Shown here piece after piece: positions 1 through 64,000 of a stretch of 64,000 nucleotides of DNA. The stretch is from Hypanus sabinus (Eukaryota). The stretch is taken from positions 134,354,001 through 134,418,000 of the forward strand of contig NC_082713.1 of assembly GCF_030144855.1 (NCBI RefSeq), read 5' to 3'. Made by a program: the position numbers and the translations under genes. The notes under the pieces were generated by a model. It saw only the letters and a list, made by a program, of their open reading frames with translations, made no database searches and was not told where the DNA came from. Positions within the stretch are counted from its first letter, which is position 1. Each line of letters starts with the position of its first letter.

Positions 1-159
1 CTTTAAGCTCACAGGTTTTCCTTACCAAACTCTCTTTAAGTTTACCTGGTTCACAGTATAACATCTTTTAAAAAAGTCAAATTAAATGTGTTCTGTTATA
101 TTAATAGGGGTAATATCCAGTTGTCTAAACTGTACAATTGGATATTACTTGTACTTTAT

Positions 160-550
160 AGGAGTAAGAGAGCCATTTGCCAGAACTCCCCGCTTGCTCC
201 TTCTCTTCCTGTCACCTGCCTGTAACCTCCTTCTGGAGTTCTTACTCCCATGGTTCACTCTCCTCTCCTATCAGATTCCTTCTTCTTCAGCCCTTTATCT
301 TTTCCATCTATCACCTCCCAGCTTTTCACTTCATCCCCCCTCCCTCACCCACCCATCACCTGGCTTCCAATTGTTCTCCTTCCCACCCCCCCCCATTTCA
401 TATTCAGGTTTCTACCCCCTTCCTTTCCAGTCCTGATGAAGATTTTTGGCCCAAAACATTGACACTTTATTTCTGTCCATGGATGCTGCTGAGTTCCTCC
501 AGCATTATGTGTGTTACTCTGCATTTCCAGCATCTGCAGAATGTCTTGTG
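160..550 (+). mobile_element. Penelope-like 3'-terminal fragment / derived SINE-like repeat
   Basis: CT-rich tract followed by cagtcctgatgaag...aaaacattgac and gctgagttcctccagcatt; homologous to the reverse complement of 34421-34860. Confidence 0.7.
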
Positions 551-609
551 CAGCTGAAAAGTTACCAGTTTGGTACCGGATTTTCATAGTTTTACGGTAA
601 CATTTTTAT

Positions 610-970
610 CATAGTGTCATAGAACACAACAGCACAGAAACAGGCCCTTTGGCCCATCTAATCTGTGCTGAACTATTAATCTGCACAGAGCAGCTACCTG
701 CACCTGGACCATAGCCCTCCACATCCCTTCCATGTACTGAACCAAATTTCTCATAAATGTTGAAATCAGATCTACATCCAGCACTTCTGCTGGCAGCTTG
801 CTCCACACTCTCACCACCAGCTGAGTGAAGAAGCTCCCCATCATGTTCCTCTTAAACATTTCACCTTTCACCCTTTACCAATGACCTCTAGTTTTAGTTT
901 CACCCACCCGCAGTGGGGGTGGGGGGGGGGGAAGTCTGCTTGCATTTACCGTATCTATACCCCTCATAAT
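610..970 (-). mobile_element. CR1 LINE 3' fragment
   Basis: KGEMFKRNMMGSFFTQLVVRVW translation; tail gggccaaagggcctgtttctgtgctg. Confidence 0.75.
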
Positions 971-1444
971 TTTCAAGTTCCAGTTTGATTATCATTGAAC
1001 AATCCTGCACATGAATACAGCCAAATGAAACCATCCCTCCAGAGCCAAAGTGCAAAGTACAGTACCAACACAGTACAAGACATATATAGCACAAACAGGA
1101 GGGGCATGCCTCCAACCCAGCATGGAGGCTTTGCTACACCACCTCCGGCATCTCCCCTCCTTGTCTGCTGCACAGGCAAGCCTGGTCCTCACTACAACCA
1201 AGGCCACACAGCTTCCCTGCTATCTGTCGTGACAATAAACAAGGGAAATGGACATGCTGTATCTTACATTGTCAATGTCCAACAGTGTCTTGTGATCGCA
1301 AGAGATACATCAGAGACAATCATTCACTGTTAGGCCACACAACACCTTCTAACACCAACTCCGATGCCTTTCTGTAGTGGCCACTAACACAATCCACACC
1401 AAGTCTTCATCAGAGAGAGTGTCACGGCTGCAGAAAAGGAGGAA

Positions 1445-2672
1445 GTCATGGAGAGGTTGTCTACCGAGTCTCTGTGGGTGGAAGTTAGGAATAGAAAAGG
1501 GTCGATAAGTCTGCTGGGTGTTTTTTATAGACCACCCAATAGTAACAGGGACATCAAGGAGCAGATAGGGAGACAGATTCTGGAAAGGAGTAATAATTAC
1601 AGGGTTGTTGTGGTGGGACATTTTAATTTCCCAAATATTGATTGGCATCTCCCTTGAGTGAAGGGTTTAGATGGGGTGGAGTTTGTTAGTTGTGTTCAGG
1701 AAGGTTTCTTGACACAATATGTAGATTAGCCTACAAGAGGAGATGCCGTAGTTGATCTGGTATTGGGAAATGGACCTGGTCAGGTGTCAGGTCTCTCAGT
1801 GGGAGAGCATTTTGGAGATAGTGATCATAATGAGAATAGATTGAGTGAACTCGGCCTTTTCTCCTTGGAGCAATGGAGGATGAGAGGTGACCTGATAGAG
1901 TTGTACAAGATAATGAGAGGCATTGATTGTGTGGATAGTCAGAGGCTTTTCCCCAGGGCTGGAATGGCTGGCACGAGAGGGCATAGTTTTAAGGTGCTTG
2001 GAAGTAGGTACAGAGGAGATGTCAGGGGTAAGTTTTTTACACAGAGAGCAGTGACTGTGTGGAATGGACTGCCAGTGGCGGTCAGTGGTGGAGGTGGAAA
2101 TGATAGGGTCTTTTAACCCTGGCTACCTGTTCATATTCTATACCTTCATAGTATGGTCCGGGTCAATTTTCACCTGACCCAAGAATCCCCTCATAACAAG
2201 TGTCTATACCAAATTTTGAACCACAGATCTATTTAGATTGTATAAATAGTCTATCTGACATTAATAAATGGGTGATTAATCCTTAATTAATATTCCAGAG
2301 ATCTAAAATCCATTTCAATAGATATAGGTCAAATTTGACCCAGAACAGCCTCAACGTACAATAATTTGTAGCACCTGTACATTTTTAAATTATTTTCATT
2401 TTTGCTCATCTTGGGTCACTTTAGGAAAAGTCATCAAATTTCAGCTTTAAAAAAATGGCATTTAGGTTGATTTTACTGCTGTCAAATGTCAAAACGGGTC
2501 AAATTTGACCCAAACAGTATGTAAGGGTTAAGAGTCTCCTGGATGGCTACATGCAGCTTAGAAAAATAGAGGGCTATGGATAAAGCTTAGGCAGTTCTAA
2601 AATAAGGACATGTTCACCACAGCTTTGTGGGCCGAAGGGCCTGTATTGCGCTGTATGTTTTCTATGTTTCTA
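1445..2672 (+). mobile_element. CR1 LINE with a large internal deletion (endonuclease joined to the ORF2 C-terminus), interrupted by the piggyBac MITE
   Basis: APE motifs GVFYRPPNS, GHFNFPNIDW and GDSDHN are followed at once by [11 protein letters not shown]...RGDLIE...TRGHSFK; tail tttctatgtttcta. Confidence 0.85.
2117..2527. mobile_element. piggyBac-type non-autonomous DNA transposon (MITE), 411 bp
   Basis: TTAA TSD (2113-2116 / 2528-2531); CCCT...AGGG termini; repeated subterminal palindrome GGGTCAAATTTGACCC (~2160 degenerate, ~2327, ~2496). Removing it restores a contiguous CR1 3' end. Confidence 0.85.
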
Positions 2673-2811
2673 CAGCTCCACAGCTTGCTGATGGAGCAGA
2701 TGGGACAGTCCTTAATGTCCAGTATTGTCTTGCAACCATAAAAAAAAGACAAACAAAAAACACTTGTTGGTCCGGGAGAGGCTGCTGCATCTGAACACGC
2801 GGCGATCTTAC

Positions 2812-4140
2812 CAAAAATTGTGTATACCTTTATCAAATCTCCCCGCATTCACCTGCACCATAGGGAATAAAATCGTAACCTATTCAGCCCTATAACTCAG
2901 GTCCTCAAGTCCTGGCACCATCCTTGTAATTTTTTTCTGCACTTTTTAAGTATTGTTGATATCTTTCCAGAGGAAAGGTGACCAGATCTGCACACAGTAC
3001 TCCAAATTAGGTCTCACCAACTTCACAATAACATCCCAACTCCCATACCCAATACTTTGACTTCTGATTGCCACTGTGCCAAAAACACTCTTTATGACCC
3101 TATCTACCAGTGGCGCTACTTTCAAGGAATTATGGATCTGAATTCCCAGATCCCTCTTTTTTCTACCACGCTCCTCAGTGCCCTACCATGCACAATGTAA
3201 GTCCTACCCTGGTTTGTCCTCCCAAAGTGCACCATCTCTCACTTGTCTGCATTAAATTCCATCTGCCATTTTCAGCCCATTTTTTCCTCTGATCCAGATC
3301 ACATTACAAGCTTTGATAGCCTTCCTAGCTGTCCAGTACACTCCCAATCTTGATGCCATCTGCAAATTTGCTAATCCAGTTTACTACGTCATCATCTTGA
3401 TGATTGATATACTGTAGATGACAAACAGCAACAGACCCAGCACTGTTGTCTGCAGCATACCACTAGGCACAGGCCACCGGTCAGGGAGGCAACCATCTGC
3501 TACCACTCTCTGTCTTCTCCCACAAAGCCAATGTCTGATCCATTTTACTACCTCATCTTGAAAGCCAAGCGACTGGACCAGCCTCCCGCTTGGGACCTTG
3601 TCAATGGCCTTGCTGAAGTCCATGTAGACAACAACAACTTTCCTGGTAACTTCCTCAAAAAACTCTACTGAGGTCAATTAGACATGACCTACCACGCACA
3701 AGTCCATGTTGATTATCCCTTCTCGGTCTTCAATTATCCAAATACTTATATATCCAGTTCCTTAGAATACCTTCCAACAATTTATCCACTACTGATGTTA
3801 GGCTCACGAGCCTATAATTTCCCTGCTTATTCTTACAGCCTTTCTTGAACAATTGAACATTATCCATCATCCAATCCTCCTGCGACTCATGCATTGCTAA
3901 GGACATTTTAAATATCTTTGCCAGGGCCTCTGGATTTTCTGTACTAGCTTTCTACAAGGTCCAAAGGAACCCTTTTGTTGCCCCTGGGGATTTATCCAAC
4001 CTAATTTACCTCAGCACAGCAAACACCTCCTCCTCTGTATGGGGCCCATGACCTCACTGCTATTTTGCCACACTTCTATAGACTCTGTGTCCATCTCCCG
4101 AGTAAATACAGATGCAAAAAAAATTCATTTAAGATCTCCC
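2812..4140 (-). mobile_element. CR1 LINE RT fragment, degenerate
   Basis: VVYMDFSKAIDKVP, WIRHWLCGRRQRV and RGDLIKVY motifs. Confidence 0.8.
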
Positions 4141-4429
4141 TTGTCTCTTTCTTTTAAAATTCAAGCCTCTGTAGTAAAAGCAGTGACGTGTGCTGAGAGG
4201 CGATTTACTTTTCTTGTGTCTTGCCTGCTGGAGAACTGCCAAGAAGAGCAAAGATGCATCCTTTGTGCATTTTCCAGGTCAGTGAATCCTAATCAAAAGT
4301 GGAAACCTGGCTGACTTCCCTTTCAGTGAGATAGGAATACAGCTGCTGCAATAGAATATACATTGTGAAATAAACTCGTTCAAAGTAGTTTCAGCAATTA
4401 ATTAGGCACACATGTGTTTTTTTTCTTGT

Positions 4430-5080
4430 CAGCAAGATGTGATGCATAGGTGGCTGCAAGTGTGGAGGTCGCAACCTTTCACTATTCGTATTACGGATTT
4501 GGATGAGGGCAGCAGAGGTGTGCTTGCTAAATTTTCTGATGACAAAAAGGGAAGTAGGAAAGTAAGCTATGAAGAAGTCATAAGGTGGCTACAAAAGGAT
4601 ATAATTCGTTAAGTGTATGGGTAAACACCTCGTATCTGAGTCATACAGCAACCGGTTATGAAATTGTCCATTTGGCAGAAAGATTGGAAAGTGGCATGTG
4701 AATCTAATTGGTGAGCAATTACACATTTCCAAGATGCAGAGTGATCTGGGTGTCCTACTGCAGAGCTTTTCAAAAGGCTAATTTTCAGGTATAGGAAATA
4801 ATTGGGAGATCTAACTAAATGTTATTGCTTATTGCAAAGGGGAATAAACACAAAGGAGGTTATGCTATTAGCTATAAAGGGCGCAGGTGAGAGCTCAACT
4901 GTGGACAGTATTGATGTCATTTTTTAAAGGAAAGCTGTTAACATGCCAGAAATTCATTTCTAGAACATTTGGTGGTTGGTGACCTGAATAGGATGGAGAG
5001 AGGAGTGGGTTAGTCTTACGAGGAAAGATTGGACAGTTTGTGCCGATATTCATTGGAGCCTCGAAGACTGAGGGGTTTTA
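4430..5080 (+). mobile_element. Old CR1 LINE RT fragment
   Basis: DLDEG...AKFSDDKK...LQKDI motif remnants. Confidence 0.6.
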
Positions 5081-5134
5081 ACAGTGGGCATATGGAAGAT
5101 GATTGTTTGGCTAATTAGGTATTTGCAGTAAAAC

Positions 5135-6645
5135 CATAAAACATAGGATTAGTATTAGACCATTCAGCCCATCAGGTCTGTTCTGCCATTCCATCATGAC
5201 TGATTTATTATCCCACTCAACCCCATTCTCCATAACCTTTGACACCCTTATTAGTTAAGAGCCTATCAAACTCTGCTTTAAATATACCCATTGATTTGGT
5301 CGCCACAGCTGTCTGTGGCAGTGAATTTCACAGAATTACCACCCTCCGACTTAAGAAATTCCACCTGATCTCTGTTCTAAACGGACATCCCTCTAGTCTG
5401 AAGATATACAGACTGGTCCCACACTCTCCAACTATAGGAAACATCCTTTCAACATCCCATCTATGTAGGGCTTTGAATATTCAATAGGTTTCAATGAGAT
5501 TTCCCCTCTTTCTTCTAAACTCCAGTGAGTGTAGGCCTGGAGCCATCAACTGCTCTTCATATGTTAACCCTTTCATTCCCGGAATAATTCTCGTGAATCT
5601 CCTCTGGACCTTCTTCAAAGCCAGCACATCTTTTCTTTGATAAGGGGCCCAAGACTGCTCACGATACGTCACATGTGGTCTGACTAATGCATTATATGGC
5701 CTCAGCATTACATCCTTGCTTTTATATTCTCATCCTCTTGAAATAATTGTTAACATTGCATTTGCTTTCCTTACCATTGACTCAACGGGCAAATTAACTT
5801 GCAGGGAGTCCCTTTAATCCTCTGATTTTTGAATTTTCTCCCGGTTTAGAAAATAGTCTGCACCTTTATTCCTTCTACCAAAGTTCATGAGCATACACTC
5901 CACAAAACTTTATTCCATCTGCCACTTTTTTTGCCCATTCTCCTAATCTGTCTGATTTCTTCTATGGATGCCCTGTTTTCTCAACACTATCTGCCCCTAC
6001 TCCTATCTTTGTATTGTCCACAAAGCCATTAATTCTGTCATTCAAATCATTGACATATAACGTGAAAAGAAACTGTCCCAACACTGACCTCGTGGAATAG
6101 CCAAGCAGAAAAATCCCTCTTTATTCCCACTCTTTTCCTCCTGCCAGTCAGCCAATCTTCTATCCATGCTAGTACTTTCCTATAATATCATGGGTTCTTA
6201 CCTTGTTAAGCAGCTCATGTGCAGCACGTTGTCAAAGACCTCTGAAATTTCAAATAAACAATATCCACTAACTCTCCTTTGTCTATCCTGCCCATTACTT
6301 CCTCACAGAATTCCAACAGATCTGTCTGGCAAGATTTTCTCAAAGGAGACCATGCTGCCTTTGGCCTGTTTTATCATGTGACTCCAAGTACCCTGAAACC
6401 TCATCCTTTATAATGGACTCCAACATGGGAACTGCTGAAGTCAGGATAACTGGCCTATAATTTCCTTTCTTTTGTCTCCCTCCCTTCTTGAAGAGTGGAG
6501 TGACATTTGCAATTTTCCAGTCCTCGGGAACCATTCTAGAATCTAGTGATTCTTGAAAGAACATTTCCAAGGCTTCCACAATCTATTCAGCTACTTCTTT
6601 CAGAACTCTGGGGTGTAGTCCATCTGGCGCAGGTGACATCTACCT
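5135..6645 (-). mobile_element. CR1 LINE 3' portion, degenerate
   Basis: PEDWKIANVTPLFKKG...NYRPV, YNALVRPH and VQRRFTRIIPG motifs; 3' UTR hairpin and tail near 5135-5190. Confidence 0.85.
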
Positions 6646-6654
6646 TCCTAGAAG

Positions 6655-6687
6655 CAGGTGTACCTAATAAAATGGCCACTGAGAGTA
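6655..6687. mobile_element. Isolated Tc1/mariner-like terminal inverted repeat remnant
   Basis: CAGGTGTACCTAATAAAATGGCCACTGAGAGTA resembles fish Tc1-type ends terminating in TA. Recognised from memory; no partner TIR seen. Confidence 0.4.
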
Positions 6688-9600
6688 CAAAGTGGTATTA
6701 ATCAACTTGCGGCATAAACTGTGCAAGTGAGATTGAGAAACTACTATACATCTGTAACAAGTGAAAATCTATTTGTAGAATAGTTTTGAATGCATTACCA
6801 AATGGCTGTGCTAATGACGTTAAAATACCCATGTTAGGATTCAAGGGGCAAGTTGGGTTATCACAGGCCATTCTGGTATGAGGTATGTAATTACAACCTG
6901 TGATAGCTTTCAGCCAGATCAGTGCATGATTATTCTACAATGCAACAGAAACCTTTCTTCAAAAACATTTCACTGGATCTAAAGAGCTTGGGAGTATTCT
7001 GAAAGGGTCATGAAATGCATTATATGATCGCAGGTGTTTCTTCTATATTCCAGTTGCATAAATGTGTTGCAATGTAGGTTAATAACTGTGCCCCTCATTC
7101 CTGTCAGTCAAACAGCCAAGTAGAACCAAGTATAAGAGAGACCATTATCTGTCTGGCATTCATTCCCAACCCCTTTACATAAATTCTCTCATTTTGGCAT
7201 CTATTTTAATAACAAAACAATATACTTACCCTATCTTTTGTTCAGCAGAGCATAACAGTTTTTAAGTAAAGTGGTACTTCTTGATATTCAATTCCAAATT
7301 TAATTTATACCAATTTCCAGTTATGCACTCAAGTCTTTTTAAAAATGGTAATTGGTGTATATTTTGTTTAACTTACCTTTACCCCTGGGAGGTCTGCTCA
7401 GTACCAACTGAGTTCCTTCTGCATTGAAACTGATTACAGTCTTGCCTTACAATAATGCATGGTGTACTATCGTGTAGAACATTCTGTTTCATAGTTCATT
7501 CCTTTGTAAACTTTTTGTAGTGCTTCTGATAAAAAATATTGCCTATTATTCAAAGTTGAACACAATATATCCCATGAGGACTAATGTGTACTATAAGTCT
7601 CAGCAAATAGCAGACATTTCCATTTTACACTTATCTTTGAAATGTCATTGGATCGTAAAATTTAACACTTTTTCTTCTCCACAGATGCTAATAATTTTAA
7701 ACATTTTCTTCTCGCTTCCAATTTCGAGCGTCTGCAATATTTTGTTTTTCTTTGATCTTACAAATATGATAGAATATCAACTGAGGACTATCATCCATTT
7801 TCATTTGAAAATTGCTTTGTTAAAGTATCTTGACATTGTAAGCGACCATTAAGGAAAACAAAAGAATGGAGCCTCATAGGCCATAGCTAATCAGACATGC
7901 ACTCAAATATAAAATAGCCTGTTAACCTTCAGTGATAGAGGTCTTCTGTCTGAATTCACTAGCTCTTCATTGAAGTGAATGTCAATAAACTAAACAAATA
8001 AACTCAAAAGCAGAAAATCCCAATGTTGCTTAAATGTTTAATCAAAGTCAGGTGAAGCATTGAATGCTGTCATGTGCCCATGCAGTGGGTTCTGGGTATG
8101 CATTATTTCTTCAGAAGAAGCATTTGAAAGGGATGATGTGGTGGAATTTTGTTAAAAGTAAAAATGCAGCATTTGATGTCAACATAAATACTGGCTTCAT
8201 AAATATGTATTGTAACTGAAGTAACCTTGGTTCTTTGTGGCGGTGGTTCCCACTCCTGGGGCTCACTGAGCAGACATTTCTCAATATCTGAAGGACGTGG
8301 CCTAGAAGATGAGTGCACCTTTGGGGTTCCCAGGCTTCACAGCCCTGGGGACGAGCCGATTCTGTGCCGGTGCCACTGACTCACGGAAGAAAACGGAACA
8401 TCGGAAACAGTGGATCAGCTGTTGGGGTCTCTGTACCCAGATCTCACTCCCTCTTTCTCTTGTTGGTGGGGGGGGGGGGAGTTTGTTGCTGGTCCTCAAG
8501 TCAGAGGACTCGGGGGAGAAAAAGCGGCGCGACAGACTTTAACTCCATAAATTGCCGAGTGAAACCTCTCTGTCCCTTTACTGGGGAGGGAGAGAGCTTG
8601 TACTTTATCAATTTTTCAGATGGACCGTCAGTTTTTTGTTATACTGCAGATTGTGATTTTTCCTGGGGCTTTGCTGTAGCATGCTTTGTGGGTGGAGAGT
8701 GCTGATGCTTTTTGCTGAAATAAGTGGGGAGGGGCAGGATCGATGCTTTCCTGCTGCTTGTGCGTGGGGGTGCTTTGGGGTTCTAAGGTTTTTTATTTAC
8801 AATCATGCACACTGTGGGGTACTCTTCTGTTTCAGTGGATGTCTGTGAAAAAACAAGTATTTCAGGCTGCATATTGTATACATTCTCTGATAAATGGAAC
8901 TGCTGAACTATTGGTAATGAAAGGTAGTACAAAACTTTAAGAGTTGAAGCATAGAGTCCGTCTTTAATGGTAATATAAATTATAATCATTACATTTCTGT
9001 GCATGAAATTTCTCATTAATAATTTGAGCAGAAGTGTTGAGGGTGTGCTTCCTATCTGTGCCATCCCTTCCTTTCGGTTAGCTTCTATTTTATCTTTCAC
9101 TGTTCAAGAGATTTTTAACAATGTGAGTTTGGTGAGAAGTTGAGAATTTCTGGTCAATGATTTTGTGGCAGGGGAATATGTCTCAATTTAAATTCCATGC
9201 TGAAAATTATGACTTCCATTTGTTACACCATTTGTGATGAGAGGCAGTGGATCGTCAAAGGAAATCCATACCAACAGAGTTAGATGTTTAGACTCCCCTT
9301 ACCCTCGTTAAGAACAGCATGGCGGTACATCTCATTGAGCTTCTCCTTCGTGGCTCCAGTAACCCTGACTCCAGCTGCCATATTGTGGTGTAGGAGGTTC
9401 GCGTTCTGCCTGTGACTACATGGCTTTCTTCCCAAGTCCCAAAATGTGTGGGGTTGGGAGATGAATTAGCTGCTGTAAGTTGCCCCTTTTGTGTAAGGGG
9501 GTGGTTGAATCTGGTGAGAGTTGAATGTGTTTGGGTAGGATTAGTACATAAATTTGTGCATGATTTTCTTTTATCACTCTATAACTCTTGCTTTCTCAAA

Positions 9601-10899
9601 GCATCACAATCTTTTGGGGGGATTTTTTTGCCTCAGAGGGCTGCAGATTCTGAAAAATTTAGGATATATATTCTGAGATAGATACTGTATCAATGTCAAG
9701 GATTGTGGGATCAGGCAAAGAAGTGAATTGACAGCCAAAGATCAGATCGTTCTGAAGAATTTTTGACATGAAACATTAACTTTTTCTCTTTCCACGGGTG
9801 CTGCCAGACCTGCTGAATAGCTCCTGCATTTTCTGTTTTTATTTCAGCTTAATATTATTTGTGATTTTTAACATTCATCGCATAGAGCATCCTCATTCAA
9901 GGAAAGTATTTGCAAGAGAGTGACAATGTAGTATTTGTAATTTATTTATCTGGTACCACACTCATTTATTCAACATCTGTAGTCAGTCCAATGTATCTAA
10001 TATTCAAAGGATTTGCCAGCATCAGTAGGTCAGTTTATTTCGATTAAGTGCGAAGCACATCTCACTGCTTTCTGTCATTATGGCAGCCTAATACTTCACA
10101 CTAGACTTTTTAAGCATTTGAAGCATCATTAACAGTAATGCTACAATTTCTGCTGATGGAAATATTGTCATTTAGAGACAATCTGATTGAAAAGCAATAC
10201 CATTACTACCCTCATCACTGTTGAAGAATTTTCATTGCCTGTGTGTTGAATTAACAATCTAGGTAGTGAAAGGATATTTGAAGATGAGTAGGATTACCCT
10301 AATGGCTCTCAATACCATCATGTTCCCGTAAAGATTGCCAACATCCATTTGTTACAAGTCTTTCCGTCTCACCTTTCGTGGGAAAACTAAATGAAATAAG
10401 TATTTATGTAAATATACTTATCCAAATTTGCTTTATTATCGAAGAGCACTCTTAAGGATAGTTTTAACAATAAGAGTGATAAATTAGCAAAGGTCAATCT
10501 GTTGTATTAGCCAGTCTCTGTTGCTTTCCCATTTTGCACAAGATGGGAGTGTCTTCAATGGTATTGATTAACTATCTCCACCTTGTGCTGTGAACATGTA
10601 TAGTAAGGCCTGTGTTCATTAGCCCTTGGCAATTGACCTTGAAATGGCAACAAGGGGCCTTTTTGAGCTCCTGCCACTCTTGTGAGATACTCCAACAATA
10701 CTGTTGGGTACTGAGTACCAAGTTGTTGACGAGCAACAATAAGAGAGCAGCTAGCAGCGCATAAGCGGGCCATGAAGGCTTAAGACTGAAAGGGGAATCT
10801 GAAGATTTAGATGATACTCATGCACCTGATGTTTAACTGAGCACAGTCCTTCAGCTCAACATGTCCAAGTTCTGTTTATCATAATCCCCTTTTCCATTA

Positions 10900-11270
10900 C
10901 TAACCCTCTAGAAGGTAGCAAGTGATTCTTAAATGTTGCAAGGGTGTCTGCCTCTCTGACAGTGCATCGTGGATTCCAACCGCCCTGCAGATGAGAAAAT
11001 TCTTCCTCAGAACTCTTCTGAATATCCTAGTTCTCACCTTAATTCCATGTCCTTTGGTTATGGGCAGGTCTATTAAGGAGAGAGTAAAGATTTCACCATC
11101 TACCCTATCTGAGCCACTCATAATTGTGTATACTATAGTCAACTTTCTGGAAGCATCAAGGAAAGCAAACACAGCATATCCTAGCATCTACAACACACCA
11201 TTCCAGGTATCACCCTGGTAAATTTCCTCTTGCATCCTCTCCAGAGAAAGCAAGTCTTTCCTATAGCATG
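10900..11270 (-). mobile_element. Old CR1 3' fragment
   Basis: TKGHGIKVR...FRRVLRKNF translation. Confidence 0.6.
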
Positions 11271-13894
11271 TATTTCCAAACACTGGAAGTTATGGCATTG
11301 AAAAATACTGTTTAAAAATTTCTTGGCAAGTTGATACATGGCAAAGGCAAAGTGTAGCAATAATAGAGAAAGTGACTACTTCGGGCTGTGAATGTTCTCA
11401 TTAAAGAGCATTTCAAGTTAATGCTTGCAGTGTCTTAAAGCACGTTTACTATTACAGAACAATGATATAAAATGCAGATATTTGAGACTAAATAAATGGT
11501 TTGGAAAGGTGCGATAATTGCTTCTGAATAGATGACAAAGAATGAAGTATTTTAGAATGACTTAGAGTGGCAGGCCTACATCAATCACACTTGAAGCAGA
11601 TCTGGTCTTGGTTTCCAGAATATTTTTATTTAATGAGGGCATTGCATTTATGTCAATGAAAATTGACTTCAAACTCACAGTGCAAAATTAGATGATCTCA
11701 GCTAGCTCATCAGAGCATAATTCTGTTTTAATACCAGGAGTAAAACTGGAATAATCTCTTGATTTTAAATGAATTGTGATAAGAGTATTTAGAAAGAAGA
11801 ATTCACCGATGTGCACCATTCTTGACACATTGTCAGACTCCATGTTGGAGACATGCAAAAACTTTAGGTGGACAGTTCTATTTAGTACTAAGATAAAACT
11901 GCATTGGTGTGTCTAAATCATGGGTTCATGGCCTTTTTTTTAATGCCAAGGACCCATACCATTAATGAGGGGTGCATGGTCTCCAGGTTGGGAATCTGTG
12001 ATCTAAATGATGCCGGTTTTAGGCTCACTATTAAACCAAAACCCTCAGAGGTAAAAAAAAAAGTGCTCTGATAACATTACTCAAAGACTTCTCTTGATTC
12101 TCCACCCGTATTAATTTTATAAACTTAAGCAGAAGAAACAGATTATCGACTTGCTACCACAGTGCACCTTCAAGAATCAATTGTTCTGCCAAAATTGACG
12201 GATACATTTCTTCCATCTACAAAAGTATAATACTTTCTTGATCCTGAAGCACTTTTGACTAACCTAAGGTTATAGGTATAGGTTATTATTTTATAAAATA
12301 TTCTGACAATACAAATTTACTTCCATTTTTTAGATCTACTTAAGAGTATATGGTTTATAATTCATATTGAGGTCACAATATGTAATAAAAGTATCAAAAC
12401 ATGTTAACAATTATTAGTCCAAGAAATTACACCCACTTTTATGATAATTATAAATAGGAGTTGGTTGGTTCAGAATTTCAAATGAAGGATTACTGACCGG
12501 GGATGTTACATCTGTTTCTCTGCAGATGCTGCCTGACCTATTGTGTTCTTCCAGCCATTTGCTTCCTTTTTCAGATTGCTAGCATGTTGTAATTTTGGAA
12601 TTTCAAATTAGTTAGTAATTCAATTAAGATAACAAAGGTAATTTAATTATTTCAAGATCCCTGGAAACCATAAACGACTTCTCACTTCTCCAGTGCTGAC
12701 AAAGGAACATTGACCTGAAACATTAACTGTGTTTCTCACTCCACAAATGCTGCCTGACCTGCAGAGTGTTTCTGTAACTTCTGCTTGTCTTCCAATTTCA
12801 GTTCCTGATTGTAATTTCATCATTTAATTTCCAGATATAGTATCATCTACTTCTTTGTAAGTTGCCCTCATAATTTCAGATCTGTTCACCTAGATAGCCC
12901 CAAAGTTGCTTACAGTAGTTCATAACAAGGAGTATGAGAGATACTATGGAGGTTACTAACTACCAAAATGAACAAACATGATGCATATTGATCACCAGTA
13001 AATTAGAATGTGCTTAGAGTACCAGCTAACAGAGTTTGTTGGGACTAAAAATCATCACAGATCAGTAATTTTATCAGCCAGCAAAAAATGTTATGATTTA
13101 CCATCCTACAGTAAGTACCAGGCGTACCAGCAAACAAAATACATCACCAGCACAATAGTGCACCATTTTCCCTTCGGGGGGCCATCTTAGAAAGGATTCT
13201 TAGAAGACAACAGAACTCAATGCTTCAGAACAGCTTCCCAAAAAAATCTTTGTTGCTATGGTCAGACGTTTTCAGTCCAACCCAGCCCCTTACATGATTT
13301 CCTGTCATCCCTGAGAGATCCCTAAATCTCTCTGAAAATCCAAACCTCTCAGTAATCGTTTCTATATATTTTTTTCTTCCATTTCTTTTTCCAGAGTAAA
13401 TGATGTTAAATTTTCCTGTAGATTTTCCTGTACTCCAATCTCCTCCCACATCCTAAAGATGTGCAGATTAGTAGCAGGTCACTGCCCAATGATATTTGCC
13501 ACTAATGCATAATTTTTTTATAAGTTTCTACACTAGAACAGAAACTTATACATAATTGAGTGATGGAATTTGGAATATTGAGCATTTGGGTTCAATTTTT
13601 TAAAAAGACTAATGTAGGGTCAAGTGAAAATAGATGGTTGGCATGGACTTTGGGCCAAAGGGCTTGTTTCTCTGCTCTGTCTTTGATTCTAAGTCCATGT
13701 CTCCCTCTTTCCAATCATCCAGCTGTTCCCATCGCTTTCACACTCTTCTCACCTCCTATTTCCATCCATTTATATTTCATTAGCACTCTCATGGTGTAAG
13801 TTCCTGAAATTTAGAATCCTTCTGACAAGTATTTTTATAAAAAGAGAAAACAGTGGAAAATGGAAGTAATATGTTAATTGTATTAGTACAGTCT

Positions 13895-14345
13895 AATATG
13901 TGTGTATATTATGAGTATGAACCTATACGTAGACAACTGTGTGCATACACCTCAACAGGGATGTGTGTAAATACCCAAGAAGGATATTTTAACACCCCCG
14001 GGTCACTGCTCAGACAACAGCTTCACTACCTGTGTCCAACACCCCCCTGGGTATGTACACCCAGTTGAGTATAGACATGTGTGGACTTGAATGTAGGCCC
14101 ACATGCACATCTAGACACCAAACTATGTACGTGTGCACCAGAATAGGAGACTCCGTGTGCAAGACCGAGCACAAAATGGTGGATGTGCATCTGTATGTGA
14201 CCACACCTGAACACCTGTGTACATGGAACAGTTGTTATGTGTGCGCATCTGAATACCAACCTAATGTAAATTAGGGCTTTCCGGAGCAAAGGTTTCAGCT
14301 ACCTCGGGCTGTGTACCTAACATCAAGGGTTACTTACATATGTGC
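13895..14345. repeat. Degenerate TG/CA-rich minisatellite-like tract in the GPR37 intron
   Basis: Recurrent atgtgtg / tgtacacc / gtgcatct motifs at roughly 30-nt spacing. Confidence 0.45.
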
Positions 14346-14983
14346 TCTTGGGTTTATGTGGTGAAGGTGCAAAATGGAGGCTGTGGCTTGCAAGATCTCA
14401 GGATGTTGGGTTGATGTAGTGAACTTGTGTTGCTGGAAATGTCCTTTTTTGAATGGCTAAAGGGAGGTTTAAAGGAAATGAGAATGACAATGTTGCTGGG
14501 GGGGGGGCGTGGTTATTAATCAAAAGACACAAACATTTGGTAATTGGCAAAAGAACCAAGAGTAACATGAGACATTACATGGGGGGTTTGTGGAAGCTGA
14601 ACTAATGACATTTAATTGAGAACTGGAGGAGTCCTTGAAGGGAGAATAATTACAAGGTGGTGGGGAAAGAACAGGATTCTGGGATTGTTGGACAACTCTT
14701 TCAAGGAGCTAGTATGAGTCCCATGGTATGAGTGGCTAACAGTTACTGCTGAAGTTTCAAGTCAAAGTTCTGGTATACCTAGCCATCAAAGTGCCTGAGA
14801 TTAAATGCTTCTCCCTGAGCACAATATTGAGCAATATTGTTCAAATATTGTAATATATATTTTTAAAGAACCAACAAAGCAAAATCAGCATTAAGTAAAT
14901 GATGACTCTTACTTGAGAATTTTGTTTCTGCAATGTATAAAAGTAGACCATTAACGTTTTTCTCACGACTGTTCCTCTGGCAG

Positions 14984-15799
14984 GTTGCTTCCCTCGGAGT
15001 CACCACCTTCACTCTCTGCGCGCTGTGCATCGACAGGTTCCGAGCGGCCACCAACGTGCAGATGTACTACGAGATGATTGAGAACTGCTCGTCGACGGCA
15101 GCCAAGCTGGCTGTGATCTGGGTGGGCGCCATGCTGCTGGCGCTTCCTGAGGTCGCCCTTCGGCAGCTGTTAACTGAGGAGATCGCCTCCTCCTCGGCTA
15201 TCGTGGACCGCTGCATTGTGAGCATATCTCCCAAGCTGCCAGACTCCATTTACGTGCTGGCACTTACGTACGACAGCGCCAGAATGTGGTGGTACTTCGG
15301 CTGCTACTTCTGCCTGCCCACGCTGTTCACCATCGGGAGTTCCATTGTGACTGCAAGGAAAATCAGGAAGGCGGAGAAGTCCTGTGCCAGAGGAAATAAG
15401 CGTCAAATTCAACTCGAAGGCCAGATGAACTGCACCGTGGTGGCGCTGACCATTCTCTATGGCTTCTGCATCATCCCTGAAAACATCTGCAACATTGTGA
15501 CTGCTTACATGGCCACTGGGGTCTCCCAGCAGACGGTGGACCTTCTTCAGCTCATCAGCCAGTTCCTCTTGTTCTTTAAGTCCTGCGTGACCCCGGTGAT
15601 CCTGTTCTGCCTCTGTAAGCCCTTCAGCCGTGCCTTCCTGGACTGCTGCTGCTGCTGCTGTGAGGAATGTGGCCCCAAGTCATCCACTGTGGCCAGTGAC
15701 GACAATGACAACGAGTTTACCACCGAGCTCGAGCTTTCACCATTCAGCACGATACGGCGGGAGATGTCCACCTACACGTCTGTGGCCACACACTGTTGA
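14984..15799 (+). CDS. GPR37: GPR37 (prosaposin receptor / Pael-R, endothelin-B-receptor-like GPCR), last coding exon: TM3-TM7 and C-tail
   Basis: The translation [38 protein letters not shown]...[14 protein letters not shown]...CCCCCCEEC...[26 protein letters not shown] matches the vertebrate GPR37 sequence as I recall it. It follows a pyrimidine-rich tract and CAG acceptor (14981-14983), phase 0. The ORF-track ATG at 14933 is intronic. Confidence 0.96.
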
Positions 15800-16473
15800 A
15801 GCTTGGTGCCTTGACCTTTAACTTCTGGGGCAAGTGCCCTCTTTTGCCATGTTTCGACATCATCCGGGAAGAAACTTGACAGCACATCCTTTCCAATGTG
15901 ACCCAGGTTGACCAGAAGGCTTTGCAATTGTATATTCTGCCGTATCGTGTCAGATGTGCTAATGAGGTGGCGTTGGCAGTTCCCAGAGAGGCAATGGGAT
16001 GGTTGCAAGGCTTGGCAACTTGGCTGCAGAGGAGGGGAAGGAAGCCTGTGGCAGGATTAGAATTTAGGGTTTTATTTCCATCCATTCAGCATAATTCAGA
16101 ACATGTCGCACTGCCATGCTGAGTCAAGATCATGTGATCCCTAATCCATGTGTTCAACAAAAGCTTAAAGGTGAAGTCTGTAAAGTGTGACGTGCATAGG
16201 GAATTATGTGAACTAGCTAACATGCTGTATTTTGTTGTATAGTAACTGCAGCCAGCTGTCATCCTTTGACCATCTGGTTTGTAAGATTTAATGTTGGAAG
16301 CTGTGTACATGAGCAGTTCAGAGTTCTGACTCCCGATGTTGGCAATATATGGTTCCTATTTTGTGATGTTGGTTTTGTAAAATCAAGTTGTAAATCAAAA
16401 ACATAATTTTACTTTAATAATCCTCCATATGGGCTCTGTAACCATTTGTTTTTTTTTAAGAAGTTTCCTTGCA

Positions 16474-16479
16474 AATAAA
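16474..16479 (+). promoter_or_regulatory. Candidate GPR37 polyadenylation signal (AATAAA), implying a ~0.7 kb 3' UTR
   Basis: AATAAA lies ~675 nt after the stop codon and is followed by U/GU-rich sequence (ttatctttcttttgtt). Confidence 0.5.
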
Positions 16480-17699
16480 GTTGTAAGTTTAAAACAAGTT
16501 ATCTTTCTTTTGTTAAGCCCTGCCCTTATCACTGTGCATCAGTTGCGTTTCATTTGCTGAGCAAGACGTAGGATTCAGACGGGAGATCCATGAGCTAACT
16601 TGGCAGGTGATGACAGGCACAGTTGTAATGTCAAGAGTGCCAATGACATCATAATATCAAGAGTAATGGCAATGATGTGATGTTAATGGTAACGACGTGT
16701 TAATAACAATGGCAAACAAACTTACTGCTGTGCTTGAATTCCTGCCATTGAGCACATAGTTTGTTTACAGGTCAGAGGTATCGCACTTTCAAAATCTTGG
16801 TGCAGTTTTGTTGACAAACTAAATATGGATATACAGGCCACCATAAGTCTTTTGCTATTCAGGTAACAGAAGTTCCTGCTCTCAGGACTTACACGTCACT
16901 ATCTAAAAGATGGAGATACAAAAAATAAAGCTTTCTCTCTTAGAATTTGTGTGAGAAAAGTAAATCGAACATTTTTTAAAGCTTGCATTTCGTCGTGTTA
17001 TGTGCACACCATGCAACTTCTTGTTAACTCACAATTGCAATGCAGAACGTTTTCTAGGAACTCAGCCTCCTCCCCACCCCTCCTGTTGTGCGGGAGTTGT
17101 CTCTAGTTTGATATCTTGACCTTGAGATCAAGGGCAGTGGGATTTCTTTGCCTAAACTGGCCGCATCAAGTGTTGAGAGCAAAGCGTCAGGTGCAATTTG
17201 CTAAAAGCAATTTAATTGAGGAGTTCAAATAGTGCGATGTTCTGATAGAGCTGTTTGAGAGAAATTGCTGCCGCTGGCAGGAGATCAATAACTAGAAAGC
17301 AACTTGTTAAGATTAAGATCTAGTTGGAATCAAAAAGCCATATGGGGGATGGGCAAGGGGAAGGCTGCTTTAATGATGTGGAGTTCAGTGCTGGAAAGGC
17401 CAATGAACAAATGTCAAAGGGAAATTGGATGGGATTGTGATGCCCTGTCTGTCAATGGATACGTCAACAACAAAGCAGCCTGACACCATGTTGTTGCTGT
17501 TAACAGGAAGGTGCTGGTGTGTGGTAGGCCAGGTAAACTGTTGACGTAATGGCCCTGATTAAACCAGTCTGTTGATTAAATAGTCTGATAAGGAAGGTGC
17601 AAGTACTGGTCTTTAGAAATTAGGACCAACCAGCCTAAGCTTCCTTCTAAAGGGGAGAAGAAGGAGTGGCTTAGAACCAATCTTTGATTGTGTCATGGA

Positions 17700-18125
17700 G
17701 TCACAGAGCAGTGCAGCACAGAAACAAGCCCTTCAGTCCATCTAGTCCAAACTATTACTCTGCCTAGTCCCATTCACTGCATCTGGACCCTAGCCTTTTA
17801 TACCCGTCCCATCCATGTACTTAACCAAGTTTCTCTTAATTATTGAAATGGAACCTCCGTCCACCACTTCCACTGACAGTTCATTCCACACTCTCACCAG
17901 TCTCTGAGTGGAGACGTTCCCCCTCAGGTTCGCCTGAAATATTTCATCTCTCACCCTTAACCTACGATCTCCAGCTCTAGTCTCACCCAACCTCAGTGAA
18001 AAAAGCCTGCTTGTATTTTTCCCATTCATACCCCACATAATTTTGCATAGCTCTATCAAATGTTCCCTCATTCTCTTATGCTCTAGGATCTAAAGTCCTA
18101 AACTATTCAAACTTTCCCCATAACT
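17700..18125 (-). mobile_element. CR1 3' fragment
   Basis: REHLIELCKIM...QRLVRVWNEL translation; same subfamily tail as 610-970. Confidence 0.75.
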
Positions 18126-20129
18126 CATAGGTGAAGCATACCTCATAGGTCCTGTGTGGAGATCAGAAATCTAGGAGCAGTGACAAGTGGGGAAGAAAGG
18201 GGGGCAGTCACTGCATACTTGTGTATGAGACCTAGAGGGAGCCCACCAGCTCCTCCCTGCTTGCATGGAGTACAAAGAGCTCAAGGATTGGGATATCTTG
18301 CTCCAATGATATAGAGTCCTGAAACACTGACTTAAGGCTTTATCACCTTTATCACCCAATCTAAAATAGGTTACACATGTAATAGAAAGTGGGCAGTGAA
18401 GGACCACCAGGTTGATTTCCACTTTGTTCTATTAGGGGCAAGTAAGCAAAGTGAATCTTTATTTTTAATTGTGTAAGAACGGGAGATATTTGATCTTATC
18501 AACTTCCTACGTGGCTTGATAATGTAGATGCAGCGTTAAAGATTCTCATTGGGGAGTTTAGAATTGAAGGTCACAGTCTCGAGGCAAAGGTAAGCTATTC
18601 AAGACAGAGGTAAGTTTTTTTTATAAACTGAGAATGGGGAATCTTTATAATTTTCTGCCCAGTGGAGTGATGGAGCTTCATTCATTGAGCATATACAAGT
18701 CTGATAGAATTTTTACATTATGTGGTTAGTACAAGATATTGACACTGAGGTAAAAGATCAGACATGATCATGAGTGGCACACTCCTGCTTCTAATTCCTG
18801 GCAAGTATCCTGGCCAGACAGCACCTTCTGCTTTGGTCTCAAGCTCCAGCCTCCTCAATAGGTGAAATTTGAATCATTGCAACAATGATGTCATCAGCAA
18901 GTGACTTAGAAATCCCTGTTCTCTCATCTATCCACCGTGCCCCCCACCCCGCCACACTTGACCACCTACTTTTGCAGGAATTCATCTCAGATTGATGACC
19001 TTGAGTTTATCTGTCCACTGTGAAGAAGATTGCTCATCTAATATTCTTCACATCCCAGCCTCCTCCCATTCACAAAGAAGAAGTGGCTGACAATATTAAA
19101 CTTGAGAATATTACCTTTGTTGCGCAAGAACCACTAAAAATACACTCAATGTTATACTCTATTAGGAAGTTGGCACTGTCCTTCAAATGGGTTGTCATTT
19201 AAAAAAATGCCAGCTTTCAAGCTATTAGACATCTAAATGACGTACAAAGGTCATGACTGTGCATGGTAGAAACTGTGAGGGTTCCTTCGAGAGCAATAAT
19301 CTGTGCAAATCAGTGGAAAATAGATCACACATAATAACAGGTTTGGCTGTGGAATATGTAGATGGAGCCTTTCATTATCAGTGATGTCCCAGTCTAATGG
19401 TTGGCACCCCGGGCGTTGGCCTTGAAGATCACTTCCAAACCCCAGTTGACCTTCTACCCATTTCAATGCAAATCACAATGTTGACAATTGGAGTACTAAC
19501 GATCAGACTGACTGATGAGAATCTCTCTGAAGTGAAACATCAAAATTGCACGCAAGTGAAAAATTTCTCAGAGCAAGCCACTTAAAATTATAAGAGTTCC
19601 ATTATTGCATGTGTTTCTCACTATTAAGACCAGCTGCTGACATTCAGCATACTCTGATGTAATCCTATACTTGAATGTGTTTCATAAGTTTTGGTGACAT
19701 TTTCAATGTTTGACTGTATGATATTTGTTTCAAGCTGCAGTTATTTGATGGTGGTGTCCTTTACCTTCTTTAGATCAAGTTTCTTTTTCCAAACTCTTTA
19801 GATTCTTGAAGGTTCAGAAGTATTTTGGGAAACAATGAAGTCACCAAAATTGATATCATCCACCACAATATGCACTATCTGTTCAGATGCATAATCGCTA
19901 TTGTAAATGCTCTATAAGTGTGGGATGAAGACCTCCTACCCAGATGTGAAGCCGTGCAGAAATCATCAACCTATGTCCTGCTTTTCTTGGTCCCACATTA
20001 TACTTACCTAAGCAGATATTTGTTATTGGTAATTGGTTTAATAATGTCACATGTACTGGGGCACAGTGAAAATCTGCATGCTCTTCATATACATTATTAC
20101 AAAACTTAAGTATGTCAATGTAGTACAAG

Positions 20130-20700
20130 AGAACATGCAATCACAGAATGGAGATACAGTGTTACTGTTACAGAGAAAATGCGGTGGTTGAATAAATAGG
20201 GTGTAAAGACCATGATGAAGTAGACTGAGATATCAATGGTTTATCTTTATCCATTTATAAGTCTTGTACCAGTAGGATGAAAGCTTTCCTTGAGCCTGGT
20301 GGTGCACACTTTCAAGTTTTTATATCTGCAGGAAATAAACAGAAGAGAAAATTACTGCAATAAAATATGCCTTTGTTTATGCTGGCTGTTCCTCCAAGGC
20401 AGCAGGACATGAAGACAGAGTCAGTGAAGGGGAGGCTGCTTTTCATGATGCCCTGAGCTGTGTCCAGTTTTTTGTGTTATGTAAACAAACAATTGCCATA
20501 CAAGCTTTGATACATACAAATAGGAAGCTTCCAGTGGTGCCCCTATAAAAACTGTTGAGTATCAATATGGACATGCTGTACTTACTCAGCCTTCTAAGGA
20601 AGTCAAAGTGCTGATGCACATTCTTGGCCAAGTGACCCGTGGCTGGTGATATTCATACCTAGAAACTTCAATCTATCAACCATCTCCAGCTCAGCACCAG
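20130..20700 (-). mobile_element. Old Rex/Babar-like LINE 3' fragment
   Basis: AKNVHQHFDFLRRLSK...FYRGTTGS translation. Confidence 0.55.
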
Positions 20701-21804
20701 AGAGGTATTCATATTTTTAGGAAAACTTTCATTTTCAAATTCATAGCAAAAAATGTCTCCAGTATAAATATTTTATTCTGTGTGATTTCACTTGATATTT
20801 TGATGTCTGCAAATTTCCACACCACACTTAAACCTGAAAGCCTGAACATCTATAACATATTAAGGCAAATATGGAAAGTGCTATTTAAGAGATAACAAAC
20901 TGAGAAGAAATCTATCATGATATGACTGTCAGAAAGAATCCATGGAATTATAATGATCTGGAACTTTTAGCCTGAGAGACTGTTGGAAGTTCTTTCAACA
21001 GTAACTTTCAGAAGTGAGATAGTTACAAACCTGAGGGGAGAAGGTATGTAGGACTTTGAAGTGAAAAGGCAGGAGAATTGAATGTGATGAATTGAATAGC
21101 TCTTTCAAAGCATCCAGGGATGCTCAGCAGACTAAATTCTCTCCTAACGTTATAAAATTCAAAGTAATTTCAACACTGATATGGATAATTAGCATGACTG
21201 TGGAATGTAATCAAGTAATACTTACCAAAAAACTTCCAAATGTCATCTTGAACTTTGCATTGAGCAAAAAAATCTAAAAATAAGTTGGATACAAAAATTA
21301 TTTTTGAATAGGAAATGTCTTCAGTTGTGTTTTGATCATAATCTTTGCTCCTCATTCTTCAGATTCATCAGAGACACTCAGTAAGGTAGGTAACATCTCC
21401 CCTGATGAGCCTGTGTCTTGACCTTTGTGAGCTCTTTAATGCTTAATGCCAAAGTAATTTGGGAGACTATTTTTGTAGAGCATTTTATTTGTTAAATTTA
21501 ATGTGTTATGTCTCTGAAAAATAAATTTTGTGCTTGGTGAAATATTGTGTTGTTTTGTCAATTGTGTTGTGTGGCACATTTTAAGATTCCCATTGGATTT
21601 TATGAGTTTATCTACAAAATCACTTAAAAATGACCTGAAAACAAATTGGTTATGATGATAGACAATCTTGAAGGGGCCAGAAGTCCTCATTTTAAACCTG
21701 GGAATTAATCAATGCTCACTAATTATTTGACTTGTTCTTGTGGAAGTGTTGGCTGGAGTATGACTTCACAACTGGAGTGCTATACAAAGAATTCAATACC
21801 TTTG

Positions 21805-22117
21805 CAATGTATGAAACGTATAAAATTCTAAAGGGATTGCATGATGCAGGAAGGTTGTTTCCAATGTTGGGGAAGTCCAGAACGAGGGGTCACAGTTTAA
21901 GGATAAAGGGGAAGCTTTTTAGGACCAAGATGAGGAAAAACTTCTTCACACAGAGTGGTGAATCTGTGGAATTCTCTGCCACAGGAAACAGTTGAGGCCG
22001 GTTCATTGGCTATATTTAAGAAGAAGTTAGATATGGCCCTTGTGGCTAAAGGGATCGGGGGTATGGAGAGAAAGCAGGTACAGGGTTTTGAATTGGATGA
22101 TCAGCCATGATCATACT
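21805..22117 (+). mobile_element. CR1 3' fragment; its tail continues at 26497-26567 after the Gypsy insertion
   Basis: YETYKILKGL...SRTRGHSLRIKG...RKNFFTQ; the tail gatcagccatgatcatact|gaatggtggtgcaggctc is split by the LTR element. Confidence 0.85.
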
Positions 22118-22314
22118 TGTGGTGAACTACATATACCTGTCTAGACACACCCCTCTGCTGACTGGTCCTGTGGGTCCTGCCACAGACCCCTGTATAAAGG
22201 CAGTTGGAGGCACTGCTCCTCCCTCAGTCTCCAGGATGTTGTGTGGTGGTCTCTTGCAGCTAATAAAAGCCTATCGTTCGCCTCCCATCTCCGAGAGTTA
22301 TTGATGGTGCATCA
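22118..22314 (+). repeat. 5' LTR of the Gypsy element (197 bp; TATA-like TATAAA ~22193, AATAAA 22262-22267)
   Basis: Direct repeat of 26285-26491 with TGT...TCA termini. Confidence 0.93.
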
Positions 22315-22339
22315 ATGCTATTAGCTGCAATTTTAAAAC

Positions 22340-23770
22340 ATGGAGAGCATTTTACGACCAGAGAAATTGGACATTGATCCTCGATCTCCCGAAGCCATTG
22401 CCTTTGAACTCTGGCTTGCATGTTTCCAATCGTACCTGGAAGAGATTCACGTGACTGAGCCTGCTATCATGCACAGAGTCCTCCTCTCCAGGGTCAGTCC
22501 GTGGGTGTACTCCCTAATCAGGGACCTGCCGACCTACCAAGGGGCACTGGACGCCCTCAAAAGACAGTACCTGCGGCGGGTGAACACCATCTACGCAAGA
22601 CATTGCTTAGCGATGCAGCGGCAGCGGGCCGGAGAGTCGAGCGCTGAGTTTGTCCAAGCCCTACAGACACTCATGCGGGCCTGCGACTGCAGGGGACTGA
22701 CGGCGAAACAGCATGCGGAGCTCCTGGTACGAGACGCCTTTGATACGGGGATCAGGTCAGTGTATGTGTGCCAGCGGCTGCTGGAAAATGCTGATCTTAC
22801 CTTACGCTCGGCGATCGAGATGGCCGACATGCTGGAGGCTGCTCTGCACAACGCTGACACTGTCCAGCCACGCAATCTCCCGCCGGTCCCATTGACGCTG
22901 CAGACCCCGACACCCGCCGGTGAATCGACCACAGCTGCTGCCACTCGTGAGTCCGTGAACTCCCCGCAACCCGCCAGCGAATCGACCATGGCTGCTGCCA
23001 GTCGCGAGCCCGTGAATTCTCCGCAATCGATCACGGCTTCTGCCAGTCGCAAGTCTGCGCAGTGTTACTTCTGCGGACTCGAAAAGCACCCCCGAAAACG
23101 CTGCCCGGCCCGAGAAGCTACCTTCTCCGGCTGCAGAAAGAAGGGCCACTTCACCAAGGCCTGTAAGTCTAAACCACGGGCGGGGTCAAGCAGCGCCGCG
23201 TGTGAGGCATGGGGGCGGCCATCTTTGTCGGCGCCACCACGCCCCGCCTCCAACCCACGGGTGCTTACCAGGCACCAAGACGGCGATTCAACTCTGGCCT
23301 CCGTAACCCTCGACCAAAGCGCTCTACACCAGCTTGCAAGGTCAATGATGGACATCCTGGTGGAGGGGCACAGGACTAGCTGCCTGTTTGACACGGGCAG
23401 CACTGAGAGTTTTATTCACCCGGACACGGTGCAACGCTGCGGACTCGTGACACAGCTGGTAAGCCGGAGGGTCACCATGGCTTCTGGATCGCATTCCACA
23501 GACATCCGGGGGGGCTGTGTAGCGACATTGGTGCTGCAGGGCACAGAATATCGGAACTTTGTGTTACTGGTCATGCCTCAACTATGTGCCCCTGTGCTAT
23601 TGGGGCTTGACTTCCAGAGCCACCTGAAAAGTGTGACAATGGAGTATGACAGGCCCCTCCCACCAATCACTGTCAGAAATCCTCAGTTTTGTGGGACTTC
23701 ATCATATACCCACACACACACACCAACCCACACATCCCACCCAACACCATGCCAACGGCTGTGCTACTGA
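22340..23770 (+). pseudogene. Gypsy gag-protease region
   Basis: Capsid-like N-terminus, zinc knuckles (CYFCGLEKHPRKRC; degenerate second SGCRKKGHFTKAC), aspartic protease LFDTGS and LLGLDF. The frame shifts to pol in the CA-rich tract ~23700-23760. Confidence 0.88.
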
Positions 23771-26219
23771 CACCACTTGCAGCCTCTCCACCCTCAAGAT
23801 CCCTCCCCCACCGCTGTTCACCAGTCTGACCCCCGACTGTAAACCTGTGGCAACTAAAAGCAGGCGGTACAGCGCGGGGGACAGGGCCTTTATTCAGTCG
23901 GAGGTGCAGCGGCTGCTCAGGGAGGGGATCATTGAGCCAAGCACAAGTCCTTGGAGGGTCCAGACGGTCATTGTTCAGACAGGGCAGAAAAATAGGATGG
24001 TCGTGGACTATAGCCAGACCATCAATGGGTTCACGCAGCTTGACACTTACCCCCTACCCTGCATCGCGGATATGGTCAATCAGATAGCTCAGTACAAGGT
24101 GTACTCGACCATAGACCTGAAATCCGCTTACCATCAGCTCCCCATCCGCCCGGAGGACCGCCCCTACAGTGCCTTCGAAGTGGGCAGCAGGCTCTATCAC
24201 TTCCTGCGCATCCCCTTCAGTGTCACGAATGGTGTCTCTGTCTTCCAGAGGGAAATAGACCGGATAATGGACCAGTGCCAACTGAAGGCCATGTTCCCAT
24301 ATCTGGATAACATCACCATCTGCAGTCACAACTGGCAGGATCACGACACTAACCTCCAACGATTTTTCCAAGCGGCCAAGGCTCTTAACCTCACCTATAA
24401 CAGGGACAAGTGTGTGTTCGGAACCACCCGACTTGCTATCCTTGGGTATGTTGTGGAGAACGGGGTCATTGGCCCTGACCCCAACCGTATGTGCCCCCTG
24501 TTGGAATTCCACCCTCAGAGCCCTCAAACGGTGCCTGGGCTTCTTTTCCTATTATGCCCAATGGGTCCCTCTCTACGCAGACAAGGCTCGCCCCCGGTCA
24601 AGTCCACCGCATTTCCCCTCTCAGCCAAGGCCCACGCGGCCTTCAGCTGCATTAAAGGGGACATTACCAAAGCAACGATGCATGCAGTGGACGAGACTAT
24701 TCCCTTCCAAGTAGAGAGTGACGCCTCCGACTTCGCGCTGGCTGATACCCTCAATCAGGCAGTAAGGCTGGCAGCATTCTTCTCTCGTACCCTTCAAGGC
24801 CCTGAAATTCGGCACTCCACGGCGGAGAAAGAAGACCAGGCCATAGTGGAAGCTATTAGGCACTGGAGGCACTATCTCGCCGGCAAAAGGTTCACCTTGC
24901 TGACCGACCAGCGCTCAGTTGTGTTCATGTTCAGCCACCAACAGCGGGGCAAAATCAAAAATGATAAAATTTTGTGGTGGAGAATGGAACTCTCCACCTA
25001 CAACTTTGATATCCTGTACCGGCCTGGAAGACTCAATAAGCCCCCTGATGCCCTATCACGGGGAGCATGTGCCAGCACACAGCTCCACCGGCTATACTCC
25101 CTCCATGCACATCTTTGCCACCCAGGGGTCACCCAATTTTACCATTTCATGAAAGCCCGGAACCTGCCTTACTCCCTTGAGGAAATCAGGACGACCACCA
25201 GGGACTGCCAAGTCTGCGCTGAGTGAAAACCGCACTTCTACCATCCTGAAAAAGCACAACTTATCAAGGTCACCCACCCTTTTGAGTGACTAAGTGTTGA
25301 CCTTAAGGGCCCCCTTCCCTCCACCGACCGCAATGTCTACTTTCTCAACATAATCGACGAGTACTCGCGGTTCCCTTTGCCAGCCCCTGCCCCGATACCA
25401 CTGCTACATCCGTCTTAAAAGCCCTGCGCCAGCTCTTCACTCTGTTCAAATATCCCTGCTATATCCACAGTGACAAAGGGTCCTCATTTATGAGTGACGA
25501 GCTGCGCCAGTACCTGCTGGCTCGGGGTATTGCTACTAGTAGGACCACGAGCTATAATCCCCGGGGGAATGGATAGGTGGAGAGGGAGAATGCCACTGTG
25601 TGGAAGGCCACACTTTTAGCCCTTAGGTCAAAGGGGTTGCCGGTCTCTCGCTGGCAGGAGGTCCTCCCTGAGACACTCCACTCCATCCGCTCCCTGTTAT
25701 GCACGTCCACCAATGCCACCCCTCATGAGCGACTCTTTTCTTTTCCCAGGAAGTCTGCCACTGGGACCACCCTACCGGCTTGGCTGACGACCCCCGGAAA
25801 CATACGAGGAGCAATAAATACTCCCCGATGGTCGAGAGGGTTCACCTAATTCATGCGAATCCCCAGTATGCCTACGTGGTCTTACCTGATGGGTGGGAGG
25901 ACATGGTCTCCATCCGCAACCTGGCACCCGCAGGAGCACCAGACCCCTACCCCGAACACTCCACGGTGACTATGAACCCCGTACCCACCGAGGTGTATAC
26001 CCACGAGACACCACACACACCAAACCCTACACAGACTCCTCACGACACTCCCATACCAGGTGCCACACACACGCATGAGGGATTACTGACACCTCAAGTC
26101 AGGCCGGAACCAGCACAACCACCGTCTCCGGTGCAATCACCACCGGCACTGGTGCAATCACAGCCGGTGCTACGTAGATCGCAGCGACAGATTTGACCAC
26201 CTGATAGACTTAACCTGTA
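23646..26219 (+). pseudogene. Gypsy pol (RT, RNase H, integrase), disrupted
   Basis: RT motifs RMVVDY, IDLKSAYHQ and YLDN (catalytic YxDD mutated); RNase H ESDASD and LLTDQRS; integrase HHCC (HAHLCHPG...CQVC) followed by a stop at 25224-25226; the core (IIDEYSR, IHSDKG, ERENA) is frameshifted; the tail is LRRSQRQI*PPDRLNL. Confidence 0.9.
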
Positions 26220-26284
26220 AATATACTTGTAAGAAACATCACCCCATGGGGACTCTCTTTTAAAACAAAGGGGGGGGGGGTGAA

Positions 26285-26491
26285 TGTGGTGAACTACATA
26301 TACCTGTCTGGACACGCCCCTCTGCTGACTGGTCCTGTGGCTCCTCCCACTGACCCCTGTATAAAGGCGATTGGAGGCACTGCTCCTCCCTCAGTCTCCA
26401 GGATGTTGTGTGGTGGTCTCTTGCTGCTAATCGTGGTCTCTTGCAGCTTATTGTTCGCCTCCCATCTCCGAGAGTTATTGATGGTGCATCA
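26285..26491 (+). repeat. 3' LTR of the Gypsy element (207 bp; an internal duplication has removed AATAAA)
   Basis: Follows the PPT aaaacaaaggggggggggg; about 10 substitutions plus one indel relative to the 5' LTR. Confidence 0.93.
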
Positions 26492-27415
26492 ATACTGAAT
26501 GGTGGTGCAGGCTCAAAGGGCTGAATGGCCTACTCCTGCACCTATTTTCTATGTTTCAATGTTTCTAGTCTCTGTTGTAATGTAGAGAACATGAATAACC
26601 CAAGGAAGTGTAACTTTACACTGAATTGTTAAGTGTTTGAGAAAATCGGGGGATTGTAGAGGCTAGAATTTGGAGTCAAAAAGAAACTGCCAGAAGAACT
26701 CAGTGAGCCAGGCAACATTTGTTGGGGAAACGGTATTATTGATAGGCCCTGATCAAGATCTCAACCCAAAATATTGACAAAGCGTTTTCCTCTTCTCCCC
26801 AACCACCAACAGTTGCTGCTCAGTGCCCTGAATTCCTCAAGCAGTTTGTGGGGGTTTTTTGCTCCTAATTTCCACATTCTTTTGAATATGTATGCTTTCA
26901 TTGTACCAATCATTATAATTTTGGACTCACTCAGGTCAGTATCCAAAGATATGAGCTGCTAAGTTGAAAATCTACTTCAGCTAAAGTATGAAGGAGGTAT
27001 AATAGGATATGCTAAGCCTGGTTTTGCAATAAGGTTCGTGATGCGTCATATTGATGTTTCCTCCAAGTGTTCGGTATCTAATTCTTCAGTTAAATACTAT
27101 TCAGTACTTGTGTCGCAGGTGATACAAACATCATTGGACAGTGAGGTTAGAATAGCAGTACTACAGGAAAAATATATTGTTTGCAAAGGAATGGAGTATA
27201 AAAACAGAGAACTCTTTGTATAGATGTACAAGGTCTTGGCAAGATCAAATTTGAAACTGGTAATATCTAAGGAATGAAGCACAGAAATTGGAGCAATTCA
27301 GAGAAGGTTTATTATCTTGATTCTAAAATTGAACTGACATTTTATGAGAAAAGATTGGGCAGATTGGATCTATGCTGCATGAAGTATAGAAATAAGTGAG
27401 GAGACCTTACTAAAC

Positions 27416-28272
27416 TGTTACGAACCCCGTAACTGGGTCACTTACCAGCAAAGATGGAGATGTCCATTGAAGTCTGATGATACTATTTTTAACAGTATTT
27501 ATTAGTAAAAATACACAAAAATACTATCAATGCAAATATACAGATAATATACGTCATCAATACTAAATCTAAAAGTGCAAGTATAATAATAATCAATAAG
27601 AAATAAGCTCTATCGTTGTCTAGGGGATAATGTATTGTCCGATGGAAATATAAAAGTCACTCAGTTCATGCAGGCTGCAGCCGTTGGGGACCGCTGTGTT
27701 GCAATTGTTGGAGAGAGAGAGAGATTTGGAGAAAAACTTGCCGGCTTTCCTTTTATGATTTCGATCAGTCGTTGTTGTGGCCTTTCACTTGTGGCATCTC
27801 CTTTAGCAAAACCGTTCTTCTGTGGTGAGCCCGCCACCCAGACAAGGGAGGACGCACACGAGCCCCCACCGGTTGTCGCTATTATACACTGTCATGGAAT
27901 CTCTAGCATTTCTCCTAGTGCATCTAAAGGGGTTGTTCCCCAGACCCTCTTTTATCCTTACTCACAGGGTCTCAGATGTCAATCAGGTTGGGATGATGCA
28001 ATCCCTCAACCAGACCACTCTGGTTGTCCCCTGAGGGGTTTCAATGAATAGTACAGTACTCAATACACAATTCCGTCTCCAAGAGACAATGGCCGTTATC
28101 AGTGGTTCCGTTCCGCTGATGTCAGGACACATTCCAAACCTTGTGTATTCTGGATGTCTCTCTCTCATTTCCTGGGTCTCAGACCCGAAATAATAGTGAT
28201 CTTGCGATTCTCAAAAAGGAGGGGGCGACTTTGTACCCTTCGGCCCCTCAGAGTTGCTTCACATTCATAACA
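27416..28272 (-). repeat. 3' LTR of the SCAN-Gypsy element
   Basis: TGTTA...TAACA inverted termini; adjacent to the PPT. Confidence 0.92.
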
Positions 28273-29131
28273 CCCCCTTCCTTCTAAGATTTTTGCCACA
28301 GGTAAAAATTAATTAATACAGAGTCTTACAGGATTTCAGAATCTAACACAATACAAAAGAGTTTTTTTTCATTACAGAGTAATACAGTTATACATTCAAT
28401 TCAGCATCTAAACAGTTAGCGATTACATTGTCACTTCCTTTAATATCTTAACATCTTGTACCTTAATAAAGTCTTGTAGCATCAGACTCCAATTTAATAA
28501 CTACCTATTTTTATTCCTTTTCCAAACAAAAACTAAAGAGTTGCGATCTTAGCTTACGTGTATATTACAAAAGTTCATGCAAATACTAATCTTTATTTTA
28601 CTTTCAAACTTAACAGCCAATCTTCCATGAGGTTGTCTTTATTAGTTACATGCTTTGTCGAAATTCCTTAAAACCGGATCCTGTTATTTAAAGTGGCATC
28701 CCGTCAACCCTCACCCCTTTTCCAGTTAATTCCTATGTGGTTAACTTGTATACTGGTGTGGAATAGGCTTTTGCATGCTCCTTTCATAGGAGTTATTTTA
28801 TCAACAATGTTTTCCAAACGTAGCCCATTGGCTGAATCTCCACACAATTCTTTATTTTTAAGCAAGTCGTTAGTTTTATCTTCAGGACCCTTCATTCTAT
28901 TGGTTGTCAGTTTAAAATCTGCAAGCGATCCCTCTTTGTCCAAACAGCATTTCAAATTCTGCCTCTTCACAGCACACTCTTGAATAACAATAGCATGTGG
29001 GGCACCTTTACATTCCAAATCAACCTGTAATTGATTCACAGGCACTGTGTTAACAAGCCATTGTCCCTTCAGCCTGGTCACTGCTTCTGACACCAATCCA
29101 GACTTTAAATTTTCTTCATTCAAGTTAGGAA

Positions 29132-31594
29132 CTACACTTTTATTTCAATAATAATATTCACCTCATCACCTTTTATCTCCTCACTAACTTTTAACACACC
29201 TTGGAACACAAACAACTGGGAATTCTCACTTCCCACGAGTACCAAGGTTAACCCTTTCTTCACTGAACCAAGTCCATCTGACCCACAAGGACTGCATTCC
29301 TTTTCAACCGAATCAAATACCTCAGACTTTTTCTGAGCTCCATTACTAGGTTCAGTACCATGTGCATCCACATCTTGAACACACTCAAATGGGACATCTG
29401 CCTCTTCCAGGCTTTCAATACCCGTACCCTTTTCAAATTCTAAGTTTCCCTGATCCTCCCAGTTACTCTCTGGGCAACTCCCTTCTGGAGTAAACTCAAC
29501 CCTGCAGGCTGAAACAACCTCATCTGCCAACCCAGCAGACTTTTTCAAGGTAATGGCATCCTTTTCATCTAGGACTGCCCTCATTTCATTATCGGGAAAA
29601 CCTTTAGAATCTTCAACTTCTTCAAACAGTTCTGTCAAACCAGACAGATCATCCATGTCCAACCCTGGACCTTCTAACAGCCTTATCTGTTTCTCATTTT
29701 TACTCCGTACCTCTATAAATTTCCTCATGGCTAAGGGCAGGTCTACCTCCTCTCCCTTACTCTTTTCCACCTCCCTATTCTCCATTTTACCACCCTCTAA
29801 CCCCTCTTGGTACAGGGTCGGTAAAAACGTCTCGGCCAAATCGATACTGGCCTCTTTCTCAGCTGCCTTTCTCGACATGCTGCGAGTGGTCGCGCAGGCG
29901 GGATAGATCTCGGAATCTAGGGGCGGGTCCTCAACACTTACAGGCTGGCTTGTCAGCTCCATGGCCGACCAAATTTCACCACCAGCTAAACCGTTACCCA
30001 GAAGGATGCCTACATCAGTTCTCGGAAATTCTGATCGCACCCCTATTTCAACTGGTCCAGATACCAGCTCACAATTTATAATGATCCTATGCAAAGGCAC
30101 AGCTTCTGTCCCTTTTCCTATGCCTCTCAAAGCCACCTCTCCTGTCTCAGGACCAAAATCTTGTACCTTACTGAGAATCAATGACTGCTCAGCTCCAGTA
30201 TCTCTCCAGATCCGCACTGGAACTGGTGTGTCTCCCTCTTTCACAGACACGGTTCCTTCTGAAATAAATTTCTCAGGCCCCTCTCATATTCTGTCTACCT
30301 GGGGCTTTCTCGTCGATTTACTGATCACCACAACACATCCTGTAGGGACTGCTGCTTTCCCTTTTCCTGTCTCCTTCCTCGGAGCAAGGCACTTAGATGC
30401 AATATAACCCACCTTTCCACAATTAAAACAGGTCAAGCCAGGACATCTCCTGCCGTCTTGCCTTTCCTCCTCCTTATTTTTATCACTAGCTCCCGGCTGG
30501 ATCTCTGCCTCAGCCGGCGGGCTTTCTCTACCATTCCCACGGTCTTTCTGGTAACTTTTATTCGAGGAAAACTTTGTCTTGTGGGTTAGGGCATATTCAT
30601 CTGCGAACCTAGCAAATTCAGAGATGGTCTTATTCGGCTTCTCGTTCAAATACATCCGGATATCATCCAAAACGCAACCTTTAAATTCCTCAATCAGAAT
30701 TAACTCCCTGAGATGCCAAAAATCCTGTTCCACCATTTCTGCTGCACACCAACGATCCAAGAGCACACCCTTCTCATAGGCAAACTCTGCATACGTCTGA
30801 TTCCACCCTTTCTTTAAATTTCTGAACTTTTGTCTATAGGCCTCAGGTACCAATTCGTAGGCCAGAAGAATGGCCTCTTTTACTTCCTCATAATTCTCAG
30901 ACTCTTCCTCCTCCACGGACAATGCCGCATATGCCCGTTGTGCCTTCCCTTTTAACACGCTTTGTAACAATGCCACCCACTGATCTCTGGGCCACTTCTG
31001 ACTCACTGCCACCTTTTCAAAATGCAAGAAATAACTATCAACATCCGTCTCCTCGAACGGAGGTACTAACCTGAACTCCCGACTAACATTAAATCTCTCC
31101 TCTCGGTCTGACCCTTGAGCTCTTCACTCTTGCCTTAACTTCTCCAGGTCCATCTCATGTTGCCTCTGTTTCTCCTTCTCCCTTTGGTTCTCAGCTCTTT
31201 CCCTCTCCTTCTCAGCTCTTTTCTTCTCCTTTTCAGCTGCTTCCAGCTGTTTTAACTTAATTTCATGTTCCCTCTGCTTCTCAGCTCTTTCCTGCTCTTT
31301 TTCAGCTGCTTCCAGCTGTTTTAACTTAATTTCATGTTCCAACCTTAATTTCTCCAACTCTAATTAAGCCGTCCCACTGGTTGGTACCTTTTCAGGGATA
31401 TTTTCCAATACCTCAGCCGAAAACATGTTCTTCACAATATAATACTGAGTTATGGCCCTGCGCACCTCCCAGTTTTTCTTTGACAACCTCACCTCTGCAA
31501 GATTTAGTCCTTTCGCAATATTTATCAAGTCCGACTTTGTGGCAGCCTCAAGCGCCTCCAGAGTCGGGTTTTCTATGAATTTGTCTACATACAT
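29132..31594 (-). pseudogene. gag (coiled coil + SCAN/capsid + zinc knuckle) - protease reading frame with three in-frame premature stops
   Basis: ORFs 31594-31364, 31357-31124, 31027-30284 and 30250-29132 share one frame. SCAN-like PEAYRQKFR...LRELILIEEF; knuckle CFNCGKVGYIASKC (His to Tyr); protease RDTGAEQS...ILLGNGL; followed by an acidic tail. Confidence 0.87.
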
Positions 31595-31684
31595 CTTTGC
31601 TGGTTTCCCGTCTGGTTACCCGTGCAACCAGATCCAAGTTTGGACTTAAAAGCCCGATTCACTGGCCCTCCATTTTGGTATCAA

Positions 31685-31703
31685 ATCTCGAGACGAGGCC
31701 CCA
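31685..31703 (-). promoter_or_regulatory. Primer-binding site, tRNA-Pro-like
   Basis: The minus strand reads TGGGGCCTCGTCTCGAGAT, close to the canonical tRNA-Pro PBS TGGGGGCTCGTCCGGGAT, 3 nt from the LTR end. Confidence 0.8.
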
Positions 31704-31706
31704 CGT

Positions 31707-32573
31707 TGGTACGAACCCCGTAACTGGGTCACTTACCAGCAAAAATGGAGACGTCCGTTGAAGTCTGATGGTACTATTTTTAACAGTATTTATTAGTAAA
31801 AATACACAAAAATAATATCAATGCAAATATAAAGATAATATACGTCATCAATACTAAATCTAAAAGTGTGGGTACAATAATAATCAATAAGAAATAAGCT
31901 CTATCGTTGTCTAGGGGATAATATATTGTCCGATGGAAATATAAAGTTCACTCAGTTCATGCAGGCTGCAGCCGTTGGGGACTGCTGGGTTTCAATTGTT
32001 GGAGAGAGAGAGAGATTTGGAGAAAAACTTGCCAGCTTTCCTTTTATGATTTCGATCCGTCAGGTGTCTCGTTGTCGTGGCCTTTCACTTGTGGCCTCTC
32101 CTTTAGCAAAACTGTTCTTCCGTGATGAGCCCGCCATCCAGGCAAGGGAGAACGCACACGAGCCCCCACCGGCTGTTGCTATTAAATGCTGTCACGGAAT
32201 CTCTAGCGTTTCTCCCAGTGCATCTAAAGGGGCTGTTCCCCAGACCCCTTTTTTATCCTTACTCACGGGGTCTCAGATGTCAATCAGGTTGGGATGATGC
32301 AATCCCTCAACTAGACCACTCTGGTTGTTCCCTGAGGGACTTCAATGATTAGTACAGTACTCAATACACAATTTCGTCTCCAACAGACAATGACCGTTAT
32401 CAGTGGCTCCATTCCACTGAGGCCAGGACACATTCCAAACCTTGTGTATTCCGTGTGTCTCTCTCTCATTTCCTGGGTCCCAGACCCGAATTAATAGCGA
32501 TCTTGCGATTCTCAAAAAGGAAGGGGCGACTTTGTACCCTTCGGCCCCTCAGAGTTGCTTTACATTCACAACA
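31707..32573 (-). repeat. 5' LTR of the SCAN-Gypsy element
   Basis: Direct repeat of 27416-28272, adjacent to the PBS. Confidence 0.92.
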
Positions 32574-34420
32574 AAACAAACAGGATTCTGAGAAGAACTG
32601 TGAAGATTCTGAGAAGCATTGTGAAGTGGGAATATAGGGCAAAGTTTCAGAATAAGGAGTCATCTGTTTAGGAAAGCGATGGGGAGGACATTTTGTTTCT
32701 TTCTCTCTCTCAATGGGCAGTGTATTTCCTGAGAGCTGTGAAAGCTGTATCAGTGGTCAAGGTTGACACCTTATTGTCTATGGAGGTGGGATCAAAAGGT
32801 CATGGAGATTAACCAGGAAAATGGGAGCTGAGGCAAAAATGAGATGGTTGTATTAAATAACAAAATAGCCTCAAAGATTCCTATAACTAATTCCTCCCCT
32901 TTTTGTTCATGTTCTCATTCTTATGGAATATGAAAGTGGAAATGACAAATTACACCAACTGATTTCAACTTTAACACATTCCATAATGTAAATTGTAGAC
33001 CATTATAATGCAGCATTAACTAATAGCTATTGCAAAGCAGCTATTAATAATTTATGTGAGAATTCATCACACCTGAACAAATGAAAAATAGTCTTAGATT
33101 CCTTTTGATTGATGCAATATCGCAAGCATATAATTTCTTATGATTACGGCCTCCAGGAAGACCATTGAATTTTAATTTTAATACCACGCAGCTTATCAAA
33201 ATTGATCCAGGTCAGGCCTAATTTGCACCTCTTCCATCAACATCTGGTCAGACTGATTAATACCAATCTGCCCATTGCTGAGAGACCTTGTCATTTCTAG
33301 CTGTTGCATAATGAAGGTTTGGAGAACTTCGATCTGAAAAAAAACCTAATTTGCACAAGTTGGCCTTTTTTTGACTTTCCCATATTGTGTAATCTGAATT
33401 GAAATGTTGTGTAGTTGGAATGCCAACAGCACTTTCCCATTAAAGTATTATATGTGGTTGAATGCTCTATGAGTCTTAAAACTTACAATTGTAGTACAGA
33501 AAGAAGTACCAGAGTAGTGCTTGAACCATTGTCAGTAGCTTCAATTACTCTATCCTAAGAAAGACAATTTTTCTGTTATTAAATGCTAAGCAGTGACCTA
33601 TCGCTAGGAAATCAGAGTCTTTCATGGCTAGGAGATGAAAATCCAAGCTTGGGTGGATTTTGCACATTGCCATGAATAGCCAGTTATTCTTGTTGTTAAG
33701 AATTTGTGGAACATTATTCCGGTTGACTTATATACACCTGAGGTGAGAACACAAGGTAAAAAAATAAACCAAAACCCCACTCTTGTAAACTGTTGAGAGC
33801 AATAATCATTGAAATAAAAGTGAAAGTGAGGCAATATTCAGGAGGTCAAGCAGCCTATAGTGACAGATTTAACGATGACCTTTTTCTCAGACTTAACAGA
33901 CATTTTCTTGCCTGAAATCCAAGTATGAAATAAATCCATTCCTGTTTCTTAATAGCTCAGCACATTTTCAGATCTGAACTGAGAAAAGAGGAGGAATATG
34001 TAATGTTATTATCGAAGAGAGAAAAGTCAATATACATCGTGGAAATGTTGGAGAGGGAAGATGAATAATTAGAAGTCCATTCACAGTAATCCTAACTCAC
34101 ACAAATTTGTTTTCACATGGTGGCATGTAATCTCATGATAATAACTCTGTTTTTCCCAAAATAGCAGGATAAATGTTGTCATTTAATGGAGAGTTGACTG
34201 GCAATACATTAACAATGATCACATCATTAGGAAGGGACTTGTACTGATAATTAAAAAACCTTAACTTTATACTGCACATTTAATTTAAGTTTACAATGCA
34301 AATGCAGCAAGTACTCAAGGTTAATATCAAGCTGCCAGCGGACAGTATTGGTGTAGTGATGCTGTAAGTATTCACAAGTAAAATGACGTGAGGAAAATGA
34401 CATGAAGAAAAACCATAACA

Positions 34421-36913
34421 ACATACACAAAGTGCTGGTGGAACGCAGCAGGCCAGGCAACATCTATAGGAAGAAGCATTGTTAACGTTTTGGGCCAAGA
34501 CCCTTCGTTAGGATTAACTGAAAGCAGAGATAGTAAGAGATTTGAAAGTGGGAGGGAGGGGGAGATCCGAAATGATAGGAGAAGTCAGGGGGGGGTGGTG
34601 GAGATGAAGCTAAGAGCTAGAAAATTGATTGGCAAAAGGGATACAGAGCTGAAGAAGGGAAAGGATCATGGGATGGGAGGCATAGGGAGAAAGATAGGGG
34701 GAGGGGAGCACCAGAGGATCATGGAGAGCAGGCAAGGAGTGATTGTGAGAGAGACAGAGAGAAAAAAAAGTGAGAGGAAAAAAAGAGGGGAAATAATAAA
34801 TAGATAAATAAATAAGGGATGGGGTAAGAAGGGGAGGAGGGGCATTAACGGAAGTTAGAGAAGTCAATGTTCATGCCATCAGGTTGGAGGCTACCCAGCC
34901 GGTATATAAGGTGTTGCTCCTCCAACCTGAGTTTGGATTCATTTTGACAATAGAGGAGGCCATGGATAGACATATCAGAATGGGAATGGGATGTGGAATT
35001 AAAATGTGTGGCCATTGGGAGATCCTGCTTTCTCTGGTGGACCGAGTATAGGTGTCCAGCGAAACCGTCTCCCAGTCCGCGTCAGGTCTCACCAATATAT
35101 AGAAGGCCACACCAGGAGCACTGGATGCAGTATACCACACCAGCCGACTCACAGGTGAAGAGTCGCCTCACCTGGAAGGACTGTCTGGGGCCCTGAATGG
35201 TGGTGAGGGAGGAAGTGTAAGGGCAGGTGTAGCACTTGTTCCGTTTACAAGGATAAGTGCCAGGAGGGAGATCGGTGGGAAAGGATGGGGGGGTGATGAA
35301 TGGACAAGGGTGTCACATAGGCAGCGATCCCTGCGGAAAGCAGAAAGGGGGGGAGGGAAAGATGTGCTCGGTGATGGGATCCCGTTGGAGGTGGTGGAAG
35401 TTATGGAGAATTCCGGATGAAGGGTCTCGGCCTGAAACGTTGACAGCTCATTTCAACGGAAGTCCTGACGAAGTGTCTCAGTCCAAAACGTTGACTGCTC
35501 ATTGCAACGGATGCTGCCCGACCTGCTGAGTTCATCCAGCTTGTTTGTACGTGTTACAGAGAATTATATGTTGGTCCCAGAGGCTGGTGGGGTAGTAGGT
35601 GAGGACAGAGGGAAACCTATCCCTGGTGGGGTGGCAGGAGGATGGGGTGGGAGCAGATGTGCGTGAAATAGAAGAGATGCGTTTGAGAGCAAAGTTGATG
35701 GTGAAGGAAGGGAAGCCCCATTCTTAAAAAAAAGGAAGACATTTTTTTCGTCCTGGAAGGAAAAGCCTCATCCTGAGAGCAGATGCGGTGGAGACAGAGG
35801 AATTGCAAGAATGGGGTGGCATTTTTTGCAAGAGTCAGGGTGGGAAGAGGAATAGTCCAGGTAGCTGTGAGAGTCCGTAGGCTTATAGTAGACATCAGTA
35901 GATAAGCCGTCTCCAGAGATGGAGACAGAAAGATCAAGAAAGGGGAGGGAGGCATCAGAAATGGACCAGATAAATTTGAGGGCAGGATGAAAGTTAGAGG
36001 CAAAGTTAATGAAGTCAACGAGCTCTGCATACGTGCAGGAAGCAGCACCGATGCAGTTGTCGATGTAGCGAAGAAAAAGTGGGGGACGAATACCAGTATA
36101 GGCTAGGAACATGGACTGTTCCACAAAGCCAACAAAAAGGCAGGCATAACTGGGACCCATGCAGGTGCCCATGGCTACAACTTTAGTTTGGAGGAAGTGG
36201 GAGGAGCCAAAGGAAAAAATTATTAACAGTGAGGACTAATTCCGCTAGATGAAGGAGAGTGGTGGTCGAGGGGAACTGGTTAGGTCTGGAATCCACAAGG
36301 AAGCAGAGAGCTTTGAGACCTTCCTGGTGGGGGTTGGAGGTATACAGGGACTGGACATCCATGATGAAAATAAGGTGGTGGAACTTAAAATCATTGAAAA
36401 CATTCAGAGCGTGAGAAGTGTCATGAACATAAGTGGGAAGGGATTGAACAAGGGGGGATAAAACAGTGTTGGGGTATGCAGAAATGAGTTTAGCGGGGCA
36501 GAAGCAAGCTGAGACAATGGGTCTACCTGGACATGCAGGTTTGTGGATCTTGGGTAGGAGGTAGAAACGGGAAGTGCAGGGTGTGGGAACAATGAGGTTG
36601 GTGGCGGGGTATGGGAGATCCCCAGAGCTGTTAAGGTTGGTGATGGTGTGGGAGACAATGGCCTGGTGCTCCTTAGTGGGGTTATGATTGAGGGGTAAGT
36701 AAGAGGAGGTATCAGTGAGTTGTCTCTGTGCCTTGGCAAGGTAGAGGTCAGTATGCCAGACCACAACAGAGCGTCCCTTATTAGGGGGTTTTATAGTAAG
36801 GTTAGGATTGGTGCAGAGGGAGTGGAGAGCACAGCATTCAGAAGGAGTGAGGTTGGAATTGGAACAAGGTGTGGTGAAGTCGAGATGGTTGATATCCCGT
36901 CGGCAGTTAGCAT
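34421..36913 (-). mobile_element. 5'-truncated Penelope-like element (RT + GIY-YIG endonuclease), degenerate
   Basis: IKPPNKG, FYLLPKIHK, GRPIVS, DVQSLYT, MGTCMGPSYA, RYIDN, LPFLD and VYYKPTDSHSYL motifs; VVYCIQCSWCGLLYIGET at ~35086-35140; CT-rich 3' region; 10-bp TSD AACCATAACA (34411-34420 / 36914-36923). Confidence 0.9.
35413..35552 (+). mobile_element. Short Penelope-terminus insertion with two tandem hammerhead-like units, nested antisense in the Penelope-like element
   Basis: Flanked by a 13-bp duplication GTTATGGAGAATT (35400-35412) / GTTACAGAGAATT (35553-35565); the two differences fit CpG decay of GTTACGGAGAATT. Confidence 0.75.
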
Positions 36914-38159
36914 AACCATAACAGCTCATTTATCATACCTCAAAAACTGAACACAAAGTGCGGTAACAGAAATTCACATACTGTAGTACGTCCTCATGCA
37001 AGACCTGCCTCTTAAAGTGAACCCCAACTCAATGTCTATGGTTGTGAGTTATGTACTTTTCCACCAATTACATTACTCTACAGTGCAAGTTGCTTGATTA
37101 TGTATTGTCCAATTCATGGTGTTGGATTACATGCACACATTATGGTCCAGAATTTTTTACAATGCCAAATTTCTTTTCTGTCCTAAGATGGTGGAAATTT
37201 TTCTTATTAATAATGGAGAAAATAACCAAATTCATTATATTATGGGTAATTCTTGGATGATTCGAAGACACTGCTTCTTGAATAACAGCGCACCGATGTC
37301 CAAGTTATCAGCTCATTTGATTGCAATCAGAATAAACATTCACTGTCAACCAAATCATGGTGTTGCCAGAACTCCATTCTCATTTTTTTCTCCTATCTGA
37401 AGTAGCAGCTGATGGAAGTTGGTGTAGATGCAGGAAAATGAACTGCTGTTTGATTTTGATGGGAGCTAAGCTATGGCCATTATCTTCAGTTTTCAGGAAA
37501 GTCCCACAAATTACAGAGCAGAGTAATTGCTGCTTAGTAACAATTAGTTCAGAATTTCCTCTTTCTTTTGCACTGAGCACAGCAAATCATGCTGAAAACC
37601 TGAACATTGTTGTTGACCCTTTTTAATTGTGGTTCCATTGTCTCATAATACATTTCCAATTGCCCACAATGTGTAGGATTACATTGCTGAGAAAAACGTC
37701 TGAAGCAAAAGTCCAATTAAATAGCTGGATTTTACCATGGCAAAAAGAACCTCAAACCTTTTTCATAATACTTTATTTATTCTTTAATTTATGCTGGTTC
37801 CACACGTGTCACATTTACTTAAGTTCATTTGTCAATGCAGGGTGAAGCCAACCATGGACCTACAAGATTTGTGGAGGCATATTATCCAAGCTGTCATTCA
37901 AGAGTAGCTCTTTGGGTACCTGTTTGTGCAAATGGATCCACTGCGCCATCTGTGCAGACAAGTTCACTTGCATTATTGATGAAAGACGATTTCAGCTGCC
38001 TTAGTTCTGACCCTACTTTATGCCATTCTCTTTTTAGAGAATATAAGACATGGCCAGGATGAGATATATTTTTAAAAAGAGATTCAAACCATTGGAGCTT
38101 TTCAGTTATTCATTGATGTAGCAAGTGGCAGGCACCATTTTTGAAGTGGAAATCAAAAA

Positions 38160-38900
38160 AAAAAATCTGCAGTGCTGGAAAACTGAAACAAAAACCGGTC
38201 AGGCTACATCTGTGGTAAGAGAAACAGAGTAAACATTTCAGGTCAGGGTCCCTTCCTCAGAGTTGTAAAGAAGACATAAACTGGGGGATTAAGCTGCAGG
38301 GAGCGGACTGGAGGGGGATAACATAAACTGCAGGGAGCAGAGTCGAGGAGGATGTCTCTGATAGGGTCAATCTGGGATGACATAATTCTAGAGAAGGCAG
38401 TGATTCTCTTGCACTTCTACCTGTCTCATACACTGCATTCAGTGTACACAGTGTAGTATCCACTACACTGGAGAAACCAAACACTGACTGGGTGATTACC
38501 ATAACGAACACCAGTGTTCAGTCCACCAGGGCCATTTTGAGCTCCCAGTTCCTGCCATTTTAATTCCACACCTAACTCTCAAACTGACTAATTGGACTAT
38601 GGACTAATTTTCAAGGACTCTTTGGTATCTTTTGCACACTGATTGAACGCCCAAGTTGGTGCCGCCTTTCATTGACTCTATTAGTGTTATTATTCTATTT
38701 TGGAATTATTGAGTATGCCTGCAAGAAGATTGATCCCAGGATTGTATATGGTGACATACATGTATTTTGATAATAAAGTTACTTGAACCTTGATGGTCAC
38801 TCTAAGCTTGACGAACCACAGCTCCATTCCCATCTGGGCTTCATGCCACCTTCTGGACTCAATACTGAATTCTGCAACTTCAGGTAACTTGATTTCTCAG
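38160..38900 (-). mobile_element. Old Penelope-like fragments (terminus and GIY-YIG remnant, mixed orientation) plus a LINE/SINE tail
   Basis: The terminus motif at 38165-38260 is on the - strand; tcatacactgcattcagtgt...tacactggagaaacc resembles the YCIxCxxC...YIGET coding region on the + strand. Confidence 0.45.
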
Positions 38901-39926
38901 TCTGAATCGGTCATCCAGCTGTGATATTAGCTTGTTCCTTTTTTCTCTTCCTTTCTTTGTTTCCTCTTTATTTAAAGTCCGAAAGTGGAAGACATCTTGC
39001 TCTTCATTTTGCGACTCCTACATTGCTTTGTCACCATTCTTTAGTTGATGTTCTCTCCTTCTAATTCACTCCTCCTGTTCACTCATTAACAAGAGGATCT
39101 TGACTGCAGTTTATCCTCGAAGTCCATCTTGACTTTATCCTATCATTGGTTGGCAGTAATGGGTTTTGCTGAAAGGCCCATTTCAGTGCTGTATAACTAT
39201 GATTCCATGAGCTCAAAGCACTTGGGAACTTCCTAAGCTCATGGACACCTGTAGAAGCTTGAGATCCATGTATATGGGCCATATCATCATACACATTGAA
39301 GCTCGTGGTGTAAATCAAGCACCCATTAATACAATTCCCATTTTATCTTCATCAGCTTCCCCCCCCCCCCCACCCCACCCAATTCACACTAGGGTGTCTT
39401 GTCTGTTAAGTTTGATGAGAACTGGAAACCTGTGCAGGAGAGTTTTTAATGTGGAAAAGCCGTGGAACTGGGGCACCTCCACTCTATTGACCTCAAAAGT
39501 CCAGGAACGGTGGTATAAACAAGCATCATAAACTTGTGGATGACCATGGCATCTTCTGCCCCTTCTCATGCCCCCCACCCTTCACAGAGTGTAACAGTAC
39601 CATCTCTTTGGCCATTGGATCTCACTGTAGATCTCATCCACCCAGTCCACTAGTCTAGGACAGGCATGTCCCCATCTCACCGGGGTATGAGGCCACCAGC
39701 TACCCTCACCTGGTTTCACCCATCTATCGATGCCGTGTACCGAGGTGTGGCAGTTGTCATATGAGAACAGCTATTCGGAACCACTGGTGCGAGTTGAGTA
39801 TCCGGTGCAAACCAAAGGTGAGCGAGCTGCTCTGAAACAGATACAACAAGTTCCTTCACCAGAGGTGCTACCCTTCCCTGGGCATCCCATACAATTTACA
39901 GAGGCCAATTAACTTACCAACCCACT

Positions 39927-40597
39927 TGTGCTGTCTTTACGACAGTTATTTAGTTTATAATATTTTCGCTTAGTAATTCATTCGATAGTATTTTCTAGTT
40001 AGAATTAGAAGTGTTTAAAGTATATTCATTGCATGTAAAATATATCGGCATGCGATGACATCACATCCGGTTTCGCCGCGTCTTGTGGGAAAGTACCGGT
40101 TTGAAATTAACGCGAGGGTGGGGGCTCACCACGAGGCACACCTGAGCAGAAGTCGTTTTGCAGGCATGAGAAATCACAGTGAGAGCAACGCTGTAAGTTA
40201 ATAGATAATCAATATATTGAACTAAGATGTTAATGCCGATCCTGTTAGAAGTAACGACGGTCGATAATGTTTATGCTTTCGTTAGTTAAAGAGTTGCGGA
40301 TAGTTTGCATTGAAGTGTATTTAAAGTAGTCAATGGAGCAGGTAAACTCTGCCTGTATACGGCACCTTAGTGTAATGTAGTTATAGTCACCTTTGCAAGT
40401 ATTTACAATTGAAATGTGATATTAAGGAAGGAACAAATACTGTATCAATCTTGTATTGTTTTATCAACAGTTTTCACCATATGTTAATGTGAAGAGTGAA
40501 CAGTAAATGATTATTCTTACTGCGATCTGGTCTCATTGACTGGTTTATCTCGACGTTGAATTCGGCGTTATTAGTACACGCGAAGGAGAACGTTACA
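39927..40597 (+). repeat. 5' LTR of the BEL/Pao element
   Basis: TGT...ACA termini; near-identical to 44070-44740. Confidence 0.95.
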
Positions 40598-40635
40598 GTG
40601 AAAAAGCGGCATTATCAGGTGTTTCAAGTGCTGCA

Positions 40636-42192
40636 ATGTCAGCTCGATCCAGCATCAAGTCGACGCCGCCCAGCGACAAGGGCGGTAAACCGACATCAAG
40701 TAAGCCCACCCAGGCGTTATCAGGTGTTCCAAGTGCTGCAATGTCAGCTCGATTCAGCATCAAGTCGACGCCGCCCAGCGACAAGGGCAGTAGAGCGACA
40801 TCAAGTAAGTCCACCCAGGCAAGAGCCAAGGCAGAAGCCGCCAAGGTGCGTCTGCGTTACGCCAGACAAGAAGCAGTTTTGAAAATGAAACAGGCCACCA
40901 GAGAAGCCGAAATCCAGAAAGAAAAGGCTGCCAGAAAAGCCGAAATCCAGAAAGAAAAGGCTGCCAGAGAAGTCGAAAAGGCCGCCAGAGAAGCCGAAAC
41001 CCAGAAGGAATGGGCCGCCAGAGAAGCCGAAACCCAGAAGGAATGGGACACCCGAGAAGCCGAAACCCAGTTGGAAATGGCAAAAATATCGACAGAGTTG
41101 CAAGTGCTGCAGCTAGAAAGAGAAGAAGAAGCTGCCATGGCGGAAGCAGAGTACATAGAAGAAGCTGAAGGGTCGCGTGATCTGACCGAAGCAAGATCTA
41201 CTTTAGAAAGGACCAGACTGGAACGCACAAGCGACTATGTACAATCTCAAATAGACAGGCAGGCTCGTCTCCCCTCTCCATACGTATTCGATAACTTCCC
41301 CAGCTACGAGGAACCTCAGAGAGTCACGATTGCATCACATCCATACGAGGAAGAAAATTTACCCTTACGACTCTGTGATGGAGTCAAGAATGAAAGAGCT
41401 GACAACCGATACTTCTCGACACCAAACTTACAAAGTTTGATGCGAAGAGACGCGGAGGTCGAATCCAGGATGGCAAATTCCATGAGAAACGTGCGCTCTC
41501 AGTCATATAGGCGCCAACGTACTTCTCCAGCCCGCATGCCGCTTACAGCCGATCCCACGATGCAGTATTTAGCACGACAGGATCTCGTCACTTTGGGACT
41601 GTACCAGTTTGACGATAAACCTGAAAATTACCGTGCATGGTACTCCACATTCACCAACGCGATCGACGGAGTCCAGCTCAGTGCAACCCAAAGGTTGGAC
41701 CTTATGGCGAAATGGCTGGGGAAAGAATCACGCGACCAGGTGAGACGCATACGTTCAGTGTACATCAACAAACCCGAACTAGCCTTAAGCAAAGCGTGGG
41801 AGAGAATTCGGGAGGACTATGGGTCCCCCGAAGCTATTGAAGCGGCGCTATATCGACGTCTGGAAAACTTTCCTAAGGTGTCAGCCAAAGATCACATTAA
41901 GTTAAGAGAATTCGGAGATTTACTCATGGAGATCCAAGGCGCCAAAGAAGATGGCTACTCAGCTGGTCTAGTATACCTAGATACTCCATTCGGGATTAGA
42001 CAAGTCGTGGACAAACTTCCTTTTGGGCTGCAGGACAGGTGGCTGTCCGTTGCTTTAGATTACAAGGAAGAGCACGATGATCGATTTCCTCCCTTTGAGC
42101 TCCTCGCTAGGTTTGTGTGCAGGGAGGCGAAGAAGCGAAACGACCCTAGCCTCGCGGGTCCAGGAAGCAGTACAATTTACACCGCCAAGTAG
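40636..42192 (+). CDS. BEL/Pao Gag (coiled coil + DUF1759-like capsid), 518-aa open frame
   Basis: FDDKPENYRAWYSTF, WERIREDYGSPE, VDKLPFGLQDRW and FPPFELLARFV motifs are typical of BEL gag. It ends at an apparent frameshift ~42180-42192. Confidence 0.8.
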   Translation: MSARSSIKSTPPSDKGGKPTSSKPTQALSGVPSAAMSARFSIKSTPPSDKGSRATSSKSTQARAKAEAAKVRLRYARQEAVLKMKQATREAEIQKEKAARKAEIQKEKAAREVEKAAREAETQKEWAAREAETQKEWDTREAETQLEMAKISTELQVLQLEREEEAAMAEAEYIEEAEGSRDLTEARSTLERTRLERTSDYVQSQIDRQARLPSPYVFDNFPSYEEPQRVTIASHPYEEENLPLRLCDGVKNERADNRYFSTPNLQSLMRRDAEVESRMANSMRNVRSQSYRRQRTSPARMPLTADPTMQYLARQDLVTLGLYQFDDKPENYRAWYSTFTNAIDGVQLSATQRLDLMAKWLGKESRDQVRRIRSVYINKPELALSKAWERIREDYGSPEAIEAALYRRLENFPKVSAKDHIKLREFGDLLMEIQGAKEDGYSAGLVYLDTPFGIRQVVDKLPFGLQDRWLSVALDYKEEHDDRFPPFELLARFVCREAKKRNDPSLAGPGSSTIYTAK

Positions 42193-44011
42193 ATCCTCTT
42201 CGAATGTTTTCAACATTGATAAACCCGTCTCAGTGCTCAAGACCGAAGCCCTTACAACTAGCAACGACCCTAGCAAGTATTGTCCATTGCATAACAAACC
42301 TCACCCCCTCAAAGGATGCAGAATGTTTAGGGAAAAACCCCTTGAAGAGAGGACGGCCCTTCTCAAGGAGAAAAGAATATGTTTTAGATGCTGTTCCTCA
42401 ACCTCTCACCTCACCAGAGAGTGTACGATCGCCGTGAAGTGTCCGGAATGTGATAGCCCAGATCACGTCGGGGCCATGCATCCCGACCTGTCACCGCAAA
42501 CCGACGATGCTCCTTCACCCCCACAACAGGACGGCGGGGAGGGAGAGGCTCACCCCAGGACAACAGTTGTCAGCACGAACTGTACAGAAGTTTGCGGTCA
42601 AGCTCAGTCAAGTCGTTCTTGTTCCAAGATCTGCCTCACTAAGGTGTACCCTAAAGGAGCCAAAGACAAGGCCATCAAAGCCTATGTGATTCTGGACGAT
42701 CAGAGCAATTGCTCACTAGTCAGTCCAGAGTTCTTTAAATTGTTCAACATTGAGAGTGAGCAGTTCCCATACTACCTCAAAACTTGCTCAGGCAACATGG
42801 AAACCCAAGGAAGGAAGGCAGAAGGCATCCAGATCGAGTCCCTGGATGGTAAAGTTGTCATCTGTCTCCCTCCGCTCTTAGAGTGCGATGGAATCATGAA
42901 TAACCGCACTGGGATCCCGACACCAAGTGCGGTGCTACACCAGCCACATCTCCACCACATCGCCAAACACATCCCAGAACTGGATCCAAAAGTGGAAATA
43001 CTCCTGCTATTAGGAAGAGATGTTATCCAGGTACACAAGGTTAGGCAGCAGGTCAATGGACCACTCGACGCCCCCTTCGCGCAACGTCTGGATCTGGGCT
43101 GGGTGGTGATAGGAGAGGTGTGCCCCGGTGTCGTACACAAACCGATGGTTAACACACTCAAGACCAATGTGCTAGAGAGTGGCCGCCATTCAATCTTTCA
43201 ACCCTGCCCGAGTGCCCCGTGCATTAAGGAAGCACAACAAGACATTACCAAGCGTAAAGTAACCGACGAGACGCTAGGTCAGTCAGTTTTCGTTCAAACC
43301 GAGCACGGAAACAAACTTGCACAATCAGCTCAAGATACCATTTCTTTAAAAACCAAAGACACCAAGGTCTTCAGAGATGAAGCAAATAATGGGGTTGCCC
43401 CATTGCCTTTCAGAGAACCACGCCAGCGCTCACCAGATAACAAAGAGCAGGCAGTCAAATGGTTCACGTCCTTACGGAAAACCCGGAAAAGGAAACCTGA
43501 GATGCAGCAACGCACCCAATTGGCCCACGAGGTACTGTGCACCCTAATGGCAGAGGTCACAGCCATTATAAACGCACAATCACTCCTACTTGTGTCTTCT
43601 GACCCAGAAAACCCCTTCATACTTTCACCATCAACGCTCCTTACGCAGAAGGCAGGAGCTCCCCCTCCACCAGGAGACTTCTCAGACAAGGATTTGTACA
43701 CAAAGCAATGGAGACAAGTCCAGGCTCTGGCAAATCAGTTCTGGTCTCGCTGGAGACAAAAATATCTACCTTTGTTGCAACAGAGACAAAAGTGGACAGA
43801 ACCCCGCAGAAATCTTCAAGTTGGAGACTTAGTCCTGCTCAGGGACAAGCAAATCGCCCGCAACAGCTGGCCAACGGCCAGAATCACTGCTACATTCCCT
43901 AGCGGGGATGGACATGTCAGGAAGATCGAATTGAAGACTACCAACCAAGGCGATGCGAAAATTTACCAAGGGCCAGTTACAGAAGTTATTCTACTTCTAC
44001 CCAATGACTGA
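42193..44011 (+). CDS. BEL/Pao zinc knuckles + aspartic protease fused in frame to the integrase C-terminus (DUF5641-like); RT, RNase H and IN core absent
   Basis: Part of ORF 42077-44011: CPLHNKPHPLKGC, CFRCCSSTSHLTREC, CPECDSPDH, ILDDQSN and LGWVVIG, then LPFR...PDNKEQA...KPEMQQ joined directly to LCTLMAEVTAIIN...QFWSRWRQKYLPLLQQRQKW. Confidence 0.8.
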
Positions 44012-44069
44012 TTAAGAGACTAAGTTTTGTACTCTGCTCATTGTGACCTTACGAAGGTCAAGCAGGGAG

Positions 44070-44740
44070 TGTGCTGTCTTTACGACAGTTATTTAGTTTA
44101 TAATATTTTCGCTTAGTAATTCATTCAATAGTATTTTCTAGTTAGAATTAGAAGTGTTTAAAGTATATTCATTGCATGTAAAATATATCGGCATGCGATG
44201 ACATCACATCCGGTTTCGCCACGTCTTGTGGGAAAGTACCGGTTTGAAATTAACGCGAGGGTGGGGGCTCACCACGAGGCACACCTGAGCAGAAGTCGTT
44301 TTGCAGGCATGAGAAATCACAGTGAGAGCAACGCTGTAAGTTAATAGATAATCGATATATTGAACTAAGATGTTAATGCCGATCCTGTTAGAAGTAACGA
44401 CGGTCGATAATGTTTATGCTTTCGTTAGTTAAAGAGTTGCGGATAGTTTGCATTGAAGTGTATTTAAAGTAGTCAATGGAGCAGGTAAACTCTGCCTGTA
44501 TACGGCACCTTAGTGTAATGTAGTTATAGTCACCTTTGCAAGTATTTACAATTGAAATGTGATATTAAGGAAGGAACAAATACTGTATCAATCTTGTATT
44601 GTTTTATCAACAGTCTTCACCATATGTTAATGTGAAGAGTGAACAGTAAATGGTTATTCTTACTGCGATCTGGTCTCATTGACTGGCTTATCTCGACGTT
44701 GAATTCGGCGTTATTAGTACACGCGAAGGAGAACGTTACA
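44070..44740 (+). repeat. 3' LTR of the BEL/Pao element
   Basis: Follows the purine-rich aagcagggag and ends at the TSD. Confidence 0.95.
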
Positions 44741-44987
44741 CCACTTATATTTGGGATGTTAGAGAACTGGTGGAAACCCATAAAGTGACAGAGCGAGCTC
44801 GCAAACCCCACATTGATTGGACCAAGTTTAGGGCCCTAGCTGCTCGAGCTGTGTGACAGCCAGTCTGAGCATTGCCACTTTGCCATCCCATAAGAGGCCA
44901 GCCCAGAAATCTGTGCTGACCCCTGGGCTGGGCTTGTGCTTTTCATTGGTTTATCTATAATCTGTTGTGAGTTCTCATCTTCCTTGT

Positions 44988-45023
44988 GGTCCTGAAGAAG
45001 GTTCCCGACCAGAAACGTCGACT
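44988..45023 (+). ncRNA. Putative minimal type I hammerhead ribozyme (Penelope-terminus type), best-preserved copy
   Basis: GGTC-CTGAAGA-A-GGT(tcccg)ACC-A-GAAAC-GTC-GACT: conserved CUGANGA and GAAA cores, short stem II, palindromic ACGU stem III, GUC site, and stem I GGUC/GACU. Confidence 0.55.
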
Positions 45024-45189
45024 CTCCATTCATTTCCATGGGTGGTGCCTGGCCCGCCGAGTTCCTCCAGCGTCTTATGTGTGTTGCTTTGGATTTCCAG
45101 CATCTGCATCTCGTGGCTACATTTTCTCATCTGCTCCCTCTCTCGTACTACCATTTCATGTCAAAGGGAGAATCAAAGCAAGCTTGCAG

Positions 45190-46070
45190 TAATCAAGCTC
45201 AGGCTCAAGTTCAAGTTTATCGTCATTCTACCATACACGTGTATACTGCCAAACGAAACAATATTCCTCCGGACCAAGGTACACACACAACACAAAAAGT
45301 ATATTACCACAAACAAATGAACAAGTGATAAGGTGCATTTATGACACAAGTCAAAAAGTAAACAATATACACTACCCGATATTCATATGTGATGAGCCTT
45401 GAGGGATGGCAGGGAGTTCAGTACTATCACAGCCTAGAGAAAGAACAGTCCCTGTCCTGCCTGATGGTAGGGGGTCAAAGAGAATGCTGAATTGATGGGA
45501 GAGATCATTAACAATGTCAATGGCCCTGCCTGCGCAGAACGCCTGATAAATACCTTGGATGCGTGGGAAAGAGACCGCAGCCATCCTCATCAAACCTTCT
45601 ATGGTATTGTGGTCAGATTCCCATGCCAGATGATGATGCAGCTGGTTGGAGAGAGGGAGGCCTTCCTCACTAGCGCATCATTATATGCATCAGACTGTAC
45701 AGAAAAAGCATACAGCCTATCAGGAAGAGAGGCATCACTTCTTGACATGCAGAGTAGACTTGTATTCTGTTATAGTCTGAATGTCCTGCCACACCTGCCT
45801 TGTGTCTCTGGAGTTGCAGAAATGCTGTATATTCTCTGCATAATTATGTTTTGCTATCCTGACGGTGCGGGAAAGCACAGGTCTTGCCGATCCTGAAAGC
45901 TGCCTTATCCCCTGATCAGAAGGCAGCATCCTGATCTCTCAGCAGTGTCTGGGCCTCTGCTGGCAACCATAGCTTCTGAATGTGCTTGAGAACGTCCTCG
46001 GTGCACTTCTGTATGTAGCCAGTCGCAGATCGCTCACATTCATCGATTCTAATATGACAGTCCTAGGTAG
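45190..46070 (-). mobile_element. Rex/Babar-like LINE remnants with deletions
   Basis: DTRQVWQDIQTITEYK and FDPLPSGR motifs; ttgaacttga-type tail. Confidence 0.6.
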
Positions 46071-49000
46071 ATATGAAATGAATGTCTCCGTCCAGCTCTG
46101 CTAGCTGATTAAAAAGCAACCCATTCGAATGCAATCTTACAATGCTCTGTAGCTCTGGTGATCTGAACTCCTGAAGTACACATCCAAAAGCTGTTTGAAT
46201 AAAAACACAAGAGGTTCAGCAGATGCTGGAAATCCAGAGGAAGAATCGTAAAAAACGCTGGAGGAACTTAGCAGTACCTCCCAAAACATTAGCTGTTCAT
46301 TTCGGTCCGTAGATGCTGTCTGACCTGCTGAGCTCCTACTGGTTTTGATCAGCTGTTTAAATGTGTTTTGCATCTGGGATCTCTGCCTACTTTCAGACGT
46401 TAACGAACACAAAATAAATATTTCCTCATATTCCTACCCCCCCCCCTTTTAATCCTTCAACCAAACACTATGACTCTTCTGCTTCAGGAAATAGGTTTTT
46501 CCTCTTCATCTAATTCCCTCCTAATGTTTTAGGTAACATTGAAAGTAATATTAAATTTTAAAAAGGGAACAGTGAAAATACTGGTTGACCAGTAGTGGGA
46601 GGAAGATCAACAACAAAACCTTCATTGTAGGGATGGAAATATCATGAATTTTTATGAGACAACACTTTAAATTAAATATATTCCCTTTTTTTCACTAGTT
46701 TAATATTTGAACCAGGATGCCCCTCTCTCAGGGTGGAGATTTTGTGTACCACGGCTTAACTGGCACTCAGCTAACAGAGTGGAGGAGCACAAATCTAATG
46801 CAGCTGAGTTCAATCTCTAACTGGAGGCCCATGTTGTCAGCAGGAGCCGATTAGGACAATGGGAGATCTCAAATGCCACCCAGGGAGAGGGGAAGAAACT
46901 AACAAAGGCTTGAACAAGTAAATGAGTGTTAGGGAGAGAAAGAAGTTAATAAATCAGAGGGAATTTAATTCAACTTAATTTACAATTGAATGGGGTCCGC
47001 GGCTTTCTCCAAAGGCGAAGATATGACAGCACTCAGAGGAAGACAGTCTGCTCTTCCATTATTTAACTGCGATGAAAGGAAGTTAATGTTACAGGAACAG
47101 GGCCGCCCTGACAATTGTTGGCTGCTATTCAGAAGCAGGTTAATCAGAATGGTAAAACGCCATGAATAGGATGAGGGCTCATGCACAAACCTTAGAACTG
47201 TGTTGCTTGGCTGCAGATCTGGCCTGAGAGATAAAGGTCAGCCCTGTATTATAAAGTGATAGTTAATTAAATTAAATGTCTTCTAAGCATTGTCTATATC
47301 CATCTACAGCACACAGAGAAGTTTTGCTTGGAGTGATGCAGGAGAAAGTATTCTGGAAGCATTCTTCGGTCTTTCAAAGGTTCGGTTGGACAGCTGAGTT
47401 GTATGGTTTGCCTACTTGTTTCACCGGCAGTCTGAACATTCGGTTTTGCATCAGGAGCTGAGAGACTTAACATATGAGCAGTGTGTGGTCTTCTAATTAA
47501 ACCTCTCCCTGCCTGTCAAGCTTTAGATAACTGGCAGAAGTGACATTTCATTGTGTTTTTCATCAAAATTTCCCATACAGCCCCATTTGTAAAAGGTCTT
47601 TGAAAATACCAATGTGAGTATTTGGCATAGTGAGTCACAGTGGCACTGGTTTGTCATTGGGCTACTGCATATACTAAACTAGCCATGCCATAGGTGAATA
47701 GGAAGGGGAGTGCATAGCTTCTATAGGTAGCTACACCAAAGACCTCAGTAAGTATGACTGAGCTCAAGAATCAGCTTGTATATCAGATGAATGGGCACGC
47801 TGTTGCTATGGAAATCATTCTGGACTTTGAAAGAGAAAGTGAGATCATGAGACATAAAACAAAGAGCAGGAAAAGTTATTCCGAGTGGTGACCAACGAAG
47901 AAGCATATGTCACATTGACAAATGTTCTTGCATCCTGTTTGAAGATGTACAGAAACTGGGAGATTACTCTCATCAAAAGCCTTGAGAAATAACTGAAAAC
48001 ACTGGGCCGACCAGAGTCAGAAGCAGGGAAGACAGTTAATGATGGGTTTTGTTAAAAGCTTACCATTGCACAGCCTTTTTGGATCATGTCTTTTATGAAA
48101 GGTCTGTGTGTCAGCTTTCAGTTAAACAAATTTAGTGAAAGCTGCTATGCGAACAAATCCTAAGATGCAGACTTGAGGGTAAAAATGATGCGTTGTGAGA
48201 AATGGCATTTTAAGTGCCCTCATAGAGAAGTGAAGGATCAAGGTGGATAAAGGGCTTTCTTTGAGCTCAAATTCAGAAACAAACAATTCACAAGAGGATT
48301 AAACATTAAAAATAATAAGGTGATCAGGGAGACCCTGAAACTGGCTACTAGACTAAATTTACTTTGCTGTCCTTTAAATGTGCAAAGGTAACTGGTATTT
48401 AATTATTGCTGTAAAGAAAGAACAGGGAAGCAGAGTGATAAGTATTTTTAAACACAGAATATGCTATTTTGTGTGTGTGTGTGTTGTGATCCTTTTGGAC
48501 AACAGTCATACCGTCTATCTGCTTCTCAATTAATATAACAGTTTCACAGACAACGTGGAACATTTACCTTTACACTAGGAGCTTTGAGATTCAACGTAAA
48601 TAATCAATGTACTATCTGGTAAGTAAACTAATGCCCAATCGGATTTATAATCACTTCATCGCAATTGGTTTGAATACATTACATGACACTTCATAATTTT
48701 CTATTTTCAGATTGTGTAACTGATGGTTTAAGAATAACTTAAACACAAATCTAAGGTGCTAAAAGTTCCATGCAAAATATTCCAGAAACCAATAAAAACT
48801 GAAGTGTAACATATACTCAAAAACTGCCATGACATCATAAAACTGAAAAACGTACAGAACTCCATACAAGTAAAAGCTTCTACTACAAAAGGAAGTCCCA
48901 TTAGCTCAGAGCTAATTGAGGGAAAAGAGATAAATCACCACATACAATTCAGTTAACCTGCTTAACCACTTCTGCATGCATTCAGGGATTTCAACAAATT

Positions 49001-49743
49001 TTGATCTTGACCAGTGCTGACATGCTGATCCATCCAAGTGGTTCCCCACTGCACGATACCTCTCTTGCACATTGGAAGCTAAGCAGACCCCAGGCTACTG
49101 ACCTAGATACGATGTAGAGTGACCAACTGCAATATGGCAGAGCGAATGGAGCACATTTTCAGAGAGGTCTGAATAGCTCTTTTAACATTCATTGCAGAAC
49201 CAGTCCACAGAGAATGAAATCAGGGAAAAAATTTGAAAGTCAAATAAAATTTGATGAAGTTCTGTGTTTTGAGGGTTAACGTCCTATTCAATGGCAAATA
49301 TGCTAGTATTAAAGGCTTGAAGAAGATTAACTATACATAAAAAACAAGAAAAGAAAGGAAAATTTTGACATTTAACTTCCTATAAAGTGTAAAGTATACT
49401 ATAAATAAATGTAAATGTTAGTCTGACAGAGTGAATTCCCTTCACTCGGTGTAAAACGGTTATAGCTTCTAAGTATCTCTCCAGGTATTTGAGTTTAAAC
49501 TCCGAGCACTCCACTACACTGTTCGGTGTCCCAGCCTATGGATGAAACATAATATCCAAGGCTTTATCTGTGTTCCCAAGTGGATCAGAAATATCTCATA
49601 GCACCACTGAAGATTAGTAGAGTTCTTCAGGTGTCTTGCTCAGTAACTATCCATCAACCAGCACCATACCAATGGTTTAATAAGAATTCATCACAATAGT
49701 ATTTGAGGACAATGGCAGATGAGTTTCCCATGTTACATCATTG

Positions 49744-49944
49744 TTCTTCTTCTTCTTCTCCATGGCTTGTGGCGCATCGGGCAGCAACTGTGCCGTTTCT
49801 TTGGCTTTTTTTTTAATGAGACTAAGTTGCTAGCCCAACGCTCAACCCAGCACGGATGGAAAGCGTGCGAGGGTCAACTGGATTCGAACCTGGGACCATT
49901 CATCTTGAAGTCTGGTGCCGATGCCGCTACACAACTGGTGGGCA
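49744..49944 (-). mobile_element. tRNA-derived SINE, full length (201 bp), with a (GAA)n tail
   Basis: B box GGTTCGAATCC (revcomp of 49880-49890) with an upstream A-box-like sequence; (TTC)n at 49744-49759; perfect 11-bp TSD TTACATCATTG (49733-49743 / 49945-49955). Confidence 0.85.
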
Positions 49945-51614
49945 TTACATCATTGACTGTGATAAAAATATGTTCAGGGTTGAAATGTTGTAAGACAACC
50001 TTCCCATAACCTTTAATTTTATAGCATCCCAATTCATCCTTGTGTCACTACTATGGGAAGGGTACAACACAAGAAAGACGGCAGGTGTTGGAAGTCTTGA
50101 ACAAAGACAAGATATTGGAGGAACTCAGCAGGTCAGACAGTATCTATAGAGGGAAATGAGCAGCTGACATTTCAGGCCAAGATCCTTCATTAAGATTTCA
50201 TATGAACACCAGATGTTATGTAAAGCTCTGCACCACATGTTCCAGATTTGAAGGAAAATTGCAAGCAGCCTGTTGCAAAGTGAAGAAGCACTTTTTTCCT
50301 GCACCACAGTTGAATTTTAGCCTGAAATGAAATCTCAAGGATAGAAACAAACCCTTATAGTACATCATGAAACTTTTCAGCAGGATATTAACACAATGCA
50401 TTGTCTCAACATCTTGTTTTTGGTGTTCACTCAATGGATGATGATCTGCTGGCTTGGTGGGATGCTATAGAGACCTGCATGTGAATGCAGGACTAGGTAT
50501 ATGGGCCTTGTAGCAGGAAATGGGAATATAAATTCCAGCTCCTTTAGATTCAGGCTACGTGAAGTGCTATTACTTTTGACTATTTCTTCTTGACATGAGC
50601 AGGTTTCTAACAGAATTCCCAAAGTCATTTTGAAGTCTCAAGTACAAAGTTGAATTCCAAATACATTTTGGCCTGTAACAAAGGGTTCTGGTTAAACAGG
50701 TGCAAAAGTGAGCTGGCTCAGGCAAACTAAGAGGCTTGAGGGTGTAAAACTATTCCATTTCTTAAGTTCAGAAGAGAAAAATGCCCTGCCAAGAAAAATG
50801 CCCCCATTAGTAATTTTGTCAGAAAAACCTGGAATTGTTCAATATATATTTCAATGTATATACTACAAAGACAGTTTTGTGAGGTGGGAGTTATTGTCAT
50901 AAGCAAGACCACAGAGACAAATTCTTCTCTCACTCTTGTTTCTAAAACAAAATTGCTTTAAAATATTTAATTCCCAGTTGAGTCCAGTTGTTGTTTCACA
51001 ATGTAAATAGAATCGTGCCTAAGAAAACATATCGTAATGTCCTGACAGCTTCTGAATATGATATATTTTCCCTCTTCATTTATTGCCTTTATATTTTTTC
51101 AGCAGGTAATTCATTGCAAGGTTAAGTTTATAAAGTTGTAACTGACACAGCTCTACATCTCCTGAAGAAGTTGGTGTTTTCTGTTTGATGATTTGAGTTT
51201 GTTGGGATTGGGAGAATTTCACATGTGAGCTTCACTTACAATTGGTAGGTAGCTATGTACCATTGAACCTTTAATGACTTCCAGTAATCCAGTTAAGTAA
51301 CTTTCCTGCATCCTGAGGACAAGACATTGACTATTTTTCTCTTTTCACAGATCCTCCTGACCTTTTGAGCAATTTCTGTCTTACTACAATTGTCCAACAA
51401 AATTTTACCTTTGAATTAATTACTCTTCATGCGTGTCATCTGGACACTGCTGTTAATCTATACAAGATGTATCAAGACTGAACTAAATCCTCAGATGATA
51501 TGGGTGTATCCACTTGATTGGAATTGCTACCTTGAACTAAAGGATAATGCCAATGGTAAAACCTTCTTGACTGTACCCCGTCAATCAATAAAAATAAAAA
51601 GTAGTAACTTTTGC

Positions 51615-53150
51615 CCAGGCAGCTGTGAAGGCCAACACTGAGCCCTCGAGGAGAGCTGCTGAAGCGACCTGCACCTTAGTCATCTCTGAGGCTGAAGTCC
51701 GCAGGTGTTTCCGATGAGTGGACAGTTGCATGGCTGCAGGACGGGACGGCATCCCAGAGCAAGTACTCGGGATGTGCACGGCACAACTGGCAGGTGTGTT
51801 TACAGACATTCTTAATCTCTTCCTCTCCCAGTGTAGAGTGCCCTCCTGCTTCAAAACATCCACCATTGATCCTGTACCTAAAAAGACCAAGGTAACATGT
51901 CTGAATGACTGGTGTCCTGTTGCACTCACCTCAATAATAAGCAAGTGCTTTAAGAGGCTGGTCAAAGCTACATCTGCAGCTTGTTACCATCCACACTAGA
52001 CCCCTTACAATTCACCTACTGACAAACCTGATCAACAGATGACACAATAGTCACAGCTCTACACACTGTCCTTACACATCTGGAGAAGAAGGATACAAGT
52101 GAGAATGCTGTTCTTGGACTACAGTATTAAACACCATAATTCCTTCCAGGCTTGACAAGAAACTCAAAGAGCTCGGCCTTCACTCTGTCTTGTGGAGCTG
52201 GATCCTGGACTTCCTGTCAGATTGCAGCAGGTGGTACGAGTGGGCTCCCTCACCTCTACCCCTGTGACCCTCAACACAGGTGCCCTTCAGAGCTGTGTCC
52301 TAAGCCCCCTCCTTTACTCTCCAATCTGCCAACACTACATTGTTTGTCCTCATCTCAAATAATAACAAGACAGCCTACAGAGAAGAAGTCATCACCCTGA
52401 CACAGTGGCGTCAAGAAAATAACCTCTCCCTCAATGTTGCAAAAACAAAGGAGCCGGTTGTGGACTACAGGAGGAATGGAGACAGGCTAACCCCTATTGA
52501 CATCAATGGATCTGGGTTTGAGAGGGAAAACAGCTTTAAGTTCCTCGGCATACACGGCACTGAGGAACTTGTGGTTTGTGCCTTCCGGCTGTGGTGAAAA
52601 AAGCACAACAGCACCTCTTTCCCATCAGACAGTTGAAGAAGTTTGACATGAGTCCCCAAATCCTGAGGAACTTCTACAGGGGCACAATTGAGAGCATCCT
52701 GACTGGCTGCTTCACTGCCTGGTATGGGAACTGTACTTCCCTCAATCGCAGGACTCTGCAGAGAGTGGTGCGGACAGCCCAGTGCATCTGTAGATGTGAA
52801 CTTCCCACTATTCAGGACATTTACAAAGACGGGTGTGTAAAAAAGGCTCAAAGGTTCTCTGGGGCCTTGAGCCACCCCAACCACAAACTGCTCCAGCTGC
52901 TACGATCTGGGAAATGGTACCGCAGCATAAAAGCCAGGACCAACAGGCTTCTGGACAGCTTCTTCCACCAGGCCATCAGACTGAATAATACACAATTGTA
53001 TTTCTATGTTATATTGACTGTCCTTTTGTACATACTATTTATTACAAATTACTATAAATTGCACATTGCACATTTAGTCAGAGACGTAATGTAAAGATTT
53101 TTACTCCTCACATATATGAAGGATGTAAGAAATAAAGTCAATTCAATTCA
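51615..53150 (+). mobile_element. Rex1/Babar LINE, 5'-truncated and internally deleted
   Basis: AAGRDGIP...[11 protein letters not shown]...[15 protein letters not shown]...[22 protein letters not shown] and KKAQQHLF...FYRGTIESILTGC motifs; AATAAA plus (ATTCA)n tail. Confidence 0.85.
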
Positions 53151-53889
53151 AGAATCACATGGGATTATATTGAATTGTTACTTAAAGAGGTTTTCTGTTT
53201 ACAAATTGGAGGCAGAGTTCTAATATCACTGCTGCATTTGATTGGTTATGAAGTACTTAGGCATGAGTAAAACTGCTATTTAAACACATTTTTTCTATTG
53301 TAAATAATGTCTTGTAAAATCTTGTTCAGCACAAGATTAATCCTCAATTATACAATCATGGTATCGGGAGGTCACTCCCATAAACTCAGACTGCTTTAGT
53401 TGAATAATATAATTTGCTTGAACATAATCCTGTTCTTCCGTGGTTTTGGTGTGAGCCTTTGTTGCTTCACACGCCACATCTCAGGAGTCACCTCTCAGCA
53501 AATTCTGCCATCGATGACAAAATGCACCACTGCCTTCAATTCACCAACACAGCCTTTGGTCAATTGAGAGAAAGGGTATTTAAGGATCAAGACCTCAGAC
53601 CTGGCAAAAAGTTCATGACAGTGATGCAAACCTGAAGACCTGGACTGGACCTGGACTACCTACAGCAGGCTTTCCAGGACAATGGTGTCTCCGCTAAATT
53701 CCAAAAAATTGGTAGAAAGATAAATGGACCAATATTGGAGACCACTTTCTGGCCAACACCCAAGGTATTGAGTCCTGGTTACAATCATTTAACTCCCTTC
53801 ATTAAGCTATGTTGTTTGTGAATCCAAAAGCAGATTTGCTGAAGAGTTCTGAGCTCTGTCATGGGCAATGATCACCATTTGAACACAGA

Positions 53890-54230
53890 GACACAAGAGA
53901 GACTCCAGATGCTGGAAATCTGGATAAGTACAAAAAAATTGCAGGAAGACTCAGCAAGTCAGGCAGAATTTATGGAGGAAAAAGAACAGTTAATGTTTTA
54001 GGCCAAGCCCCTTCATCAGGAAGGTGACAGAAGCCAGAATAAAAGAGCAAGGGGAGGCATGGGACTCTACAGGTGTTAGGTGAATCCAAGTTAAAGGGGG
54101 AGAATGCAAATAATATCAGAAACTGGGATGTGATAGTTAGTGAAGGCAAATGGCTGTGGAAGAAAGGATCTGATAGGAGAGGAGAGGAGAGCATGAGATA
54201 AAGGAAGGAGTGTGGCAACTAGAGGGAGAA
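53890..54230 (-). mobile_element. Penelope-like 3'-terminal fragment
   Basis: Reverse-complement homologue of 160-550 (cttcatcagg core, GA-rich tract). Confidence 0.65.
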
Positions 54231-55424
54231 AGGATGCAAGAATGAGCTCAAAGCCTCTCCGAAAGAAATGTAACAACCTCACTGACTCTTCGGAAGCTCT
54301 GGCCCATGAATGTTCAAAGTGGATAATGTGTAGTTGTGATGGCATTGAGAAATTTGAGTCCGTACATCTGGAGTGCACAGAAATCCCGTATGAATGATGG
54401 AAATAACAGGCCTCTCACAAGCTATAAACCTGCATGTCCGGTCAGCTGGTAACTGCCAGATATCAGCCACTAGAAGCCCAGGGTGGAAGTGAGTCCTCCT
54501 CAATCCCAAGGCACTGCCTAAGAAGGAAACTTCTTCTTTGCTAGTTCACTTTGATGGCACGTGTAATATTACATTTTTAATGATATCGAACAACTGTACA
54601 AGGACAAAGTCTGAGATGTCTTCACTGCACATTTAATTGATTTTCTTCACTCATTGCAATCATTTCAGGCAGATTGGAGAAAACGCTGCTCAGGTCAGAC
54701 TTTCCAGGGTCCGTTATTTGCACTGGTAGGTGATAACGTGTTGCATGTATTTAAATAATTTCCTGTATCTGTGGTGAATTACTTGACCAAACTCACAGCT
54801 CCTGAAACACATTGAGATGGCACATCAAATGTAATTAGACCAAAGTTCAGCAAATACTCCAGCATCAGACTCGGGCACACAGTTATGCATATTAACACCA
54901 TATGACCATTCCAGTTATCTAACCTTTCACATTTTTCTACAGCATATTGATTTGATTGAAATGACACACTAACATACAGAAAGGCTTGTTTGCCAGCCCC
55001 ATTAGATGCTGATGTATTCAGAATAAATCAGTTGCAATTTTATGCTTTTGGCTTTAATAATACATATTTGTTCACCTTAATAATTCGGTGGAAGGTTTTA
55101 CCCAGTCTATCACGCTATGACATACAGCGCCTATCACATTTTCTGGATGAGCTTCTAATGTCTATGACATTTCAGCAAGCCTATCTCAAATTAGGCTGCA
55201 GTTGACTTTTTGCAGGAGTGAACTATAATTTAGAACTATAATATGTTTCTTCAAGCAATGTGGGTCAAAGAATGAAATACTTCAGTGATTTTAAGATACC
55301 TCACAAACTCAATAAATATCATCCCTGAAGGTTTTGAAATTGATTCTGATATGACAAATTAAATTATGCAAAATAAGCTGATTGATAAGCAACTGCTGCA
55401 GCACAGAGTTTGATTCCCTCAAGT

Positions 55425-55925
55425 AATTTAGAAGGAGGTTCACCAGGTTGATTCCAGAGATGAGGGGGTTAGACTATGAGGAGAAGTTGAGTTGCCTGGA
55501 CTGTACTAGCTGGAATTCAGAAGGATGAGAGGAGATCTTATAGAAAGATAAAAAATTATGGAAGGGATAGTTACGATAGAGGCAGGAAGATTGTTTCCTC
55601 TGGTAGTTGAGACGTGAACTAGGGAGACATAGCCTCAAGATTTGGGGGAGTAGATTTAGGACGGAGATGACGAGGAACTGCTTTTCCCAAAGATTGGTGA
55701 ATCTGTGGAATCTTCTGCCCAATGAAGCAGTGGAGGCTCCCTCAGTTAATATATTTAAGACAAGGTTGGGTAGATTTTTGCATAGTAGGGGAATCAAGGG
55801 TTATGAGGAAAAGGCAGGTAGATGGAGATGAATCCATGGTCAGATCAGCCATGATCTTATTAAATGGTGGAACAGGCTTGATGGACCAGATGGCCTCCTC
55901 CTGCTCCTATTTCTTATATTCTTAT
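55425..55925 (+). mobile_element. CR1 3' fragment
   Basis: HSLKIWGSRFRTEMTRNCFSQRLVNLWN translation; 3' tail present. Confidence 0.82.
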
Positions 55926-55979
55926 GGGACTCGTAAAGTGCCTTCTTTATTGTCAGCATGTGGTATTACATTCCTCTTT

Positions 55980-56540
55980 CTTGCTTTCTTCAGATTGTTA
56001 TAGCTGGGGACAAGCTCCCACTGCCTATTAAATGCTTCCAATGGCATGCGCCTCAAATAGCCTCTGACAACCAAGTCCAGCTCCAGGCCTTCACCTGTGG
56101 CTTAGCTACTAAACCCAGCAGAACCGTTTCTACCAACAGAAGAAGGGGCAAAGGCAAGTTACTGGTGCCTTAAAACCAGTCACTTCGGGCAGATGTGTCT
56201 CATCAGCCATGGTGGGCAGCTCATCCAGGAGAAGGACGACTCTGATCTCAAACATCCACTCATGGGGAAGGCTTTGGGAGTAAACCTTGAGGTAAAATTC
56301 CAGAGGTGGGGTCCCTTAGGTAGTCCTACGTTAAGTTCATTGTTGATTGGCAACTCCTTTGATGCTGCTGGGACCAAACTGTATTGGTCTCTGCCGTTCC
56401 TTTGGGTCCATCAGTTGTGTGGAGAGGGAGATCTTGCTACATGGGCATCAACTTGCTCTCCATATCATACTGCCCAGGTTTGCATACCTAGTCAGCTAGG
56501 ATACAATATCCATGGTCAACTCTGACTGACTGAGGCCATC
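55980..56540 (+). mobile_element. Probable RTE-related non-autonomous retroelement
   Basis: GC-richer block with RTE-5'UTR-like phrasing and a (CTGA)n-like end; the family call is from recollection only. Confidence 0.35.
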
Positions 56541-57214
56541 CCCTCACCCTCACATTCCTCTTCCTAGTGGATGCCTTGCATATGCACCTCTGGCAGAATT
56601 ACTGGATACCAAGGAAGTATGAAAATATGAGCCAGTTCAGTTGTTTGCACTCTTACTACTGAAAGTCACGGGGTCACAGATATTATCTTTAAATCACCAG
56701 CAAGACATGGTAGGCCATCATTTATTACCCATTCCTATCTTGCAGTGAGAAGTTGATAAGAAACATAGAGAAACATAGAAAGTAGGTGCAGGAGTAGGCC
56801 ATTCGGCCCATCGAGCCTGCATCAGCTTCTTCAATGACAGTAAGCTTTCTGGGTGCCCCACAGTGCTGATAGGTTAGGACGATGTTAGGCCATAAGCAGA
56901 CTGCTATTTCCAAGTCTGATGCTTGGCTTAGAGAGGAGTTCATAGTTGTCCATTTCAGTAGATACTGCTCTAGTCTTTATAAATAGTTGAGATTTGGGAG
57001 CAGTTGGTGACTTGCTGCAGAGTGCTTCTTCAGCAGATTCAGTTGATGTCACACTGTGCTGGTGGTAAAGAAAATGAATGTTAAGATGGCTAGTCCTGAA
57101 TGGTGTTGATCCCCTTGAATGCTGTTGAAGCTACATGCATCCAGGTAAGTGGAGAATATTCCATTCTGTCCTGTAGGTGGTAGAAAGTGAGCCAGCTTTG
57201 ATCCTGTGAAAACT

Positions 57215-57520
57215 AAAGATTAGCTTTATTTGTCAGACGTACATTAGACCAGACAGTGAAATGCGTCGTTTATATTAACGGCCAATGCAGAGCGAGCACG
57301 TGCTCAGCATAGCCTACAAGTGTCACCATGCTTTTGGCACCAACATAGAATGCCCACAACTTACTAATTCCTAAGAAGTACATCTTTGGACCGTGGGTAG
57401 AAATGAGAACACCCAGAGGGAATACATGCCATCATGGGAAGGGCAAACAAACTCCTTACAAACAATGGCGGGAGTTGAACTGAGGTCTCTGGTGCTGCAA
57501 AGCCTTACATAACCACTATG
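57215..57520 (-). mobile_element. V-SINE/HE1-like SINE remnant; related copies at ~9310-9500 (+) and ~39890-39926/44746-44870 (-, split by the BEL element)
   Basis: gtacatctttggaccgtgggtagaaatgagaacacccagagggaatacatg resembles the reverse complement of the V-SINE central domain. Confidence 0.5.
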
Positions 57521-59824
57521 CAGACATCATCTCTATTACTATTCTCCACTTCCTTGCTGCATCCCAAAGGTGGGCGGGTTGGTGGGTTCATTGGCCACTG
57601 TATGTGAGAGGCAGCAGAATCAGGGTGAAGTTGATGGCCCTCAGCCTCGTGAGAGTGAATAGCTTACCAAGGAAAGAGTGGGGAAAATGTACAAGTTGTC
57701 AGGGGACTGACTGACTTCGATGTCATATAAAAAACATAAAAAGTGAAAGGCTTGGGATATCTGGAGATCAGTGAGGAATTGCTGAGTTCCTGGTCCCAGA
57801 CTTGCTGTTGAGAATATATTTGACTGCACCAAGTCACTTTTAGTTAGTGGAAATCCTCTGAGTGTGGATGCATGTGGGACAGAGATTTTTAATGTGAATA
57901 ATACTCGTTCTGTGTTTTCTTGTTGGAGATGGTTATGGCCAAGCTCTGGTGTAACATGGATGTTACTTACTACTTATACCATACCTGCCTGTGCTGGTTA
58001 CTTCATTATCTGTGGGGTTTCAGGTGAATATTGTACAGCATTTACTAACATTCGCCACATTTAAACTTATTGGGAAATCCAGGTCATTGATGAAGAGAGT
58101 GTCTACCCTGTGAAATTCCTGCAGCAATGTTTTGGACCTCAGATAATTAAACACTAACAATCTTGAATGTTTTCCCTTGTGGTACATACATAGAATTGGC
58201 ACCCTTTTGACACTGTCTTTATGCTCTAGTGCAGTGTTGCCTCACTGGAGGTGCTGATTTTAAAATAGGGTAGAATGTGGAAGAGTTGTGTGCGCTTCCA
58301 GGTACCTGTCAATGGACCACAGCACTATTTCAAAGATGAGCAGGGAATTTATCTGTGGGGTATCAAGGCCAATATGTATCCATTCAACATCACAGAAGCA
58401 GATCATATTGTACACAGGTGGAACAAAGAATTGTCCCTGTTGGTTTCAGCTTGAGGGAAAATAGTGAGGGCTATGGGTAACCTCAGGTAATTTCTAAAGT
58501 AGGTACATGTTTGGCACAGCATTGTAGTGTGATGTAGGTTTTCTATGTTTCGATGCTTGTACCTTCCTCCCCAGGTGGACTTAAAAGTGTGCTGCCCGCA
58601 GGTGCTTGGGCCATTCTCTAGTCCATAATGGAAGGTGAGTGGCAGTATTGCTGATCCTTTTGGTTGACTGATTTTAGTGACACGTGTACCTGTGTGAGGT
58701 GTGCACTTATCCAACTCCCTTTGTACTTTGCAGGATCGTGTAGGCCTTTGCGTGAGTTTCTGCCTTTTATTTGACTCATTTTGCTTAACTTGGACTTCTT
58801 GTATTTGTATGGCTGATCCTAAATCTCCATGTGAATCTGAGGCACTGATGAGCTTTATTATACTGGTGTAGTCACTTTATACAACGTACCTTATAGCACT
58901 GGTGCATTTTATTTCAATGTGACAGACAGCTGAGACCTTAGTCTTTTATGAGCCGTAGTGCTATTGCATTTTCGATCTGATGTTAACTCAGGAGCTGCAT
59001 TTTATTTGAAAACTGCCCTACCTCTCCATTTAACAAAACTTCTGTTCGTTAGTAAAATTTGTCATAACTATAAGCTGCATTGTCAGGCTGCCTGCCTTAC
59101 AGAGGTCCAGGACCTGCCTGTACCACTGGCTCAGTGGTTACAATACTGACATTGGTGCTTTGTTGTTTGTGGGATCTTGCTGTGTGCATTTGCCTGCTAT
59201 ATTTCTCAGATTACGACCGTCATTACAATTCAAAAATTCTTCAATGTCTGTGAGTGAGTCAGGGACATGAAAGGCGATATCCCATTGTTAGCCCTTTTGA
59301 AACATTGATACAAATTGTGCTGATGGCCAGCTAGCATTCTCCCTTTTTAATTTCATATTTATAACATCTACCCCTTACTCTCATACAGTTGCAAATCCCA
59401 CTTACCCAGTTAATCCTGTCCTCTCTAACCCAGGAAAATCACTTACCCCTCCGTCTGCATCATTGAGAGCAACCATATGGTCATGTATTTAAAAGCCTAT
59501 GTGTTCTTCACCAGAAGCTCTTTCCTTCGGTGAAATGTATTCAGCAACCCTGTTTGGGAGGGATGAAGAGTCAATATGTCATGTTTGATCTTATCATGAT
59601 GTCCTGCCTTTTTGTTGTGATAACTGGCATAAATTACAATATTGAAAAACAACTGGAAAGCTTTTCAATTCATTATAAAGGTGCTACCCCTTTAAAAATC
59701 ACTTTGCCAATATCATTCACATAACAAGTTCCGTAGTTTTCCAGAGGAGTCTACATCTTATTGGAAAATGATCAAATAATTATTAGTGTATTTGCATAGA
59801 GAAATAATTTAATATTTAATATTT

Positions 59825-60345
59825 CCACTACAGGAAGGATGTTGGCTTTGAAGAGGGTGCAGAAGAGGTTTACCAGGATGCTGCCTGGTTTAGAGCGCAC
59901 GTCTATCACGAGAGACTGGATAAACTTGAGTTGTTTTCTCTGGAGTGTGGAGGCTGAGGGGAGGTCCAATGGAGCTTTACAACATTATGAAAAGCTTGGA
60001 TAGAGTGGGCAAAGAGTATCTGTTTACAAGGGTTGAAACGTCCAGTATCAGAGGGCATGAACTGAATGTGACAGAAGGTAGGTTCAAGGGGGCTGGGAGG
60101 GGTAAGTTTTTTACTCAGTCATGGATGCTTGGAATGATGGTTATACATGGAATACATTAGAGGCTTTTAAGAGACATTTGGATAGGCACATGGATGTAAG
60201 GAAGATGGAGGGATATGGACATGGTGTGGGTAGGAGGGATTAGTGCTTGGGTGTTTTTGATTTGCTTTTTAGCTGGTTCAGCACAACATTGTGGGCCGAA
60301 TGGCCTGTTCCTGTGCTGTACTGTTCTATGTTTTATGTTCTATAA
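59825..60345 (+). mobile_element. CR1 3' fragment
   Basis: ttggctttgaagagggtgcagaagaggtttaccagg (LALxRVQxRFTR) and IRGHEL...RGKFFTQ; tail tgttctatgtt. Confidence 0.82.
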
Positions 60346-63300
60346 TATATATACTGTAAATAAATATAGTAATATATGACACATAAATAAGTATACATAT
60401 TAAACAGGTTAATATATTTTATATATTCTCATATGGAAAAATAAATACAAATTAAAAAATTAAAAAAACTGAAATCAACCGATTTGCCCTTAGCAACTGT
60501 TCCACCATTCACCACTAACCTTCTATCACAACTCTATTCTGCTGTGCATCCACAGCCCTTGGGTAGAGATTTTAAAAGATTCACTATTCCCTGGGTGAAG
60601 AAATTTCTTCTCATCTAATGGCTGTTTCATTATTTTCAGCCTGTTGCCAATGGTTCCAGATACATCCTTTTAGGGAGAAAGATCTCTACGCCTTCCCGAT
60701 CAATTTCTATCAGAGGTATGCAAGTGTCAATAAGATCACCTCTCTTACATCTAAGGCTGATGGGCTTAGTCTATTGAATTTCCCTTCATAGAACAATTCT
60801 CCACCCCAGGAATCAATCTGGTGAACACTTGTTGCTCACCTGCTGTCTCCTGGGTAAAGAACAGAAACCTGTACAGAATATTCTGTGTATGGTTCACCAG
60901 GAACCTTTGAAACTGTGGTCTCAATTACCCCTTCATTAAAGGCTAAGGTACTGCTGGCTTTGGTTTTCCAAATGATTCCTGCACATTAATTTGTGAACAA
61001 AGGCTTTCATTAATTTGTGAACAAAGGCTCATGCAGTATGTGAAAAGAATGAAGACACCCATCTTTCTATTCCTTACCACATCAAAACAAGTGCAATTTT
61101 CTATTTTATTTCCATCAAAGAGTCCTGGAGAAGGGTCTTGGCCTAAAATGTCGACTGTTTATTCATTTCCATAGATGCTGCCTGAGCTTCTGAGTTCCTC
61201 CAGCATTTTGAGTGTTAGCCTTTCCAAATTTTTTCACATATTCTTTATTACGTCTTTACCTATTCACTTAGCTTCTCTACATCCTCTTGAAGCCTCTCTG
61301 CAAAATTCATACAACTAGCATTTCCTGTCTGATTTGTAACCTGTTTGATCTAAATGTTTCGAGTTCAGGCTCCTGTTGCTAAGTACAGATAGTCTGTCCA
61401 AAGAATATATGTAAAGAGTTTTTATTTCCATGATTTACATTCTGGAAGTGCTGAACTTTGCTGTGGTCATAATTCCCTGGTTACCTGAATGCTGAGAGGA
61501 GTGATTGCTCAGTAGTTAGCTGCCAGAGGAGTATAATCCAGAGACGTAAATTTATGACCTGCACAATATTCACATTTAAATTATGAAATACATCTGGGAC
61601 ATGCATTGAATCTGGTTTTGACATCGATATTAGTCTGAGAATTGAGTGGGGGGTGTGACGGGCGGGTCACATCCAGCTGATGGAAAATTGGTTCCAGACC
61701 AGAAGATACCTGCTCATCATCAGGTTACCAAGTTTCTCTGTGAGCCAAGAAAAGCAGGAATGCCTTTTTTAAAAATCTCAGTTGAACCTTTATTTCTTCT
61801 TCCTCCAAGCTATTTTTCACTCAAAATCAGCACACCCACCTCTTCCTCCCATTTTCCCCTGGATAAACTTACCCAATCTTCTTCAGCTGACTTCTGGAAA
61901 CCGTTCCCTGAGATTCCTGGCTGTGGCTTCCTCCAGTATCTTATCAGCTTGGTTAATCTCACAGATTGCAACTTGAAATTTCAGACAACTGAAAGACACA
62001 ATGGCACAAAAATTGTGGTCTCCATTCCTTCGTGTAGATGGCAAGAACAAAGTCATCTGGTTTGTGTGCTTCCACTGACCTTGACCCAATTGAGTTCAGT
62101 ATTTTCTTCTATATTTTAATTTCTTCATGGCCAATAACTCTGCAGTTTTGATGTTTAATATTCTGCATTATTCACTTGTTATTTTGCCACTTATAAGATT
62201 TGTTCTTTTTATTGCACATTGAGTATTTGATATATTCTTTGAAAAGGTTCCATTGAATTCCTTTGTTTTGTGGCTGCCTTGATAATAAATATCTTCGCAT
62301 TGGGAGACACGTGCCAAATAGATAATGTGGATAATGGGAATTAGAAACACAAACCAAAATGCTGGAAGTTAAGGGAAAAGTCATAAAGACAAGAGATTCT
62401 GTAGATGCTGTAAATCTAGAATAACATATACAAAATGCTGGAATAAACTGTCAACATTTCAGGCAAGGTCCAAAATGTTGACTGTTTATTCATTTCCAAA
62501 AATGCTGCCTGACCTATTGAGTTCCTCCAGTATTTTGTATGTGTTATCTGTGGAGGGAGGATGTTTCAGGTTGAAGAACTTTTGGTTCAGAAGGAAGATC
62601 ATTGACTTGATATGTTAATTCTGTTTCCCACTCTTTAGACGCTGGTTGACTTGCTGAGTATTTCATGTTTTATTAAGTCACAGTCAACATGAAACAGCTT
62701 CAACCTAATTATATTATGCATTGAAAATATAGATGGTGGATTATAGTTACAATAATCAAAGAGGAATTGATGCCATTTTTTCTTGTTGTGAAGATACACA
62801 AGATCATCAGAATCTGTATCTACTGTAAATGTCTTTGAAGCTACCTTAGCCTTTCAAAAGTTATTGTGTCCTATTTATACTTACCTCCCCACAGAGGCTC
62901 TGTTCTTTTCTGGGTCAGAATATTCAAAGTGAATATGATTCTCTCTGGGTTTTAGTTCGGGCTTCTCCCATATCAGTTCATTCATAGCAAAGGAATGAAT
63001 AATCTGTCCAAGTGAATAAGGCAGTTGCTCTTCTTAGAATTTATGTTAATGAGGGTTGCTTTTCCACTTTTAGATTGAATCCAAGGTAAGAAGGTAGGTC
63101 CTTATTCTCCAGACTAGAGCAAATTTTCTTGCAGCACATGAAACAAATTTCCACTGCAAATCAACATTGATAAAGCAAGACTGCATTGTTCCTGCTGTTT
63201 ACTGTTGCAACAATATCAGGACACACAATTATTTGGGAAGAACAAAACAAACTTACTTTCCTCTGTATGAGCTTTCAGCTGCTATCTTTATTTAGCCAAA

Positions 63301-64000
63301 GCAGCCCTCCCATGAGAAAAACATTTGATGCGGGACTTATAAAAAATTCAAAGGAAATTACCATTAAAAGGTTTCTGCTTTAGAAGGGAGGGATATGGTT
63401 TGAGGCAAACGACAATATGTGGACCCCACCTCTTCTCTGTACTTCTACCTGGGCATGTACAATTACACAGCACAGTAGCAGTCCCTCAAGTTGCTTTGTT
63501 GAACCTATGTCCTGAGCACAACATTGATGAAATGCATTTCATTTTATGTATTAATTTAATCTCAGAACATTTCTAAATACTTTGCTAAATCAACATCCAC
63601 AGTAATAGACAAAACAGTAATACACAAAAGCAGCATGGACTAATCCATGCATTTGCATTTGACAAGGACAGAAAAATGATAAAAATTCACAAAAAGATAA
63701 TTTCAGCCTTGCACTTTGAAACTTTTTTTTGGAATTGGCTCACCAGTGTCTATACCAAACATTTCAAAACCATTTAATTAAACAGAAGAATGGAATGGCA
63801 TAGTAAAAGAAAATGGTCTTCACCAGAGCTCAATAAGTTCTGTACTTTAACAACATGAGTTCTGATTTAAAAATTCACACATGGAGAGTTGCTGTGTGGT
63901 TACAAAGGGGTAATTTTCTCTCTTTGAGCCATATTTCCTCCAATAAGTTATTTGTTTCAAAGGAGATCAAATTAGCTGAGAGAATAAAAAAAATCCGTTC

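Follow-up and report, generated by a model that had tools for sequence, protein, structure and literature searches.

The window analysed here, a 64,000-nt stretch of the Hypanus sabinus genome (contig NC_082713.1, positions 134,354,001 to 134,418,000 of the forward strand), contains at 22118-26491 a decayed 4.4-kb Gypsy element without a chromodomain. It is flanked by two matching copies of a 5-bp TSD, ATACT, at 22113-22117 on the left and 26492-26496 on the right, and all of its own features lie on the plus strand. The 5' LTR (197 nt, 22118-22314) has TG..CA ends, which are identical in 29 other copies, and is a direct repeat of the 207-nt 3' LTR (26285-26491). Between the two lie a gag-protease frame with two zinc knuckles and an aspartyl protease (22340-23770), a frame for the reverse transcriptase (RT) and RNase H (23637-25226), and a polypurine tract (PPT; 26267-26280); in the window copy, the gag-protease frame is broken, as is the integrase region downstream of the RNase H. 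The LTRs, the TSD, the PPT and the domain order PR-RT-RH-IN place the element in Ty3/gypsy, and its best match among solved structures is Ty3 Gag-Pol. Within the 5' LTR, a TATA box (TATAAA, 22193-22198) precedes an initiator-like TCAGT (22224-22228), the predicted start of the RNA. Elsewhere in the window there are a BEL/Pao-type element at 40540-44011 (matches to DUF1759 and DUF5641), a frame matching a rhodopsin-family 7TM receptor at 14906-15799 and, at 27416-32526, long direct repeats 4.3 kb apart that surround minus-strand frames, one with a match to the SCAN domain; the last of these is likely to be another LTR element.

The sequence-only reading of this element had drawn attention to the bases behind the 5' LTR: a TGG tRNA-type primer-binding site (PBS) is absent, and 22319-22330 is instead the exact reverse complement of 22254-22265 inside the LTR, a site that begins 61 nt beyond the start of the TATA box and overlaps an AATAAA at 22262-22267. 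Each of these observations was borne out, as was the LTR end at 22314, which is given by the direct repeat with the 3' LTR and recurs in the other copies. The complementarity is, moreover, stronger than first noted: comparison with other copies identifies the 12 nt as the remnant of a 15-16-nt complement, and the complete pairing as that of the primer-binding position, 22316-22330, with 22254-22268, the window copy having decayed at 22317-22318. This helix is termed P1; its 5' arm, which covaries with the PBS and encloses the AATAAA, is the putative self-primer site, and it is followed by RCC(T) at 22269-22272, which in predicted folds opens a second helix, P2. When the LTR was dinucleotide-shuffled, a match of at least 12 nt to the 25 bases that follow it arose in only 1 of 20 000 shuffles, and the P1 stem was present in all nine folds tried for the window copy. 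In the 3' LTR, a tandem duplication over the site (26410-26450) has placed two differing site variants in tandem and removed the AATAAA. Three subfamilies (L095, L102 and L111) were seemingly born from similar duplications ending at the site, which may be a hot spot for strand switching.

A search of the 4.04-Gb genome with the LTR and leader as query returned 4225 candidates, of which 40 were scored and 30 fetched. A perfect 15-16-nt complement, starting 1 nt past the CA that ends the LTR, is found in 17 of the 29 fetched copies other than the window element, and a TGG after the LTR in none of the 29. Forty further elements have several types of site, most with a PBS to match. A pattern with four free positions in each arm found 2713 junctions in the genome (control, 0); the first 100 of these, all on one contig, fall into six sequence types, and 94 are perfectly complementary (shuffle control: mean 61.8, maximum 73 in 10 000 shuffles), a count that, because the subfamilies are related, corresponds to about five independent compensatory changes and not to 94. 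Among the 20 of these junctions with a non-majority site, 18 are perfect. Covariation between the two arms, which the sequence-only reading had named as a check on its proposal, is thus present across six types within one genome, and it recurs in the distant families described below. For rare mutations at two invariant positions of the site, the PBS was compensated in none of the 35 and none of the 63 copies concerned, so that none of these 98 had undergone one-step rewriting of the PBS, a comparison of low power in which most of the mutations are probably post-insertion.

The spacing of the signals is informative about where the site is anchored. From TATAAA to TCAGT it is 31-32 nt across subfamilies, even though the intervening sequence varies; the distance from TCAGT to the site ranges from 21 to 61 nt, whereas that from the site to the LTR end is near-constant at ~46-49 nt; the site therefore keeps its distance from the LTR end rather than from the predicted cap. 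Its position away from the cap had been pointed out from the window alone, and both the fixed spacing between TATA box and initiator and the fold-back ends near the initiator (see below) agree with this. As a separate observation, three junctions (L205-L207; G000:C1:64884388-64892975) are spaced by 4255 and 4255 nt and constitute a head-to-tail array of elements.

Relatives of the Gag protein number 1334 among representatives at 50% identity, and those with named hosts come from rays, sharks, Ciona, Styela, Apostichopus, Macrobrachium, Trichinella, Trichuris, Trichobilharzia, Acropora, Oculina, Actinostola and Xenia. The 86 distant loci that we compared derive from metagenome and genome contigs; 49 of them show the region upstream of gag and form 30 families, while the other 37 lack this region and were left unscored. 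In a blind stem scan, with each family represented by its best member (a slight favour to families with several members), 27 of the 30 families have a stem of 10-18 nt with their own LTR at the PBS position, compared with 0.6% of 900 shuffles; the three families without one are L168, L172 and L176. The 3' arm starts 1 nt past the CA in 21 of the 27, and in those loci that have both LTRs with clean ends it begins directly behind the LTR, a TGG PBS being absent from these pairs. An LTR complement of at least 10 nt lying 0-5 nt behind the 5' LTR, the operational test for self-priming in PMC6317226, is accordingly found here. The arm sequences differ between families, without a TGG at the PBS position in any of the 27, and nearly all of them end in AAA. 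In 20 of the 27 families, RCC comes directly after the arm, and in 18 of these 20 (3.5 expected) it has a partner within the short P1 loop (21-87 nt), giving a second helix, P2, stacked on the first.

A(A/T)TAAA lies inside the measured arm in 14 of the 27 families; the remaining arms include TTTAAA, GTTAAA, TGAAAA and CATAAA, and four loci (L112, L115, L179 and L195) have a canonical poly(A) signal in the loop. As the canonical hexamer is in the arm of only these 14, priming would be the conserved role of the helix and occlusion of the poly(A) signal a secondary one. The sequence-only reading had envisaged one fold-back serving both purposes: its priming part is supported, whereas occlusion is possible and is likely to be a side role in some families. 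Among the distant loci, six bacterial genome-bin contigs (L192-L197) bear this animal retrotransposon, L193 and L195 with both LTRs and the PBS complement; these are likely to represent host DNA inside the bins. Viral contigs gave 65 matches to the pattern, none of them a relative.

The RT was placed in a quick tree of 45 rows, with seven rows from the same genome (six SH3_Tf2-1 elements and L318) as the outgroup. A clade of 38 (SH-aLRT 100) unites the window element with the distant loci and the named proteins, on a long branch apart from the SH3_Tf2-1 elements of the same genome, to which the RT identity of its members is 27-31% (27-32% when the tRNA-primed L318 is included). A chromodomain, noted from the outset as missing from the window element, is absent from four polyproteins of the clade and from Ciona COS41.3, and is present in the control L315; the Tf2-type SH3 domain is likewise absent from clade members. 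An origin of self-priming independent of Tf1/sushi is likely, on a tree that has few outgroups. COS41.3 itself (CAB06047.1), a protein of 1209 aa, shares 43% identity across 1197 aa, a stretch that spans Gag to integrase, and is nested within the RT clade of the window element (SH-aLRT 100). COS41.3 is probably Cigr-1, its 1209 aa agreeing with the 3630-bp ORF of the latter; Mag and CsRn1 were also considered as candidate groups. The Cigr-1 clade resembles that of the window element in having a single gag-pol frame of ~1200-1300 aa; PMC6238403 lists it in Ciona and molluscs and makes no mention of a PBS. Saci-2/lennie was rejected as a match, given the tRNA-Leu PBS and 4-bp TSD reported in PMC4558846. 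Of the two controls from the same genome, L318 has a TGG PBS and a 4-bp TSD, and L315 an 11-nt complement to its own LTR ~200 nt from the LTR end.

In LTR elements, the 3' end of the primer sets the end of U5, so that the primer pairs just past the CA. Here this position pairs, family after family, with the element's own LTR only, which argues for self-priming; moreover, no fixed tRNA could match all of the dozens of different PBS sequences, and the best match of the PBS among 18 distinct host tRNA sequences (a partial set) is 6 nt. The comparisons establish that the covarying PBS-LTR helix is real and clade-wide, and we regard some form of priming by the element's own RNA as very probable. 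The tRNA-independent self-priming suggested by the sequence-only reading is thus strongly supported at the level of sequence comparison, namely by the position of the complement, its covariation within the genome, its presence in 27 of 30 distant families and the fold-back copies.

The following mechanism would account for these features. The RNA would start at the initiator, ~30-60 nt upstream of the site, and its 5' leader would fold back such that the site, which lies in the R region, pairs with the PBS (P1) and RCC opens P2. A cut inside the A-run or immediately behind it, at AAA|RCC (AAA|GCC in the window copy), would be made, probably by the element's own RNase H, and would leave a capped 5' fragment of ~45-75 nt with a free 3'-OH. 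From there, the RT would copy ~46 nt of U5 as far as the cut, and the short strong-stop DNA would jump to the 3' copy of R, into the stretch that runs from the A-run to the poly(A) site. In those families where arm and poly(A) signal overlap, the same helix could hide the signal in the 5' LTR only. That the primer is such a 5' fragment has, in our estimation, about an even chance of being correct.

Self-priming is known from several systems. It has been reviewed for the Tf1/sushi chromoviruses, plant Tcn1 and the plant copia lineage TAR (PMC6317226), and self-primed Ty3/gypsy elements include Tf1/Tf2, Tj1 (PMC4600332), Tosmo and the Tf1/sushi chromoviruses, plant Tcn1 among them; further background is given in PMC6934838, PMC12471100, PMC3670739, PMC2774666 and PMC13524379. 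Tf1 primes with the first 11 nt of its RNA, which RNase H cuts from a three-duplex leader (PMC7175516, bioRxiv 10.1101/2022.12.06.519325), whereas here 21-61 nt separate the predicted start from the site, which has an A-run at its end and in many cases overlaps the poly(A) signal, with a pairing of 10-18 nt and a loop of 21-87 nt. The leader of Tf1 is a three-duplex 'pretzel'; the conserved second helix of the present clade has its partner within the loop. Unlike the Tf1/sushi elements, the clade has neither a chromodomain nor a Tf2-type SH3 domain, and its RT is on a separate branch. TAR (Houba/Osr-1), for which self-priming is also predicted from a complement of at least 10 nt at 0-5 nt behind the 5' LTR (PMC6317226), is a Ty1/copia lineage of plants, and thus belongs to another superfamily and another kingdom. 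The Conserved Hairpin Site of the fungal GalEa copia elements is also a hairpin at the PBS position in the place of a tRNA PBS; according to PMC5445492, however, both of its arms are downstream of the LTR and no LTR complement was found there. Finally, the polyA hairpin of HIV-1 likewise holds AAUAAA in a helix (PMC2645353), but this hairpin occurs at both ends of the RNA, whereas the partner here is outside the LTR, so that only the 5' copy pairs locally.

A further line of evidence is provided by fold-back copies, in which the PBS continues into a reverse-complemented copy of the LTR sequence that precedes the site. They were found as 4 of 153 matches examined, and a direct pattern yielded 294 (control, 0). 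Of the 90 fold-backs examined, 59 have an extension as far as the U3 start, 15 have one that continues into the PPT, 4 have one that stops near the initiator A and 12 have one that ends elsewhere; the class ending at the U3 start is to be read with the proviso that self-folding of a plus-strand strong-stop DNA with the PBS at its end can produce it whatever the primer. Among the 16 extensions that do not reach the LTR start, 4 end 1-3 nt from the initiator A (6-nt window, P ~0.003) and 7 lie within -3 to +6 of it, the latter window having been picked post hoc. On the U5 side, 28 of the 90 have full LTRs and 62 partial ones; the partial copies end in U5 (24), at the junction (8) or within the site (17), 49 together, as opposed to further upstream (12) or at the cap (1), although microhomology at the jump blurs these ends and may inflate the within-site class. 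These copies show that site and PBS meet during replication, and they suggest that the RNA has its 5' end at the initiator, 30-60 nt upstream of the primer end and thus unlike Tf1, and that copying of the template mostly halts at the A-run, as would be expected from a cut there. Several related insertions deserve mention. Six (L332, L328, L377, L393, L397 and L405) end in LTR, PBS and inverted U3-R, with the inverted U3 end as their right end, and L332 is a mini-element of ~400 bp composed solely of these parts; six others (L336, L339, L341, L344, L350 and L352) resemble solo LTRs with an inverted U5 piece at the AAA|GCC junction. L075, a candidate inverted loop, was rejected, being an ordinary copy whose match lies on the opposite strand.

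The fold-backs do not all point to the 5' fragment. The primer might instead be the site as present in the 3' R: the genomic RNA itself, or another one packaged with it, would have its 3' end cut or trimmed to the A-run, and this end would then pair with the PBS. The 15 fold-backs that pass through U3 into the PPT and internal 3' sequence imply that 3' copies of the site engage the PBS too, and the 59 that reach the U3 start are compatible with this. In four copies (L032, L036, L037 and L237), two of them with intact TSDs, the two LTRs differ at subfamily-diagnostic positions of the site and the PBS agrees with the 3' and not the 5' LTR, a pattern that suggests intermolecular plus-strand transfer; L223 and L244, however, show the reverse. 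A crude linkage analysis also favours an uncut template, in that the cap-to-site segment tracks gag (partial r 0.65) and not U3 (-0.08), partial correlations that are biased by the longer gag segment. Under a strict setting, copy painting placed four switches within the LTR, and among the 87 copies of the youngest type, which form a ladder, there were no informative recombinants. Against a 3' primer, the local 5' helix with its loop of at most 87 nt should form first, some fold-backs do end at the cap, and an uncut template would accumulate cap ends, which are seen in only 1 of the 62 partial U5-side copies. We consider this alternative possible but rather doubtful.

Alternatively, a separate short RNA, transcribed from an LTR promoter and either terminating at the 5' LTR or derived from a solo LTR, could be trimmed to the A-run and bind the PBS in trans. 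The thousands of LTR copies are a possible source of such an RNA, which would fit with a site that overlaps the poly(A) signal and with the cap-ending fold-backs. It nonetheless predicts strong-stop DNA extending to the cap, which the single cap end hardly matches, and it leaves the second helix beside the arm unexplained; we judge it improbable. The helix could also serve mainly to hide the 5' poly(A) signal, with a host RNA (a tRNA fragment or other) as primer. Structural control of AAUAAA has a precedent in HIV-1 (PMC2645353), and the arm covers A(A/T)TAAA in the ray subfamilies as well as in those 14 distant families. Yet 13 of the 27 have no canonical hexamer in the measured arm, four loci carry one in the loop, the PBS varies by family and subfamily as a fixed host primer would forbid, and the partial tRNA set offers no match beyond 6 nt; this explanation is likewise improbable. 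Chance complementarity or a functionless local inversion, for which solely the decay of the window copy speaks, is refuted by the covariation across families as well as by the shuffle tests and the 94 perfect junctions in 100, and we attach practically no probability to it.

Returning to priming by a cut 5' fragment, the most complete form of the proposal, in which tRNA-free priming arose separately from that of Tf1 in a Gypsy lineage found across animals, with an RNA cut at its own poly(A) signal as a new kind of primer, is advanced tentatively and is somewhat unlikely to hold in every part. No account of self-priming in the clade of the window element was found in the literature searched, a search to which subscription journals, Repbase, GyDB and the original Cigr-1 paper were external; the reviews consulted list it for the Tf1/sushi chromoviruses and one plant copia lineage only. 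Its signature is now seen in a lineage without a chromodomain that has named relatives in cnidarians, a trematode, nematodes, a prawn, a sea cucumber, tunicates, sharks and rays, with thousands of copies of such elements in one vertebrate genome, which suggests that tRNA-free priming is common in animals. For annotation, the signature can be written as CA, one base and TTTA..., pairing with NNNAAA|RCC. Elements primed in this way would presumably escape silencing by 3' tRNA fragments. The helix also offers a short RNA substrate for the question of how RNase H cuts RNA-RNA duplexes, and for that of whether hairpin priming came before tRNA priming, which was raised in PMC3601003. The same genome appears to house a second self-priming lineage: five sushi-like elements (L310, L313, L315, L316 and L319) have a non-TGG PBS and an 8-11-nt complement to the LTR.
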